The notes: generated by a model from the letters alone, not told the origin. Counted from the stretch's first letter, positions 1 through 64,000 are shown. The stretch is DNA of 64,000 bases from Epithemia pelagica (GCA_946965045.2 OX337230.1:1488001-1552000); one strand, 5' to 3'. Made by a program: numbers and translations.

Positions 1-455
1 TTCTGAACGGAGTGGAGGTTTGGTTTGTGTAAAAGTCGAGAAATTGCTTTTGGTGGGGTACCCCCAAGTAGGGGTGAGTGGTCGCATGTGTGTCGTGCTT
101 TTGGTAAATTTCGATCACTAATCCTCATGACTGACCTCCGCTGGGGGCTAGACGTGGGGGTGAGGGGAATAGTCTATTCTTCCAGCTGCCGCGCCTACCC
201 GCTAGGGTACGGTCGACCGACTGCCCTGGGACACCCGCTACTTTGGCAGCGGAATGGACTTTTCCGCTTTCAAAGTTGTCTTCCTATTCAGTACAGTGTG
301 ATTTCAGCGACTCCCTACAATACAATAAAAATTGTACTTAAGAATCCGATTTCCGTTGATTTCTTGTATTTAAGAACTTTGATCTTGAATCATGACCACT
401 ATTTATCATGACCGTTAATATAGGGCTTCGCTGAAATAAGCCGTGACCTGCTGGC

Positions 456-617
456 TCGAAACCAAGTCGAAACCACGACACGAACCCGAAACAAAGTCGA
501 AACAAAGTCGAAACAAACCGAAACAGGTCGAAACAAACCGAAACAAACCGAAACAAACCCGAAACAAACCCGAAACCCGAAACAAACTCGAAACCAAGCC
601 GGACAGACAGACAGATT
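456..617 (+). repeat. Degenerate tandem array of CGAAAC(AAA) units followed by (GACA)3
   Basis: Many copies of cgaaacaaa/cgaaacaaac/cgaaacc at 456-596, then ccggacagacagacaga at 599-615. Confidence 0.9.
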
Positions 618-751
618 AAACCTTAACTCTAATAAATTATTTTACCACCCTTCACACCTGCCATGCATCATGCGTCCTCTCGTAAGAAATGACAGTTGGC
701 ATGCTGCCACGATTCAAATTTTGGATGCTCCCTGACAAAAAATCTTGGCAT

Positions 752-802
752 ATCAACCATCAACCATCAACCATCAACCATCAACCATCAACCATCAACC
801 AT
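752..802 (+). repeat. (ATCAACC)7 heptanucleotide microsatellite
   Basis: Seven perfect ATCAACC units at 752-800. Confidence 0.95.
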
Positions 803-1425
803 GAAGTGAACGAATCCTAGCTACCTGACGCAGCCTTCTTGTGGGTTTCTTTCTAACATGCTGTTTTGTAGGAGTAGCTTTCTTCTGTCTCATTCAGGAT
901 AATAGTAGAGTGTTAATCTTCCAGAAAATTTCTTACTTCGTTGCAGCTTCTGTCTGCATTCAACATCACCATTACCCATAGCAACACCCTTGAAAATAGA
1001 CCAAAACCACAGCTCTGAACAAATCCTGTCGACTCTGTGGTCCATAGAGACGAGGATTAGACTGCTCTAGATAATATTGAAAACTTGGAGTAGTGGCAAG
1101 ATGAATAAAATGGGGCATGTCTTCTTTGTTTGTATCCGACACAACAAAGTATTCAGTCGTCTACAGGAACAATGAATGAGACTAACAAAATGATGATAGT
1201 GAGAAATCCATGCTATAGAAGATAAGGAAGCAGCCAACAAGCAATCTAACATTTCTACAAATAAGGCAAGGAAGATTTGTGACGGCTGGCCTACTAAAAT
1301 GGCTCGTCCTTCACTTGAGAAAGGCAAAATCAAAAACCAAACATCAAAAGGGACAATGCGAGGGACTAAATTGATAATTTATGAGCATATGTATCCTCTA
1401 AATGGGAAGGAACCAAGCTACTCCT

Positions 1426-2160
1426 TGTTAGGATTCTCACCTTTAACTAGGTGGTGGTGGAATCTACAACACATCGACTGATGCTAGTATTTTATGGCAT
1501 CCGATGACATTTTCCTAAAAGTGAGAAAGGAATGTTGGCATGCTCGCGAAACTATAAATTTGGCCATGGCATGCTTGCATTGCACTTGTTATCGGCGACC
1601 GCTCGGATATTAACTATGGCCCAACACGTGCGCGCCCAAAACCATCGAGTGCGCGCCTTGATTATCCGAGTACGCGCATCCACGATTCGACCTAACGGTC
1701 TATGTAATCAAAGCACAAATCACGATCACGCCAGACCATATCTCTGTTCCCACAAATCCAAGAATGCAAACAGCAACGCGCCCAGCACAAGACTTATACC
1801 ACGACAAAGCAAGAGCTGTTGCATCCCATACATGTTATCCATCACCCTATACATTCAATATACACCAATGCCGGTCTACTCCAACCAGTGAGGACCTATC
1901 ACACCAGATCCATGGCCGTATACAAGAGCCAGGACTTCAGCACCATCAATCACCTTAGTTAGTAATCGTCTCACAATCATTAACCATCACCATTTATCAC
2001 TTATCTCAAACAGTGGATCGACTGCCCCCTACGGCGGACCTTGACTTGCTCTCTTCTCTGACCCGTGGAGAAGTTAGTATCGATTGGTGATCTAGATTGT
2101 CCGCTCTCCGAGCAACCTACTACCTATTACCCTTCTGAATTCTCAATGAGAGTTCTGCTA
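1426..2160 (+). repeat. 5' LTR of element 1 (TG...TA termini)
   Basis: Direct repeat of 5808-6542; begins TGTTAGGATTCTC, ends GAGAGTTCTGCTA. Confidence 0.93.
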
Positions 2161-2180
2161 GATTAACAGTCTCATCGCTC
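2161..2180 (+). promoter_or_regulatory. Primer-binding site of element 1, complementary to a tRNA-Asn(GUU) anticodon arm
   Basis: Abuts the 5' LTR. Its reverse complement is GAGCG-A-TGAGA-CTGTTAA-TC, resembling a D-stem 3' strand plus anticodon stem and loop with GTT. The first 14 nt are identical in element 2. Confidence 0.75.
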
Positions 2181-2629
2181 ATTGCCCTGCAGTCGCATTG
2201 GAGATCATACTTACCCATCTACATTCAGTACAGATTGAGCTACACCATCAACAAGAGTAAGAGGACAAAGCTACCCAACCCAACACTAGGGCCAGCCTGG
2301 CTAAGGCTAGGGTCACCAACCCTCTCCTATTCCAGGACCTCAAGCTGGACCAGAACTCCGTGCATACTCACCTGACCAGTACTTTGTGGAGGACTACGAG
2401 CAAGACGAGGAAGCTACCACTATTCCTGACTCCCCGGTTCAACTCGATCACCGCAACGAGTCCAGAAGTGACCTAGGATAAGTAACTTTAAGTAGTTTCC
2501 ACAACAAACCAGAGACAAAACCGAGTTCCGCACATCCGGATTCCAAGCACAACACACATCCGGGTACTAACATACGTGGCACACACGTGGTACATCCGGG
2601 TCCTTATCACACCACACATTAAATAAACA

Positions 2630-5600
2630 ATGAACCAACCATATACTACCATGGATCCAACACACCCCAAGACACCTTCTCTTCCTTCTGACGACTCAGT
2701 ACCGTCTGACATATCAGATACACAAGTGTTCAATCATATCACCCAAAATCTATTTGAATGTGATGAAGAACGAGCTCAAGCCCTTGAGCTCAAGCCCTTC
2801 ATCAATGGATAAAACATAGTGGTTTCGAACACATTCTGAATGTCATCGACTATCTTGCAGTCAATCCAGAAAAGAATATCAAGGACCTTGGACAATACAA
2901 GTATGGGAACAAGACGATGGACCTGAAGACATATAAAAGGCATCAACTGAAGATCCTAGCATATTGGTCACGAGAACAAACCTCAACCCTGCAGCAGTCT
3001 GATTTACCTCGCTCTACCTGGTTGAACCTCACCAAGGCCAATTATGATCATTGGAGAATCAATGCAGACTTCACCAAGCTTCGTCTGAACCAAGGTTGCA
3101 TTTCGTCATTTCGTTTAGCAAAAAGAGAGGTGCTGCGTCTTAACAACTACATCTCCAATCTTCGTCTTGATGATTCATGGCATGGCACAACCTATCAGTT
3201 TCTTCTACACTTTCAACACCAGTTCCATCTTCTCAACAATCTGGGATCAATGTTTGATCACATTCCTGGCCACTCCACTAGGATGACCTACCTGATGAAA
3301 GCCGTTGAAAAGGTACCAGATTTACGACAAGTCAACATCTCGTCTGGTGCAAAGACACTTTGTTACGAATCATATTTCCGTCTTCTCCTTGATGCCGCAT
3401 ATGATCATGACCGAGCAACTCGATCACCAAAGTCGAACCGATGTAAGCATACCAAGCAACGTGGCTTTCGACATGACCAAGATTTTGATATCAATAATCG
3501 ATCACCCAAAGAAATGCACCACAGGATTAAGAGAACTAATATGAAGACCAAGGATTCATCTTCGCTTCCAAAGATCAGTCTTCCAAGAGATCTGTGGAAG
3601 AAATTCACTAACAATAGTCGTCAAGTAATCATTGCGTACAACAATGAGTCTACCCAGAATGCATCAACAACAACTGCATGGAAGGAACAGACACATACTC
3701 TTGACATTGATCCGGAACCTGATCCTGACCCTGGTAGTACACGGATTGACGACATGATTCAACATAATTCCCAAAACCATCAAGATAATCTATCTGATCT
3801 TACTCATTTGATGTCCAATACCAAGGGAACATCCACCCTCAATGATTGTCTCGAGAACAACAACTGTAAACAGAAAGTTCAGATATCTCGACGTCTACTT
3901 TCTCGCATGTCTACTTTCTCCGACAACAATCAAATGACTGGCTTTATTCACTGGCATCTTGATCCCATGCAAGATACGGCACCTTCTTCCAGGACTGTTG
4001 AAAATGATGGCAATCCAAATGATGCTTTTGGGAAGTATAACACTCGTGTTGTCTGTAACCTCAACCTTCTCTTGGATTTACCTTATGATCATGGGCCTGA
4101 TAGACCCTCCTTCGTCACACCCCCACATGGAGAGTACCGTTCCAAACCATACCTCCAAGATCAGAACATGGCTGAGAACCGTTATCAGACCGTTAAGAGG
4201 ACAAGCTACGTCGTGACCATTTTGGGCCATATCCCTCTTGAGATCCTCAATGGTCGCCCACCCGGCATTACCCACCCACTTTTCTTCCTTATCTGGGACA
4301 AGGCCTACTCCTATACCGATTCTGATGCCCCCTCCCACCGTCCCTACCCTCCCTCTTTTGTCACGACACTTGGCTACTGGCTTGTTTTTGCCCCTCCTAT
4401 TGGTGATACTTTGTCTCTGGACACTCAAACCCTTTGTTACTCTGCCATTCTTCATGATGCACCCACGCAACCCAGCAACCTTTGTGTGGATACCTCTTCA
4501 GGGGAGGAGTCGCTTCCAAGTAAACCCAACGGCAAGCAAGCTGACATTGTTTTCATTTGTAGCAAAGGTGGAGATCCATCCACGCAAATTCCAACAATCC
4601 AACATGATGACACTATTGAACAAACCTTCCTTGTTTATGATCCAGAGGAAAATGGGGAGCAACGACAACCACAAAATGGGGAGCAAAGACAACCATCTCT
4701 TATCAGACGCGTCGTTGATTTAGAACAAGATGCTCTCAAGCAAGAAGAATGCATCAAGTACACTTTCTGTAAATCCATTTCCAACTTTGACAAGATAATC
4801 TCATACCGTCAACATATGGAATACATTAAACAGGACATCCAAGCACGGGCAACTGAAGATGACGTTTCCCAATTCAGAAATTTTGTCACACATCGTAGTA
4901 GCAACAATCCTGGCTACAAAGGAAGTCGCTGCAAGATACTTGTTGTTTGGGAGACTGGGGAGATCTATGAGCCTCTGTCACTCATGGTAAATGATGCCTA
5001 TGCCAAGAAACATGATCTATTGAATGAACTTGGATGGAAACATCGCAAGCATTTTGTCAAGACCAGTAAAGTCCTCGCTCAAGCTGCCAAACAGCAGTCA
5101 AGAATCAAGCAAGACCGTCATTCTGTCAAGGTAAACAAGGTTTATGGTCAAGCTCACTTCAACAGAGGAAAAACAATAATCGCGTCACCAGAAGAGTATC
5201 ACAAGAACATGATTCGAATCCATCTTGTAAAACGTGATGATAGTCGCCCAGCACTTCTCATCACAGACGAGGCTTTTACCAAAGAACCGGTTGAGGCAAT
5301 CTTTTTGTGTACTACTTCCATTCACAACTTCCATACAACCACCTGTCTTGGGATTCTCAATGATATGGATATATGGGGAGCAAAAGTTGAAAATGCACAC
5401 GACCCGGAAGCTTTATCTGGAGAGAAGATCTTGATAGTTGCAAGACAAGAACTCAAGGAATCAGGTCACATCTCGATTACGCACAGGGCCTCAAAGGGAT
5501 TAAAATCTTCAGGAGCATTTCGGCGTGACTGTTTCTTTGACATCCCAATTGATATGGATTTGTCACCAACTAAAGCAGATCCCAATGTTTGGATGAAGAA

Positions 5601-5832
5601 GGCACCTGGGGAGCATAGCTCAAAGGGCATCGACAAGACCTACCAACTCAAGAATGATGACTATGAGAACATCCAGGAGACATTCTCAGCAAGCATTGGA
5701 AATTCTCGAAAGTATGGACCATGTTCAAGATCATATTCTTCTGAGAAGGAACCGTTCAGAAGCATGACAAGGAAAATAACAATCCTCACTGGACAAATTG
5801 TGGGGAGTGTGAGGATTCTCACCTTTAACTAG
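2630..5832 (+). pseudogene. Degenerate copia gag-pol, disrupted by a 14-bp tandem duplication at 2772-2799
   Basis: Removing one GAGCTCAAGCCCTT copy fuses ORF 2630 to ORF 2917. Remnants: gag (LRLDDSWHGTTYQFLLHF), integrase (QNMAENRY), chromo-like (YKGSRCKILVVWETGE), RT (PTKADPNVWMK). No YVDD and no RNase H. Confidence 0.9.
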
Positions 5833-6542
5833 GTGGTGGTGGAATCTACAACACATCGACTGATGCTAGTATTTTATGGCATCCGATGACATTTTCCTAA
5901 AAGTGAGAAAGGAATGTCGGCATGCTCGCGAAACTATAAATTTGGCCATGGCATGCTTGCATTGCACTTGTTATCGGCGACCGCTCGGATATTAACTATG
6001 GCCCAACACGTGCGCGCCCAAAACCATCGAGTGCGCGCCTTGATTATCCGAGTACGCGCATCCACGATTCGACCTAACGGTCTATGTAATCAAAGCACAA
6101 ATCACGATCACGCGAGACCATATCTCTGTTCCCACAAATCCAAGAATGCAAACAGCAACGCGCCCAGCACAAGACTTATACCACGACAAAGCAAGAGCTG
6201 TTGCATCCCATACATGTTATCCATCACCCTATACATTCAATATACACCAATGCCGGTCTACTCCAACCAGTGAGGACCTATCACACCAGATCCATGGCCG
6301 TATACAAGAGCCAGGACTTCAGCACCATCAACCACCTTAGTTAGTAATCGTCTCACAATCATTAACCATCACCATTTATCACTTATCTCAAACAGTGGAT
6401 CGACTGCCCCCTACGGCGGACCTTGACTTGCTCTCTTCTCTGACCCGTGGAGAAGTTAGTATCGATTGGTGATCTAGATCGTCTGCTCTCCGAGCAACCT
6501 ACTACCTATTACCCTTCTGAATTCTCAATGAGAGTTTTGCTA
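5808..6542 (+). repeat. 3' LTR of element 1
   Basis: Begins TGTGAGGATTCTC after the PPT, ends GAGAGTTTTGCTA, followed by TSD CTCCT. Confidence 0.93.
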
Positions 6543-6751
6543 CTCCTAATCAACAAGGCTGCTTCAGGTCGCAAGATTCGTCAGCATTTCTCGCTCCATG
6601 GTCAAGATTTTTATGAGAGTCGAAACTCGAGAGTATCCCAACTTTTTTAAAAGCAAGACGCCAACCCGCCCTTACGACTTAGGAGTACGATGGAAGAATA
6701 CTTACAAAGACTCGTGGCAAGTGTTGCGGGCGGTAGACTTCACACATTAGA

Positions 6752-6787
<36 letters not shown>

Positions 6788-6920
6788 TCGGAACAAAGTT
6801 GAAACAAAGTCGAAACAAACCGAAACAAGTCGAAACAAACCGAAACAAAGTCGAAACAAAGTCGAAACCAGCCGTTAAATACGGGACCAACCCGAAACCA
6901 GACATGACACAAACTCGAAA
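6752..6920 (+). repeat. (GTCT)~9 microsatellite followed by a second CGAAAC array
   Basis: gtct repeats at 6752-6787, then gaaacaaagtcgaaacaaaccgaaac units of the same type as 456-596. Confidence 0.9.
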
Positions 6921-7420
6921 CATTTAGCGATTATCCCAATCCACGACTCAGTTGCGACATTGAAAAAGAAATAGTTAACATAATTTTTTGTTTTGAGCAC
7001 GTGTCCCTACATTACTATACTAAGAGTACAGAAAATAAAGCTAGCTAGCTAAAACAGCGATCATCCCTAGCTACCCAGTTGCCGGAATAGGTAAAATTCT
7101 CAAGTGGGAACCAAAATCACGGGTTGCCTGGCGCCATTACTCTCGGAATCATGGAGGGGGGACAGCCCGCTTGTGACAAGGGGCCACCTAGACGAACCGC
7201 TTTTCGGGCCCAGACGTGGGGGTGAGTAAGAGTTTGCACACCAAAAGCACGACACACATGCGACCCGACCACTCGCCCGTACGCGCAGCATCCGACCACC
7301 ATCGCTGAAACTCTCGAACCATTCGAACCCGTAGGACAGTACTATAATGCCATCTCCCCAGACGAAAGCATCACCTCCGTTCACGAGCTGAGCGACACTA
7401 GGTTTCGACAGCTCTTCGAT

Positions 7421-9059
7421 GTGGAGGAAGTCTTCACCTTGAGCGACCTGCTTGGCGTGAGCAGCGGAGGCGTCAGTACAAAAAATCCTGTTCCAGATGG
7501 TTGGACCACGCGCATAGGCGATGCTCTTCGAGACGTCACCAGCAGTGAACTTCACATGAATGCAGTCTTACAAAATGCATTGAAGGAAGCACCTGGTGTC
7601 GCAGGGTTAGGTACCGAATATCAAAGCAAAACCGCGAAGATGGAAGAGGAAGACGACGACGAAGACCGCCCACTCAGGGTGAAAGAAAGATACATTCGAA
7701 ATCTGTTCGCTGACTGTTACGACGACAAATGCTACAACAGTTTGGAAAGAATGAACGGCTTACCTATCACTCTCAAATGCCAACCCGATTTTGCGGTGTG
7801 GACGAAGGGTGGACAGGGAATGGTGATCACGTGCGAGGGAAAGAATGCACAAAACTATGTCTTGCACAACGCTGTTCGACAATGTGCTTCCTACATGTTA
7901 GTGCACTTATTTTACTGGGTCGCTACAAAATCCAAGCTGGTAGAGAGTGTGTACGGAGTCGCAGTGGCTGGTATAAAATGCAAGGACATGTCGCAAAAAA
8001 ATTTATGCTGTGGTGCTGATGTCTATGTCGCTTCCTTCTGTGATCGGGGGCATGCTCAGGATCAAGAAGTACGCGGTCCCCTTGAACTCCTTAGAGGAAT
8101 TGTGGACTTTCACGAACTTCGTTTGCGAAAAAACTCCTGGCTCGACTCCTGATTTACTCGTTGGCGGCGGTCGTCCAGCATGTCTGCAGGCACCATTGGA
8201 GCTATTACGGACAAAACCCAACGGCTGGACCATGGTCGAGAATGGCACGGCCAATCTTGTCATTTGCGTAGATCAAGAGCAAGGATGGACCACTATTGGG
8301 GATTTCTTCGAAGATCCTTCGATGGAGCGCATGACGGAAAAACTTCACGGAAAACAGGTCAACTACCCTTTCTATTTCAAGTCGAAGAACTACCTTGCAA
8401 CCGACGACCCCCAGAATGTGATGTTTTACTTTTCCACAGAGGGCGTTCAACTGAAGTCTTTTTTGGACGTACAAGTGTACTTAATACCACCAAGCCCAAC
8501 AACTGCGGGTCTGTACATCTTGATGAAAAGGGTGGGGACTCCGTTTCGCGCATTCCACACTTTTCCATGGGGCTTACAGGGTTTTGCTGGTGCTTTTGAT
8601 ACTTTTGCAAATTGTGTCCTTGCTTGTCAGAAGGAATCGAGGCTCGTCCACGGGGACATTCATATGGGCAATTTGCTCATCGATGAGCAACATCAACTGC
8701 GCTTAATCGACTACGATGAGGTTCGCTACAATCGACTTACTGTACGCACCCCGCGAACGGATCAGGATCGTCAGAGGTTTGTAAACAACCAAGCGCTTGC
8801 CAATGACTTTGTTCAGTTCACGAAGAACCAGTTGTTGCAGCTTTTTGTCGAGTGCTGGCGACGAGTACGGAGGATGTCGGGTGAAGACTCAGTCGCAGAT
8901 ATTCGTGTTACTACAGTGGAGGGAGATTTCCACCTTTGTTTCACTGATGGGCAGAGTCCTGATGCATCAGCTGTGGATGATCTCTTTGACAGGTTTCGTG
9001 AAGTTCTTCGTGACATTTCTACAGGCAAACTCAATGCTAACACGTCGGTTCTGTCCTAA
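7421..9059 (+). pseudogene. Crinkler(CR)-like PD-(D/E)xK nuclease-fold plus protein-kinase-fold gene, split by a +1 frameshift at an A7 run (about 7995-8001)
   Basis: ORF 7421-8152 has QPDFAVW...CEGKN...RQCASY. ORF 8010-9059 has LVHGDIHMGNLLID and LIDYDE. Deleting one A in TCGCAAAAAAATTT gives a continuous SQKIYAVVLMSMSLP. The frame is open back to 7226, so the true start may lie further upstream. Confidence 0.65.
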
Positions 9060-10146
9060 AACAAAGGCGGCCACGCTCCTGCTGCCGCCTCAAGTCCTAA
9101 TGCGAGGACGCTGGAAAGTTAAGAGAAGAACGATCGCAATCGCAAGAAAATAGAAGAAGAAACACTGAGTGTAGCAACGAATTTTATGTGTGGTGCTTCA
9201 TTGTTGCGAGGGTCCTGTCGGAATGTCTTTGCTGAATGCTAGAAGAACTCGTCGCATGCTGCATGGCACCCATAAGGGAATGATCACTTTGCAGCTGGCT
9301 TTGAATCCCCTTCCTTGGTACCAGGAGCAGGAGGAGGTAGAACGTCGCTCTCATCGGAGGACGACTCGCACGATTCGTGCGATGTCATACGATGTGGACG
9401 ATGATTCTAAAGACGACTCCTGTTCCACGTCCTTACCAGCAACCGTGGTCCAACTTGATCTTCCGACAAAGTTTGTTTTTCCTTTTTGCAACAGCTGATT
9501 TCAACTTGTTGTCCTGGATTTTCCCACAAACAGGGTTCACGTCCCACAAACGAAAACCATCTCTGGGAAGATCCTACAAAAGCTTTGAATTCTGATTTGT
9601 TTTTCCGAATCTGCAGGGGGGAACGAAATCCTGCAAATCAACGCACTATCAGCGGGATTAATCCCACAGATTCTACCATGCAACACAGATTTGCAGACCA
9701 AGCGTTATTTTCCCGCACATTCGACCTGTTTGTAGGAAAGAGGTTATTTTCCCACACATCTGTTGCAACGGCCCACATTTTCTCGCCAAAATTCACGCGG
9801 AAGCATTCCCGATCTCAAGTGGATTGGAAACTCGAATACTCAAACACGCCTCGAATTCATTTCAGCAGGGGCTTTGTGGTTCTGTCGTTCAATCGAAAAG
9901 TGACAACACGATAGAAAAACCATTCTCTCCCCACGGTTGATTCTCATCATTGCACGATTCTCAAACATGGCGAATCGTAGGGTGCCGTCTTTCGTTCCAC
10001 GAGGTGCGGTATCACAGACTCGGGGTGACAGTGCCCGACCAGTTATGCTCACCTCAAGGAGATAAATCTCTTGGTGAGCAAATAATTATCTCCCATAAGT
10101 AGCTCCTATGCGAGCTACTGCATATCCATGGACTTGACATGGGAAT

Positions 10147-10536
10147 ATGAATGCCTCATGGCGTGCAAAGAGTCAGCTTATGACCAATCCATGGTTGGGA
10201 ATCCAATGGCAATCTGTTTCCGGTGTGCCTAATCGTGGAAAAGTTGAATTCATTCCAAAGAACAGTGAAACATGCCAGATGAAAGTATATATTGCCATAA
10301 TCCCACCTCGTGTTTTGAATCCACTTTTTCGGAGAGCAAAGTCTCTCGTTTTGGAAGACTTCATAAGTAACTCGATTGTCAAGTGGTCATTGGAAATGTT
10401 TCGAGACGTGGTAAAAGCGGATTTAGCTATCGAAAGTGGAGATGTGGAGCTGGGTGATGCATTGTACGGAGCAGTAGAAGGCAAAGCAACAGCGATCGAA
10501 GAAACGCTGAAATTTTCCTCAAAGACGGGCGAGTGA
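10147..10536 (+). CDS. SRPBCC/polyketide-cyclase-like protein, C-terminal part (5' exon not found; possibly truncated)
   Basis: SWRAKS...IQWQSVSGVPNRGKVEF matches the START/cyclase-dehydrase pattern. In-frame stop at 10135. Confidence 0.55.
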   Translation: MNASWRAKSQLMTNPWLGIQWQSVSGVPNRGKVEFIPKNSETCQMKVYIAIIPPRVLNPLFRRAKSLVLEDFISNSIVKWSLEMFRDVVKADLAIESGDVELGDALYGAVEGKATAIEETLKFSSKTGE

Positions 10537-11224
10537 AGAGAAAGCCTGCCCGACACGCTGGTGTCCATCGTTGGGTTCGGACAAGGCCTGAGAAAAGACC
10601 TTTGTTCTTGGTCCCTCAATGGATTCGTCACATGATGGACTGCTTAGATGTCTTGCTGCCCAAAAGTGCTCACGAAAGCAAGCGACAGATCTTCTTCAGA
10701 TCCCCCTTTAGGTCACTCAGTTGAATATTAACGAAGACACTGATGATAATCCATATATATGTCATGTTTGCTCTAGACTTCGGACAACCCTAAATTGAGA
10801 CTCTGCAGACCATGGGGGACATATAATGAGCCTATGCTCTCTGAGAGATACCTATTATGCATTGAGAACAAAAATAGAAAAGGAAGGCATGAGTTTTCAA
10901 CCCTACAAATATTCTAGTAGCTCTGCCCCGCGTCGCAATAGCTACTAGCAATGACAGGAATACGGTTACTCTTTCGTCGCAACGTCCAGACTATGGTCTG
11001 AACTATGGTCAACCTTGATAGCTTTAAGCTTTCGAATCGACTGGTTGGAGGAGTTCTTCTCCCACCTCTAAGTATCCAGGATCAAGGGTATAACAGCGAT
11101 CATGTTAGGATACCACTTCAAGCTCGAAATCGGATTCAAGCTATTGGTCGTGTGACCGGACCCGAAGAACCAATCATACTGAGAGATAAAAAAGGATTGT
11201 TCACGACAAGGTTGAACATCCCGT

Positions 11225-13867
11225 ATGGTATCTTTGGATGAAAAAGCCCAGACGATCTCGCAGTATTATAAAATGAGGGCTTCCGTTTTAAACGTAGGTT
11301 TGTATCGTTCAGGTTCGACTAGCCTCGCCACCGCTGCGGCCATCGGCGGATGGCGAGTCTACCGCGAATTTCCCTCGCTGTCAAAACAAACTCTCAGGCA
11401 CATCCTTTTGGACCCCACTGTCGCTGTCAAGGAATGGTGGTCAAGCAATGGCAAACACGAGATGCTCGATCTGGTCAAGACTTATGATCTTGTGGGGGAC
11501 GGGTTTGTTTCTTTGTTCCCATTCCTGCCTGTCGACGAGATCCAATCTTTCGTCAAGAATGCCATGAGAGAGGGAATCAAAATTATTTTTGTCGCAACTC
11601 AGCGTGGTCTAGAGCAGACGGTCTTGTCAGAACTTCATCACTGGGTTCGAGAAAACCTGGAAGAACGAACCGGATTGTCAGTCGAGAACCGATGCCTTCT
11701 AGAAGAGAATCTAAGAGTTAGAGCAGAGCGTCATCAAAGAAGACTGGAGACATTTCCCTGCGATCTGGTCATCCTGAAGCTTGAGGAGAAAAGTGAGTGG
11801 GCATACAGCCTCGAGCGACTCTTCGGTCAGGTTAAAGAAGAAACGAAACCGATCGACTGGAACAAAGCTCTACAACAGGCAGGCCATCAAAACAAGAACC
11901 CTCCTCGACCTGTGGAAGGAGTGCTCCTCACAATGCGTATCGGAAACGATAGTCAAGAGGCAAAACTCAAAATATCTCGCCTTCTGTCGAGTTTGAACCA
12001 GGACAAGCTGTGCCAATATCAATTGGTTTTCGGGGTCGACCATGATGAGGTCCATTTGGCAGAGAAAACCATTAAGCCCTTTGCCGTTGGTCGTGTTCAT
12101 GTAGATATCGTTACGAACGACAAGCGATCCGTGAATGACCCTTTTCCTATATGTCGAATATGGGATCACATGGCACGAAGAGCATTCGAACTTGGTTCTG
12201 ATTGGGTTGTTCTCCTAGGAGACGACGTCGATGTGAATTGTCCCTTCCACGGAAGAGCGTTCTATCGAGCATTCCTGGACATATCGCAAAACCGCGGGTT
12301 GCCGATGTGGTTCGGATGTCCATGGTGGAACGATGAAAGCTTCCCGGGGTTCCCCACTTTTCCTTGTGTTGGAAGAAAGCATTTTGAAATTTTTGGTTCC
12401 TTTATCCCAAAACATAGATCCGGGTCATTTGTCAACCAGGATTTGGATCCTTATCTGCAGCGGTTGTACTTGACATTCGGAGCAGCTCCTGTCGTTCAAG
12501 AGGCAAAACTCAGGAATCAAAAGGGCGGAGACGTTGATCCGCCTCGATACGATCCTATCTACGCACCCGGGTGGCGTAATTGGGTGGTTGACGATGTCAA
12601 ACCCATGCGCAAATTTATCGAGGCCGAGGGATTCGATCCTGCCAAGGTGATGTGCTCCATCGTCGATATCGTGGTACCTTCTTATCGCATCAACTTTAAG
12701 AACCTGGAAGCCATTTGCCGCCTATCAGTGCCCAGCTCCATGAGAACTTGTTTCATCATTATCGTAGACAATCCCAAACTCTTAAAAGAAAAAATGGGCA
12801 CAGAAAGCATCACTCAAGCTCAGCGCAAACTCGAGCAACATTTGGCTAAGGAAAGCGGAACATGCAATGTTCGAGTACGCTGCAACGAAACCAATCTCGG
12901 TGCATCCGCCAGTCGGAATAGAGGACTCGATGAGAGTGCTGCAGAATATGTCTTGTTTCTTGACGATGACATCATCCCGGATGACAATCTTTTAAGCGTT
13001 TATGGCGAGGAACTAAAAACATCTGACTACTCCACCGCAGGTCTGGTTGGCTTGACCTGGTTTCCGAGATCGGAAAATATCTCACTCCTTCATGCGGGTG
13101 TCCTCATGAGCTACCTGACCTTCATGTTCGAAATTGCTACAAGCAAGATGTATGCGTATCCCGCATGGGGAGTGACGGCGAATATTTTGGTCAAGCGCGT
13201 CCCAGAAGCTCGTTTTGACACAGCATACGCCAAAACAGGTGGAGGAGAAGACGTTGATTTCTGTCTCAGACTCAATGAAGCAACTGGTGGCAATCTTAGA
13301 TCCCTAGCGACGGCCAAAGTTGTTCATGAGTTCTGGCCGGGTGGCATGAAGGTGCTTCTTCCACACTTCTTCAATTGGGCTGTTGGTGACGGAGCGCTTT
13401 TCACGAGACACCCAAACCACACTTATTATTCATGGCCAAATGCGATTGAATTCTTCGCGGGTTGGTCACTCCTTCTCTTCTCGATCATCATTCTGTTTCC
13501 GTCTATGATGAAACTGAGTCTTGCAACTGCTGTTTCGGAGGCTCTCATTCTGTTCCTTGTGGATTTTCTGGTTGATGTTTCTGATCACCATGAGTTCACG
13601 CATCGGAAACGGCTTCTGGGGGCCTATTCTTTTTCTTCATCGTTCTATTTGGGAGCTCACATTCTTGGAAACTTTTATGTGATGGTATTGGAGAGTGGTC
13701 GACTCTACGGTCATTATAAGCGGGGAGAGCTCTTCAAGAACGTGACGCGTAGATTCGACTGGCACTGCGGAAGACTTGCTCATGCCCGCGAAGCCGTCAC
13801 TGGACGGGAGCTCCGCAAATTCATCCTGTTTTTGGTCGTTTCGATTGCGCTTGTCAGGTTTAATTAA
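11225..13867 (+). CDS. Multidomain membrane protein: sulfotransferase-like P-loop domain, GT-A-fold domain, GT2 glycosyltransferase and C-terminal TM helices (likely start ATG 11273)
   Basis: GLYRSGSTSL (5'-PSB-like), R-x7-S (TQRGLEQTVLS), VLLGDDV, IVVPSYR, NLGASASRNRG, VLFLDDD, GGEDVDF and a hydrophobic C-terminus. Confidence 0.8.
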   Translation: MVSLDEKAQTISQYYKMRASVLNVGLYRSGSTSLATAAAIGGWRVYREFPSLSKQTLRHILLDPTVAVKEWWSSNGKHEMLDLVKTYDLVGDGFVSLFPFLPVDEIQSFVKNAMREGIKIIFVATQRGLEQTVLSELHHWVRENLEERTGLSVENRCLLEENLRVRAERHQRRLETFPCDLVILKLEEKSEWAYSLERLFGQVKEETKPIDWNKALQQAGHQNKNPPRPVEGVLLTMRIGNDSQEAKLKISRLLSSLNQDKLCQYQLVFGVDHDEVHLAEKTIKPFAVGRVHVDIVTNDKRSVNDPFPICRIWDHMARRAFELGSDWVVLLGDDVDVNCPFHGRAFYRAFLDISQNRGLPMWFGCPWWNDESFPGFPTFPCVGRKHFEIFGSFIPKHRSGSFVNQDLDPYLQRLYLTFGAAPVVQEAKLRNQKGGDVDPPRYDPIYAPGWRNWVVDDVKPMRKFIEAEGFDPAKVMCSIVDIVVPSYRINFKNLEAICRLSVPSSMRTCFIIIVDNPKLLKEKMGTESITQAQRKLEQHLAKESGTCNVRVRCNETNLGASASRNRGLDESAAEYVLFLDDDIIPDDNLLSVYGEELKTSDYSTAGLVGLTWFPRSENISLLHAGVLMSYLTFMFEIATSKMYAYPAWGVTANILVKRVPEARFDTAYAKTGGGEDVDFCLRLNEATGGNLRSLATAKVVHEFWPGGMKVLLPHFFNWAVGDGALFTRHPNHTYYSWPNAIEFFAGWSLLLFSIIILFPSMMKLSLATAVSEALILFLVDFLVDVSDHHEFTHRKRLLGAYSFSSSFYLGAHILGNFYVMVLESGRLYGHYKRGELFKNVTRRFDWHCGRLAHAREAVTGRELRKFILFLVVSIALVRFN

Positions 13868-14378
13868 GAACATTTTGAATAAAAATGGAATGATGGACCG
13901 ATGCTCCTCTCTGGTTTTAACCCAATGCCAATATCCGGAAAACGCGAATTTGATGGCGAGTTAATTATGTGGCAGCAATATCAATATCATGTGGTAGCAA
14001 TATCCAAGAAATATAATCAGCGAGACAATTGTACGGCATATGTTTTCCCTCAACCTGTAGAGGAATGCTGCATATGTTTGGAAAGCTCGTACTTGAAGTT
14101 GATGACACGTTAAGTTTCGATGCTTTTATTCTCTCGATCCGTGTTCTTTCCTCTACGTATACACGGGATATGCCGAGCGATCAGTTGCATACAGCATCAC
14201 CACAGGGATCGCCAAAACCCACTAATTCGTTGGCTTCCATCATTACATGCAACATCTCAGTTCGTGATTGCATGTTAGTGGTTATGGATAGATAAGCGCG
14301 ATCGTCTGCTCATAACATAGTCCCGTCACCATCATCCCTCTTGAGCAGGTTTCGAAGGAGACACGAGTGAATGGGAGT

Positions 14379-16091
14379 TCAGCGATTGTTGTATTTGGAC
14401 GCTATTCCGTCTTGTCCCACAGTTGCTACCTGAACTTTCGTCTGTCCCGGCTGTATTTGCAATCCTTGATACTCTCGTTGTTTCAAAAACTCGGCTGCTG
14501 CACTCTTGTAGGTCGTCAAAACGCCCTGTCCTGGCATGGTCGACAAGTCTTTCTGCAACGCGTCTGTTTTGTTCCTTTCTGAACCTTTTTTTTGAACAAT
14601 GGACTCGTATCGTCCACTTACGGGATTAAAATAGGGGGTGTCATCTTCGCTGTCGTCGTCATCCCCGTTTTGTTGAATCTGTCCAACATCTCCTGCATAC
14701 TTGAGAAAGTCGTGAACATTCAAAGAATACTCGACCTGTCCCCATTCCGTCACCCCCAATGCCATACTGAGTTCGGCTGGGGTTATAATTGGTGTGGGGA
14801 ATTCTCTCTCATTGTCCAGCAAGGAATGTTCGGGAGCCGCCACCAAAACAAAGCATTCGATTTCGGCAAAATTGGCAAGTTTGGCAGGATTTATTTTCCC
14901 CACAGCAAATATGTACGATTTGCGATCTTCACTGCTCTCTTGAATCATTCTACTCAATGCCTGCACGACCGACCGTGTGGTTCGATCCGACAAGTTTGCC
15001 ACTAGAATCCCAAACACGAGTGCCATTTTGGCTTTTTGAACCATGTAAAATCGTCGATTTAGTTGACGTTGAAAATGCGGGGACAATTCATCTTGGAGTA
15101 ATCGAGTCTCCTTCGGTTTCCATACCCAGTAGTGCTCGGGAGTACCAGAATTGGTAGATGATAAGAAACGTAGAACAATGTTCATGAACGGCCGAGAAGA
15201 GTCGTCACAAACAAAGAGTAAGGTAAAAGGTGTTTCATTCAAGCCCTGGGGCAATTCCAATCCACCTGTGTAGAGGTTTGTATCATCTGTGGAAGCTCCC
15301 TCACCGTCTTGTTGTGCTGAGTCAGTTTCCAGACGCAAGACCGATGGAGACAGACAACATTGGTCTCCTTCTTTGCATGAAACTTCGTCGCTATTAACTT
15401 TTGGAACGCTTCGCGCGGATTCGGTTTGGTTCAGCACAGCTTTCGGTATCGTTCCACGAAGTACTTGAACGTTGGATTGTTCTTGCAATTTTTGAACAAA
15501 CAATGAAATTTCGGCGTGATACTGGACTTGGTATAACACAAGCAGTTTTGAAACTGCGTTCTTCTGAGCAGCTTGAAGAATTTCGGGGACCGCGCGATCG
15601 ATAACCATGTCCGCCTTTCCAAAGCTGTAAAGGACCGGCATATGGCATGTTACTAAGCAGGCATGTCCGTAATGGACAATGCAATCGGCCTCCAAATGAG
15701 CGGCAGCCACCTCATCTGGACAACCCGGTTGATCGCTGGTGTCACCGAGGGTGAAAACCAGGGTGCTGGGTGATAGAGAACTCTCAAATTCCCAGCACAC
15801 GTCGGGGGCATCCGCCAACAACTCGTCTGGAAATTGAAGAGCGATCCGATCTTTCCACGCTCTTGTCGTCGTTGTCCTGAGATGATTGATTTCCTCCACC
15901 AACCGGTCCACTTCGTAGTACTCACGAATGGAAGTTGATTCGTCACGCCTGGAAGCTTGATGATTGGATTGTGGCTGTTCCACCGCAGGATTCTCCATTA
16001 CTGCACGTGAGCCATCATCAAACGTTAGCTGAGGAGCGCTTCGACGATTCCTTTTACTTGTGTCGTCAACAGCAGCAGTATGTGTGCTCAT
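14379..16091 (-). CDS. DPH2: Diphthamide biosynthesis protein 2
   Basis: IALQFPDELL, VFTLGDTS, DEVAAAH, IVHYGHACL, GKINPAKLANFAEIECFVLVAAPE, PIITPAEL, GQDGIASKY. Confidence 0.92.
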   Translation of the reverse strand: MSTHTAAVDDTSKRNRRSAPQLTFDDGSRAVMENPAVEQPQSNHQASRRDESTSIREYYEVDRLVEEINHLRTTTTRAWKDRIALQFPDELLADAPDVCWEFESSLSPSTLVFTLGDTSDQPGCPDEVAAAHLEADCIVHYGHACLVTCHMPVLYSFGKADMVIDRAVPEILQAAQKNAVSKLLVLYQVQYHAEISLFVQKLQEQSNVQVLRGTIPKAVLNQTESARSVPKVNSDEVSCKEGDQCCLSPSVLRLETDSAQQDGEGASTDDTNLYTGGLELPQGLNETPFTLLFVCDDSSRPFMNIVLRFLSSTNSGTPEHYWVWKPKETRLLQDELSPHFQRQLNRRFYMVQKAKMALVFGILVANLSDRTTRSVVQALSRMIQESSEDRKSYIFAVGKINPAKLANFAEIECFVLVAAPEHSLLDNEREFPTPIITPAELSMALGVTEWGQVEYSLNVHDFLKYAGDVGQIQQNGDDDDSEDDTPYFNPVSGRYESIVQKKGSERNKTDALQKDLSTMPGQGVLTTYKSAAAEFLKQREYQGLQIQPGQTKVQVATVGQDGIASKYNNR

Positions 16092-16455
16092 GGTGTGGGT
16101 TTTCTATCTCATGGTGGTCGTCGAAACTGTTCTGCTCCATTAGAGTTAAAGTTCTCATTTTCTGGCCGACGGAAGACGGAAGGACAAAGGGAAGGGAAAA
16201 AATAAAATCTTCAAGGGAAATATTTAGTGGTATACGACGATGACCGCATAAAGTTTCTACTTGGCCGCTTTGACACTGGGTCTTTTGTGGGTCATTGACA
16301 CGAACAAAATGTCCCCAATCGAATTTCCCAAAGCTGTCCCGACCAATCTTCAGCGAGATCCTCACTTTTTGCAAGTCCAAAAGTACTTAGTTACACTCTA
16401 TTTCTCTTCTTGCGCAAAACAATCACACTCGCTGTGTTCGAACAAAACGCGAAAC

Positions 16456-17253
16456 ATGGCTCTTTTCTGGAAAGCAATTGTGGCATTGCTCGTCTGCCTC
16501 TGGGGTGGTGTGGAAGCTGTCGATGAGAATGTTGTAGCACCAGACAAATGTCCGTGTTTGTACGAGAGGGCAAATGAGGGGGAATGCCTTTCTTACAGCA
16601 GAAGTTCGAGTGGAAACCAATTGCAGGGATGGGAGGTTGCGAGTGACAATTGCTTGGACAGGCTAGGAATTCAAGAACGGATCCTTCCAAACGAGCTCTT
16701 TTGGTCGTTTTGTCCTTATCCCAATCGGACGAAAGTCCACTATGACGAAATTATTAGTTACCTGAAAGACAAGCCCGACGAACCCATTGCTAAGGAAATC
16801 ATGGCTCTGTTTGTCGATCGTGGTCTTTTCGCACCCTCTGGAACTTCGTACATACTCCCCGACCAAATGATTACCAGCAGGTCTGTGGTCATTGACTGCG
16901 TCAATTCTCCCAATTTGTGCTGGGCCCAAGTCCGGGTTGAAATGGAAGCACGCAAAAAGAAAATGAACGATCTCTGTAGGAATCTTCATGATCGCCAGAT
17001 TGAGGCATTGAAGCGGGAACAGGCGACAGCGCGTCTCAAGTTGTGTGACAGCGTCGAGGCAGCCTGCGAGCCCTTGGCTAGTAGCATCCAGGACGCCAAA
17101 CCATTTGGAAACGATTGCACTAATTTCGGTGTGATAATTGCGAAACAAGATTTGCCCAAGTGCGATAATGAAAATCTCAACCAATCCAGTGGGTTCACAA
17201 TCTCAGTGGTATTCCCTTCAGTCCTTGGATTGGTCTCCTTCTTTTTCATGTGA
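16456..17253 (+). CDS. Secreted cysteine-rich protein with C-terminal hydrophobic (TM or GPI-signal) tail, function unknown
   Basis: MALFWKAIVALLVCLWGGVEA signal-like start, many Cys, ends SSGFTISVVFPSVLGLVSFFFM. Confidence 0.7.
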   Translation: MALFWKAIVALLVCLWGGVEAVDENVVAPDKCPCLYERANEGECLSYSRSSSGNQLQGWEVASDNCLDRLGIQERILPNELFWSFCPYPNRTKVHYDEIISYLKDKPDEPIAKEIMALFVDRGLFAPSGTSYILPDQMITSRSVVIDCVNSPNLCWAQVRVEMEARKKKMNDLCRNLHDRQIEALKREQATARLKLCDSVEAACEPLASSIQDAKPFGNDCTNFGVIIAKQDLPKCDNENLNQSSGFTISVVFPSVLGLVSFFFM

Positions 17254-17547
17254 TGAGTGATGAATATCATCACATGCTTTCTTAGTTTGATTTTAGCAGA
17301 AAAACTGGTTTCCCTTATTCATGGAAAGACGCAAACGGTGATATATTTGCTTGAGTAGGAATGGTAATAGATTATTAGTATAAACGAAAACAAAATGATC
17401 TTTTAGGCCGAACACTTTTGCTGTCAAAGAACACAGCAAAGATCTACGTGCGTTACGGCTTACGGCAACAAATGAATTGACTGCGAACGTTGATGCAATG
17501 TCATTTGATGGAGAATTGAGTCACTTCCGAGACAGGAGATGACATGT

Positions 17548-18248
17548 CTACGCATCAGAATCCTGTTCCAACGGCTCATCTGCCGCTTCGTCAGACGTGT
17601 CATGTTTGTCGGGGTCGAATGCCCCATTGAGCGTAGCCGTAAATTGCAGTGGGTCACCCACCTTGTAGCCCTTGCTCATGACTTCTACGTCCTCCTTTAC
17701 TTCTACTTGTCCATCGCTTCCTTGGAGCTCTTTTAGACCATAGCTGTCCACAATCGCCTCAACCGTTTTGATGATTGACTCTTGGACAGAAAACTGAGTA
17801 ATTTGGGGCTGGGCATAAGGAGGAATTTGACCCTGTTTTTGTGATGTGTCAGAGAAACTTTACGAGCAGCAAAGACTAGCATTGATGCCAGATCATCAGT
17901 TCGGTCTCTTACCTTTCGAAACCCTGGAAAGTTCGCTTTCTTCGACGCATCCTTTAATATTTGCGTCCGGACTTCTTTGATCAGAGCTCCGTCGACCTCT
18001 GCAGTCATCCAGAACTCGTAAGGGGTTCCGAAGTCGCATTTCACATTTTTTAACTCCTCCATCTTCTTAACTCGACATCCCGGCATAGATACCATTGGCG
18101 TCAACTCCTCACCTCCTTCGGGCTCTTCCAGCAAGTCATATGAAAGCTGCAAACACGATGGCGTCCTCTGAATCCTAGTGTTGACAATAAATGCTTGACA
18201 TAGAGAAACCGACAGGACGACCCAAAGCAGAATCTTCATTGCGACCAT
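17548..18248 (-). CDS. Plastid-targeted trigger-factor ribosome-binding-domain-like protein (exons 18248-17913, 17832-17548)
   Basis: Signal peptide ending CQA-F (ASAFAP-like), KANFPGFRK|GQIP motif, 80-bp GTAAG...CAG intron at 17833-17912. Confidence 0.75.
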
Positions 18249-18431
18249 CTTGTCATGAAATTTGAGATTTCGCTTGGCGATTATCTGAATGCCGATGACG
18301 CCGTGTTAATGACATGGCAGATGGCGGAGGGAGAAGAGTGATGGGATATGGGATGCGACTGCATTCGCGGTTCGCGGTCGCATTCGTATTCTCACACGTA
18401 CGTGAAACGCTACCAAAAGCGAGGGCGAGTT

Positions 18432-18711
18432 TGAGTCACGCGTGATCGAATAATCGATGTGCATTCATACTCTACCTGCTCCTACTACCTCTAGGTACCT
18501 AGTACTCCTAGTACCTCTCTTCTAGACGTTGATACAAATTTCCAATCCTCACGGTGGTGGAGGCGCAGTGGTCTCAAATTGGCCTCCATCATGTCAACGT
18601 CTTCCCACAAATGAAACCGTCCCTCAGACCAAAGAAAGAGAAGATTACGGATGTTGCTCTTGAGATCGACGGCATACCGGGGAAGAGTCTGAGTCACGCG
18701 TGATCGAATAA
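18432..18711. repeat. Exact 22-bp direct repeat TGAGTCACGCGTGATCGAATAA (18432-18453, 18690-18711)
   Basis: Seen directly; contains palindrome TCACGCGTGA; lies in a divergent intergenic region. Confidence 0.85.
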
Positions 18712-18813
18712 ACGTTGTGCAAGGAGCGTGACTTAGTTTGAGCGAATTTTGAATGAGCTACTCGCAACAGCATGCAGTCTCTCTAGCTAGAGATAGAGGG
18801 CCTCACTCTCTTT

Positions 18814-18951
18814 TACTCCTCTCTACCTAGCTACTAGCTACTAGGTAGTAGCTAGTGCCTACTCCTAGCTAGCTAGTAGGAGTAGCTCCTAGCTCTAGTA
18901 GAGATAGGAGCTAGAGGAGTATCATTTTTTTTTGTATTACTCGTAGGAGTA
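18814..18951. repeat. CTAG/TAGGAGTA-rich nested palindromes
   Basis: TACTCCTCT (18814) pairs with AGAGGAGTA (18913-18921) and encloses three internal hairpins. Confidence 0.75.
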
Positions 18952-20023
18952 CAATACTCCTTCTGTTATGATAAATGTTGGTAGAACGCACTGTAAAAGT
19001 CGAACTTCTGGATGACGCACGATGACGATGCCCATAACATACTTACAGTTGGGGGAAGAGTTTGACGATAGCGGTCATCCGAAAATGTCGATGGGGTTAA
19101 GGCCTTACCAGATTCCATCTCATTGATTCACGAGTCGGTCATTGGATATATCAAAGATAATTTGTAGATCCTTTCACGCATGACCAATTCCATGTTGGGA
19201 GAAATCGGATTCCTTGCTTTCGATACTAAAATAAGACAGCCCCCAACAGCTTTTCCTTTCCTGTTGGGTGTGATGCCTTTGCGGCTTGGACGCCCACGGC
19301 TGACCACGGACTATGGAGATCGAAGATCGGTACAGTCTGCTAATACTCCCAATCATACTCGTATCGATATGTAAGAAGTAAGATCAAAAAAAAATACTGA
19401 AAGAGAAAGGAGTCGAGTAGTAGCCGCACCCGACCAGGAGTGAAGCTAGAGAGAGCCCCTCAAGCCTCAAGTCTTGCTTGGTAGTTTCCACTTGTCTTCT
19501 TGCGTATTACGAGTCTGACGTCTGACGAAGAGCTTTGAGGCTTGCTGTTCACAGTTCCTACCTAGTCTTGAGAGTTGAAAGTGTCAGCGTGACGCGTGAC
19601 AGAATGTAGATTTCGAAGAATCAGACATTGGATCGAGGCTATTATTTCGTCTCGTTCCATTCCCGCACCATTTATGGAAGAAACAATGAACGTGATGAGA
19701 CCCAGTCTCAATCAGTCACTATGTTGTCACGGATCGGATCTGCTCGTACGATTGTCTTCGAAGGGTCATTCGTCATTCCCAATACGAACTGGACCAATGT
19801 TCGTCGTTTCCTTGGCGCAGTTGAGCGCAATAAAATCTCTGCTCCCGGCACAGACACCAGTTTTTGCTACGGATAGGATTTGTTGTGGTCCCGACTCTGT
19901 AGAACAGGCCCAACAGGTTGGCAAGGGCATGGGCATCGGCCACCCACTAAAAGCGTTAACCGCCGTGATTCCGATGCACCGACACACATCTTCTCTTTGA
20001 TCTGGTTTTTACAAATTTGACCT

Positions 20024-20611
20024 TTGGACCACAGAACTGGATCACCACATAACAACATGGCTATCCAAGCAGCTTCTAAACAATTGAAAAAACAAGAAAA
20101 CATGCTTGATATTTGCAAACGAGTCAAGAGAAAGGCGGACGAAGCATTTTGGACGAGCGAGATAGACGTACGGCTGGTCAAAAGGCCCAAACATGAACAA
20201 GAACCAAGAATATGTAGAAAGAGAATGAGAAATGTCGACTTTAACGAATTGGCAAACAAGGTTCATTATCGAAGCTATGGAGAAGGAGATCTGGAACGTT
20301 CGTGGATCCAGCAAAGCGAATACAAGGAAATTAAAGAAGGAACCAAGAAGACTCTGCTTGCTATCAAGGAAGCTGGTGGAAAATTAAGCCATCTCGATGT
20401 GAAGAAACACTGCGTACGCGGTCTGGAAAACTCCGTTGCAACTTTATTATTTCGAGCTGATCGCCGTCCACACAAAAGAGTAATTCGCCGTGTTCTTAAA
20501 GTCCAACACTCACAAAGAGCCGATGCCTCTGCGATTAAGAAACTCTACGCCACACTATCCAGAAATTCGATACGTCGAGCCCTGGATCTTGCGAGAATAG
20601 ATGCCAGTTAA
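20024..20611 (+). CDS. Hypothetical protein, resembles a diatom-expanded family (first ATG 20057)
   Basis: 195-codon ORF with VHY..Y...SWIQQSEYKEIK...HCVRGLEN pattern. Confidence 0.6.
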   Translation: MDHRTGSPHNNMAIQAASKQLKKQENMLDICKRVKRKADEAFWTSEIDVRLVKRPKHEQEPRICRKRMRNVDFNELANKVHYRSYGEGDLERSWIQQSEYKEIKEGTKKTLLAIKEAGGKLSHLDVKKHCVRGLENSVATLLFRADRRPHKRVIRRVLKVQHSQRADASAIKKLYATLSRNSIRRALDLARIDAS

Positions 20612-21078
20612 GAAAGACAACACTTTTTGTTGTTGTGAATAGTGTAAACTAGTTGGAGACTATAGACCTACTGTGATTTCATGTTCATACTGTGTCGAAG
20701 TACAGGGAAGAAGTTCACCTTTCTGCAACAACAATCTATACACAGAACTATATCCACATCAGTTGACCCAAGGAACCTTCAAACGGTGCGGTGGTCGAAC
20801 TTCTATGAGTAAAGGCTAACAGCCACAATCACGTCGTGACTGCAAGATCCCAACTGAGAAAGTTGCGGTATTCGAAGAAGTCCTATCGCAGACTATGTCT
20901 CGATGGGGGTACCATCAGTCTTTGACTTTGGAACATATCTTTGCACGGACCTTTGGTCAGCGTATAGGTTGATGTAGTGCGTTCCTTTAAGACGACTGCT
21001 CATTGCGATGGATCGCTACTTCGGTACACTCAGGGTTCCACGAAAATAACCCATGGGCAGGTTCATGTAATCTGGTGT

Positions 21079-22395
21079 CTATAGAAGTTCTCCCACATTG
21101 CTGGGCATTTCTTCAATCTGCGTACTGTAAAAATGCTCAATGTCTCGTAGCTGCTGCATGTCTTCGTCCCGAACAAAATTAATGGCCACACCCTTTCGTC
21201 CAAACCGACCCGACCGTCCAATCCGATGAATGTACAATTCGCGGTTTGACGGAACATCGTAGCAAATCACCAAACTGACTTGCTGCACATCAATCCCTCG
21301 TCCCCACAAATCAGTGGCTATCAATACACGAGAAGAGCCTGACCGGAACTCTTCCATCACGGTGTCTCTTTGACTTTGTGCCATGTTTCCATGCATAGCC
21401 GATACTGTGAATCCACTATCCTTCATCTTCCCTGCCAACCAATCCACCTTTTGTTTCGAATTGCAAAAAATAACGGCTTGTGTAATGGTCAAAGTATCGT
21501 ACAAATCACACAGCGTATCAAACTTCCATTCTTCTTTTTCGACTGCTATGAAGAATTGTCGAATCCCTTCCAACGTAAGTTCATCTCGTCGAACAAGGAT
21601 ACGAACTGGATCATTCATGAACTTGTGTGTCATGTCAAGTACACTCCCCGGTAGAGTCGCACTCATGAGGACCACCTGTGTCGAAGCTGGTAGGTATCGG
21701 TAGATATCATATATTTGTTCCTTGAATCCACGGTCTAACATTTCATCCGCCTCATCCAAAATCATGGCCTTTAAGTTGGTTGTTGCCATGGCATTGCGAC
21801 GGATCAAGTCAAACACACGACCTGGAGTTCCAGAGACAATTTGCACTCCACCCCGTTCCATGGCCTTGATATCCAATCCCAAAGATTTTCCACCAATGCA
21901 AGCGTGGCAATTCACATTCATGAATTCACCCAGTGTCTGCACAACCTTTTGAGTTTGCTCAGCTAGCTCTCTGGTCGGACTTAGAATCAATACTTGTGGA
22001 TGCTGACTGTGTTTCTCATCCAACAGCTGCAAGGCTGATATGGAAAAGACAGCCGTCTTACCGGTCCCCGATTGTGATTGTGCAATCACATCACGACCAC
22101 GGACAATCGGCCGAATCGCGCGCTGCTGAATGGCACTAGGCTTCTCAAATCCATACGCGTAAATCCCCTTGAGCAAGTCTGGTTTCAACTGCATCGAATC
22201 AAAGGTGGGACAGGCTGCCGTGTCCTCCGCTGCCACATCCTTTTTGGAATGCTTCGAACTCCCCTTACCTCCTGCTTTATCGCCGACTCTACTGTTGTCA
22301 TAGGGATGTTCTTGACGCCTTTGGTGGCGTCGATGACTGTCTCGTTCGCTCTTTGGCATCGTCTCCCATTCACTTTGAATCCATCTGTCAACCAA
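21079..22395 (-). CDS. EIF4A3: DEAD-box helicase eIF4AIII (exon-junction-complex core)
   Basis: [65 protein letters not shown]. Likely ATG at 22359. Confidence 0.93.
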
Positions 22396-22705
22396 AAAAT
22401 GCTACTGCTCATGTCGGACGAACGACGGACGATGAAGAACGATGAAGAATATACAACCTATCTGTCAAAACTACACAAAATACATCATTATACTATACCT
22501 TTGTATGATTTGTGACCGCTGAGATCATATTTCATTCATTGATGCCATCACAATACTCCCTAGCGGTGGTAGTTTTGAGGGTTTAATTTCAGTGACTAGA
22601 CGAGATTAAACCCTCTTATCCACACCGCTAGGAGATGTTTATCACGTTGGCGGCATCTTTTGTGCGTATCGTCAAAAATCTTCTCTGGGGCGTTGGAAAG
22701 CAACA

Positions 22706-23737
22706 ATGACGAACAACGTGTGCACCATGAGCCATGCCACCAAGGATCTCTCCGTTGGACCAGCGGATGAGGGGACAAACGAAGATGAGCGGGACTCGAA
22801 AAGTTGTGCCTGCGAATCGGTCCCTACCATTGCAAGAGCTTCGGATACGGAAGAAGAGGATGAGACGGATGCCGGAGCGATCGTGGAAGAAAATGAGGAT
22901 GATGATGATGACGGTATGTTGGAGTTGGGATTCATGTTTGAAGGGGGTCAACCGACTCGTCGAGAAAGGTTTCAATGGGAGGTACCAGATGGTCTCCGAT
23001 CAATTGAAGTGACGTTGGATATCGCCGATGACGATCCAGGGGCGGTGCAATCGGGCCATTATTTGTGGCCGGCGGCCCATCTCTTGGCCAATTACCTTGT
23101 CCAACACTACTGCCCTGGTTCTGACAACAGCAGGATCTTGGGAAATGATTCTTCATCGCTGCCACAGCCCATAGTGGTGGTCGAATTGGGAGCAGGATGT
23201 GCACTCTGCTCATGTGTTGCATGGCAACTTTGGGCCAATACCTTGCAGTGTCTAGTGATTACGGATCATGATCCAGGAACCTTGGAGCGTGCTCGTAACA
23301 ACCATGAAACGACGCTGGAAACCTTGCTTGACAAGGACTTTATGAGTGAAGATGACTTTAACTCCACCATCAACAACCTTGGCAGTATTCCAACTAACTT
23401 TGAATCACTGGAATGGGGAAATGTCAAAGAAATGGTTCAAGTTCAAGCTATCATGGCAGAACATTCGGTTCCATCCCAGAGACATGCCGATTATATTTTG
23501 GGAAGTGATTTGATTTACGACGTGGCTGTCGTGGAACCACTGTTTCGAACAGCCCACCAATTCTTGCAATCGGGCAAGGGTCGCTTTCTCTTGTCCCAAA
23601 GTTTTGCCTATGAAAAGGCCACCGAAGATGAAATCCAACGGTGTTGTCGACAGCTAGGTTTCAATCGAACAACGCTAGTGGAAGAACAGGATGGAAAACA
23701 TAAAATCCAAGAATTCTACCTTACCACAACCTCGTGA
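22706..23737 (+). CDS. Seven-beta-strand protein methyltransferase, family 16 (METTL21/23-like)
   Basis: QSGHYLWPAA, VVELGAGCAL, ITDHD, LEWG, ILGSDLIYD. Confidence 0.85.
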   Translation: MTNNVCTMSHATKDLSVGPADEGTNEDERDSKSCACESVPTIARASDTEEEDETDAGAIVEENEDDDDDGMLELGFMFEGGQPTRRERFQWEVPDGLRSIEVTLDIADDDPGAVQSGHYLWPAAHLLANYLVQHYCPGSDNSRILGNDSSSLPQPIVVVELGAGCALCSCVAWQLWANTLQCLVITDHDPGTLERARNNHETTLETLLDKDFMSEDDFNSTINNLGSIPTNFESLEWGNVKEMVQVQAIMAEHSVPSQRHADYILGSDLIYDVAVVEPLFRTAHQFLQSGKGRFLLSQSFAYEKATEDEIQRCCRQLGFNRTTLVEEQDGKHKIQEFYLTTTS

Positions 23738-24362
23738 AAAGAGCTGTTTGGTAGTGGGACAGCTTTGGCCATCAGTGCGTTGTGGTGCTATTCCCGAAGC
23801 GCTTGAACACGTGAACTACAAGAGAGTCGACGAACCAACGTGTTTGGTACGATGAATACCGAGGTGGGGGTTGTGCACACGGTTTCTTTTTGTTTTCCTC
23901 TATGTTGTATCCAGAGGTAATTACCCTGCCCTGTGATGTGAGGAATCGCTTCATCGCTCTCGAAAAGATCAAACTCTGCTTAGAAAATAGATTCTGTCAC
24001 GTTCATAAAACAGCATACTACGCCTTAGTGGATAGAGATAGATAAGGTAGCCATGGTGTAGGGGGACTCCTCTAGAAACACACGACTCCTCCATGGCGTT
24101 TGGGATTCTTGAGAATAAAATAGAAGTAGCTGAACTTAATAGATCCAATCGATGGAGAGTTTCATTGTGACCCCAAATTTGGGGGGCGCCCGCCGTCGCA
24201 GCGGAGAGAGACTGCATAGATTTTTTTCCTCCTGGGTGTGTCTGTGTTGTTGATTGTTGTTTTGTTGTTGTGCCTTGGCTGCTCTTGCTACTGGCATGCA
24301 TGTTACATCCAGTGGCTTGTGATTGAAGACAACACTACACAGCAAGGAAACGAAGAAGCAAC

Positions 24363-27300
24363 ATGGAACGCCGAAACAGCAGGAAACGGTCCCTGTTGGA
24401 TCAGATGGAACTGGTAGCCGAGGAACATGAATCCGAAGAATTATCTCGTGCCTCGTTTAAGGTCGTCGAAGGAGATTTTTATGCCGACCAACGAGGAGTC
24501 GGTGGCGATGACGACGATGATGATGACGAAGAAAGGGATTTGAACGAAATAGAAAAAGTGCTGACCATGATAGAAGCACCAAATCTAGACGCAACAATAT
24601 ATGAAGGAGAAGAAGAAACTTCCGATGACGAAATAGAAGCGGAGGAAGACGAGGAGGATCTTTCGAGTGCAGCCGCCGCTGCAGCCATCCAAGGCAGTGC
24701 CCCTGCTCTTGATCCGCTGTACGAAGAAGGAGAAATGGAAGATGAGGAAGAAGAAGAATCAATCAGCATGTTTCACGAACAATCTTTTTACTACGATGAC
24801 AATCAAGGATCAACCTCGACCAATTTCACCACCGAGGGTATCGAGAACCCTCCTCCTGGATACGCTGCGAGGCGAAGTGGCTCATTTGTCGCCATGCGTC
24901 GAAGTGTTCGGAGCAGCGATTCATCTAGTGAACATTTGTCGATAAATTCACTCCCGAATCCCAATATGCTTTCGGAACTTTTGCAAGAAGAGGGCGGCGG
25001 AGGCATGGCGGCACAACGACGCTCAGGAACGGAAGCTTCGGGAAGATCGAGTAAACGCCGATCCAACTTTTATCGTCAATCTATCGTCATTCCTGAAGGA
25101 AATAGTGGGTCCGAAAGTGATGTGTATTCCAGTGCTGGACTCGATTCTTCGGTCAATAGCAGTACCAGCCCTAGACGACTCGGCCGCATGATGTCACGTG
25201 CAGCAATGCTCAACTCCCGTCGTTCTTCGAGGCGCAGCTCGAATCGATCTGTCATGACGGGGGATAACTCATCGGCTACTAGTGGCAGTAACAACACTAT
25301 CGATATTGCAACTGCCGTTGATCGTCTGGAATCTTCGGTTGACATGGAAGGGACAAATTGGGAACATACCGTGGCAGCGGCTCAAGTGGTGGCGGCCTCC
25401 GCACCTGGTACTAAGCGACAAACGAAGCAATACACCGCTGATGAGCATGTATTGGTCTTGCTTAATCTACTAAATCTTCAAAATCACGGGGTCGATGACC
25501 CGGCTGATTTCACAATATCACCTGTTAACGAACTGGGTTATCCTCGAGGAAAAGGACGCACCGAGATTCAGAAGCAAGGGCCCTTCAGCTATCTTATATG
25601 TACTGTTACTGTCGTTCATTTTGATGAAGACGAGAGGTACTACACCGTGCGTCGTGGGGATACTGGCAGTGAACAACGCGCTGATCCCAGTGTCATGAGG
25701 CCTGTTTCGGATGAAGCCGTTATTGAAATGGCGTTCAAAGCCGCCAAACGCACGCGAAGACATGATGCTGAACTCAGCGCACGAGGAGTTGAAGAGAGGG
25801 GCCCTCTCGAGAAATATTTGCGGGCAGTGAGAGAATGGCCTGTCCGGTTCTACCGAAAGAAGTTGGTTCCTTGGTATTGTACCACGCGTGCTCGAGTCAA
25901 AGTTGTTTCGGCTCATTTGTTGCATGGTGACACTGGATACGCCTTCAAGATGCAGTTGACTGGAATCAACTTCCTGGTGGTTTGCAGTTTCATTTATCTC
26001 TTCAACGATGTCTTTACATTGTCGTTCTTGCCATCGTCGTGGGATTATGAAAGTGCTGTCATCGGTTTAATTGTTTGGATTGTACTCTTCTTGGAACTTT
26101 TGTTTGAAGGCCTTATTCGTCCTGATAATTACAAACAACTCAAAACATCTGACAAGGCATATGCACCATCAACAGCGCGAAATATCAACGCGTTTCATCT
26201 TTTCTTCGAATCAGCCGCATTGTTCCTCTACATTCCTCAATTCCCTTGTGTCGTTAGCAAAGATAGATGTGGAGATGACACGTTTTTCGGAAACATTTAT
26301 GCTTCCATTCTGGCGACGACAAGCACGGAACTCTACAGAGCTGCGTTTGGTCGGGTTATCCTTGGACTCACTTTTCTACGTGTGTTCGGTTTGGTTCGAC
26401 ATTGGAAGCAGATGTGGCTGAGCAACGTCTTTGAAAATGATAGTACCAACAGTCGTGTTATTCGACGTGTTTTGTTAATGGGTGCGGACAGTCAGTGCAG
26501 AAAGCGGGCCATCTTCCGCCGCAGCAGCAAGAAAAAGGAGGAAAACGATGACGATTCGGTTGAGGAATATTCTCCAGAGAAGGAATCGAAGTCAACTGGT
26601 GAGGATCAAGACCTCAAGAATGCTGCCAATATTGGCACTGCCTTGATGACTGTCAACTCCCACCGAGTATTAGTGCTGATCCTTGTTATCGGGGTTGTTT
26701 TCCCGGCCATATATGCTATCCAAACGGGAAATTACGTGAACCAGCAAATGGTGGATCTTCTTCTGGCCAACAATCTGGTCGCTAACACGACAGATGAGTG
26801 TGACTATTTGCAGACTGCTGTCACCAGCTGGCTCGCCGGCGTCTCCCGCGCTCCATCACATCAACGCTACATCTTGGGAGGGGAAGCTGATAGCCACGTT
26901 GTTTGGGCTCGGCTTCTTCCGGTTCGATGCCCATGGCAAAGATCCGATGGTGTGATAACTGATTGTTCTTACTTAGCTGTCGGCAACGACGAAACGTGTG
27001 CTATTTGGGCTGAGGGACCGGAGGATGCAAATGATGCATCACCAGAGTATTTTGCGAAGACACTGGAGCTCAGAGTTGGCGAACTGCAAGAATACGAAGA
27101 ATCTGCTCTTTCCGACTTCGGAGTTGTTGGGAACCAAACCGTTTACTACGTCGAATCTATCAATGACCTTTCCCACACTATCACGTCGACTTTCCGATCC
27201 TTGTTTTTGTTACAAGTCAGTATGCTTCTAGCCGCGCTCTGCGGTTTGACAGTGATGCGAGGCGATGCTGGTAGACTGGTTTTGGACCCACTTCAGAGAA

Positions 27301-28799
27301 TGCTGAAGATTGTTGTGCGATATGCCGAAAATCCTTTGTCCCGAACACTATCGGGAAGGAGAAAGGGCTCAGGAATAAGGAAATCAGCCTGTGACAATTC
27401 TGCTGAGCAACTTGGTAGCTACGAAACAGACCAACTAATCAATGCAATTGCGAAAATTGCAGATTTGCTGAGAAAATGTTGGGGTGTAGCTGGTGCTGGA
27501 ATTATATCGTCCAATCTTGCCCGGACGAAAGATGGAAAGACAGCAGTCTTCAATCCTACCGTCCCTGGAAAACGTGTGTATGCATTGTTCGGGTTTGTGG
27601 CAATCCGTGAATTTGACATGATGCTTCGAGCTTTGAAGGATGATGTGATGGTGCTGATCAACGATGTGGCCCGAGTGGTCCATGACGAAGTTTTCCGGTG
27701 GTCGCTTGGTGACAGCGGTCAATGTAACAAGAATTTAGGTGCTGCCTTTCTCATGGTTTTTCGTATTGGTGATTTCTCGGAAGTCCATGACAGGAAGAAA
27801 CGAGCCACGGCTGTTGTGTTTGATTCGAACCTCAAAGCCCGAACAGCGAAAGTGAAGCGAAGGCGGGGTTCGGGAAACGGACAGAATCTCCGTGCTAGTG
27901 CTCGGCGTCCCACCATGACGAAGTTCGAGTTGGGGGCCAATGGAACATTGCAGCTTGCAAGCTTACCGGGAATCCAGCAGTTCACCGATCGCGCCTTGTT
28001 GGGTCTACTTAAGTCCTATGCGGGAATTCTTCGTGATGACAAAATTGTGCGATGGAACAAAGACTTTCGTTTGGGGGCTGGTGTGGGTTTGTTTTCGGTT
28101 TCCATTATTTATGGTATGGACGCTGGCTGGGCAGTAGAAGGGGCTGTGGGAAGCAACTACAAAATTGATGCAACTTACCTGTCTCCGCATGTGAATATGG
28201 CGTCCCGGATGATGAGTGCATCGAAGCAATACGGTGTAACAATTCTTCTCAGTCAGGCCGTTGAAGAGTTGTTATCAAAACCTGCACAGTCGAAACTCAG
28301 ACATTTGGACACTGTAATTGTGAAAGGAGCTAGCCGTCCACAGGGAATTTACACCTATGACGCTAGAGCAGAAGGCACCAATTTCTTTCTCTTCGACAGA
28401 ATTGGGGAACAAGCCGACCTTGAAGCTGAAAACTACACTGCTGCGTTGTGGGAAACTGATCAGGATCTCAAAGCCATGAGACAACATGTGAATGAGAACT
28501 TTATGAAGAAGTTCAAGAGAGGAGTGGATTTGTACATTTCTGGAGAATGGAAGTCAGCGATTGAACTACTGAAGGAAGCCGACAACATTATGCTTCAAAC
28601 GGTGATCGAAGAGGCATGGATTGACGTGACTGAATTCGGAGATAGTGTTTTTGACTCTCAAACGGACGATGAGGAAATCACCAGACTGCGAAACCGATAC
28701 GGCGATGGGGCGTGCAAAAACTTGATCCAATACATGGAACGGAGAAACGCAGTCCCCCCGTCGGATTGGCGCGGATTCCGTGCCTTGATGAGCAAATAA
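24363..28799 (+). CDS. Membrane class III nucleotidyl-cyclase-like protein with an N-terminal voltage-sensor-like TM region; metal-binding Asp residues absent
   Basis: S4-like LRVFGLVR; DPLQRM helix; cyclase motifs LFGFVAIREF, NKNLGAAFL, EGAVGSNYKIDATYLSPHVNMASR. Confidence 0.85.
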   Translation: MERRNSRKRSLLDQMELVAEEHESEELSRASFKVVEGDFYADQRGVGGDDDDDDDEERDLNEIEKVLTMIEAPNLDATIYEGEEETSDDEIEAEEDEEDLSSAAAAAAIQGSAPALDPLYEEGEMEDEEEEESISMFHEQSFYYDDNQGSTSTNFTTEGIENPPPGYAARRSGSFVAMRRSVRSSDSSSEHLSINSLPNPNMLSELLQEEGGGGMAAQRRSGTEASGRSSKRRSNFYRQSIVIPEGNSGSESDVYSSAGLDSSVNSSTSPRRLGRMMSRAAMLNSRRSSRRSSNRSVMTGDNSSATSGSNNTIDIATAVDRLESSVDMEGTNWEHTVAAAQVVAASAPGTKRQTKQYTADEHVLVLLNLLNLQNHGVDDPADFTISPVNELGYPRGKGRTEIQKQGPFSYLICTVTVVHFDEDERYYTVRRGDTGSEQRADPSVMRPVSDEAVIEMAFKAAKRTRRHDAELSARGVEERGPLEKYLRAVREWPVRFYRKKLVPWYCTTRARVKVVSAHLLHGDTGYAFKMQLTGINFLVVCSFIYLFNDVFTLSFLPSSWDYESAVIGLIVWIVLFLELLFEGLIRPDNYKQLKTSDKAYAPSTARNINAFHLFFESAALFLYIPQFPCVVSKDRCGDDTFFGNIYASILATTSTELYRAAFGRVILGLTFLRVFGLVRHWKQMWLSNVFENDSTNSRVIRRVLLMGADSQCRKRAIFRRSSKKKEENDDDSVEEYSPEKESKSTGEDQDLKNAANIGTALMTVNSHRVLVLILVIGVVFPAIYAIQTGNYVNQQMVDLLLANNLVANTTDECDYLQTAVTSWLAGVSRAPSHQRYILGGEADSHVVWARLLPVRCPWQRSDGVITDCSYLAVGNDETCAIWAEGPEDANDASPEYFAKTLELRVGELQEYEESALSDFGVVGNQTVYYVESINDLSHTITSTFRSLFLLQVSMLLAALCGLTVMRGDAGRLVLDPLQRMLKIVVRYAENPLSRTLSGRRKGSGIRKSACDNSAEQLGSYETDQLINAIAKIADLLRKCWGVAGAGIISSNLARTKDGKTAVFNPTVPGKRVYALFGFVAIREFDMMLRALKDDVMVLINDVARVVHDEVFRWSLGDSGQCNKNLGAAFLMVFRIGDFSEVHDRKKRATAVVFDSNLKARTAKVKRRRGSGNGQNLRASARRPTMTKFELGANGTLQLASLPGIQQFTDRALLGLLKSYAGILRDDKIVRWNKDFRLGAGVGLFSVSIIYGMDAGWAVEGAVGSNYKIDATYLSPHVNMASRMMSASKQYGVTILLSQAVEELLSKPAQSKLRHLDTVIVKGASRPQGIYTYDARAEGTNFFLFDRIGEQADLEAENYTAALWETDQDLKAMRQHVNENFMKKFKRGVDLYISGEWKSAIELLKEADNIMLQTVIEEAWIDVTEFGDSVFDSQTDDEEITRLRNRYGDGACKNLIQYMERRNAVPPSDWRGFRALMSK

Positions 28800-28877
28800 G
28801 ATATTTTCTAGTTCATTTACCTGTCTACTGTATGAAACCTAATTTTTGAGTGCAGTGGACACTTATGACGGTACACA

Positions 28878-31800
28878 TCACCGCTTGTTGATCTTTTCGA
28901 GTTCTCTACGCAAAACACCAGCGAGATAGGCAATACGACTTCGCATACCAGTTTTGTCAATGGATGTAAACTTTTGGAGGGCACCAAGAGCACGAGACTC
29001 TGGGAGATCAAAGATCATCCCCATAATGCCCTCATCTGGTGGTTTCTCCACTTGTCCAGTTGCAACGAGGTTCTGTCCGAGCAACAAACAACAAACCTTT
29101 AAGTTTCATTGACCTTACCAAGACAATTGACGCCACCTCATCATGAACTTACCTGGACCGCATATTGGACGCTGGTCGGTAGATCTTGCATGGTCGCTGT
29201 GGTGTGACGAGGAGGACGAGCGCTATTGTTATTGCTATGCATGTTGCTGGGGCGCGCATGGTTCACATTTGGGTGGGGAAACCCCATACCTCCCGCTGCA
29301 TGTGGTGGTCCAAACGAGTTTGGTACGCCGCTGTTCGGATGGTTGGCGAACGAAGGAGCAGAGGGTGGAGGACGCGAGTGTCCAGACACAGAAGATGGAA
29401 GAACAGGAGGATTATTGTTGGACGATGGATAAGAAGGAGGCGCAAGATGCGGTGGGGGTGCATTCATCTTGTTTTGATTGGCCAACGCCGACGAAGCCTT
29501 ATCCGCAAGCGCTAAAATATCCACTGGAACCTGCTGGTTGGGCGGGTTGTGTGGTGGCGGTTGTTGCTGTTGAAGCGGTGGCTGTTGCCACTGGCTGTAC
29601 GAATTGGAAGCGAAGTCACCAGGAGCTTGTGGTGGAGGCTGCTGCGATTGTTGGTGTGGAGGATCCATTTGACGAGGAGGAGGAAGTGCCCCCATGGAAT
29701 TGAACGATTGTTGTTGCTGCTGCTTCTGCTGTGGAGGAGGAACAAATGAGGGTGGCTGTTGTTGTTGCTGTGGAGGATGGTTTCCCATGGGATACAGTTG
29801 TTGCTGCTGTTTCGGTCCGGGAGGGTTACCCATCATGGGCGGCCGCTGTTGAGGAGGTTGCTGAAAGTTGTTATTGGGTGGTGGCTGCTGTTGCATATTG
29901 TTGTTGTTGTTGTAACTTTGCGGTGGTGGTTGTTGACCCATTGGAGGAGTACGATGTTGTTGTTGCTGCTGCTGCTGGAAGGGTTGCTGCTGCTGTGGTG
30001 GAGGAGCCATGTTTCTCCCCATTGGAGGCTGCATACTATTACTGTTGGAAGCAAACCCCTGATTGCCATATTGGTTGTAAGGTTGTTGCTGCTGTTGGTG
30101 GAGAGGCGGCGGTATTCCCTGAGGTTGTTGCTGCTGAGGGGGCATGTACTGATTGCCATTGTTGCCACCCATGGGTGGTGGTGGTGGTGGGGGTGGAATC
30201 GCACCCATGTTTCCACCAGGATGGTTCCCCGGACCATTATTGCTACCCATGGGAGGTTGTTGATTGTACCCCATTGGATTTTGTTGTTGTGGCGGTTGCT
30301 GCTGCCAGGGACGCATGTTTTTATTGCCGTAAGGATCGGCGCGACCAGGGGGTGGTCCGCGATCATTTCCATCACCACCACCATACCGAAAACGATCATT
30401 GTTTTCAAATCGATCACGGGATCGATCGCGCATATTTTGCGGCGGGTTTCGTTCACGAAAGTTTCGATCATTGTTGTTCGGTCTCCCGCCTGGCATGTGT
30501 GGGGACCTATTCGCCATTCCTGGAGGGTGGTTTGGTGGTTGCTGCTGGTGGTGGTGGAAGGGAGGAGGATGGTTGGTACGATCGAATCGATTCGCACGGG
30601 CGGCCGCTTCGGCGGCACGTACACCGGTATCCCCGCGCATGTACCGATTGAGAATTCCCATAAAGTAAGAACCAAAATTACGAATGGTATTCCGTTCGGC
30701 TGACGATAATTCATCAATTGCAAAGAGTGCATCTTTTTCGGAGAGCATGCGAATTTTGCTTTTGACCTTTTCGTTCATTTCCTCAAGCGTACAAAATCCG
30801 GAGGTGACCAAGGTGTCCAAGCGTGCATTCACAACAGGAGTCAATCCTTCCCCCATGGGCAAAATGGCGGGGCCTTCTCCACCGGTAGCACGCTCTTGGA
30901 CGGATACGTAACGCTTAATCACACCATACAAATAGGCACCCTGGTTGCGGATGGATCCACCTTTCACTTCGAGCGCGTCATCGTATTCTTGCAGGGCATC
31001 ATTAGCTAGATTTGGAGGAAGAGATTTGAGTTTGGCCAAGATACTTCCTTCTAGCAGCTTTGGATCAACCGACTGGGGGATTTTCACAGAAGCCGCCAAA
31101 CCATAACGAGTTCCAGGAGAATACTTGGATGCAGCTGCGGCAGACAATGACTCCTTTTTCTGGTTACCATGGTCCACAGGACGCTTACGGGGAACGGTGA
31201 ACGAATCGTCAATATCATCTGCCGAAGCAGTTGGAATGGAAGGATCTGCGACAGGCAAACTTCTGGGAACAGGACCAGACAACGACGAAGGCACCTGAGC
31301 ATCCGTATTAGAAGAGGCAGTGGGAGCTGGTGTGGGATTCTGAACAGGAATACTTTGTTGTTCGGTTACTAGGTTCACGACACCCCCTGATGTATCCGAA
31401 ATTGCCTGAGAGTGATGAGGCACGTGTGGAGTCTCTGTGTTGTCATGCGGTGAAAAATGGGTGGTGACAGTAGAAGATGAAGAAGACAAAAAGGAAGGAT
31501 TCGTTGCTGCTGTCAACGTCACGCTTTCGGATTTCAACGCGGATGGCTCTGTTTGACCTAACGAACTATCTGCTGATTTGGTTCGCTCTTCGTTTCGTGC
31601 TACAGAAGCAGACAAACTAGTAGACGACGACAACGGGGAAACCCCTGGAATAGATCCATCCCGAGGTTCTCCGGATGACGATTGCGGAGAAGACTCCTCC
31701 TCCTCGTCTTCATCACCTCCAAACAGATCCTCATCGTCATCCTCCTCCTCTGTCTGTTTCGATGGACTTAGACTATTTACCTCTTCTTGCTTCAGCGGAG

Positions 31801-31918
31801 CAGTTGCATGTACTCTATCCATTGTGCATAAGCAATTGCTGTTTGCTGCAGCGTATGCTATGGTTACGGGAGCGGGAACAGCGGTGGGACTTTTTGGAAC
31901 CAAAATGCCAGCGGCCAT
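28878..31918 (-). CDS. Protein with three hnRNP Q/SYNCRIP acidic-domain-like helical repeats and a long Q/P/N/G prion-like region (exons 31918-29153, 29072-28878)
   Basis: Repeats [30 protein letters not shown] and [14 protein letters not shown]; 80-bp GTAAG...CAG intron. Confidence 0.75.
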
Positions 31919-32095
31919 TTTGACGCAGTGAGAATCGCGACTCAGGATGGCTCCAACCAGTCACGTTTTCGACGTCACCTCCGGTTTTTCTGGAAAACCA
32001 AAAACTCGTCATTTTCTCTCACTCTGCACACATTCTTATCCCTCGTCAACTTGCACTCTGTTGGAACACCCAAACGAAGCTTTGAGACTGTAACA

Positions 32096-33298
32096 ATGGG
32101 CAGGAAACTCCTTCTTCCCCTCTTGGTAGCCTTGAGTTTGTTAATGGCTGCCAATTTGGTCCTTGCTCCGACGTGGAAAGATGTGCCATACATGCTTGCT
32201 TGGATAGTGGCACAATGGATGCCAATGAACAGCCTTCGAGTATTCCTCCAAGAACGTGCGTGGAAGTATTGGGAACAAGAACGATATCCAGGCTCCATGA
32301 TCAGAGAGTTGGAGGATTCATTGAAAGGTCTAAAACATCCCAAACATCTCCCTGTTCCATCGGTCAATGTAAGAGAACATGGTCATCATTTATCCCAGTA
32401 TCTACAGGACCGCTTCGGCGCCGACTGGCAAAAGCGACCCTTGTTACTCCGTAACTTGTGGACTGCCGACGAACTGGCCGATCCAAGTCGGCGGATCTCT
32501 CTCAATGGTTTGCTTCGAGAAAATTTGACCATCCCCTACTTTGCCGATGCACGCTTGGAGAATGCCTTGTCGCCCAATGCACAAGGTACGGTGGCGTCGA
32601 TTGTGGCCAACATGACACAAGGATATCCCCACAAGATTGGAACACAGTTCGTTGTCCAGGCCTACCCAGACCTTGTAAAGGAAATTGCGCCTCACAACAT
32701 TTTGACCGAGCTCTTTGGCGACTTCTTTTCTCCCGATCATGTCCGAGGGACCATGGCTCCGTGGCTTCCACCACTCACCACCGTTCCCTTGTTTGTGGCT
32801 GCGAGTTCCTATCTGGTGCCAAACGGTTCGAAACCAGAAAAGCCTTCGTTTACTGCGTTGCACTGTGAACCGATTGGCAATGTCGCCGTGCAACTCTCGG
32901 GGTCCAAGCAGTGGACCCTGGTAGATCCAGCCTTTTCCTTTCTCATTCGACCGAGTACGGCTCCTGATGGTCGTGCCTTTTTTGCGAGTTGGAAGCCTAT
33001 CCCAACGCAACAACAAAACGACGATCCAGACGAACCACAAACCACCACTGACGGCTGGGACAAGGTGCCAACGTATACAGGTGTTACATCGGCTGGAGAT
33101 GCCATGTGGGTGCCTACTTGGACCTGGCATCGTGTAGACTATATTGCAGACAATAATAAGGATGGAAGCAATGACATTGCCATTGGCGGATCCCTCTTCC
33201 ATTTTCGACCCAAGGACTTTGTCGTCAACAATCCACTTTTTGCCGTACTCATGATACCAGCCATAATCCTGGAGCTGGTCGGTATCAACACTCAATAA
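32096..33298 (+). CDS. JmjC/cupin-like 2-oxoglutarate oxygenase with N-terminal signal or anchor
   Basis: LHCEP...QLSGSKQWTL, GDAMWVPTWTWHRV (HxE...H triad), hydrophobic N- and C-termini. Confidence 0.8.
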   Translation: MGRKLLLPLLVALSLLMAANLVLAPTWKDVPYMLAWIVAQWMPMNSLRVFLQERAWKYWEQERYPGSMIRELEDSLKGLKHPKHLPVPSVNVREHGHHLSQYLQDRFGADWQKRPLLLRNLWTADELADPSRRISLNGLLRENLTIPYFADARLENALSPNAQGTVASIVANMTQGYPHKIGTQFVVQAYPDLVKEIAPHNILTELFGDFFSPDHVRGTMAPWLPPLTTVPLFVAASSYLVPNGSKPEKPSFTALHCEPIGNVAVQLSGSKQWTLVDPAFSFLIRPSTAPDGRAFFASWKPIPTQQQNDDPDEPQTTTDGWDKVPTYTGVTSAGDAMWVPTWTWHRVDYIADNNKDGSNDIAIGGSLFHFRPKDFVVNNPLFAVLMIPAIILELVGINTQ

Positions 33299-35031
33299 CA
33301 GCGCACACGCTTCAACGACAAGGAAACATGCGTTGGTAGGGTAATGGCCTTGGTTTCGGGTGCCAGGATAGTCAAATAATAGTCTAAGCTTTATAGTTCG
33401 TTTTTGGAATACTCCTCATTCACGTCAATGAATCAGACTCTACGACAGGTTGGTTGGATACATAAGTCTCTTATATAGTTAGTCGTATCGAATGTCGTCC
33501 ATTTCCATGTCGACTTCATGAACCGAAGAAAAAAGGTCAAGAACTATTGACGATGATCCATTCTTCGAATAGACCTCGAAATAGTCTTTCCCCGCGATCT
33601 GTTTTACTTTTACTGTACCGTGCTCTACTTCCGGAGACAAGTTCAGAATGAGACATCAACGATGCTAATCTTCTTCTCATTAGCTAGTCCTACTTCCCCC
33701 TTCTACTAGTTAGATATTACTCTCCTAGGAGTACTTACTACTCCTAAGGAAATTGGAATTGGAGAGGGCGGAGAGAGAAGGTAGAACCAGTTATCCGAAC
33801 GAACTATTCCTATCATTGACTAAGAATAACCTATTTATTGAGAAGGAGATAAGAGTTAGGAGTAGCATAATAGGAAATAGGAGCATTATGAATAAAGAAA
33901 GATGACAGAAGACAGAAGACATGACCCATTTTCATTTTATCAATATCATCCATTCCCGATTCCCATTACTATTACTCCTCTACGAGTATTCTACATTCTA
34001 CTCTTATTTTTTCCGTTCCATGATATATGCTATCTACCTTACTTGCGTATTCATAGGGTATAGGGTACATAGAATTACTAGGAGTAGGTAGTATGTACTA
34101 TGTAGATTGTAGATGTCAAATCTTTTTCAAGTGTGAAGCAGCCAACTTTCTAGCGTGTATGCATGGAAGTTTTATAATTTCATCGCTTAGGAGAGGGATG
34201 ACATCATAATTCAACATAACATTTTAGTCTACTCTCTAGGACCGAGATTTCTTCATTACATGACAAGAGAGATAGGAAACGCCTCCTACCTTGGTTTCGA
34301 TCCCTCAGCTTTTAGGTTGCTTGCAAATCGCAATGACAATGAGGAACAGAAAAAATTCAACTGTGACTGAACAATGCTCTAATTTTAAAACAGCTAGGAG
34401 CTAGGAGTATCAGCTATCAGCTGGTCGTTCCTACCTCCTAGTAGTACCTGCTAGGCATTCTCGACAATCGACATGGAATGAACTATTCGCCATTACGATT
34501 CTTGATGTCAACCATAGTCCAACGAATGGATCGACGAGAAAGGATGGAGGCATGAGATTTTACAACATTCGCAAAGCACTACATGGTGCTGAGGTCTGCA
34601 TTGATGGATCAAAGGATGTCTCCTCCAAGTTGAAATAATGTTGCGCCTAGCACTACATTTGCAGGGTAGTGGAGAAGTGGAGAGCAAGATGCATGGGATG
34701 GAGCGCTCTAGAGAAGTCTCGAACCTCACAAGTCACACCGCCAGTTTGTGAAAACCTGTACCCGACTGAATGGTCGAATTTGCACAGAGTCTAAGGACGT
34801 ATACTCTAGGGGATAATGGAATGACACAGGGAATCCGAGAGGACAACACCAGAGACCTGTAAAATTGCCAAGAGTCCTATTATGTTATGCTACTCGAGGA
34901 TGAACAAGTTTAACTCTGTTCGCTTCATGCAAGTAGCCGCGTCAATCGGCAAGATGGACAACGGAACAATGATGGGACCCTGGTGCAACTAGGTAGAAAA
35001 GGTTGATGCAGGAGATCTTCATAAAAATAAC

Positions 35032-36984
35032 TCATAAAATACCACGTCCTCCGGATCCAGAGAGTTTGGCGGCATAGCACATGGTGGCAACTTCCACTTC
35101 TTGACTCTGCATTGCTTGAGCAATCATGGCATCTTCTTGTTCGGTCGCAGTAGTACTGCCCGTGTTGCAACGTCCACCTTCGCGTGGAAACTCGGAACCG
35201 GACAAGGATGAGGAGGAAGACCACGAACTAGATGATCGTGTTGTCGAGGTACTGGAGGACACACTGCTGGTAAATCTTTGGCTCGACAAAGAAGACCGAG
35301 AGGTGGCAGGTGAGACTTGATGACACACAGTGCAATAAATATTTTTGGAGGTGCTTGAAACTTGCAGATGTGACTGACAGTGGGGGCACTGAAACAGAAC
35401 TGCCAAACCTTCCGAAATGGCCTTGAACACGTGTTGTGTTCCCCTAATCCTCATTCGTTTGCCATCTTCCAGCTGCGTAATGCGATCGCGTTGATGATCA
35501 TCCTCGTTGCTGCAGTGGGACGAACGAGGATATGATTCGCGAAACTGACTGGAGGAAATGGGGCTTGGACTAGTCTTTTCTGTTGCCTTCAAGTCCTTCG
35601 GTGTTAAAACAGCCAATGAGGAATGGTAGTCATGATCTTCGAAGCAACCTTTATTTGCATCATCATCTTCATCATTATTATCATGGATGGGCAACCGAGG
35701 ATATGGTGGGAACAAAGATGAGGATGGATGTTTTAGGGGCCACGCGTCATTGCTAAGAGAGGTTTCTCTTGCAGGAGGAAAACCGCGCGGCGCTGCGTGC
35801 ATCTGGAGACGAGATGACCCTGTCTCCGGGATCGCGGGAATAGAAACTCGACTCTGCTCATTGAATGGAGATGGTCGGTCAAAGCAAGCTGGGGTGGAAC
35901 CTTTTTCCAACCGAAAGCTTTCTTCGGAAGCCTGGAAACCTGGTGGATTCTTACGCCGGTCTGCCTGCAAGAAGACGTGTCGCTCCGGTGGTTCTTGCAT
36001 AGTCCGAGGAGACGGGGGCCAGGTGGTGGGAGCCATAACATTGGTAGCAGCATCTCGGTCTGTTTCTTCTTCCCGAATGCCGTATGCGACACCCTGGACC
36101 TGGCCGTAAGGCTCTTTTTGCTCTTCTTGAAGTAGTTCTTGTTGTTTCTGTTCTTGATACTTGAGGCGTTGGTTCTCTAGCTGAATTTGCTTGAGAATTT
36201 CCACTTGTTCTTGTACAATGATATTTTCGCTGCGCTCAACCAAAGGATTGGAAGCGCTATGTCCGTGCCTCGAACTATTCTTTTCTTGATCCGGATGATA
36301 CCGCAAAGAATGAAAGCCATTGACACTCGAGGTTCCATCAGAAGAAGAAATGAATTCGTTGTTGTGGAAGGATTCGTCCTTGTTCTTGTGGTCCTTCCCT
36401 GTTTGGATACCGTTGTGACCTCGTTCGAGTGGTATACCAGACAAAGTAGGAACCGGCTGTTGTAGTGGCCACTGCCGTTGTTGTGACCCTTCGCTTAAAT
36501 TCAATGATTCTAATGAGGGGTACAGCGAACGACGCGGCAACTGGAGCCCTGTGGCCATTGCACGAGGTGCTCGTCCTCGTAGAGCATTGTCCTCATCGTT
36601 GGGAATCACTGGATAGATACTCCGATGGGAGCTCGCGGTTTTTGACCCTACACCCAGTGGTAACTTGTCATCATCATCGGGCGGAAGTTCTGGATACAAT
36701 CGATTCAAACAATGCCTTGGTGAAGGTAAGCGGCTCCCAGTTGGTTTCTTATCTCTATTCATCCTGCCGTCCTCTTCCTTCTTGTTAGCAGCAGAGATGA
36801 AAATGGATAAAAATAGGACCGCCTTGAAAGAACTGTGCAGAACCAAACACAAAACTTCCCTTGAAAGGACTGTTTCACCTCTCTTCTTTATTCGCCATGA
36901 CAGGTTGCAGAATAGGTCACCTCTTACGTTTTCAATTCTGACACCGCTCTTCTGGATACAAGGCTTTAACGCCAATTTTCGCAA
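35032..36984 (-). CDS. Hypothetical low-complexity protein with C-terminal CxxC...CxxC zinc ribbon
   Basis: 650-codon ORF with CPHCQSHLQV...YCTVCHQVSP. True start uncertain (possibly MNRDKK). Confidence 0.65.
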   Translation of the reverse strand: MRKLALKPCIQKSGVRIENVRGDLFCNLSWRIKKRGETVLSREVLCLVLHSSFKAVLFLSIFISAANKKEEDGRMNRDKKPTGSRLPSPRHCLNRLYPELPPDDDDKLPLGVGSKTASSHRSIYPVIPNDEDNALRGRAPRAMATGLQLPRRSLYPSLESLNLSEGSQQRQWPLQQPVPTLSGIPLERGHNGIQTGKDHKNKDESFHNNEFISSSDGTSSVNGFHSLRYHPDQEKNSSRHGHSASNPLVERSENIIVQEQVEILKQIQLENQRLKYQEQKQQELLQEEQKEPYGQVQGVAYGIREEETDRDAATNVMAPTTWPPSPRTMQEPPERHVFLQADRRKNPPGFQASEESFRLEKGSTPACFDRPSPFNEQSRVSIPAIPETGSSRLQMHAAPRGFPPARETSLSNDAWPLKHPSSSLFPPYPRLPIHDNNDEDDDANKGCFEDHDYHSSLAVLTPKDLKATEKTSPSPISSSQFRESYPRSSHCSNEDDHQRDRITQLEDGKRMRIRGTQHVFKAISEGLAVLFQCPHCQSHLQVSSTSKNIYCTVCHQVSPATSRSSLSSQRFTSSVSSSTSTTRSSSSWSSSSSLSGSEFPREGGRCNTGSTTATEQEDAMIAQAMQSQEVEVATMCYAAKLSGSGGRGIL

Positions 36985-37264
36985 GACAGGGATGGTGGTG
37001 CCAAAAGTCCCTTTGTCCTCTCAGTCGTCCAGTGACTCCCACTGTTTGGACAAGCGCCTCCTTCATCGTTTTCCTTTGCATTTTGCATACAACACCTTGT
37101 TTTCTTCGGAGGAAAACAGCGGACACAAATCACACAAACAGCGGCAGCAATCTGTTTGAACGAAGAAACTCGTTGTACTCGTATCCATAGCCCGAACTTT
37201 AAGTGAGCTCGTCGATGCTCACTTCTTCCCCTTCCAACTTCCAGATGCCACTTTGCCTAATTAT

Positions 37265-37787
37265 TGACAAAAGATGAAGGACTCCGGTCGTTACGACACA
37301 ACAATCAAAGATACAACAAAGCGTTAGACAATTCAAGGCACCAACCACGTAGCCAATCCCCCACGGGTCAAGGAAAAGGCCAACAACTACTAGAAGAGTA
37401 GGTAGGACACAAAGAGATGTGATGATGATGCTTTTTAGAATTGTGAGTGTTATCGTCTATGTTAGTGCTCGTTGTTGTTGTTTCCCCTTTTCCATCCATT
37501 TGTACTAGGTACGTAGAAATCTACACGCAGCATTGCTGGTTCGTGTGCATCTGACATCTAGATCGCATTCAATCGTCCCAAGATATCGCACATGTTCATG
37601 GATGATGTCTAGCTCATGTCCAAGGCCATTGAAAGCGCCTCCTATCGTATTCCCTTTCTCCCCATTGTCTAAACTACGATCTACATGTGCTAGGTGTTTG
37701 TATATTATGACGTCACAGCCAGATGAAACCACTAGGTATTGATCGTGACTCATCGTACGATCAGTCACGGTCATCTACCTTGTGCGA
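37265..37787 (-). repeat. 3' LTR of element 2 (TC...CA termini)
   Basis: Direct repeat of 44448-44970. Confidence 0.95.
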
Positions 37788-40700
37788 CTCCCCTTTCGTC
37801 TGTCTGTCTTGTTTTGGTTCATTGATCTTATCGTTCAAAGCACTAACATCACCTCGCCAGAATAGCAGAGGTTTAAGGAGTGGCCATCCCGTGACAAAAT
37901 CCCAATTTTTAGTCAACACGTCAGCGGGATTGGTCTTGCCATCCTTCCAGTAAAACTTGATAGCCTTCGATGCCATACACTCACGTACACGGTTGTAGCT
38001 CAGAAAATGATGGCGTTTGCTAAGGATTGAATGTGGTACCGTACTATTGGTTACCACTGACTTGTTATCTCCGAATAGGTAGCTACAATCTCGTAGTGGT
38101 ACTCCTAGGTAACGAAGAAAAATGCGTAGTTCCATGATTTGATCACATGCAATCCGTGCAGAGACAAATTCAGAGCCAAAGGTTGCAGTCTCAACCGTTG
38201 CCTGTCGCTTGGAGTACCAGTCCATGGGAGTTCCATTGACTAGGTGTAGAATCCCAGATGCTGATCTCCCCGTAATCATGTCGTGCTTTAGGTTAGCATC
38301 GACATAGGTAGTTGTAACAACGGGTAGACCCTTAGGTTCCGGTGCATCTCTTGGAACTTCCTCTCGTGCTCCATCGTAAACGCGGAACCAGTCATAGTTT
38401 TGGTCTGGCAGATTGGAGTAGTCTGGTTCATGTAGTCTAAAACGGATTGCTCCATGATACATGCCTGCTAGGTATCCAACAACTCGTTTTGCACGTTCCA
38501 AATGGCCAATTCGTGGAGCGGCACGGAATCTAGCCAATGTCATGACGGAAGTGAAGATGTCAAAACGACCTATAGTCACCACCCATTGCAGTTGCCCTAT
38601 AATGGATTGATAGATGGCAATGTCCTTTTCTTCACATAGCTCGCTATCATCTAGTTCAGGATGATCTTGCCGGTCTAATGGAGTCTTGTACTTTTTCGGT
38701 TTGTTCCCGAATAAGATTTCGTATCCTTCGAGTATCTTCTCAACGTATCGTCTGGGGTCCCCAACCAATGTTCCATCTGGTTCTCTCTTGTATGTACACC
38801 CTAGGTGATATGCTATTGGGCCCACACCTTTGAGTTTGAATTTAAATTTTTCAGTGAAAGTATCACAAATTTCTTTCGGGTTCTTTGCAGCAATTGCTAG
38901 GTTGTCTACGTAAACTGCTATGTACTCGTAGACGCCGTGCTCTTCGTTTAGCTTAAACCAGATGTCAGGTTCAATCTTGCATGGTTTAAATCCCATTTCT
39001 TGTAAAACGTCGTAGAGTTTATCATGCCATCGTGCTCCACTGGTCACAAGCCCGTAAAGTGCCTTATCAAAAATCAAGATTTTTCCTTCCAAATCTCCAA
39101 ATTCAGGACCAGCTATGATAAATAGCTTCTCCTTTGTTTGTGCTTCTAGGTAAGCATTTCCAATGTCAGCTGCCCAGATCTCCAGCTTGTTCAGTTCACT
39201 GAGGAAGATAACTAGACGTAGGCCACGTATTGATACCACTCCTGAGTAGCTTGACATAGATGGGTCTCGTATAGTCAAATGCCCATCAGCTACAAGTCTA
39301 GCTTTTCGACGTCCATCATGTTTGACATCGAAAACTAGGTGAACTCTCAACCGTTGGTATCCTTCAGGAGCATTCATAAGCTTCCCATTTTGAAAAATAG
39401 CCTTATCCCGAACTAGGAATGTCTTATATTGATGAATGACTTGATCTAGCTCGAGTTCAGTTGCTTTTGACCATAAGTTATTCTTGTTCTGAACATCTAG
39501 CAGGATAGCTTCATCATAATCCCGTGGGACTTGCACGCCAAAACGGTACTTGATTTGCGCGCGAGAGTTACGCCGGATCATCTTTTTCTTGGCTTGCTGC
39601 AAATGTCGACGGAGTGTCTTGATGAGTCGTTTTTCAGTCTTGACGTATTTAGCTAGGTGCTTCCAGCCATCTAAGTCGAGTAGTCCATTATTCTTGGCAT
39701 AGATAGCGCATAGCAAAGGATCATCACTAGCTATAAAAGAAAGAGGCTCATAGCTAGTCTCCCCATTTTCCCATTCGACAAGAACGTTGTAGCTAGATCC
39801 CTTGTAATGAGCATCAGTAGGTTTGAGAGGACCTTGATGAGCAGTGATTTGCCGCATGCGATACTCTTGCTCAGAGAAAACAACGTCGTCAGGATCATGA
39901 TCTAGATGATTGAGAAGTTCGTTGTAAGTGACAATCTCACGAAGGCGACCTTCATCATATTCCACTTCAAAACTGAGGTCTTCAAAACGTTTTCGGTCAC
40001 GATAAGCTTGATCTTGGACCATAGCAACAACTAACCCACGGAAACGCTCCCCAGTTTCCAGTTTAGGGCCAAGAAATTTACGGCCAAGTAGATCATGTGG
40101 ATCTATAGTAGGCATAGGAGGTGTAGATCCAGAAGAACTATCTTCATGACGACCTCTGACATGAACTATCTCCCCTTTTTCTGGATCTAGACGTCGGTTA
40201 GGTAAAGAAGAGGTAGCACTACGAATAGTAGATCGAAACAAAATCGTAGAGGTCGCATCAGTAAGGATCTTCCATGTTAATGGATCCCCAACTCCAGTAC
40301 CAAAACCTACCCAACGACCTTTAGATTCATTACCAGTAGAAGGGTAAGAAGATCGATCAGGATCATAAGAAAAATAAATTGGTTCCCAGAAATAATGAGC
40401 AAGTAAGAAACTAACATCAGGAGTGGAGCCCGTCAGGCGCTCAATGGGGGTGCGACCGTTAAGCGCCGGCGAAGCAAGGTGGTTAAGCACGGTCGACGCA
40501 TAGTCTAGAGCAAGTAACCAGCAGCTAGGTGGACAACCAGAGGTATTGAGAATAAGATTAGTCCAGCGCTTAAGAGTAGAGTACCGATTTTCAGCAAAAT
40601 TCTGATGCTGATGATGAGGTTCAGATGTGTACTGAGAAATAAACAAAGACCGTAGGATGTCTTGTACTTTCTTAGAAACTAAAGCCTGAGCACGATCACT

Positions 40701-42980
40701 GATTAAAACGTCCATAGCTCCCCGTAGTCGGATATTATCCTCAAGGGTATTGACGAATTGAGCATCAGATTTGACTCCATACACATCGCAAACAAGGGTA
40801 TCTCTTCCAACAAAAATCTGAGCAGCCTTAGAACCATTATCAATAGCAGGTGTATCAGCAAAGACTGTATCAGTGGCAACCCCTTCACGACGACGACCGA
40901 TATTGAGCACAGGGTTACGAGTGCGAAAGTGCTTCTTGAGATAATCATGAGGGGAAAATCCCACATAGCGTGTAGAAACCTTAAAGGTATTAGCTATGCT
41001 ATCAGCCGATGCCCAAGCAAAATAAGGACGTAGGGCTTCAAAATCTTCAGATTTCAGAGATTGTTGATGATAACGACTGTGTTGAAAGTCGACAGCACCA
41101 GCTAGGTTTGTCTGTTGATGAAGGGTAAGAATCTGGGAAACTAGGTTGACGCGATGAACATAGTCTCCAGTCGCAGAAAAATCACGATCAATAGGGTCTG
41201 GGTTGACAAGATCCATCCAATCAGAATGTGTATCAGGATTGGACGAATGAGAATGATCCATGACGTCAGGATTCCATTCATCGGGTGACGTAAAGACGAC
41301 ATGAGGATAGGTAGCTAGGTCATTATCAGTAGGAATGCCGAGACTATCCAAATAGACAAGTCCACTCTTAAAGATCAAAGGTAAGGCATAACCGTCTAGA
41401 GTCTCAATACGCTGTCGACCACCGACAAGAACTGACTTGTCATCAACAAGAGTCTTGAAATATTCCATTTGTGGCGGAGAGTGAATCGAACGACCTTTGC
41501 CAAGGTAAGCATACTCATGGAAAATACCAACGATTGTACCTAGCTGTGTAGAATAAAGACCTGCAGCGGTAACAATGTCCAAACCAGTTACCTCGTGATT
41601 ATCAATGCCAATAATGTTAATCTTTCGACCAGTTTTGTGGATAATCTTCAAATCACTCCCAGCTAAACCGCCATTGGCCCCTCTATCAATCAACTGAAAG
41701 GTAGGATTAAGGTTAGCCTTGGAGAAGCGATAGGTAGCATTGATAGAGAAACTAACACCCTTAGATTTAGCCTTGTTGGCAGAAAGGACGCGCTGAATAT
41801 CAGATTCAGGATAATCAGTTTGCTCATGTAACATTGTGAGAAGCTGATCAGGACTAGGATCAGACTCAGTAGCAACAGCAGCTTCTTGGCAAGCTTCTTC
41901 AGTATTATCAGTAGCTGTTGGATTTTCATCAGCAGATGATGCACTAACCTCATGTAGGTTCGTTTGACGAGGTTTAGAATTAGGTGAGTTAGCCAAGATA
42001 CGTTTATTGTGTGCTTTTAGCATCTCTTTAACTTCATCTGAAGTAGCATCCCAAATATCCTTAGGGAGAAAAATACGCTGAGTACGAGTATCAATGCGAT
42101 TACGAGACCGATTAGCTTGAAAAATAGATACAAGATCCTCTTGAATGAAATCATCATGAGAACTAGAATGATCAGAGTCAAAAATATCGTGATCACACTG
42201 TTGGGAAGCATAAGCTCGTCGTTTAGATCCATTCTTGCTAGCTAAGTGCTGATCAAATTGAAAAGCAGCATTAGTCAACACACGATAGTAGTCATCATAG
42301 GACATCTTTGCATGAGTCCCAGATTGGGATTTAAGAAAATCATCGAAAATCTTGACACGTCGAAGATCTTCATTACCATCCACAGCTTGCATGAGAAAAG
42401 TAGTACGTGAAAAATCAGGTAGCTTTTGGCTAGAATCACATAGACTATCTAAAAGACGTAGTTGTTCATTGAAATGAAGCAAGAACTGGGATGTAGTGCC
42501 TCTCCATGCTGAATCAAGACGAATGTTTGTAAGATAGGCAGTGAGACGCATGATTTCCTTGCGTGACAACTCGGAGTCCGTATGATGAGTGCGTAACTCA
42601 TCTAGGACGGCTGTAGCATCCATGTCCGTAGTATGGGCACGAATGATAGCACGACCTTTATCAGTTTGTAAACAACGAACTAAAACTGAATATAGAAAGA
42701 TCTGTTGTTCTCGGTAAAGAGCAGAGGCAGCAGGATCTGTGGAATCCACAACAAAAGAAGGATCCAAAACATTGCCTAATCCTTGAGCAAGTGCAGTAGC
42801 ACGAAAACTACGCATAAAGGGGTCATAGTTTTTCTCTTCCTTGAGTACTTCATATGCCGTTGAGTCGCGTTTAATGCCTTTACGAAAGGTAGTCAAATCT
42901 TGCTGGGACTGAGACGAGTTAGACATAGTAGACTTCCCCCCCGGAGTGCCAAGAGATGGAGTACCTGGAGTAGACGGCAC
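37761..42980 (-). CDS. Copia gag-pol polyprotein (frame open to about 43154; RT motif reads YVDN)
   Basis: PR LIDRGANGG; INT ATDT/LISD/AENRY; chromo-like VLVEWENGE; RT WAADIGNAYL, KALYGL, YVDN; RH YVDAN, ETATFGSEF, LFGDN, NPADVLTK. Confidence 0.95.
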   Translation of the reverse strand: MPSTPGTPSLGTPGGKSTMSNSSQSQQDLTTFRKGIKRDSTAYEVLKEEKNYDPFMRSFRATALAQGLGNVLDPSFVVDSTDPAASALYREQQIFLYSVLVRCLQTDKGRAIIRAHTTDMDATAVLDELRTHHTDSELSRKEIMRLTAYLTNIRLDSAWRGTTSQFLLHFNEQLRLLDSLCDSSQKLPDFSRTTFLMQAVDGNEDLRRVKIFDDFLKSQSGTHAKMSYDDYYRVLTNAAFQFDQHLASKNGSKRRAYASQQCDHDIFDSDHSSSHDDFIQEDLVSIFQANRSRNRIDTRTQRIFLPKDIWDATSDEVKEMLKAHNKRILANSPNSKPRQTNLHEVSASSADENPTATDNTEEACQEAAVATESDPSPDQLLTMLHEQTDYPESDIQRVLSANKAKSKGVSFSINATYRFSKANLNPTFQLIDRGANGGLAGSDLKIIHKTGRKINIIGIDNHEVTGLDIVTAAGLYSTQLGTIVGIFHEYAYLGKGRSIHSPPQMEYFKTLVDDKSVLVGGRQRIETLDGYALPLIFKSGLVYLDSLGIPTDNDLATYPHVVFTSPDEWNPDVMDHSHSSNPDTHSDWMDLVNPDPIDRDFSATGDYVHRVNLVSQILTLHQQTNLAGAVDFQHSRYHQQSLKSEDFEALRPYFAWASADSIANTFKVSTRYVGFSPHDYLKKHFRTRNPVLNIGRRREGVATDTVFADTPAIDNGSKAAQIFVGRDTLVCDVYGVKSDAQFVNTLEDNIRLRGAMDVLISDRAQALVSKKVQDILRSLFISQYTSEPHHQHQNFAENRYSTLKRWTNLILNTSGCPPSCWLLALDYASTVLNHLASPALNGRTPIERLTGSTPDVSFLLAHYFWEPIYFSYDPDRSSYPSTGNESKGRWVGFGTGVGDPLTWKILTDATSTILFRSTIRSATSSLPNRRLDPEKGEIVHVRGRHEDSSSGSTPPMPTIDPHDLLGRKFLGPKLETGERFRGLVVAMVQDQAYRDRKRFEDLSFEVEYDEGRLREIVTYNELLNHLDHDPDDVVFSEQEYRMRQITAHQGPLKPTDAHYKGSSYNVLVEWENGETSYEPLSFIASDDPLLCAIYAKNNGLLDLDGWKHLAKYVKTEKRLIKTLRRHLQQAKKKMIRRNSRAQIKYRFGVQVPRDYDEAILLDVQNKNNLWSKATELELDQVIHQYKTFLVRDKAIFQNGKLMNAPEGYQRLRVHLVFDVKHDGRRKARLVADGHLTIRDPSMSSYSGVVSIRGLRLVIFLSELNKLEIWAADIGNAYLEAQTKEKLFIIAGPEFGDLEGKILIFDKALYGLVTSGARWHDKLYDVLQEMGFKPCKIEPDIWFKLNEEHGVYEYIAVYVDNLAIAAKNPKEICDTFTEKFKFKLKGVGPIAYHLGCTYKREPDGTLVGDPRRYVEKILEGYEILFGNKPKKYKTPLDRQDHPELDDSELCEEKDIAIYQSIIGQLQWVVTIGRFDIFTSVMTLARFRAAPRIGHLERAKRVVGYLAGMYHGAIRFRLHEPDYSNLPDQNYDWFRVYDGAREEVPRDAPEPKGLPVVTTTYVDANLKHDMITGRSASGILHLVNGTPMDWYSKRQATVETATFGSEFVSARIACDQIMELRIFLRYLGVPLRDCSYLFGDNKSVVTNSTVPHSILSKRHHFLSYNRVRECMASKAIKFYWKDGKTNPADVLTKNWDFVTGWPLLKPLLFWRGDVSALNDKINEPKQDRQTKGESHKVDDRD

Positions 42981-43057
42981 GTTTAAGGCCCGAGACTGAG
43001 AAGAAGTAGGGAAATAAGTCCCGATGCGAAACCGACCATAATCCTCGCGAGTAAGTG

Positions 43058-43375
43058 CTAACCAGTCATCAGCACCAAAGAAACGTTGGGCGAGAGAGTG
43101 AAGATGATTAGCCCAAAGAAGGAAAGCACGAATGTAGGATGTAATTTCTGGGTCTTAGGCTGTCGCTTAGTTTTAAATTCAAGGTCATCCGCAAGGGTTT
43201 CAGGTTCGAAGACATACAACTCAAGAAACTCAGAGAAGTTTAAAAACTTGTGATGAGTAAACCAGTCTTGGAAATCAGAAAGGCGATCTGGGGGTTGATT
43301 CAAGATCGTAGTAAAGATGTGCTGAAAAACTGGATCCTGGGAAAGATCTACTGCATTCTCAGTCGGTTCCGTCAT
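43058..43375 (-). pseudogene. Gag N-terminus of element 2, out of frame (-1) with the main ORF
   Basis: PVFQHIFTTIL resembles QVFNHITQNL of element 1; overlaps the main frame at 43058-43154. Confidence 0.7.
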
Positions 43376-44433
43376 GATATCAGTAAACTAGGTAGAACTA
43401 GGTGAAAAACTTGAATATCTTGAGCGAAGATAGGATGAAGTTACTACTGAAGAGCCCTCTGAATCAAATTCACCAGGTAGTAGCCTACTTGTATCCGTCT
43501 CCAAAAACTTGAAAAACTTGAAAATAAAACCAAATAAAACACTTGAAATCAAACCGATTGAAAATAAAACTCCAAGCAGAGGTGCTATTCAGAACCGGGA
43601 GCAATGTCACGGGGCTCGCTGAGCGAAGCTAATTAGAATGTGACGCGCTTCCACTGCAGTCTTTAGGCTAGGTTGCTACCCGAGGGTAACGAAGAACTAG
43701 CAAGATCTGACGGTGTCTGTTCTTGACTCCACACACCGGGATTGCCAATCCCTAGCCCAAACTCCACGTGTAGGAAGGAAAAAGAAGCGATCAAAAGGCG
43801 GGAAAGACCAAGAACAATCGCGCACCAGGAAGGTAACGTCTGGCGGTTAAGCAATCTGTCCACAGCGCAAAGATAGAGAGCCTGATCGCTTGGCGGGCGA
43901 CAGCAACAGATGCGTTGTTAGTAACGAACACGTGTGCCGGAGCACGCGAAGTAGTACCTGTTGAGTACCTTAACTTCGCCCCCTGACGGTATCCAGCCGG
44001 TCTGGCAAGGATCGCCCTCTTTTCGGCCTTGCGGCTTACTTGTACGTAAAGTACGGGATGGGGATACGACAGTCTCGCGGGGACTGGGAGTTGGGTTGCC
44101 CGTGGGATTGGTTACCTCGGATAGTTCCCCCAACTCTGTTTTCCGACACAGACAAGAAACGACGAAAAACAAAATTCGATGCCGACAATGAAGATTTTTC
44201 GACAACGATAAGACGACAACCAACCGACCCAACAACCAACCAAATGGATGAATCGATCGAATATGACGAGACGGAGAGGACGGGATATGAGAATCAATCC
44301 CTCCGAACGAATTTCACCTTCGGAAGTAAGAGCAAACCCAACAAACACAAACAACGCAAGAGATCGGTCAAAGACAACAATCAACCAAACGATTCGGAAA
44401 GGAAACGAGAACAACAATCAACAGGCGTGCTGT

Positions 44434-44447
44434 TGAGACTGTTAATC
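44434..44447 (-). promoter_or_regulatory. Primer-binding site of element 2 (GATTAACAGTCTCA)
   Basis: Abuts the 5' LTR; identical to 2161-2174. Confidence 0.8.
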
Positions 44448-44970
44448 TGACAAAAGATGAAGGACTCCGGTCGTTACGACACAACAATCAAAGATACAAC
44501 AAAGCGTTAGACAATTCAAGGCACCAACCACGTAGCCAATCCCCCACGGGTCAAGGAAAAGGCCAACAACTACTAGAAGAGTAGGTAGGACACAAAGAGA
44601 CGTGATGATGATGCTTTTTAGAATTGTGAGTGTTATCGTCTATGTTAGTGCTCGTTGTTGTTGTTTCCCCTTTTCCATCCATTTGTACTAGGTACGTAGA
44701 AATCTACACGCAGCATTGCTGGTTCGTGTGCATCTGACATCTAGATCGCATTCAATCGTCCCAAGATATCGCACATGTTCATGGATGATGTCTAGCTCAT
44801 GTCCAAGGCCATTGAAAGCGCCTCCTATCGTATTCCCTTTCTCCCCATTGTCTAAACTACGATCTACATGTGCTAGGTGTTTGTATATTATGACGTCACA
44901 GCCAGATGAAACCACTAGGTATTGATCGTGACTCATCGTACGATCAGTCACGGTCATCTACCTTGTGCGA
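44448..44970 (-). repeat. 5' LTR of element 2
   Basis: Starts TCGCACAAGG and ends CTTTTGTCA on the element strand. Confidence 0.95.
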
Positions 44971-45441
44971 ATTATCAAGCATGAAGCTAATCTGTTATTA
45001 ATGGTTTGGGTATCAGACCCTTTCGGCTTCAAACTTTCTTCGATGACGAGAGAACTCGTGCTAAAACACTTAGTATTTAGTATTTACTAAAAACTGACGA
45101 AGTCTGCCATGGTGAGTCATAACAGACTAGCATTCGAGAGCAGTGAGCAGTTTTTACGTCTTTGGTTTTTCATCATCATCAATTGTCGGGCCATATAACT
45201 CTAGGGGGTCGTCGGTAAGAACCAAACTGCATCAATCTCAGAGATACTTTATCGCTGCAGCTCTCATTGGAAAATCAGACCAACGCATAGAAATCAGCAG
45301 AGGAAGATAGCAGCGATGAGATCACCTCACGCGTTACATGCCATATATAAATGCCCGTCCTCAGATAAGTGCAAGCACCCGCGTCACGTAGGCACCAATG
45401 TCATGTCTTTTATCGCATTGTAGATCTCGTTTCGATCCTTT

Positions 45442-45899
45442 TTATTGAATCTTCTTCTTGGGTATTCTCGCGAGCATAGTTCTTGTCATCTTTATCTTGT
45501 TTTGCATGTTGCGGTAATGAGTTTGACCCCCACGAGCAACGACATAGGAGTAGTCCACAAAGGGGTGTGGAATGTCGTTGTTGGCACTGTTTGCGTTATG
45601 CAATCTTCCGTAGAACGTGAGTATGGCAAGGTCGAGAGGGGAGGTCTGCTGCATATCATGTTGATGTCGTAGAACCCGTCTAGCAATCTTTGTATCAGGA
45701 ATCTTACGACAGGCAAGTTCATGGCTCGAACGGCACGCATCAGAGTGACACATCGTCCAGGATGACGAAGAGCTTCCTTCGCGGCTTTCTCATTGCTTGT
45801 TTCATGGTTGCTTTGGCCTCCAAGAAGAAAGAGACAATCCACCTTACCCAAAGGAAGCCGATCGACATGCGGAGTCAATATCGAGTGGTCTATGAACAA
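45442..45899 (-). pseudogene. Possible frameshifted ankyrin-repeat fragment
   Basis: TLMRAVRAMNLPVVRFLIQ...YDIN continues in another frame as QTSPLDLAI. Weak match to the consensus. Confidence 0.35.
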
Positions 45900-46524
45900 T
45901 TAAATTCCATAAACCGAGGTCCTGGCATGCTTCTAATCGGGCGAATCCTATCAGGGAAGCTATGAGGAGGCCTTCGCCATGGATTTGGACGATTCACCTT
46001 GGGTGATGGCAGCCATTATGTAGGGGGCTGGGTGAATGGAGAACGAGTATTGATTTTAGGTCTGGGGGTTGGGTCACTGCCGATCAGCGTTTCCGCGACC
46101 TATCCGAGATACCTTTCCAAACCAGTGCCCCCCACTAACGGTGCAATTTCGAGTATAGAATGTGATGTACTATTTTAGAACAGATTTATTATTCCAAAGT
46201 GTTCTTACTGGTTATCCTCTAGCACTTTCAATCGTGATTCCAATTCTCCGACACGGATCACCAACTTTTGAAATTCCTTCACCATCTCTTCGACTCTCAT
46301 CTCACTCGGAAGCTCAGTTTCGACGTTCGATGGTCCACCTTGGTTGCCGAAGAAGAGAATGACAATAAGAAACAGAAACTAAATTAGATAACTAGTAGGC
46401 TGCCCACCACCACCCACCTGTCCTGCACCATTCCCCAGGGTCATCACTCCCTAGGACCATGCGCAGGCTCAGGCTTTCAGCCTTTATGGGATTGTTGCGT
46501 CGTTTTTTTGGTTCCTGTTTGTTG

Positions 46525-48983
46525 TCATTTGTTGCACACACACTTATAAGAAATTCGGTTCAGCTTGTCAATACCATTAAAGAAAACCTCGGGCTCACCA
46601 CCACTGCATTCCAAAATGCACTTGTCAATCCTTGCAACACTTCCACGCAATCTCTTGAGCCACTGGTAGTCTCGCGGTACGAATCCTTTGTTTTTGCCTT
46701 CGTACCTCGCTGTAATCTCCCTCATTTTGTAGTAAACTTGCATATTCGATCCATCATAGGTAGCCAACTCCTCTCTGTCACTCTCCAAAGACACTTGTTC
46801 CTCCACTGGTCCAGCTCGTTGTTGTTCTCGCGTTTGATTCCGTTGCTTCTTCTTCTCTCGTCGTTGTTCTTCGTCGTCGTCTCTTCCTCTTACTCTGTAA
46901 CATACAAACTCTGGTGTCACCACCTGGGGCATTCCATCCACACTCACACTCACCCTCTCACTCTCGGTCTCACTTGCTTTCTGTTCAGCTTCCAACTCCA
47001 GACTCTTCTTGAAACATTCACCAAATAGCCTTGTTGCTTCCACCCTCGTCCTATCGTCTTGAAACTTGTCGAATAAATGACGAAGTTTCTCAAACGGGGT
47101 TTCGTGCCCCTTTCTTCCGAGTGACAACTGGTACGTCTCCTGCCAGTCGAACGAAGATCGACAATCCAGCGCTTCTTTAACATACCACTTCGCCAATTCG
47201 CTTACAGACTTAGAGGTACGAGTGCTGGCGTTTGGGTTTTTGCGATTGAACTTGCCACTGGAGTAAAACACCGACTTCCATGGGGACACTTTATACTCCG
47301 GCCAGCATTCTGGGCGGTGGAATCCCGAGTCTTCCCACTGACTTAAGCAATTTTGGTAGTATAGAGCCGCTTGCTTCTGGGACTTATGACGAGCAGACTT
47401 GTTTAATGCATCGTCTTCTAGGGGCTGTATAGTCAATCCGGGCTGAGCCATGTCAGTGCGACGTCGCCCCGTACTCTCGTATCTATACAAAATCCCGAAT
47501 ACCGCGTACATATAGCCGGTCTTTCGCAGTGTATGTGTACCGACCGTACACTCTTGGGGATCGAATTCACACGCAGAGCCAGAGAATTGGTGAACTAGAA
47601 TTTTCTGTATCAACGAAAGAGTACTCGCCACTGGTTAGTTTATTCGCTCACTGGTTGGTGTATTCGCAAAACGGTACGTACCTTTAATTGTGATAGGAGA
47701 TCATTGTACTTAAAGCATTGTGTACCCCAATCATCCGGTAGTGGTCTGCCCGCCAGGAAGTTTTGTAAGTGATCTGCCCGTGGAAAAAGGTACGGGCCGG
47801 GTACGTTGGCCGATGCCAAATACACCAAAAGCGCGCGAACGGGACAAAACTCAGGGTTCTCATCATCTCGGAACAGCGATAAAGATTGTTCGACTTTATC
47901 CGCCTTTCCTTTTATCCAGAGTACAATCTGGTCCACTCTGAGTTCATTTTCCAGCACAACAAAACACTCAGTCCGAAATTGATCCAATCGGATCGAACAA
48001 ACCTCTTGGGCGCGGAGGAACAAATGGACTCCCATCAAAATCAGGCACCATAACTGTAAATTGGCGATGTCGGTTGATTTGGACATTAGATAGGCCCTGA
48101 CCAGTCGCAATTGTTTCGTGGTCATGTGAAGCGCGCCCCGGATATGGTGGGTTGATTTCAGTGTATTCTCCACACGATTGTACATCGACACACACAATCT
48201 ATGGAAAGTCGGGCACCCACGAGGTCGAATCCTTGGGTAAGTACACGAACCACAAGACTGAAATTCCCTGTTAATTGCTTTCAACCAGTCAATTGTGCGT
48301 GTCCCTGTGACGTCTTCATTTTTCTCCAGACATCTCTCACAAGTGCCAATATAACAATCAGTCATGTCTTCGAGACAAAACGAATTATGCAAAGTGCGAA
48401 TTGCGACACGACATTTTCGAATATTCGTAGGATCGGACCAACCATTTTTCTTTTTCAGTTTTCCATTTTCCTCCCACGATAGGCATGATCCCGTCACAAC
48501 CTCGCCTGCTCGCGGTCCTTTTGCATACTTAACCGGATTGTCGTTAAAATCGACACAAGGCGTTAAAGCATCAAAAGATTTATACTGATAGAAGATCGCA
48601 AGTGTAAGTGGATCTGCAGGCAAGGGGTCTGACGGGCGTAGCTTGTCGCAACAAATGGTGGCAGTTCGCACATCCCCAAGTAAAAATGCAAACCGACCGA
48701 GTTCCGCCCAATATCGCGGATACTCACGCAATGAAAGGTCTTGCCCATTGGCAGAGCCTTTCAACTGGAATTTCACAGTGAATTGATATTCATTCGTTGG
48801 AGGAGTCAAAGCCTCATTAGATATAAAGTTTCTTATCTCCCTTTCCATCTGTAGGAGTAGGTCAGGGGTTAGTTTTGTAGCCAATACGTCTCCTTTCTGC
48901 CTTGGACGAAATGGCATGGACTGATCCACCATTTCCACCCTGGTGGAGTTGAACTCCGTAGGAAGCACTGGAGCCTCGTCCAT
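46525..48983 (-). mobile_element. Crypton-like tyrosine recombinase gene, about 793 aa (exons 48983-47682, 47604-46525)
   Basis: LFLRAQE (R), IKGKADK (K), THTLRKTG (HxxR), SARH (H), AALYY (Y). A 77-bp GTACGT...CTAAC...CAG intron restores the frame. Confidence 0.85.
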
Positions 48984-49162
48984 CCTCTGTCTCTTGCTCT
49001 TTTAGAGCTTTTGTGAGACTTTTGGTTTGATTGTTGGATGTTGGGTTGACTTGCAACGGTCGAGTTCTTCGTTGGAAGATCGTTGGCATTGGGCGTCATT
49101 GCAGTTTCTTGGTGGGGTCTCGGAGGAGGGGCGCTGTAAACGCGATTCAAGGGAGATTGAAT

Positions 49163-49207
49163 CGTGTTGGGTCACTGGTTGGGTCAGTGTTGGGTCAGTG
49201 TTGGGTT
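49163..49207 (+). repeat. Short tandem repeat (GTGTTGGGTCA)~4 upstream of the recombinase
   Basis: gtgttgggtca ctg gttgggtca gtgttgggtca gtgttgggtt. Confidence 0.8.
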
Positions 49208-49680
49208 GTTAGATAGTTAACACGATACACTAGTGTGTAAATCTTGAGATTTCTCTATACCTACTAAAATAACGATCAGGATGTGGCATTTTTGTTGCCT
49301 CCAACGGCGATGTCTTGCATTGTGGTCCGCTCTTTGATGCAACCTCTCGAGCATCTCCCCATTGACACTTGCCCAATCTTCATCATCGCTCTTTCGTGAC
49401 GACTTTAGTCGTCGTAACTTGATGACCCGACGCGTCCTTCTTATCTTAGCAAAAAAAAAGAAAAGTCATCTTGTCCAACGGCAGCCATTCGGAACCTGGC
49501 TTTTGGCGGGTCGCTCATGACTCGTGATTCACGAGCCTCAGTTTCCGGAAGTGACCTCTTCCGGTGTGATTTACCTCTTACCACCGAACTATTTCTTGCA
49601 AAGACCCATACCTTTATGGGAACAAGTTCGAGTGGTGTTGCGTATCGGCTGCAGCTCCTACAAGTAACACATCTCTGACA

Positions 49681-50520
49681 ATGAAGGTAAGTGGCGCGTG
49701 TTGATGAATCATACCAGCCGTATTCTTAGCTCTGGCCGCTCATCCGTTTCGTGTTTAATTCATTCTTGTGCGCCTTTTCTTTGCTCAGATCAACATTGCT
49801 TGCCCCAGCACGGGGATGCAAAAGGTGATGGAGATCGACGATGAACGTCGTCTCCAAAGCCTGTATGATCGCCGAATGGCTCAGGAAATTGATGGTAGTA
49901 TTTTGGGTGAGGAGTTTGAAGGTTATTTGCTGCGTATTTCGGGAGGTAACGACAAACAAGGTTTTCCCATGCGCCAAGGTGTTTTGACCAATACGCGTGT
50001 TCGTCTCTTGTGTAAGAAAGGACACAAGGGTTATCGTCAACGACGTGCCGGTGAACGAAAGCGAAAGTCTGTTCGCGGATGCGTGGTGGGTCACGACATT
50101 GCCGTTCTCAACTTGGTTGTCACGCAAGTTGGGGAAAAGGAGGTTCCTGGCCTTACGGATGATTCGGTGCCTCGTCGTTTGGGTCCCAAACGTGCCAATA
50201 ATATTCGAAAATTGTTCGCCTTGACCAAGGAGGATGATGTCCGTAAATACGTGATTTCTCGAACGTTCACCAACAAGGCGGGTGTGACAGTGCGAAAGGC
50301 GCCCAAGATCCAACGTTTGGTAACCCCCATAATGTTGCAACGCAAACGAGCCCGTAAATCACATTTGCTGGCTCAACTCAAGAAATCAAAGGAAGAAGCC
50401 GAAGCGTACAAGAAGGTGGTTGCTCAACGTCAAGCAGAAGCCCGCGAAGCACGCCGTTCACTAATCAGCAAGAGACGATCTTCGCGCAAGTCTGCGAAGG
50501 TTGCCGAAGAGAAAAAATAA
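49681..50520 (+). CDS. RPS6: 40S ribosomal protein S6 (exons 49681-49686, 49789-50520)
   Basis: MK|[49 protein letters not shown]; GTAAGT...CAG intron. Confidence 0.97.
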
Positions 50521-50688
50521 TAGCAGCCACGATAAGTGCAATCATCTGGTGTATTAGATAAATCGTTTCAGCATACTATATATTTGTAGTAGCGAGACTG
50601 GCGGTTGGTGGCAGTTCCAATATAATTGTCTTCTGTGGTGAGCTCGAAAGGCTAGACAAAAATCGATTGGTCTACTGTCATGATCAGG

Positions 50689-51275
50689 TTATTGTTGATC
50701 CGGTTCCATCTTGACGTCTTCGTTTGCTGCGGCCTGTTTCGCTTCCACTTCGGCGGAGGATTGAGCCAAGGAAGCCGGATTACTCATGATCAATATTACA
50801 GAATCGCCTCTAAGAAACATTTTGCTCACATAGCGATCCTTATTGACTGCACTTCCTCGAGTTCTACCTTTACCCCCTTTGGAGACCTCGGTCCACATTT
50901 CTTTCACATCTTCTAGCAATCTGTCAATGATTCAAACAGAAGAAAGAGAAGAAGAAAACAAAAAGGCATTGTGCCATAAATGGTGAGACACTGTCCTCAG
51001 TTATCCGTTTAATGTGTACCGGTAGCAGCACATGCAAGATTGCTCGAGTGAGAACATTCATCCTGATGTAATCTATAACATGAAATGATTGCCATCAGTT
51101 GCACTTACAGGTTCATGTGTCTATCATAAGCTTTGACTCTTCCAAGCAGCTTGTGGTTGTTTCGTAGATTGATCAAAACCTGTGAATTTCCTTGCACTGC
51201 TTTGTAAAGCACAGAAAACGGCCCAGCTTTCAAGTCGGTAGCGTGCTCCGATGCACCTTGCGCTGCTGCCGCCAT
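50689..51275 (-). CDS. SNRPD2: Small nuclear ribonucleoprotein Sm D2 (exons 51275-51109, 50920-50689)
   Basis: [30 protein letters not shown]|[28 protein letters not shown]. Confidence 0.95.
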
Positions 51276-52463
51276 TGAATCACTAACGAAACGAACAGAA
51301 AAAGATATGAACAATCTCAATTGTCAATGCGCTCCGGGATCGAGTTGTTGATCAAACTTTGTCGAAGCAAGAACGACCACCTATATTTGTTATTTGTTTA
51401 AAATTCTGCAATTTTTTATGTTTTTGTGTACGAAGATCAAAGGGGATTTAATTGAATATGTTCTGTTTTTGGATATGGGTCATTATATTTTCTCGAGCGG
51501 TCATATGGACAAGACTTAAGCAAAACAATTCAAAATACAAATTTAACCCGCTGGAAGAGTACGCTCTAATACGTTTTTGAGAATATGGGATTATCTACTC
51601 CTCATCGGGTATCTCCACAAGACCAATGGACGATTAACTAGGAAACGAGTGCTGTTCACAAGCATACCCTAACGGTCATCAAACGGATTTTCATCAATAT
51701 GGATATGCGTAGTGTGAAGCTATGTGTAGTCGTTGGTAGCGAAGCGTGGCTCTCTACGCTCAGAGTGTAGAGCTCATAGTACAAGGACATGGCGCATCTG
51801 CGCTCTCAGATCTCAGAGCCCCACCTTGCCATACAAATCCTTCGTTGCTTCTACATGTGTGGTGGTGCTAAGGATTGGTGATCCGTTTCGTTGCCACCCA
51901 GGACGGTTATCTGCGTCCGACCGAAAAATTGGGGCGCTGCTTCTTGTGCCTGCTGCCATCAGCGCAATCCACACGCACAAACACCCCTCCACACCGACAA
52001 GAGAACAAAAACCACGCAAAACGCCACAACGACTTGTATTGTATCGGTGAAATAGACCAGGTAAAGGCATCGAGGAGATCTTTCCCTGGAAGACCATAAC
52101 AAAGACAACGAGAATTGTTGATCTCTCTCTGCGCTGCGGATTCGTCACACGTGAATGAGATCAACGCAACAAGGCTCTTGGATTGGTTGGAAACGACTCG
52201 TGCTGGACGAGGCTATTAAAGGCGGAGGAAGAATAGAAACGGCACACCTTGAGGCTTTACCTTTGGAGGATCATCTGAGGAGCTAGCCTTCTCCCTTTGA
52301 GGAGCAAGGAAACGGGATAGTTCGTGCGCATTGGGTTAACCTTCTGCTTTCAAGCCAAGACTCGATCTCGACCAAAATTTGCACATCAATTGAGAAGCGG
52401 GAGCCAGTGACTTTTTTTCCGGAGATTTGAGAGACGTAACTCATTTATTTGGAAGGATCAACT

Positions 52464-55400
52464 ATGACTTCTCTTCGTCTTGCCTTAAAGCAATCATTGG
52501 AAGAAAGCAGCGGTGGATTCTCTCCTCCCTCTTTGGGAAGTGACAACCATAACAGCACCAATAATCCGAATTTCAACGCACCACCGTCATCTCCGGGTGG
52601 CTCCCGAACTGGAATGTCGTCTCCCACGAATGGTGCTTCCTCCTCGGCTCCTGGTCATTCCACCAGTGCTTCGTCGATCAATCCTCACAATAGCAATCTT
52701 AGTCCGCAACCATGGAAGAAACGAGGACCAGGAAGACCGCGGAAAACCCAGCCGCAGGATGGAGGAACCGCGAAGAAACGTGGACGGCCCCGAAAACTCC
52801 CTGCCTCCGAAGAACAGCCCGGACATGAGGAACACTCTAGCAGTGAAAACGAATTCTCTGGAGAGGAAAACGACGATATAGAAGAAGAGCAATCGAGAGA
52901 GGCTGCTGAAGAACAAAAGGCATCCTCCAAGCCGTTGAAGAAGAAAAAAGCACACTCCACTATGACTGGTGCGGTTATCGTACCGAACAGAGAGAGTCAT
53001 GCAGAGCCGGTCGAAAGCTCCGAGGTGAAAGCCTCTGTTGCGAGCACGGACGTCGATCATACTTCTAGCAATTACGTCATACCTTCCAACAAAGAAGGTA
53101 ATATTGTTGCTCACTCTTCCTCTAGAGAGAAGGAGCCTGATGAGGGCAAGCCATCCAAAGTCAAGACTGTTCCTCCTCCACATCCACGTGTGCTTTCTTG
53201 GTCACGCAATCTCCCTGTCAAAGAGGTGCGCCAAAACGTCAAACAAGGAATTCGGGTCAAGGTACGCTTTGCCACGAAAGCTAAAAAGGAGGGCAAGCGA
53301 AAAAAGAAATGGTACGGAGGACTTGTATCGCAAGTTTCTAAGGCAGGCTCGAAAATCCGGATAAAGTATGATGACGGTACTTCGGAGGTGGCACGATTTC
53401 CAGACAAAGACATTGTTGTGGACGCAACTTTCAATGGAGAACATCAATGTTCATCCGAGTTCTTTGATCCACCAGAGGAGGGGATGTCTGGGGGTGAAGA
53501 GGTAGCACTAGATCACCAGCCATCAGGACAAGAACAGCCAGAAACAAACCCAGCACCAAGAGAGAAAACAGAAACTTCCACCACTGCCACAACAAGTGGG
53601 AGTGAACATCCAGAACCAGTTGCGAGCGCTTTGTCATCGTCCGAGACGCTAAGTCCAAGAGAAAGTTCCGAGAATTTGATGAATGCGGAAGTGCAAGAGG
53701 ATTCCTTGAAGCCTCTGAACGATCTGGAAGCTGTAAAATCTGCTCCGTCTGTCCCAACTTTGATGGAACCAGAGATAAACATCTCAAAGGATACGTCCAA
53801 CGATCAGCCTGACGAGTCATTAGCCATCAAGCCAAAACGTAAGCGTGGGCGTCCACCCAAAATCCGGTCGCAGCAGCTGAATAATGTGGCATCAAACGAG
53901 GAAATAATTGGTCCAAAAACTGGTGACAAGAGCATTGACCCTCTACGCTCAGCCGCTTCCCCTGTTCCGACTGTGGAATCAACTAATCCCCTTGTGGATA
54001 CTCCTGTACTTGATGAACCGAAGCAGAAACGTGTTCTCGACAATTCCAAATTGGATCCAATGGAAGTTGAAGAGCCGACAACAGGAAAGGATCATTCAGA
54101 GAAGGTCTCAGCGCAAATGGGTGGTTCAGAGGAGGACAAACAGAAATCGAAATTGCTCTCTATAAGAATTCCGAAACTGAAGAGCTCTCTCGAAGAAGGA
54201 AGCGCTGATTCTTCGAAAAACCTTCCAACCAAACCAGAGAAGTCTCCCCGCCCTGCGATATTCTCTGAATCGAAGAAGGACCAAGAGAACCACGGAGCCA
54301 CAAAAAGAATTCACATTCACTTGGCTGGACCGAAGTCTGTTGTGGCCAAAGAGACGAAGGAGATTCCCTCCACCCACGAAAGCCAGCATTCGACGATCAA
54401 AGGCAGAACAACCCCAGTTCCAATTGTTTCTGCTCATAAACATGAGGAAGAGGAAGTAAGAACACCGGCCTCACCACGATCCAAGAAAGTGAAGCGGAAG
54501 CGAGTCGAGTCATCCCCTAATAGTAACCGACCACGTTCTCCACGATCGCAAGCTGAAGAGGCCAGTGAAAAGTTTGGATCTGCTGGCAGTGCTTTCGAAA
54601 AGAGTACTTCTGGTGGTAGCACCACCCAAGTAGTAGCAGAAGAAGAAGAAAACAGCAAAGCAGTCACTCCGAAGGGACGACCGGCTAAAGTGGATGCTGC
54701 GCGATCTGCCAGACGCTCTGCGGCAAAGGAAGCTAGCGACCGATTGTTGAACAAACAAGAAGAGACAGTGGTCAAGAAGAAAAAGAAACGAGATCGTCGG
54801 AGGGAAGTAGAAGGTGAAGATTCGGATCGCGAAGAAACGCAGCAACAAGCTCCTTGGGTTCAATGCGACAAATGCAAAAAGTGGCGAATCATTCCAAGTG
54901 AAGTGGTTGGGTCGCTCCCTGAACGGTGGTTTTGCGAGGACAATGTATGGGATCCGAAGCGTGCGAGCTGCGATGCACCTCAACAGAAAGATAAACAAGT
55001 TGTTCGCGAAAAGAAGCGTAGGAAACGTCAACGACTTATGGAAAAGGCAGCTGCTGAAAGCAGGGCCACAGCTGATATACCGGCAGGGGCCGTTAGCGAT
55101 GAATCTAACGAGCATGAGAATAGTGCTGCATCTCGGTCGCAAGAAGATATGGAAGAGGTTATGAAGAGGCCTCGACGAGCTTCGCCCACCGAAAATTCTG
55201 ATTCCAGCATGAACAACAACGAACAGAAAACCGAGAAGAAGTCCAACACGAAGAAGCTGAGAAGCCACACCGCCGAGGTGATGGAGCTGCAGGAAGACGA
55301 AGGTGGAGCCGACTTGAAACCGCGTGGTCGCGGACGTCCCCGTCGCAACCTCGTAAAGGAAACATGCACACCGGTTAACCCGGAGCAAACCCATGATGAA

Positions 55401-56282
55401 GCGGATAATGTTGAGTGGGTACAGTGCGAAAAATGCGATAAATGGCGAAAACTTCCGCCTCATATATCCGCAGATGAACTTCCAGAGGTCTGGTATTGTT
55501 CTATGAACACCTGGAATCCTGCGTCAGCTAGCTGCAGTGCTCCGGAAGACAAAGCAGAGGCTGGTCTGACCGATATATTCAGCAATGGTGCCGCTAAATT
55601 GTCATACCGCAATCTCATTTTCGGTAACGGCCGCAAATTCAATCGTCCCATCTCCGAACGAACCCGCGCGGCAGAGTCCCTGTTCGCAGCCGTATCAGAC
55701 GACGCAGATGCCCCGCCAACAGTGACATATGCCAGCTCAAGTGCATTCATTTCACGGAGCAAACTGAATCAACCCGAAGAAACCGATGGACTTTCAGTGC
55801 TCGAGCTGATGAGTCGTTCTCAGTTGTGGAAAGAGCTACATGCAATAGCTGCTGCAACGAATGGGGGTTTATGTGCTTTTGATAGACTGTCAAATGAGAC
55901 GAAAGAGTATATTAGGGACCTCATTCTTCACTCGCTGGGAAGCCGGACGATGTCTGGGGAAGAGGTGGCAAACGATATTCAGCATCGCAACTGGCAAAAT
56001 GTTCCTCTTGGATGGGCCGCAGCTAAACCGCATTGCACTGTGAATATCATCGTGATGACTATGTGTGAACTGGTGAAGGAAGGTGTGCTAGAATGCATGA
56101 AGGAGTTTGATGGTCGTACAAAGGATTCTTTTTTCTTGACTTATCGACGAGCCAAGTCGTATTCGCAAGCCACATTACAAAAGCCAATCCCATGTCAAGA
56201 TGGCGGAGAAGTTGGTCCGCGTTGCATGAAGTTTGCCAAGCCTTGGAAAAGCGCGGAAGGCGGGGATGAATCGATCGGATAA
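52464..56282 (+). CDS. Chromatin protein with AT-hooks, a Tudor-like domain and two CW-type zinc fingers
   Basis: RGPGRPRK, KRGRPRK, KRGRPPK, RGRGRPRR; KWYGGLV...IRIKYDDG; WVQCDKCKKWR...WFC and WVQCEKCDKWR...WYC. Confidence 0.85.
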   Translation: MTSLRLALKQSLEESSGGFSPPSLGSDNHNSTNNPNFNAPPSSPGGSRTGMSSPTNGASSSAPGHSTSASSINPHNSNLSPQPWKKRGPGRPRKTQPQDGGTAKKRGRPRKLPASEEQPGHEEHSSSENEFSGEENDDIEEEQSREAAEEQKASSKPLKKKKAHSTMTGAVIVPNRESHAEPVESSEVKASVASTDVDHTSSNYVIPSNKEGNIVAHSSSREKEPDEGKPSKVKTVPPPHPRVLSWSRNLPVKEVRQNVKQGIRVKVRFATKAKKEGKRKKKWYGGLVSQVSKAGSKIRIKYDDGTSEVARFPDKDIVVDATFNGEHQCSSEFFDPPEEGMSGGEEVALDHQPSGQEQPETNPAPREKTETSTTATTSGSEHPEPVASALSSSETLSPRESSENLMNAEVQEDSLKPLNDLEAVKSAPSVPTLMEPEINISKDTSNDQPDESLAIKPKRKRGRPPKIRSQQLNNVASNEEIIGPKTGDKSIDPLRSAASPVPTVESTNPLVDTPVLDEPKQKRVLDNSKLDPMEVEEPTTGKDHSEKVSAQMGGSEEDKQKSKLLSIRIPKLKSSLEEGSADSSKNLPTKPEKSPRPAIFSESKKDQENHGATKRIHIHLAGPKSVVAKETKEIPSTHESQHSTIKGRTTPVPIVSAHKHEEEEVRTPASPRSKKVKRKRVESSPNSNRPRSPRSQAEEASEKFGSAGSAFEKSTSGGSTTQVVAEEEENSKAVTPKGRPAKVDAARSARRSAAKEASDRLLNKQEETVVKKKKKRDRRREVEGEDSDREETQQQAPWVQCDKCKKWRIIPSEVVGSLPERWFCEDNVWDPKRASCDAPQQKDKQVVREKKRRKRQRLMEKAAAESRATADIPAGAVSDESNEHENSAASRSQEDMEEVMKRPRRASPTENSDSSMNNNEQKTEKKSNTKKLRSHTAEVMELQEDEGGADLKPRGRGRPRRNLVKETCTPVNPEQTHDEADNVEWVQCEKCDKWRKLPPHISADELPEVWYCSMNTWNPASASCSAPEDKAEAGLTDIFSNGAAKLSYRNLIFGNGRKFNRPISERTRAAESLFAAVSDDADAPPTVTYASSSAFISRSKLNQPEETDGLSVLELMSRSQLWKELHAIAAATNGGLCAFDRLSNETKEYIRDLILHSLGSRTMSGEEVANDIQHRNWQNVPLGWAAAKPHCTVNIIVMTMCELVKEGVLECMKEFDGRTKDSFFLTYRRAKSYSQATLQKPIPCQDGGEVGPRCMKFAKPWKSAEGGDESIG

Positions 56283-56673
56283 TTTGAAATACATGGGTGA
56301 GGGTGAGGCTTCTGTCTTCTACTCCTAGGTAGTTTCAACTGGATTGGTTTTGATAATAGTAGGAGATATGCGAGAGGATGTGAGCACTACGGTAGATACT
56401 CCTATCAGTACCTAGAATAGGAGTACATCTTACATTATTTTGTCTATTGTCTTTGTGGGATTTGTTAGGTAGGCTATTCACGAACGACAAGAAGTCTTAG
56501 GAGTAGGGTAGTTGTTAGATTATCTTATTTATTCGTAGGAGTAGTTTTCTAGTTAGCCTTTTTCAGAAAGATACGCGTTTGTCTGAAGAAGATTTCGTTG
56601 GAACGAAATTCCGTCATGGCGATCGGAGCCGATAGAGGCCGGAAGTGGGACCCTTTCGTTTACAACTCTGAAG

Positions 56674-59600
56674 TTGGAGGAGTCGATGATGGATGAAGAT
56701 CTTTACCCACCATTGAAGTCCAGTTACGCTCAAAATAGAGTTACTGTCAGAGCCGGTGGACGAAAAGTCCACGCGAGCACGAGAAGAAAGAACTTGTTGG
56801 ATAACCTTCCGAATGGTTGCCACCAGTTCTTCGTGCATATCCACATACTGCACCGACGAACAATTGTGGCAGTGATGTCAGTCTTGCTATCTCTTTTGTG
56901 CCCAAGAAATGGTTGGGCTTGGAAAAGTGCATCACCAGTTGGCAGGGTTTTACGTCCATTCGACCAAAGTGTACCTCGGCCAGTGTTATCATTTGGTCCT
57001 TTTTGCTGTGATGCTTACTATGGTCCACTACATCTTTCTCCCCATCGACAATTTTCTTTGTCAAAGGCAAGTTTTCAAGGTCTTCCAGATAGAAACAGAC
57101 CGTCCCGACAGGAATCGTCTCGACTCATGTGGAGGAGTTCCACATCTGGTGATGTCGACGAAATGCTTCGCCCATGTAGGCATGAGTTTTCTACTTCTAC
57201 CAAAGTTATCGAAAGTATGCCATTTCAGGACATGGAATCTGTGGAATACGCACAGGGTCGGTCATTTTTTACTTCAACTTCTTCTGACCTCCGCTCAATG
57301 AATACCGCTGCACAGGACGTCATAGCTGGTGGAAACGCCGAAAGAAAAGACATTGGATTCCGTGTAAAAGCACCCTTTCTTCCAACCGGGGATCAACCCG
57401 AAGCCATACGAAAGCTATTAGAACAGATGAAGGACCGATGCTATCCTAGGGCCATTCTTCGAGGAAGGTATGACCAACGAAATCTCCATTGAATGTTGAA
57501 TGGAAGATAAAGCCCTCTCGATTCGCTAAGTTTCTGACATGAACCAACTGTGTACTTTACTTTCAGTACAGGAACAGGGAAGACTCTTGTAATGAGCCAT
57601 GTCATTGCCGGGTTGCAAAAACCAACTTTGGTTTTGTGCCACAACAAGACATTGGCGGCCCAGCTCACACGTGAGTTGCGATCGTTTTTGGGAGAACATA
57701 GTGCTGTGGAATTATTTGTCAGCTACTATGATCACTACATTCCGGAATCATTCAAAGAGACCACGGGTAGGTATATTGCCAAGAAATCGTCCATCAATAA
57801 CGATATCAATGCATTGCGACATTCAGCCACTCGTGCCCTGCTAACTCGACGCGATGTGGTAGTCGTGGCTACTGTTAGCTGTATCTATGGACTCGGATTG
57901 CCCAATGAGTACTTAGATGCTAGCGTGGAATGGGAACAGGGTCAAATTCTTCCGTTTGGAGGAGAAGTGGACGAAGAACGAGAAATGGAAACAGATATGG
58001 GACAAAGTACAAGATCAAGCAAAGCTTCCTTTTCTCAGTCACTTCGGGAAATGAGATATCAGCTGGTCGAAAATGACGAAGAGTTTAAGCCTGGCGCATA
58101 TCAACACCTGACGGCGCCACGAGGCGGGGACGAAGAGGCGACTCTTATTCAGTATCATCAGATTACTTTGTGGCCTCCTTACGACCAGTTCCCTGTTTCG
58201 GTTTGGTTCGAAGAGCACCAGCAGTTGTCCTCCGACGCAAATTGCAACGGTCGTCAGTACTATAGAATATCTTCTGTAGCTCAGGGAACTCCTCAAGGAA
58301 TGGTTGGAGTTCAATCACTCCATATTTTCCCCGCGGCTCATCATGTTGTTTCAGAGGAAAACCTAGAAAAAGCCTGTTGTTCCATTGAGGAAGAATTGCA
58401 TGAACGAATGAGGGAACTGAATGATCAAGGAAAATCTGAAGAATCAGCCAGGTTACAAGCACGTGTCCTTCAGGATCTGTCTCTTTTGAGAGAAAATGGG
58501 TTTTGTTCAGGAATGGAAAACTACAGCAGACACATGACTGGTCGGGATCCGGGTGAGCCGCCCGATACTTTGTTGGATTTCATGGCACGAACATTTTCAG
58601 TGAGGGGATCTCCGACCAACGAGAAAAGAGGCTCCGTCAATTCTGATTGGCTCTTAATTGTTGATGAATCTCATGTTACGTTACCTCAAGTGGCGGCAAT
58701 GTACCGAGGAGATCAATCACGCAAGCGCTCTCTAATCGATAACGGCTATCGATTGCCGTCCGCTTTGGACAATCGACCACTCAATGAAAAAGAATTTTGG
58801 AAGGCTATCTCCCAAACTCTGTTTGTCTCAGCTACGCCAGGTAAAAAGGAGTTAGACATGCTGAATAGAGACCGGAGAAATCTTCTTAATACAGAGAAGG
58901 AGGACAACCTTAATCCCGTTGATATGGTAATCCGTCCGACGTACGTTTGCGACCCCATCATAGAGGTTCGTCCGAAGACAAAAAGCGTACAAGATTTGAC
59001 GAAAGAGATTGCAAAACGAGTTCAAAGCCAAGAGCGTTCATTGGTGGTCACATTGACCAAACGAGACAGCGAGGATTTTGCCTGTACGTTTATAGTTGTT
59101 TTTGTTTTCTTTTTGTTGTTTTTTGTTCTTACCCGGGAAATCGCAGCTTATCTTGCTCAACAAGGGATACAGGCCACATTCATTCATTCTGGTGTAAAAA
59201 CAGAAGAAAGGAGTTTTCGCATACGGCAGTTGCAAGGTGGTGAGGTTGACGTAATAGTGGGTGTGAACTGTTTACGGGAAGGTTTGGATCTGCCCGAGGT
59301 ATCTTTGGTTGCAGTTTTAAACGCGGATTCTGAAGGGTTCTTACGATCTGATACCGCTTTGTTACAAGTCGTTGGAAGGGCAGCACGAAACAAGAACGGA
59401 CTTGGTATTTTCTATGCCGATCGGATAACATGCAGTATGAAACGATGCATGGACTTGACCCATACACGACGACAAACTCAGCTCGCCTACAACAACAAAC
59501 ACTCTGTTACGCCCCAGTCCACAAAAGGGTCCTCCACAATGTCCATTTTCGAGTTGCTGGAGGATCAAATCAAAGCTGAACAACATGTCCAAATGGACAA

Positions 59601-61365
59601 AGGGAATAGAAATGATGGTCTGGAAATGATGGGATTCTTGGATCTCCATACAGCCAAAAAGAGCACATCAACTGAAAGCCAAGCTCCAAACGTGAATGGC
59701 AAACTGATAGATACTGATCACATACCTTCTTCACCTGGTGTTTACTTATGGAAAGACGAAGATGGTGGAATTCTCTACATTGGAAAAGCTTCAAAGCTTC
59801 GATCAAGAATACGATCTTACCTTTCTCCTAGCGCCAATCACGGACCCCGGATCCATTCAATGGTACAAAAGGCAGTCTCCGTTGAATTCACGCTTACCCC
59901 AAGTGATCGAGACGCTCTCGTCCTCGAGTCAAAGTTGATCAAGAGACACCGTCCGCAGTACAATGTTTTGATGAAAGATGATGAACATTATCCATATATA
60001 TGTGCCACTGTCGGGGACAAGTTACCGCTGTTCAGGATAGTCCCGCACATTCCATCCGATCATCATGATGTAGCCTCGTCGAATTATTCTCATCGTTACT
60101 TTGGGCCGTACACAAACTATCAAGAAATCAATAAAATACTGGAGGGGATTGAGGAAAAATTCGGATTGCGTGAGAAATCATTCCTAGTAAGACAGGGCTC
60201 TGGCTTTTCTGTCGACGAGTACAACTCACTGTTTCAAAAGGTTCTTTCGGAAGTATTCACCTCTAAGTCCCACAATTCCTTGCAGGAAATGCGTTCCGAG
60301 TACGAAGAAGCAGGTCTGCTTTTCGACTCGCCTTACAATGAGTGTCGAGACGTTGTAACAGTTGTTCCTGTTCCAGAGAGCAACGGGGATTGTATGGTCC
60401 ATGTTGTGCAGCTTCGTCAAGGCTGCGTCATCGGTGAATTCTCGTACGTGTGTGAAGTCGGTCCTCTTGGTGATGGAGTTGTTGAGCTAGCTGAGTCTTT
60501 ACAGATGGTGTTGGAAGACCGTCATTATCCGTCTGGCGGAGAAATAGCGGATCAGGCACTTTCTTGGTTTCCGAACAATGTTTTGCTTCCATTTGAAATT
60601 CCTGATCCTGCGAGGTTACGAAATGCAATGAAATCTGCTCGTATTCGGATGGAACCGAAGCGCAGAGGGAATATTCAAATTCAAACACCGTGTAAGAGGG
60701 GCAAACGAGTGGACCAGGATAAGAGAGCACTCCATTTTGCGGAAGCGAATGCTCAGTACAAAGCTTCTCAAAGATCATTAGGAGGATTTGTGGCAACATC
60801 AATTGACGGAACGGCGGTTAAGGAACTAGCTCGTCTTCTCTCCTTACCTCGGGGTCCTTCCAGGATTGAGTGCTACGACATCAGCCACACGCAGGGTGAA
60901 CAAACTGTCGGTTCACGTGTGGTATTCGTGGACGGCAAGCCCGCACCAAAGCTTTACCGGACGTTCAACATAAAAGGTGTCGACGGTATCGATGATTACG
61001 AGAGCCTTGCCGAGGTCATGAGACGTCGTTTCTCTAGAGCCCAGATTGATGAAACAGGGACTCCTGTTGAACCTTCAGATCCATGGGCCATTCCGGATCT
61101 TGTCGTTATCGACGGTGGCCGTGGTCAGCTGGGAGCGGCTCTGAAAGGGATATCCCATGTAACCAGGCCCAATTTTCCATCTATTCCTATATGTGCCCTT
61201 GCAAAAGGCCAGGAAGATCTCTTTGTGCCAAACTCAGCTACGGCTGTTAACGGTTCGCCCAACTCACCAGCACTGTTGCTTCTGCGCCACCTTCGTGACG
61301 AAAGCCATCGGTTTGCACTAAAGGCTCATCGCAATCGGCGGTTCAAAAACCTCTCACGGGACTAG
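56674..61365 (+). CDS. uvrB-uvrC: UvrB-UvrC fusion excinuclease (introns 57468-57566 and 59084-59146; start uncertain, candidate ATG 56875)
   Basis: PTGDQPEAI, STGTGKT, HNKTLAAQL, SYYDHY, CSGMENYSRH, VDESH, SATPG, EGLDLPEV, GRAARN; GIY-YIG PGVYLW..YIGKA..RSRIRSY..LESKLIK..PQYN; RNase-H-like ECYDISH, VIDGGRGQ, RDESHRFA. Confidence 0.92.
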
Positions 61366-61967
61366 GAGCATATAAGAAGAAACTAACTCCATACCAGACT
61401 GTGTAGGTAGTTCGTCTCACATTTTTATACTACAGTAGGAAGTTTTTGTACAACCGGGAAGTAGTTTCGTGCGAGTCGCGCGGTTTCCCTCTCGTGTGTG
61501 ACACTTGTGTGACACTTTGTGACATGGCTTCCAGGAAATTCTCACTACCTACACAGCTTGATAGGGAGTAAGTTTACTACTTCCCTCTGTCTGGCCGTCC
61601 TCTCGCGTCGGGCGCGCCCGGCTTGTCGGGAGAATGACTCGACGGGCAATTGTCTTGTCGGGCGTGCGCCCTCCTCGACCATTGCCCTCCTCGTCATTCT
61701 ACCCTCCGCGCCGGGCGGTCCCTCCTTGAAAGGACTCGACACCGGGAAGTATTAATACTAACTTAATCCTTAAGGCTTGCTCCGATCTGGTTATGGGTCC
61801 AAGGATAAGTACGGTTTAAGAATAAGATTTAAGATTTAAGACATTCAGTAGTCACCCAGTAGTTACAGTGTGGTCTAATTTTGATCGAATAGAGTAGGAA
61901 ACTATTCGCATGGACATTGATAATTGATTCCTACATACTGGGTTGACTGGCGAAATTACCGAAATAT

Positions 61968-63283
61968 CTAGAGAATGTTGCAGGCTCCGCAGGTTTGCAA
62001 AATTTCGGGATTCTGCTGCAACGCTTGGAACAAACTCATGAGGGCTTCTACCTTGTAATTCTCTGGTACAGCCATTTCCTCTTGTTCCCCATCGGCAACA
62101 AATTGGAAAGGTAGATCCAAAACGGTTCCGGAGTGACAACAATCCATCTGATGTTACGTTTCCCGAAGATAATATGAGTAAGTGTCGTAAGACAATGGTG
62201 CTGCAGCTAGAGAGAAATAAATGACTTACCAAGCAGGTCATAACCACGCCTCGAGCCATGGGGCCAACAAGAGTTTTAAAAAGGTCATCATCGCGAATTT
62301 GACCACTTGTTGTATAGTCAACTGGGATTAAAGTTTCATCAAATCCGTCCTCTTCATCCCCGTCGTCGTCACGTAGCTTGCCTCCATGGCCTGGTAACGC
62401 ACAAAACCTATGTGAGCGTCTGAAACCACATTAAGACGGAATCCCCATAGACTCTGTCGAGTTTCACTCACCAGAGTAATGGCAAAATACAACATCTCCT
62501 TCTTGACTATCTTCCACGAGCTGGCGATAGGCAGCCAGAATATTAGACCGAGTAGGAGGTGTTTGCTGTCCGTCGTCCATCAGAATAGTAATGTTCTCGT
62601 CACGAAAGCCATGGACGTTTTTAATATACTCAATCTTTCGCATGTAATACATTATTCAGATGAAGATGGTCCATGGTAGCAGCCAGTCGCCCAGCACGTT
62701 GCGAACTTACCATGTTGTAACCATCATTATGGCAACCAGAGAGTTCTCCCTGTTGCCCCACGTAGTTAATGGCAATGACGACAGCACGGCGTGTACCTGA
62801 TTCATTTTCAGGAGGAACCAGGTCAAAGGGAGCGCGAATATCGAACGGTCTGCTACTGGACAATTGAGGAATCTGCGAAAAGTTTTTCGACGCCAACATC
62901 AAACGCATTTTCAAAAGAACTTCCTGAAAACTCAACGCAGTTTCAGGAGTTTTGTGGTCTTCATAAACCACGTTGAGCAAAGCTGAAGTGCATGCTCCAC
63001 CCGCACGACCTGCTGGATCAGGCAACTTGAATGAAGCAACATTGGAAACATCGGCCGAGGTTTGCTCATCACGACACCCAGAAATCATTCGGACGGTCGC
63101 AGGAATGTACTGCCATGCAAGGAGGTGTGAAATGCAATCGATATGTGAGAATAAGTGTTGAGTGTTCGCCCATTTTCAAGACACTCTTGAAGGGAAGAAA
63201 AGGTCGATCGACGAAGCGTCAATATGAAGTAAAAGCTTTCTACACACCTCTTCCGCTTTCTTGAGAATTTCTTCGGATGACAT
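61968..63283 (-). CDS. Type III (p10-p20 permuted) metacaspase, 5 exons (63283-63248, 63109-62711, 62634-62472, 62390-62230, 62147-61968)
   Basis: p10 [23 protein letters not shown] precedes p20 [37 protein letters not shown]. All introns are GT-AG. Ends TCGACNIL*. Confidence 0.9.
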
Positions 63284-64000
63284 TGTTGAAGATGCTTTCT
63301 TTTGCTTTAATGGGCAATCCGAAGGATGATATTGTGTGGATCTTGAGTTGCTGAGCGCTGAGCGGGAAACAACGAGATTTCAAAATTCAGCTTGTCAATG
63401 ACGGCTACAGGTATAGATCTTCGCTCTTGACAGCGAATTACAAGTCACGCGGCGCGACACAACCGCTGCAGTACAATTTATTTGATATTGAATCTCCAGC
63501 TAAACTGCACTATCGAAATGGGTTGTGTAAGAAAGCGAGAGTACTTATTGCGTCTGCTCGCCACCAGCGAGAGCATTGCACATGCTTGACACCACGCGCG
63601 TGGCAGCTGTCGGTTGTAGGGGGTGTTAGTTTTCCAAGGCAGCAATATGATTGGGTTAGACATGTCACACAACAATTAAACACTTAACGAAAAACGAGTT
63701 AAAAATGTCTTACCTCGATTTAAAACCAATCCCACGAAGGCCCCGAATCACGGATTGGCAGCAAGAAAAAAGCCAAAAAAACCTCCAAGTTGGATTCCAT
63801 CAGCCGATCGAGGCGGTCGCTCGCGCCATTGTCGACAAAACACAAGACGACAACAAGACATTGACCACTTTCTGGCCATCTCAGACCTGTAGACAACGTA
63901 ATCGAATAAAGATGGTTAGTAGGTCATCCTCTGGTGCTGTGCAATCATTTGCAGCAGCACAAAGTGCTGCAAGAGCAGCAATGGGTCCCCAGTCGCAACG

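Follow-up and report, generated by a model that had tools for sequence, protein, structure and literature searches.

The 64,000-nt stretch of Epithemia pelagica DNA analysed here (GCA_946965045.2 OX337230.1:1488001-1552000, hereafter the window) contains one three-exon gene at 56686-61365 on the plus strand, which joins a UvrB helicase to both nucleases of UvrC. Its spliced coding sequence is open throughout and encodes 1505 aa. The gene is expressed and nuclear and comes from a pennate diatom. We consider it rather likely that the product is a single-chain excinuclease, in which an active UvrB helicase is tethered to both UvrC nucleases and brought by a bipartite diatom presequence to the plastid stroma. 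Judged from these sequence features, excision repair of the bacterial style is probably present in the chloroplast of this alga.

Gene structure and splicing

Homology to UvrB and UvrC was found on an ORF at 57550-61365 (1271 aa) and on an upstream ORF at 56674-57492, and two introns were predicted by reading the sequence, one of 99 nt at 57468-57566 and an in-frame one of 63 nt at 59084-59146. A 3353-nt contig of run X4 aligns to 56625-57465, 57565-59083 and 59147-60138. It lacks exactly the two predicted introns, starts in the 5' leader and crosses the UvrB-UvrC junction, bridging UvrB into the GIY-YIG domain. The contigs of runs X1-X3 are colinear genomic DNA, and transcript contigs follow the genomic sequence without a break through the stop codon of the fusion gene. 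The removal of both GT..AG introns in the X4 contig substantiates the initial annotation of a genuine nuclear gene with spliceosomal introns, and the check for transcripts of two separate genes returned a single spliced contig crossing the junction. The gene start had to be moved, as the codon at 56674, where it was first placed, is TTG and the first ATG lies at 56686.

The 5' leader (56625-56685) is covered by the spliced contig, record 25 of run X4, which starts at 56625. A short upstream ORF may begin at ATG 56616, just beyond the start of this contig. Exon 1 (56686-57467) encodes an N-terminal extension of 224 aa and then the beginning of UvrB, recognised by the motif F-R-V-K-A-P-F-L-P-T-G-D-Q-P from about 57358 and by NCBIfam UvrB profile positions 2-28, which fall in this exon. 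Intron 1 splits a Ser codon (AG and T), and exon 2 (57567-59083) continues with Walker A, the beta-hairpin and a diverged domain 2, then the UvrB_3rd region and the DESH box, and reaches into the C-terminal helicase domain. Intron 2 contains no stop codons, and the automatic protein model P0001 translates straight through it. The first part of exon 3 (59147-59574) encodes the remaining UvrB helicase with motifs V and VI and PF12344.

Conserved active sites and lost modules

On the protein we found Pfam matches to ResIII, Helicase_C, UvrB family PF12344, GIY-YIG, UvrC_RNaseH and the UvrC RNase H endonuclease domain (4e-44), and NCBIfam matches to UvrB (1e-186) and UvrC (4.7e-90). Domain matches and alignments together bear out the first reading of the locus, that a complete UvrB helicase is fused in frame to both UvrC nucleases with intact catalytic residues. 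In the UvrB half the catalytic motifs Walker A GTGKT, DESH, GRAARN and the beta-hairpin YYDHY are kept, and SF2 helicase motifs I-VI (Walker A, DESH and the GRAARN-type motif VI among them) are conserved in 16 of 16 aligned family members. The hairpin Y-Y-D-H-Y aligns with the bacterial Y-Y-D-Y-Y and has the aromatic residues at its base; this gene, like those of most diatoms, has His in place of one Tyr. Whole-protein UvrB scores, with membership judged by NCBIfam TIGR00631 and NF003673 and a query without exon 1, lie under the equivalog cut-offs (622.2 vs 743 and 616.7 vs 750.1).

The UvrB homology stops at the point at which a bacterial UvrB would continue with its linker and UVR domain. 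In place of the C-terminal UVR domain there is an unconserved linker of about 50 aa (59575-59721) with no Pfam match besides the tail of PF12344; its length and sequence vary across the family, with 47% identity to Epithemia clementina. The linker is followed by the UvrC GIY-YIG nuclease (59722-59982; PF01541 5.4e-10; aligned to PDB 1YD6 and 1YCZ), where the catalytic residues Y, Y, R, E and N are all present, by a central region (59983-60831) with a weakly matching RNase H1-like platform (PF22920), and by the RNase H-like endonuclease (60832-61317; PF08459 4e-44; aligned to PDB 2NRR, 2NRT and 3C65). The Asp-Asp-His triad of the latter is kept in I-E-C-Y-D-I-S-H, I-D-G-G-R-G-Q and R-D-E-S-H, and the triad columns are conserved. 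The whole-protein UvrC score passes the cut-off of TIGR00194 (302.9 vs 285.45) and misses that of NF001824 (259.8 vs 451), while the NCBIfam Cho match of 3.9e-11 is far under its cut-off. A short basic tail and the TAG stop (61318-61365, stop at 61363-61365) end the protein, with no (HhH)2 domain after it. Compared with Epithemia clementina both halves are under purifying selection (71% aa identity, synonymous sites saturated, overall dN/dS about 0.05).

Four bacterial modules are absent, namely the UVR domain of UvrB and the UVR motif, the Cys-rich FeS motif and the (HhH)2 domain of UvrC. The UVR coiled coil of UvrB had been described as not recognisable, and indeed UVR (PF02151) gave no match at E<=10 on the UvrB C-terminal piece, while the bacterial control piece matched at 4.1e-10. 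The UvrB-binding UVR motif of UvrC likewise gave no match at E<=10 (bacterial control 1.6e-10), and only a shortened, degenerate remnant aligns in this region of the central part. PF02151 is present in 0 of the best 120 fusion matches; the stand-alone relative P0198 still has it. The FeS motif, defined as CX6-14CX3H/QX3CX3C after the GIY-YIG domain in the same study as the UvrB-binding UVR motif (PMC10085695), is deleted in all 16 aligned algal fusions. The stop codon lies 16 residues past R-D-E-S-H-R-F-A, and the early stop and missing HhH of the first description proved to be a family-wide truncation, as 16 of 16 aligned algal fusions terminate 10-45 residues after the RDESH motif and no hidden HhH-like exon was found downstream on the plus strand up to 64000. 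Because the losses are family-wide, the earlier suggestion that covalent fusion replaces docking gains support.

The fusion thus shares with bacterial UvrB and UvrC the helicase motifs, the beta-hairpin, the GIY-YIG active site and the triad, but differs in being one chain stripped of these modules, with an unrecognisable domain 2, and in being encoded by a nuclear, intron-containing gene with a long organelle-type presequence. Natural UvrC variants without C-terminal modules are also known among Cho and Cho-like homologues (PMC1564403). Unlike the fusion, which has both nucleases, Cho consists of the GIY-YIG half only and docks on a separate UvrB.

In bacteria the GIY-YIG domain of UvrC makes the 3' incision and the RNase H-like endonuclease the 5' incision. 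We propose that the UvrB part of the fusion would clamp the damaged strand behind its beta-hairpin, a step dependent on ATP, and that the GIY-YIG domain, kept close by the flexible linker and not recruited through a UVR-UVR coiled coil, would cut 3' of the lesion, after which the RNase H-like domain would cut on the 5' side. Permanent tethering would explain how the four modules could be dispensed with: the two UVR docking modules, the FeS motif and the (HhH)2 DNA anchor. In bacteria the UvrB-UvrC contact is required for 3' but not 5' incision, (HhH)2 helps only 5' incision, and UvrC without (HhH)2 shows lower 5' incision (PMC10085695); hence dual incision by the fusion is not guaranteed.

Domain 2 of UvrB (about 57940-58360), the UvrA-binding surface, is strongly diverged, and phmmer leaves the region unaligned. 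Searched against this piece alone, the UvrA-interaction profile PF17757 gave no match even at E<=10, a profile-level result under which the fold may persist. The profile is missing in all but 2 of the best 120 fusion matches, and nearly all listed bacterial UvrBs have it. With domain 2 diverged beyond detection, loading at lesions may be UvrA-independent, by analogy with bacterial UvrBC complexes, or use another partner. The bacterial UvrBC complex locates lesions without UvrA (Springall et al. 2018, PMC5814901), and the fusion would make this lesion-finding unit permanent; the bacterial unit, however, is held together by UVR domains and is a minor backup route, whereas the fusion is covalent and has no docking domains.

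The divergence of domain 2 could also be read differently. The same enzyme at the same plastid site might do a job other than classical lesion excision, as a helicase-nuclease on other structures, and stalled replication or transcription complexes, R-loops, crosslinks and plastid DNA turnover may be candidates. The undetectable PF17757 and the loss of several UvrC accessory modules would fit such a role, as would the haptophyte Prymnesium parvum, whose permuted order of RNase H nuclease, UvrB and HRDC, with no detectable GIY-YIG domain, shows that the parts are reused flexibly. We nevertheless find this unlikely, since the residues for damage verification and for both incision chemistries are conserved under strong purifying selection, a set that corresponds to what NER needs and exceeds the need of a generic helicase-nuclease, and since UvrA is dispensable for lesion finding by the bacterial complex.

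Another reading is a classical three-protein system, in which a nuclear-encoded, plastid-targeted UvrA from elsewhere in the genome loads the fused UvrBC as in bacteria. The algal UvrB is old and probably arrived with the plastid; the stand-alone UvrB of a red alga is cyanobacterium-like (nearly all its named best matches are cyanobacterial) and has a detectable domain 2, the fusion of Pycnococcus retains PF17757 at 1.8e-9, and domain 2 is still constrained between our gene and Epithemia clementina (dN/dS 0.21). Against this stand the UvrA contacts of Bacillus caldotenax UvrB, reportedly R183, R194/R196 and R213/E215 (Truglio et al. 2004); these positions are not conserved in the diatom fusions, and we judge a UvrA-loaded enzyme to be quite improbable here. 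We retain the single-chain excinuclease as the preferred reading.

The N-terminus and predicted targeting

The N-terminal extension carries a signal-peptide-like stretch (56875-56919, Met64 to G-W-A) with predicted cleavage before Trp79 (56920-56922), followed by an S/R/P-rich, positively charged region. Stromal plastid proteins of diatoms (the 'ASAFAP' type) have a signal peptide, F/W/Y/L at +1 and then a transit-peptide-like region. A signal peptide with Ala followed by Phe or Trp is reportedly a plastid and not a mitochondrial signal in diatoms (Kilian and Kroth 2005; Gruber et al. 2007). The stretch is conserved with Epithemia clementina, where it reads M-S-L-L-L-F-L-V-V-P-R-N-G-H-A before W; the presequences as a whole are only 25% identical.

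Among orthologues with a hydrophobic N-terminal core, A/S/G/C stands directly before the first F/W in 37 of 53, against a composition expectation of 28%; the rule, which takes the first F/W after the core as the cleavage site, undercounts sites such as S-A-L-A before F in Cyclotella. Over the 25 residues following the motif the mean net charge in the family is +3.3. The bipartite plastid presequence first suggested for this gene gains strength at the family level; in the gene itself the G-W-A before W pattern is N-terminal only if translation begins at Met64. The first AUG (56686) sits 63 codons upstream of the signal-like stretch and is included in the X4 contig.

Two in-frame starts could make the protein mitochondrial or dual-targeted and let it serve mitochondrial DNA, as Met1 and Met64 give different N-termini and the models of Triparma and Cylindrotheca have no hydrophobic leader. 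We give this little credence, because the sequence ahead of Met64 begins acidic and shows no conservation with Epithemia clementina, which has only 25 residues before the same hydrophobic stretch, because most family members have the signal peptide and the motif described above, and because the leaderless models may be 5'-truncated. Taken together, the N-termini of the family argue for the plastid, and the mature protein, of about 1280 aa, would most likely work in the plastid stroma on plastid DNA.

Family distribution, origin and significance

The fusion gene is flanked by eukaryotic genes, which encode a zf-CW protein and a probable metacaspase, the latter called from a weak Peptidase_C14 match in the window and annotated as such in the syntenic Epithemia locus. 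Synteny with Epithemia clementina is conserved, as are the positions and phases of both introns (95 nt for intron 1 and 66 nt for intron 2). An artefact, either bacterial contamination or two adjacent genes misread as one, has nothing beyond the bacterial ancestry of the domains in its favour and is refuted by the X4 contig, the continuous frame and these conserved introns and neighbours, so that we attach practically no weight to it.

The same architecture was found in Epithemia clementina (69% identity, syntenic), Seminavis, Cyclotella, Nitzschia, Cylindrotheca, Pseudo-nitzschia, Thalassiosira profunda, Mayamaea, Fistulifera, Triparma laevis and the green alga Pycnococcus provasolii, while the models of the red alga Erythrolobus and the brown alga Cladosiphon contain UvrB alone. 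Fusions occur in dozens of public algal assemblies under automatic names such as 'excinuclease ABC subunit B' and 'exonuclease uvrABC'. The fusion is thus not special to the source genome, so that the gene itself is less novel, though the biology is no less so.

All 20 sampled fusions form one group in the tree (support 95/92), and all algal UvrBs lie on one side of a branch with cyanobacteria and other bacteria opposite; the tree, sampled without Proteobacteria, Bacteroidota and Chlamydiae, fixes neither the root nor the sister group. A scan of 185,579 prokaryote genomes with a degenerate pattern gave no bacterial UvrB-UvrC fusion and matched two loci only, a Colibacter UvrB and a Desulfatiglandales UvrC. 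No bacterial donor of the UvrB half stood out, as the best bacterial matches form a flat plateau of 45-48% identity over the C-terminal 435 aa, spread over Firmicutes, Calditrichota, Aquificota, Methylomirabilota and Actinobacteria.

Reviews describe flowering plants as having no UvrA, UvrB or UvrC, and NER as seemingly absent from organelles (PMC6981420); no eukaryotic UvrC was listed in a 2006 census of GIY-YIG proteins (PMC1564403), and according to a 2024 Genetics paper "all eukaryotes lack UvrABC genes" (PMC11228841). The fusion was not described in anything returned by a full-text literature search, with subscription journals outside its coverage; the matches dealt with bacteria or with the plant UVR-motif protein. 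This 'UvrB/UvrC motif' protein, AT2G03390, and a plastid TRCF/Mfd homologue have both been cited as hints of NER-like plastid activity. AT2G03390 has a 36-aa UVR motif without UvrB or UvrC enzyme domains; the diatom fusion is the reverse, the enzymes without the motif.

Tentatively, we speculate that the family could represent a self-contained, one-polypeptide excinuclease in many plastid-bearing algae and a true chloroplast NER, that fusion may have made UVR, (HhH)2, the FeS cluster and possibly UvrA dispensable, and that it may have arisen once and spread between green and red-derived plastid lineages. The fusion gene and its relatives offer a natural experiment on which UvrB and UvrC modules are dispensable once tethered, and on whether a UvrBC unit works without UvrA. 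Their existence makes the statement that eukaryotes lack these genes wrong for a large part of the marine phytoplankton. Provided that the protein is stromal and active, UV photoproducts and bulky adducts in diatom plastid DNA can be repaired in the dark, and this would bear on plastid mutation rates and the UV tolerance of major primary producers.

Gene structure, transcription and neighbourhood

The ORF scan gave a 1271-aa ORF at 57550-61365 (+) and upstream of it another at 56674-57492, to the end of which positions 1-28 of the NCBIfam UvrB profile map. The spliced coding sequence is open from the first ATG at 56686 to the TAG at 61363-61365 and encodes 1505 aa, with the Pfam order ResIII, Helicase_C, PF12344 (UvrB family), GIY-YIG, PF22920 (UvrC RNase H-like domain, a weak match) and UvrC RNase H endonuclease (4e-44), along with NCBIfam matches to UvrB (1e-186) and UvrC (4.7e-90). 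Intron 1 (57468-57566, +, 99 nt, GT..AG) interrupts a Ser codon directly ahead of the Walker A motif. Intron 2 (59084-59146, +, 63 nt, GT..AG) is in frame and stop-free, and is therefore translated through by ORF finders and by the public automatic protein model P0001. Exon 1 is missing from this model, which begins within UvrB (M-S-H-V-I-A-G...), and its helicase domain contains a spurious insert, the 21 hydrophobic residues translated from intron 2.

Contigs from four public sequencing runs of the same organism (X1-X4) cover the stretch, and those of X1-X3 are colinear with the genome. A 3353-nt contig of the RNA-like run X4 maps to 56625-57465, 57565-59083 and 59147-60138 with both predicted introns exactly spliced out, spans the leader and all of UvrB, and enters the GIY-YIG domain, hence the fusion is one spliced transcript and not two genes; the alternative of two separate genes, which we checked on the transcript contigs, is ruled out by this bridging contig. 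Further overlapping X4 contigs run without gaps past the stop codon up to 61388.

Two additional X4 joints skip 60139-60229 (91 nt) and 60635-60847 (213 nt), and the ends of both read CT..AC on the plus strand, that is GT..AG on the minus strand. Going 3' along the gene, the X4 contig depth climbs from 93 to 344. The pattern resembles that of an antisense transcript, itself spliced, that covers the UvrC half and perhaps reads through from the metacaspase gene on the minus strand.

The genes flanking the fusion are eukaryotic, with a 1277-aa protein bearing two zf-CW fingers upstream (52449-56282, +) and, downstream (61852-62652, -), an intron-containing gene for a probable metacaspase (weak Peptidase_C14 match, E=0.005). 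At the syntenic Epithemia clementina locus (L003) the three genes, zf-CW / UvrBC / metacaspase, keep this order though synonymous sites are saturated; the fusion protein there is 69% identical, and the two introns of its gene measure 95 and 66 nt and match in position and phase, which places the source organism among pennate diatoms allied to Epithemia. The splicing in X4, the shared introns and the neighbours bear out the claim of the initial annotation that this is a genuine nuclear gene with spliceosomal introns.

Contig depth over a 376-bp stretch at 61389-61764, starting 24 nt past the stop, is 100-500x that of the fusion gene, which makes it a high-copy repeat. It is missing from the X1, X2 and X4 contigs, which pass from 61388 into sequence resembling that beyond 61764, and a short direct repeat (A-C-T-A-A-C) lies on both sides. 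No second copy was found within the 64-kb window. The stretch is apparently a small repeat element whose insertion in the gene's 3' region is polymorphic.

Conserved nucleases and missing bacterial modules

Aligned to solved UvrB structures, the protein conserves Walker A, the beta-hairpin region, the DESH box and motifs V-VI, and aligned to solved UvrC domains it conserves the GIY-YIG residues Tyr, Tyr, Arg, Glu and Asn and the Asp-Asp-His triad of the C-terminal nuclease. The active-site columns of both parts are kept in every family member inspected. The mature part is 71% identical to Epithemia clementina, the presequence only 25%; with synonymous sites saturated, dN/dS is around 0.05 overall and 0.05-0.21 per segment where computable. 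Judged from these substitution rates, the UvrB and UvrC halves are both under purifying selection. The open spliced frame, profile matches and alignments thus confirm the in-frame fusion of UvrB to both UvrC nucleases with catalytic residues intact.

The UVR coiled coil of UvrB had been described as not recognisable, and we found no UVR match even at E<=10 in the excised UvrB C-terminal/linker piece or the UvrC inter-nuclease piece, while the equivalent bacterial UvrB and UvrC pieces scored 4.1e-10 and 1.6e-10. The Cys-rich FeS motif (consensus from PMC10085695) is deleted in all algal fusions aligned. All of these stop 10-45 residues past RDESH, whereas bacterial UvrC runs on into (HhH)2; the window protein stops 16 residues past RDESHRFA with no HhH-like exon downstream within the window, so the reported absence of the UvrC HhH domain holds. 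UvrB domain 2, the UvrA contact (PMC12796330), was left unaligned by phmmer and gave no PF17757 match in the window protein. Among the best 120 fusion matches PF02151 occurs in none and PF17757 in 2, unlike the bacterial UvrBs among the matches listed, nearly all of which have both. In the family alignment, the positions of the reported UvrA contacts are unconserved in the diatom fusions.

Candidate plastid presequence

Diatom stromal plastid proteins are marked by a signal peptide whose cleavage site carries an aromatic residue at +1. From Met64 the protein shows a short hydrophobic stretch to G-W-A, then Trp and a basic S/R/P-rich region, and the Epithemia clementina N-terminus has a nearly identical hydrophobic stretch. 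We surveyed the 71 family members that start with Met and whose extension is 40 aa or longer. In 53 of these a hydrophobic core precedes an F/W, and in 37 of the 53 the first F/W comes directly after A, S, G or C (compositional expectation 28%), several apparent misses being sites mis-placed by the first-F/W rule; the next 25 residues have a mean net charge of +3.3. The suggestion of a plastid-like presequence gains weight from the family enrichment, but in this gene the motif would be N-terminal only with initiation at Met64. The first AUG lies 63 codons 5' of Met64, within the transcript contig, and the stretch between is unconserved in Epithemia clementina, where an in-frame stop caps the leader at 25 residues.

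An upstream ORF of 26 codons in another frame (56616-56696) overlaps the main frame's first ATG; its own ATG at 56616 is just 5' of the X4 contig start (56625). This putative ORF could bias ribosomes towards starting at Met64, further downstream.

Distribution, origin and proposed mechanism

The fusion architecture is found in the diatoms Epithemia, Seminavis, Cyclotella, Nitzschia, Cylindrotheca, Pseudo-nitzschia, Thalassiosira profunda, Mayamaea, Fistulifera, Amphora and Extubocellulus, in the bolidophyte Triparma, the green alga Pycnococcus provasolii and several unidentified MMETSP and metagenome eukaryotes. A second UvrB/UvrC fusion of different, permuted order comes from the haptophyte Prymnesium parvum (P0184), with the UvrC RNase H nuclease at 118-256, the UvrB helicase at 470-1065, no detectable GIY-YIG domain and a C-terminal HRDC, which may replace the HhH DNA anchor. 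UvrB alone occurs in models from one brown and one red alga, and the named best matches of the latter are nearly all cyanobacteria.

For the UvrB part, a maximum-likelihood tree built from 45 rows and 614 columns, unrooted and with narrow bacterial sampling and long algal branches, places the 20 fusions on one side of a branch (support 95/92, present in 92% of bootstrap trees) and splits all algal UvrBs from cyanobacteria and other bacteria at 100/99. This fits a single old algal UvrB lineage, possibly plastid-derived, and one fusion event; the best bacterial matches of the window protein indicate no donor.

Database names of the algal fusion proteins are automatic only, and the plant 'uvrB/C' gene is a UVR-motif protein only. 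A full-text literature search, with most subscription journals outside its reach, returned no account of UvrB, UvrC or the fusion of the two in a eukaryote. One review holds that NER is seemingly absent from organelles and that plants are without UvrABC (PMC6981420), and a 2024 paper that all eukaryotes lack UvrABC genes (PMC11228841). The window gene belongs to a widespread algal family that is apparently undescribed. Overall, the initial observation is genuine and rests on good evidence, and its interpretation has support to the extent that sequence can give it.

In bacterial UvrC, (HhH)2 aids 5' incision only, with the main DNA-binding site lying elsewhere (PMC10085695), and lesion finding by a UvrBC complex without UvrA has been reported (PMC5814901). 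We infer that covalent UvrB-UvrC would hold the two nucleases in place at the UvrB-DNA pre-incision complex, which may be why the docking and anchoring modules were jointly lost, and that loading may be independent of UvrA.
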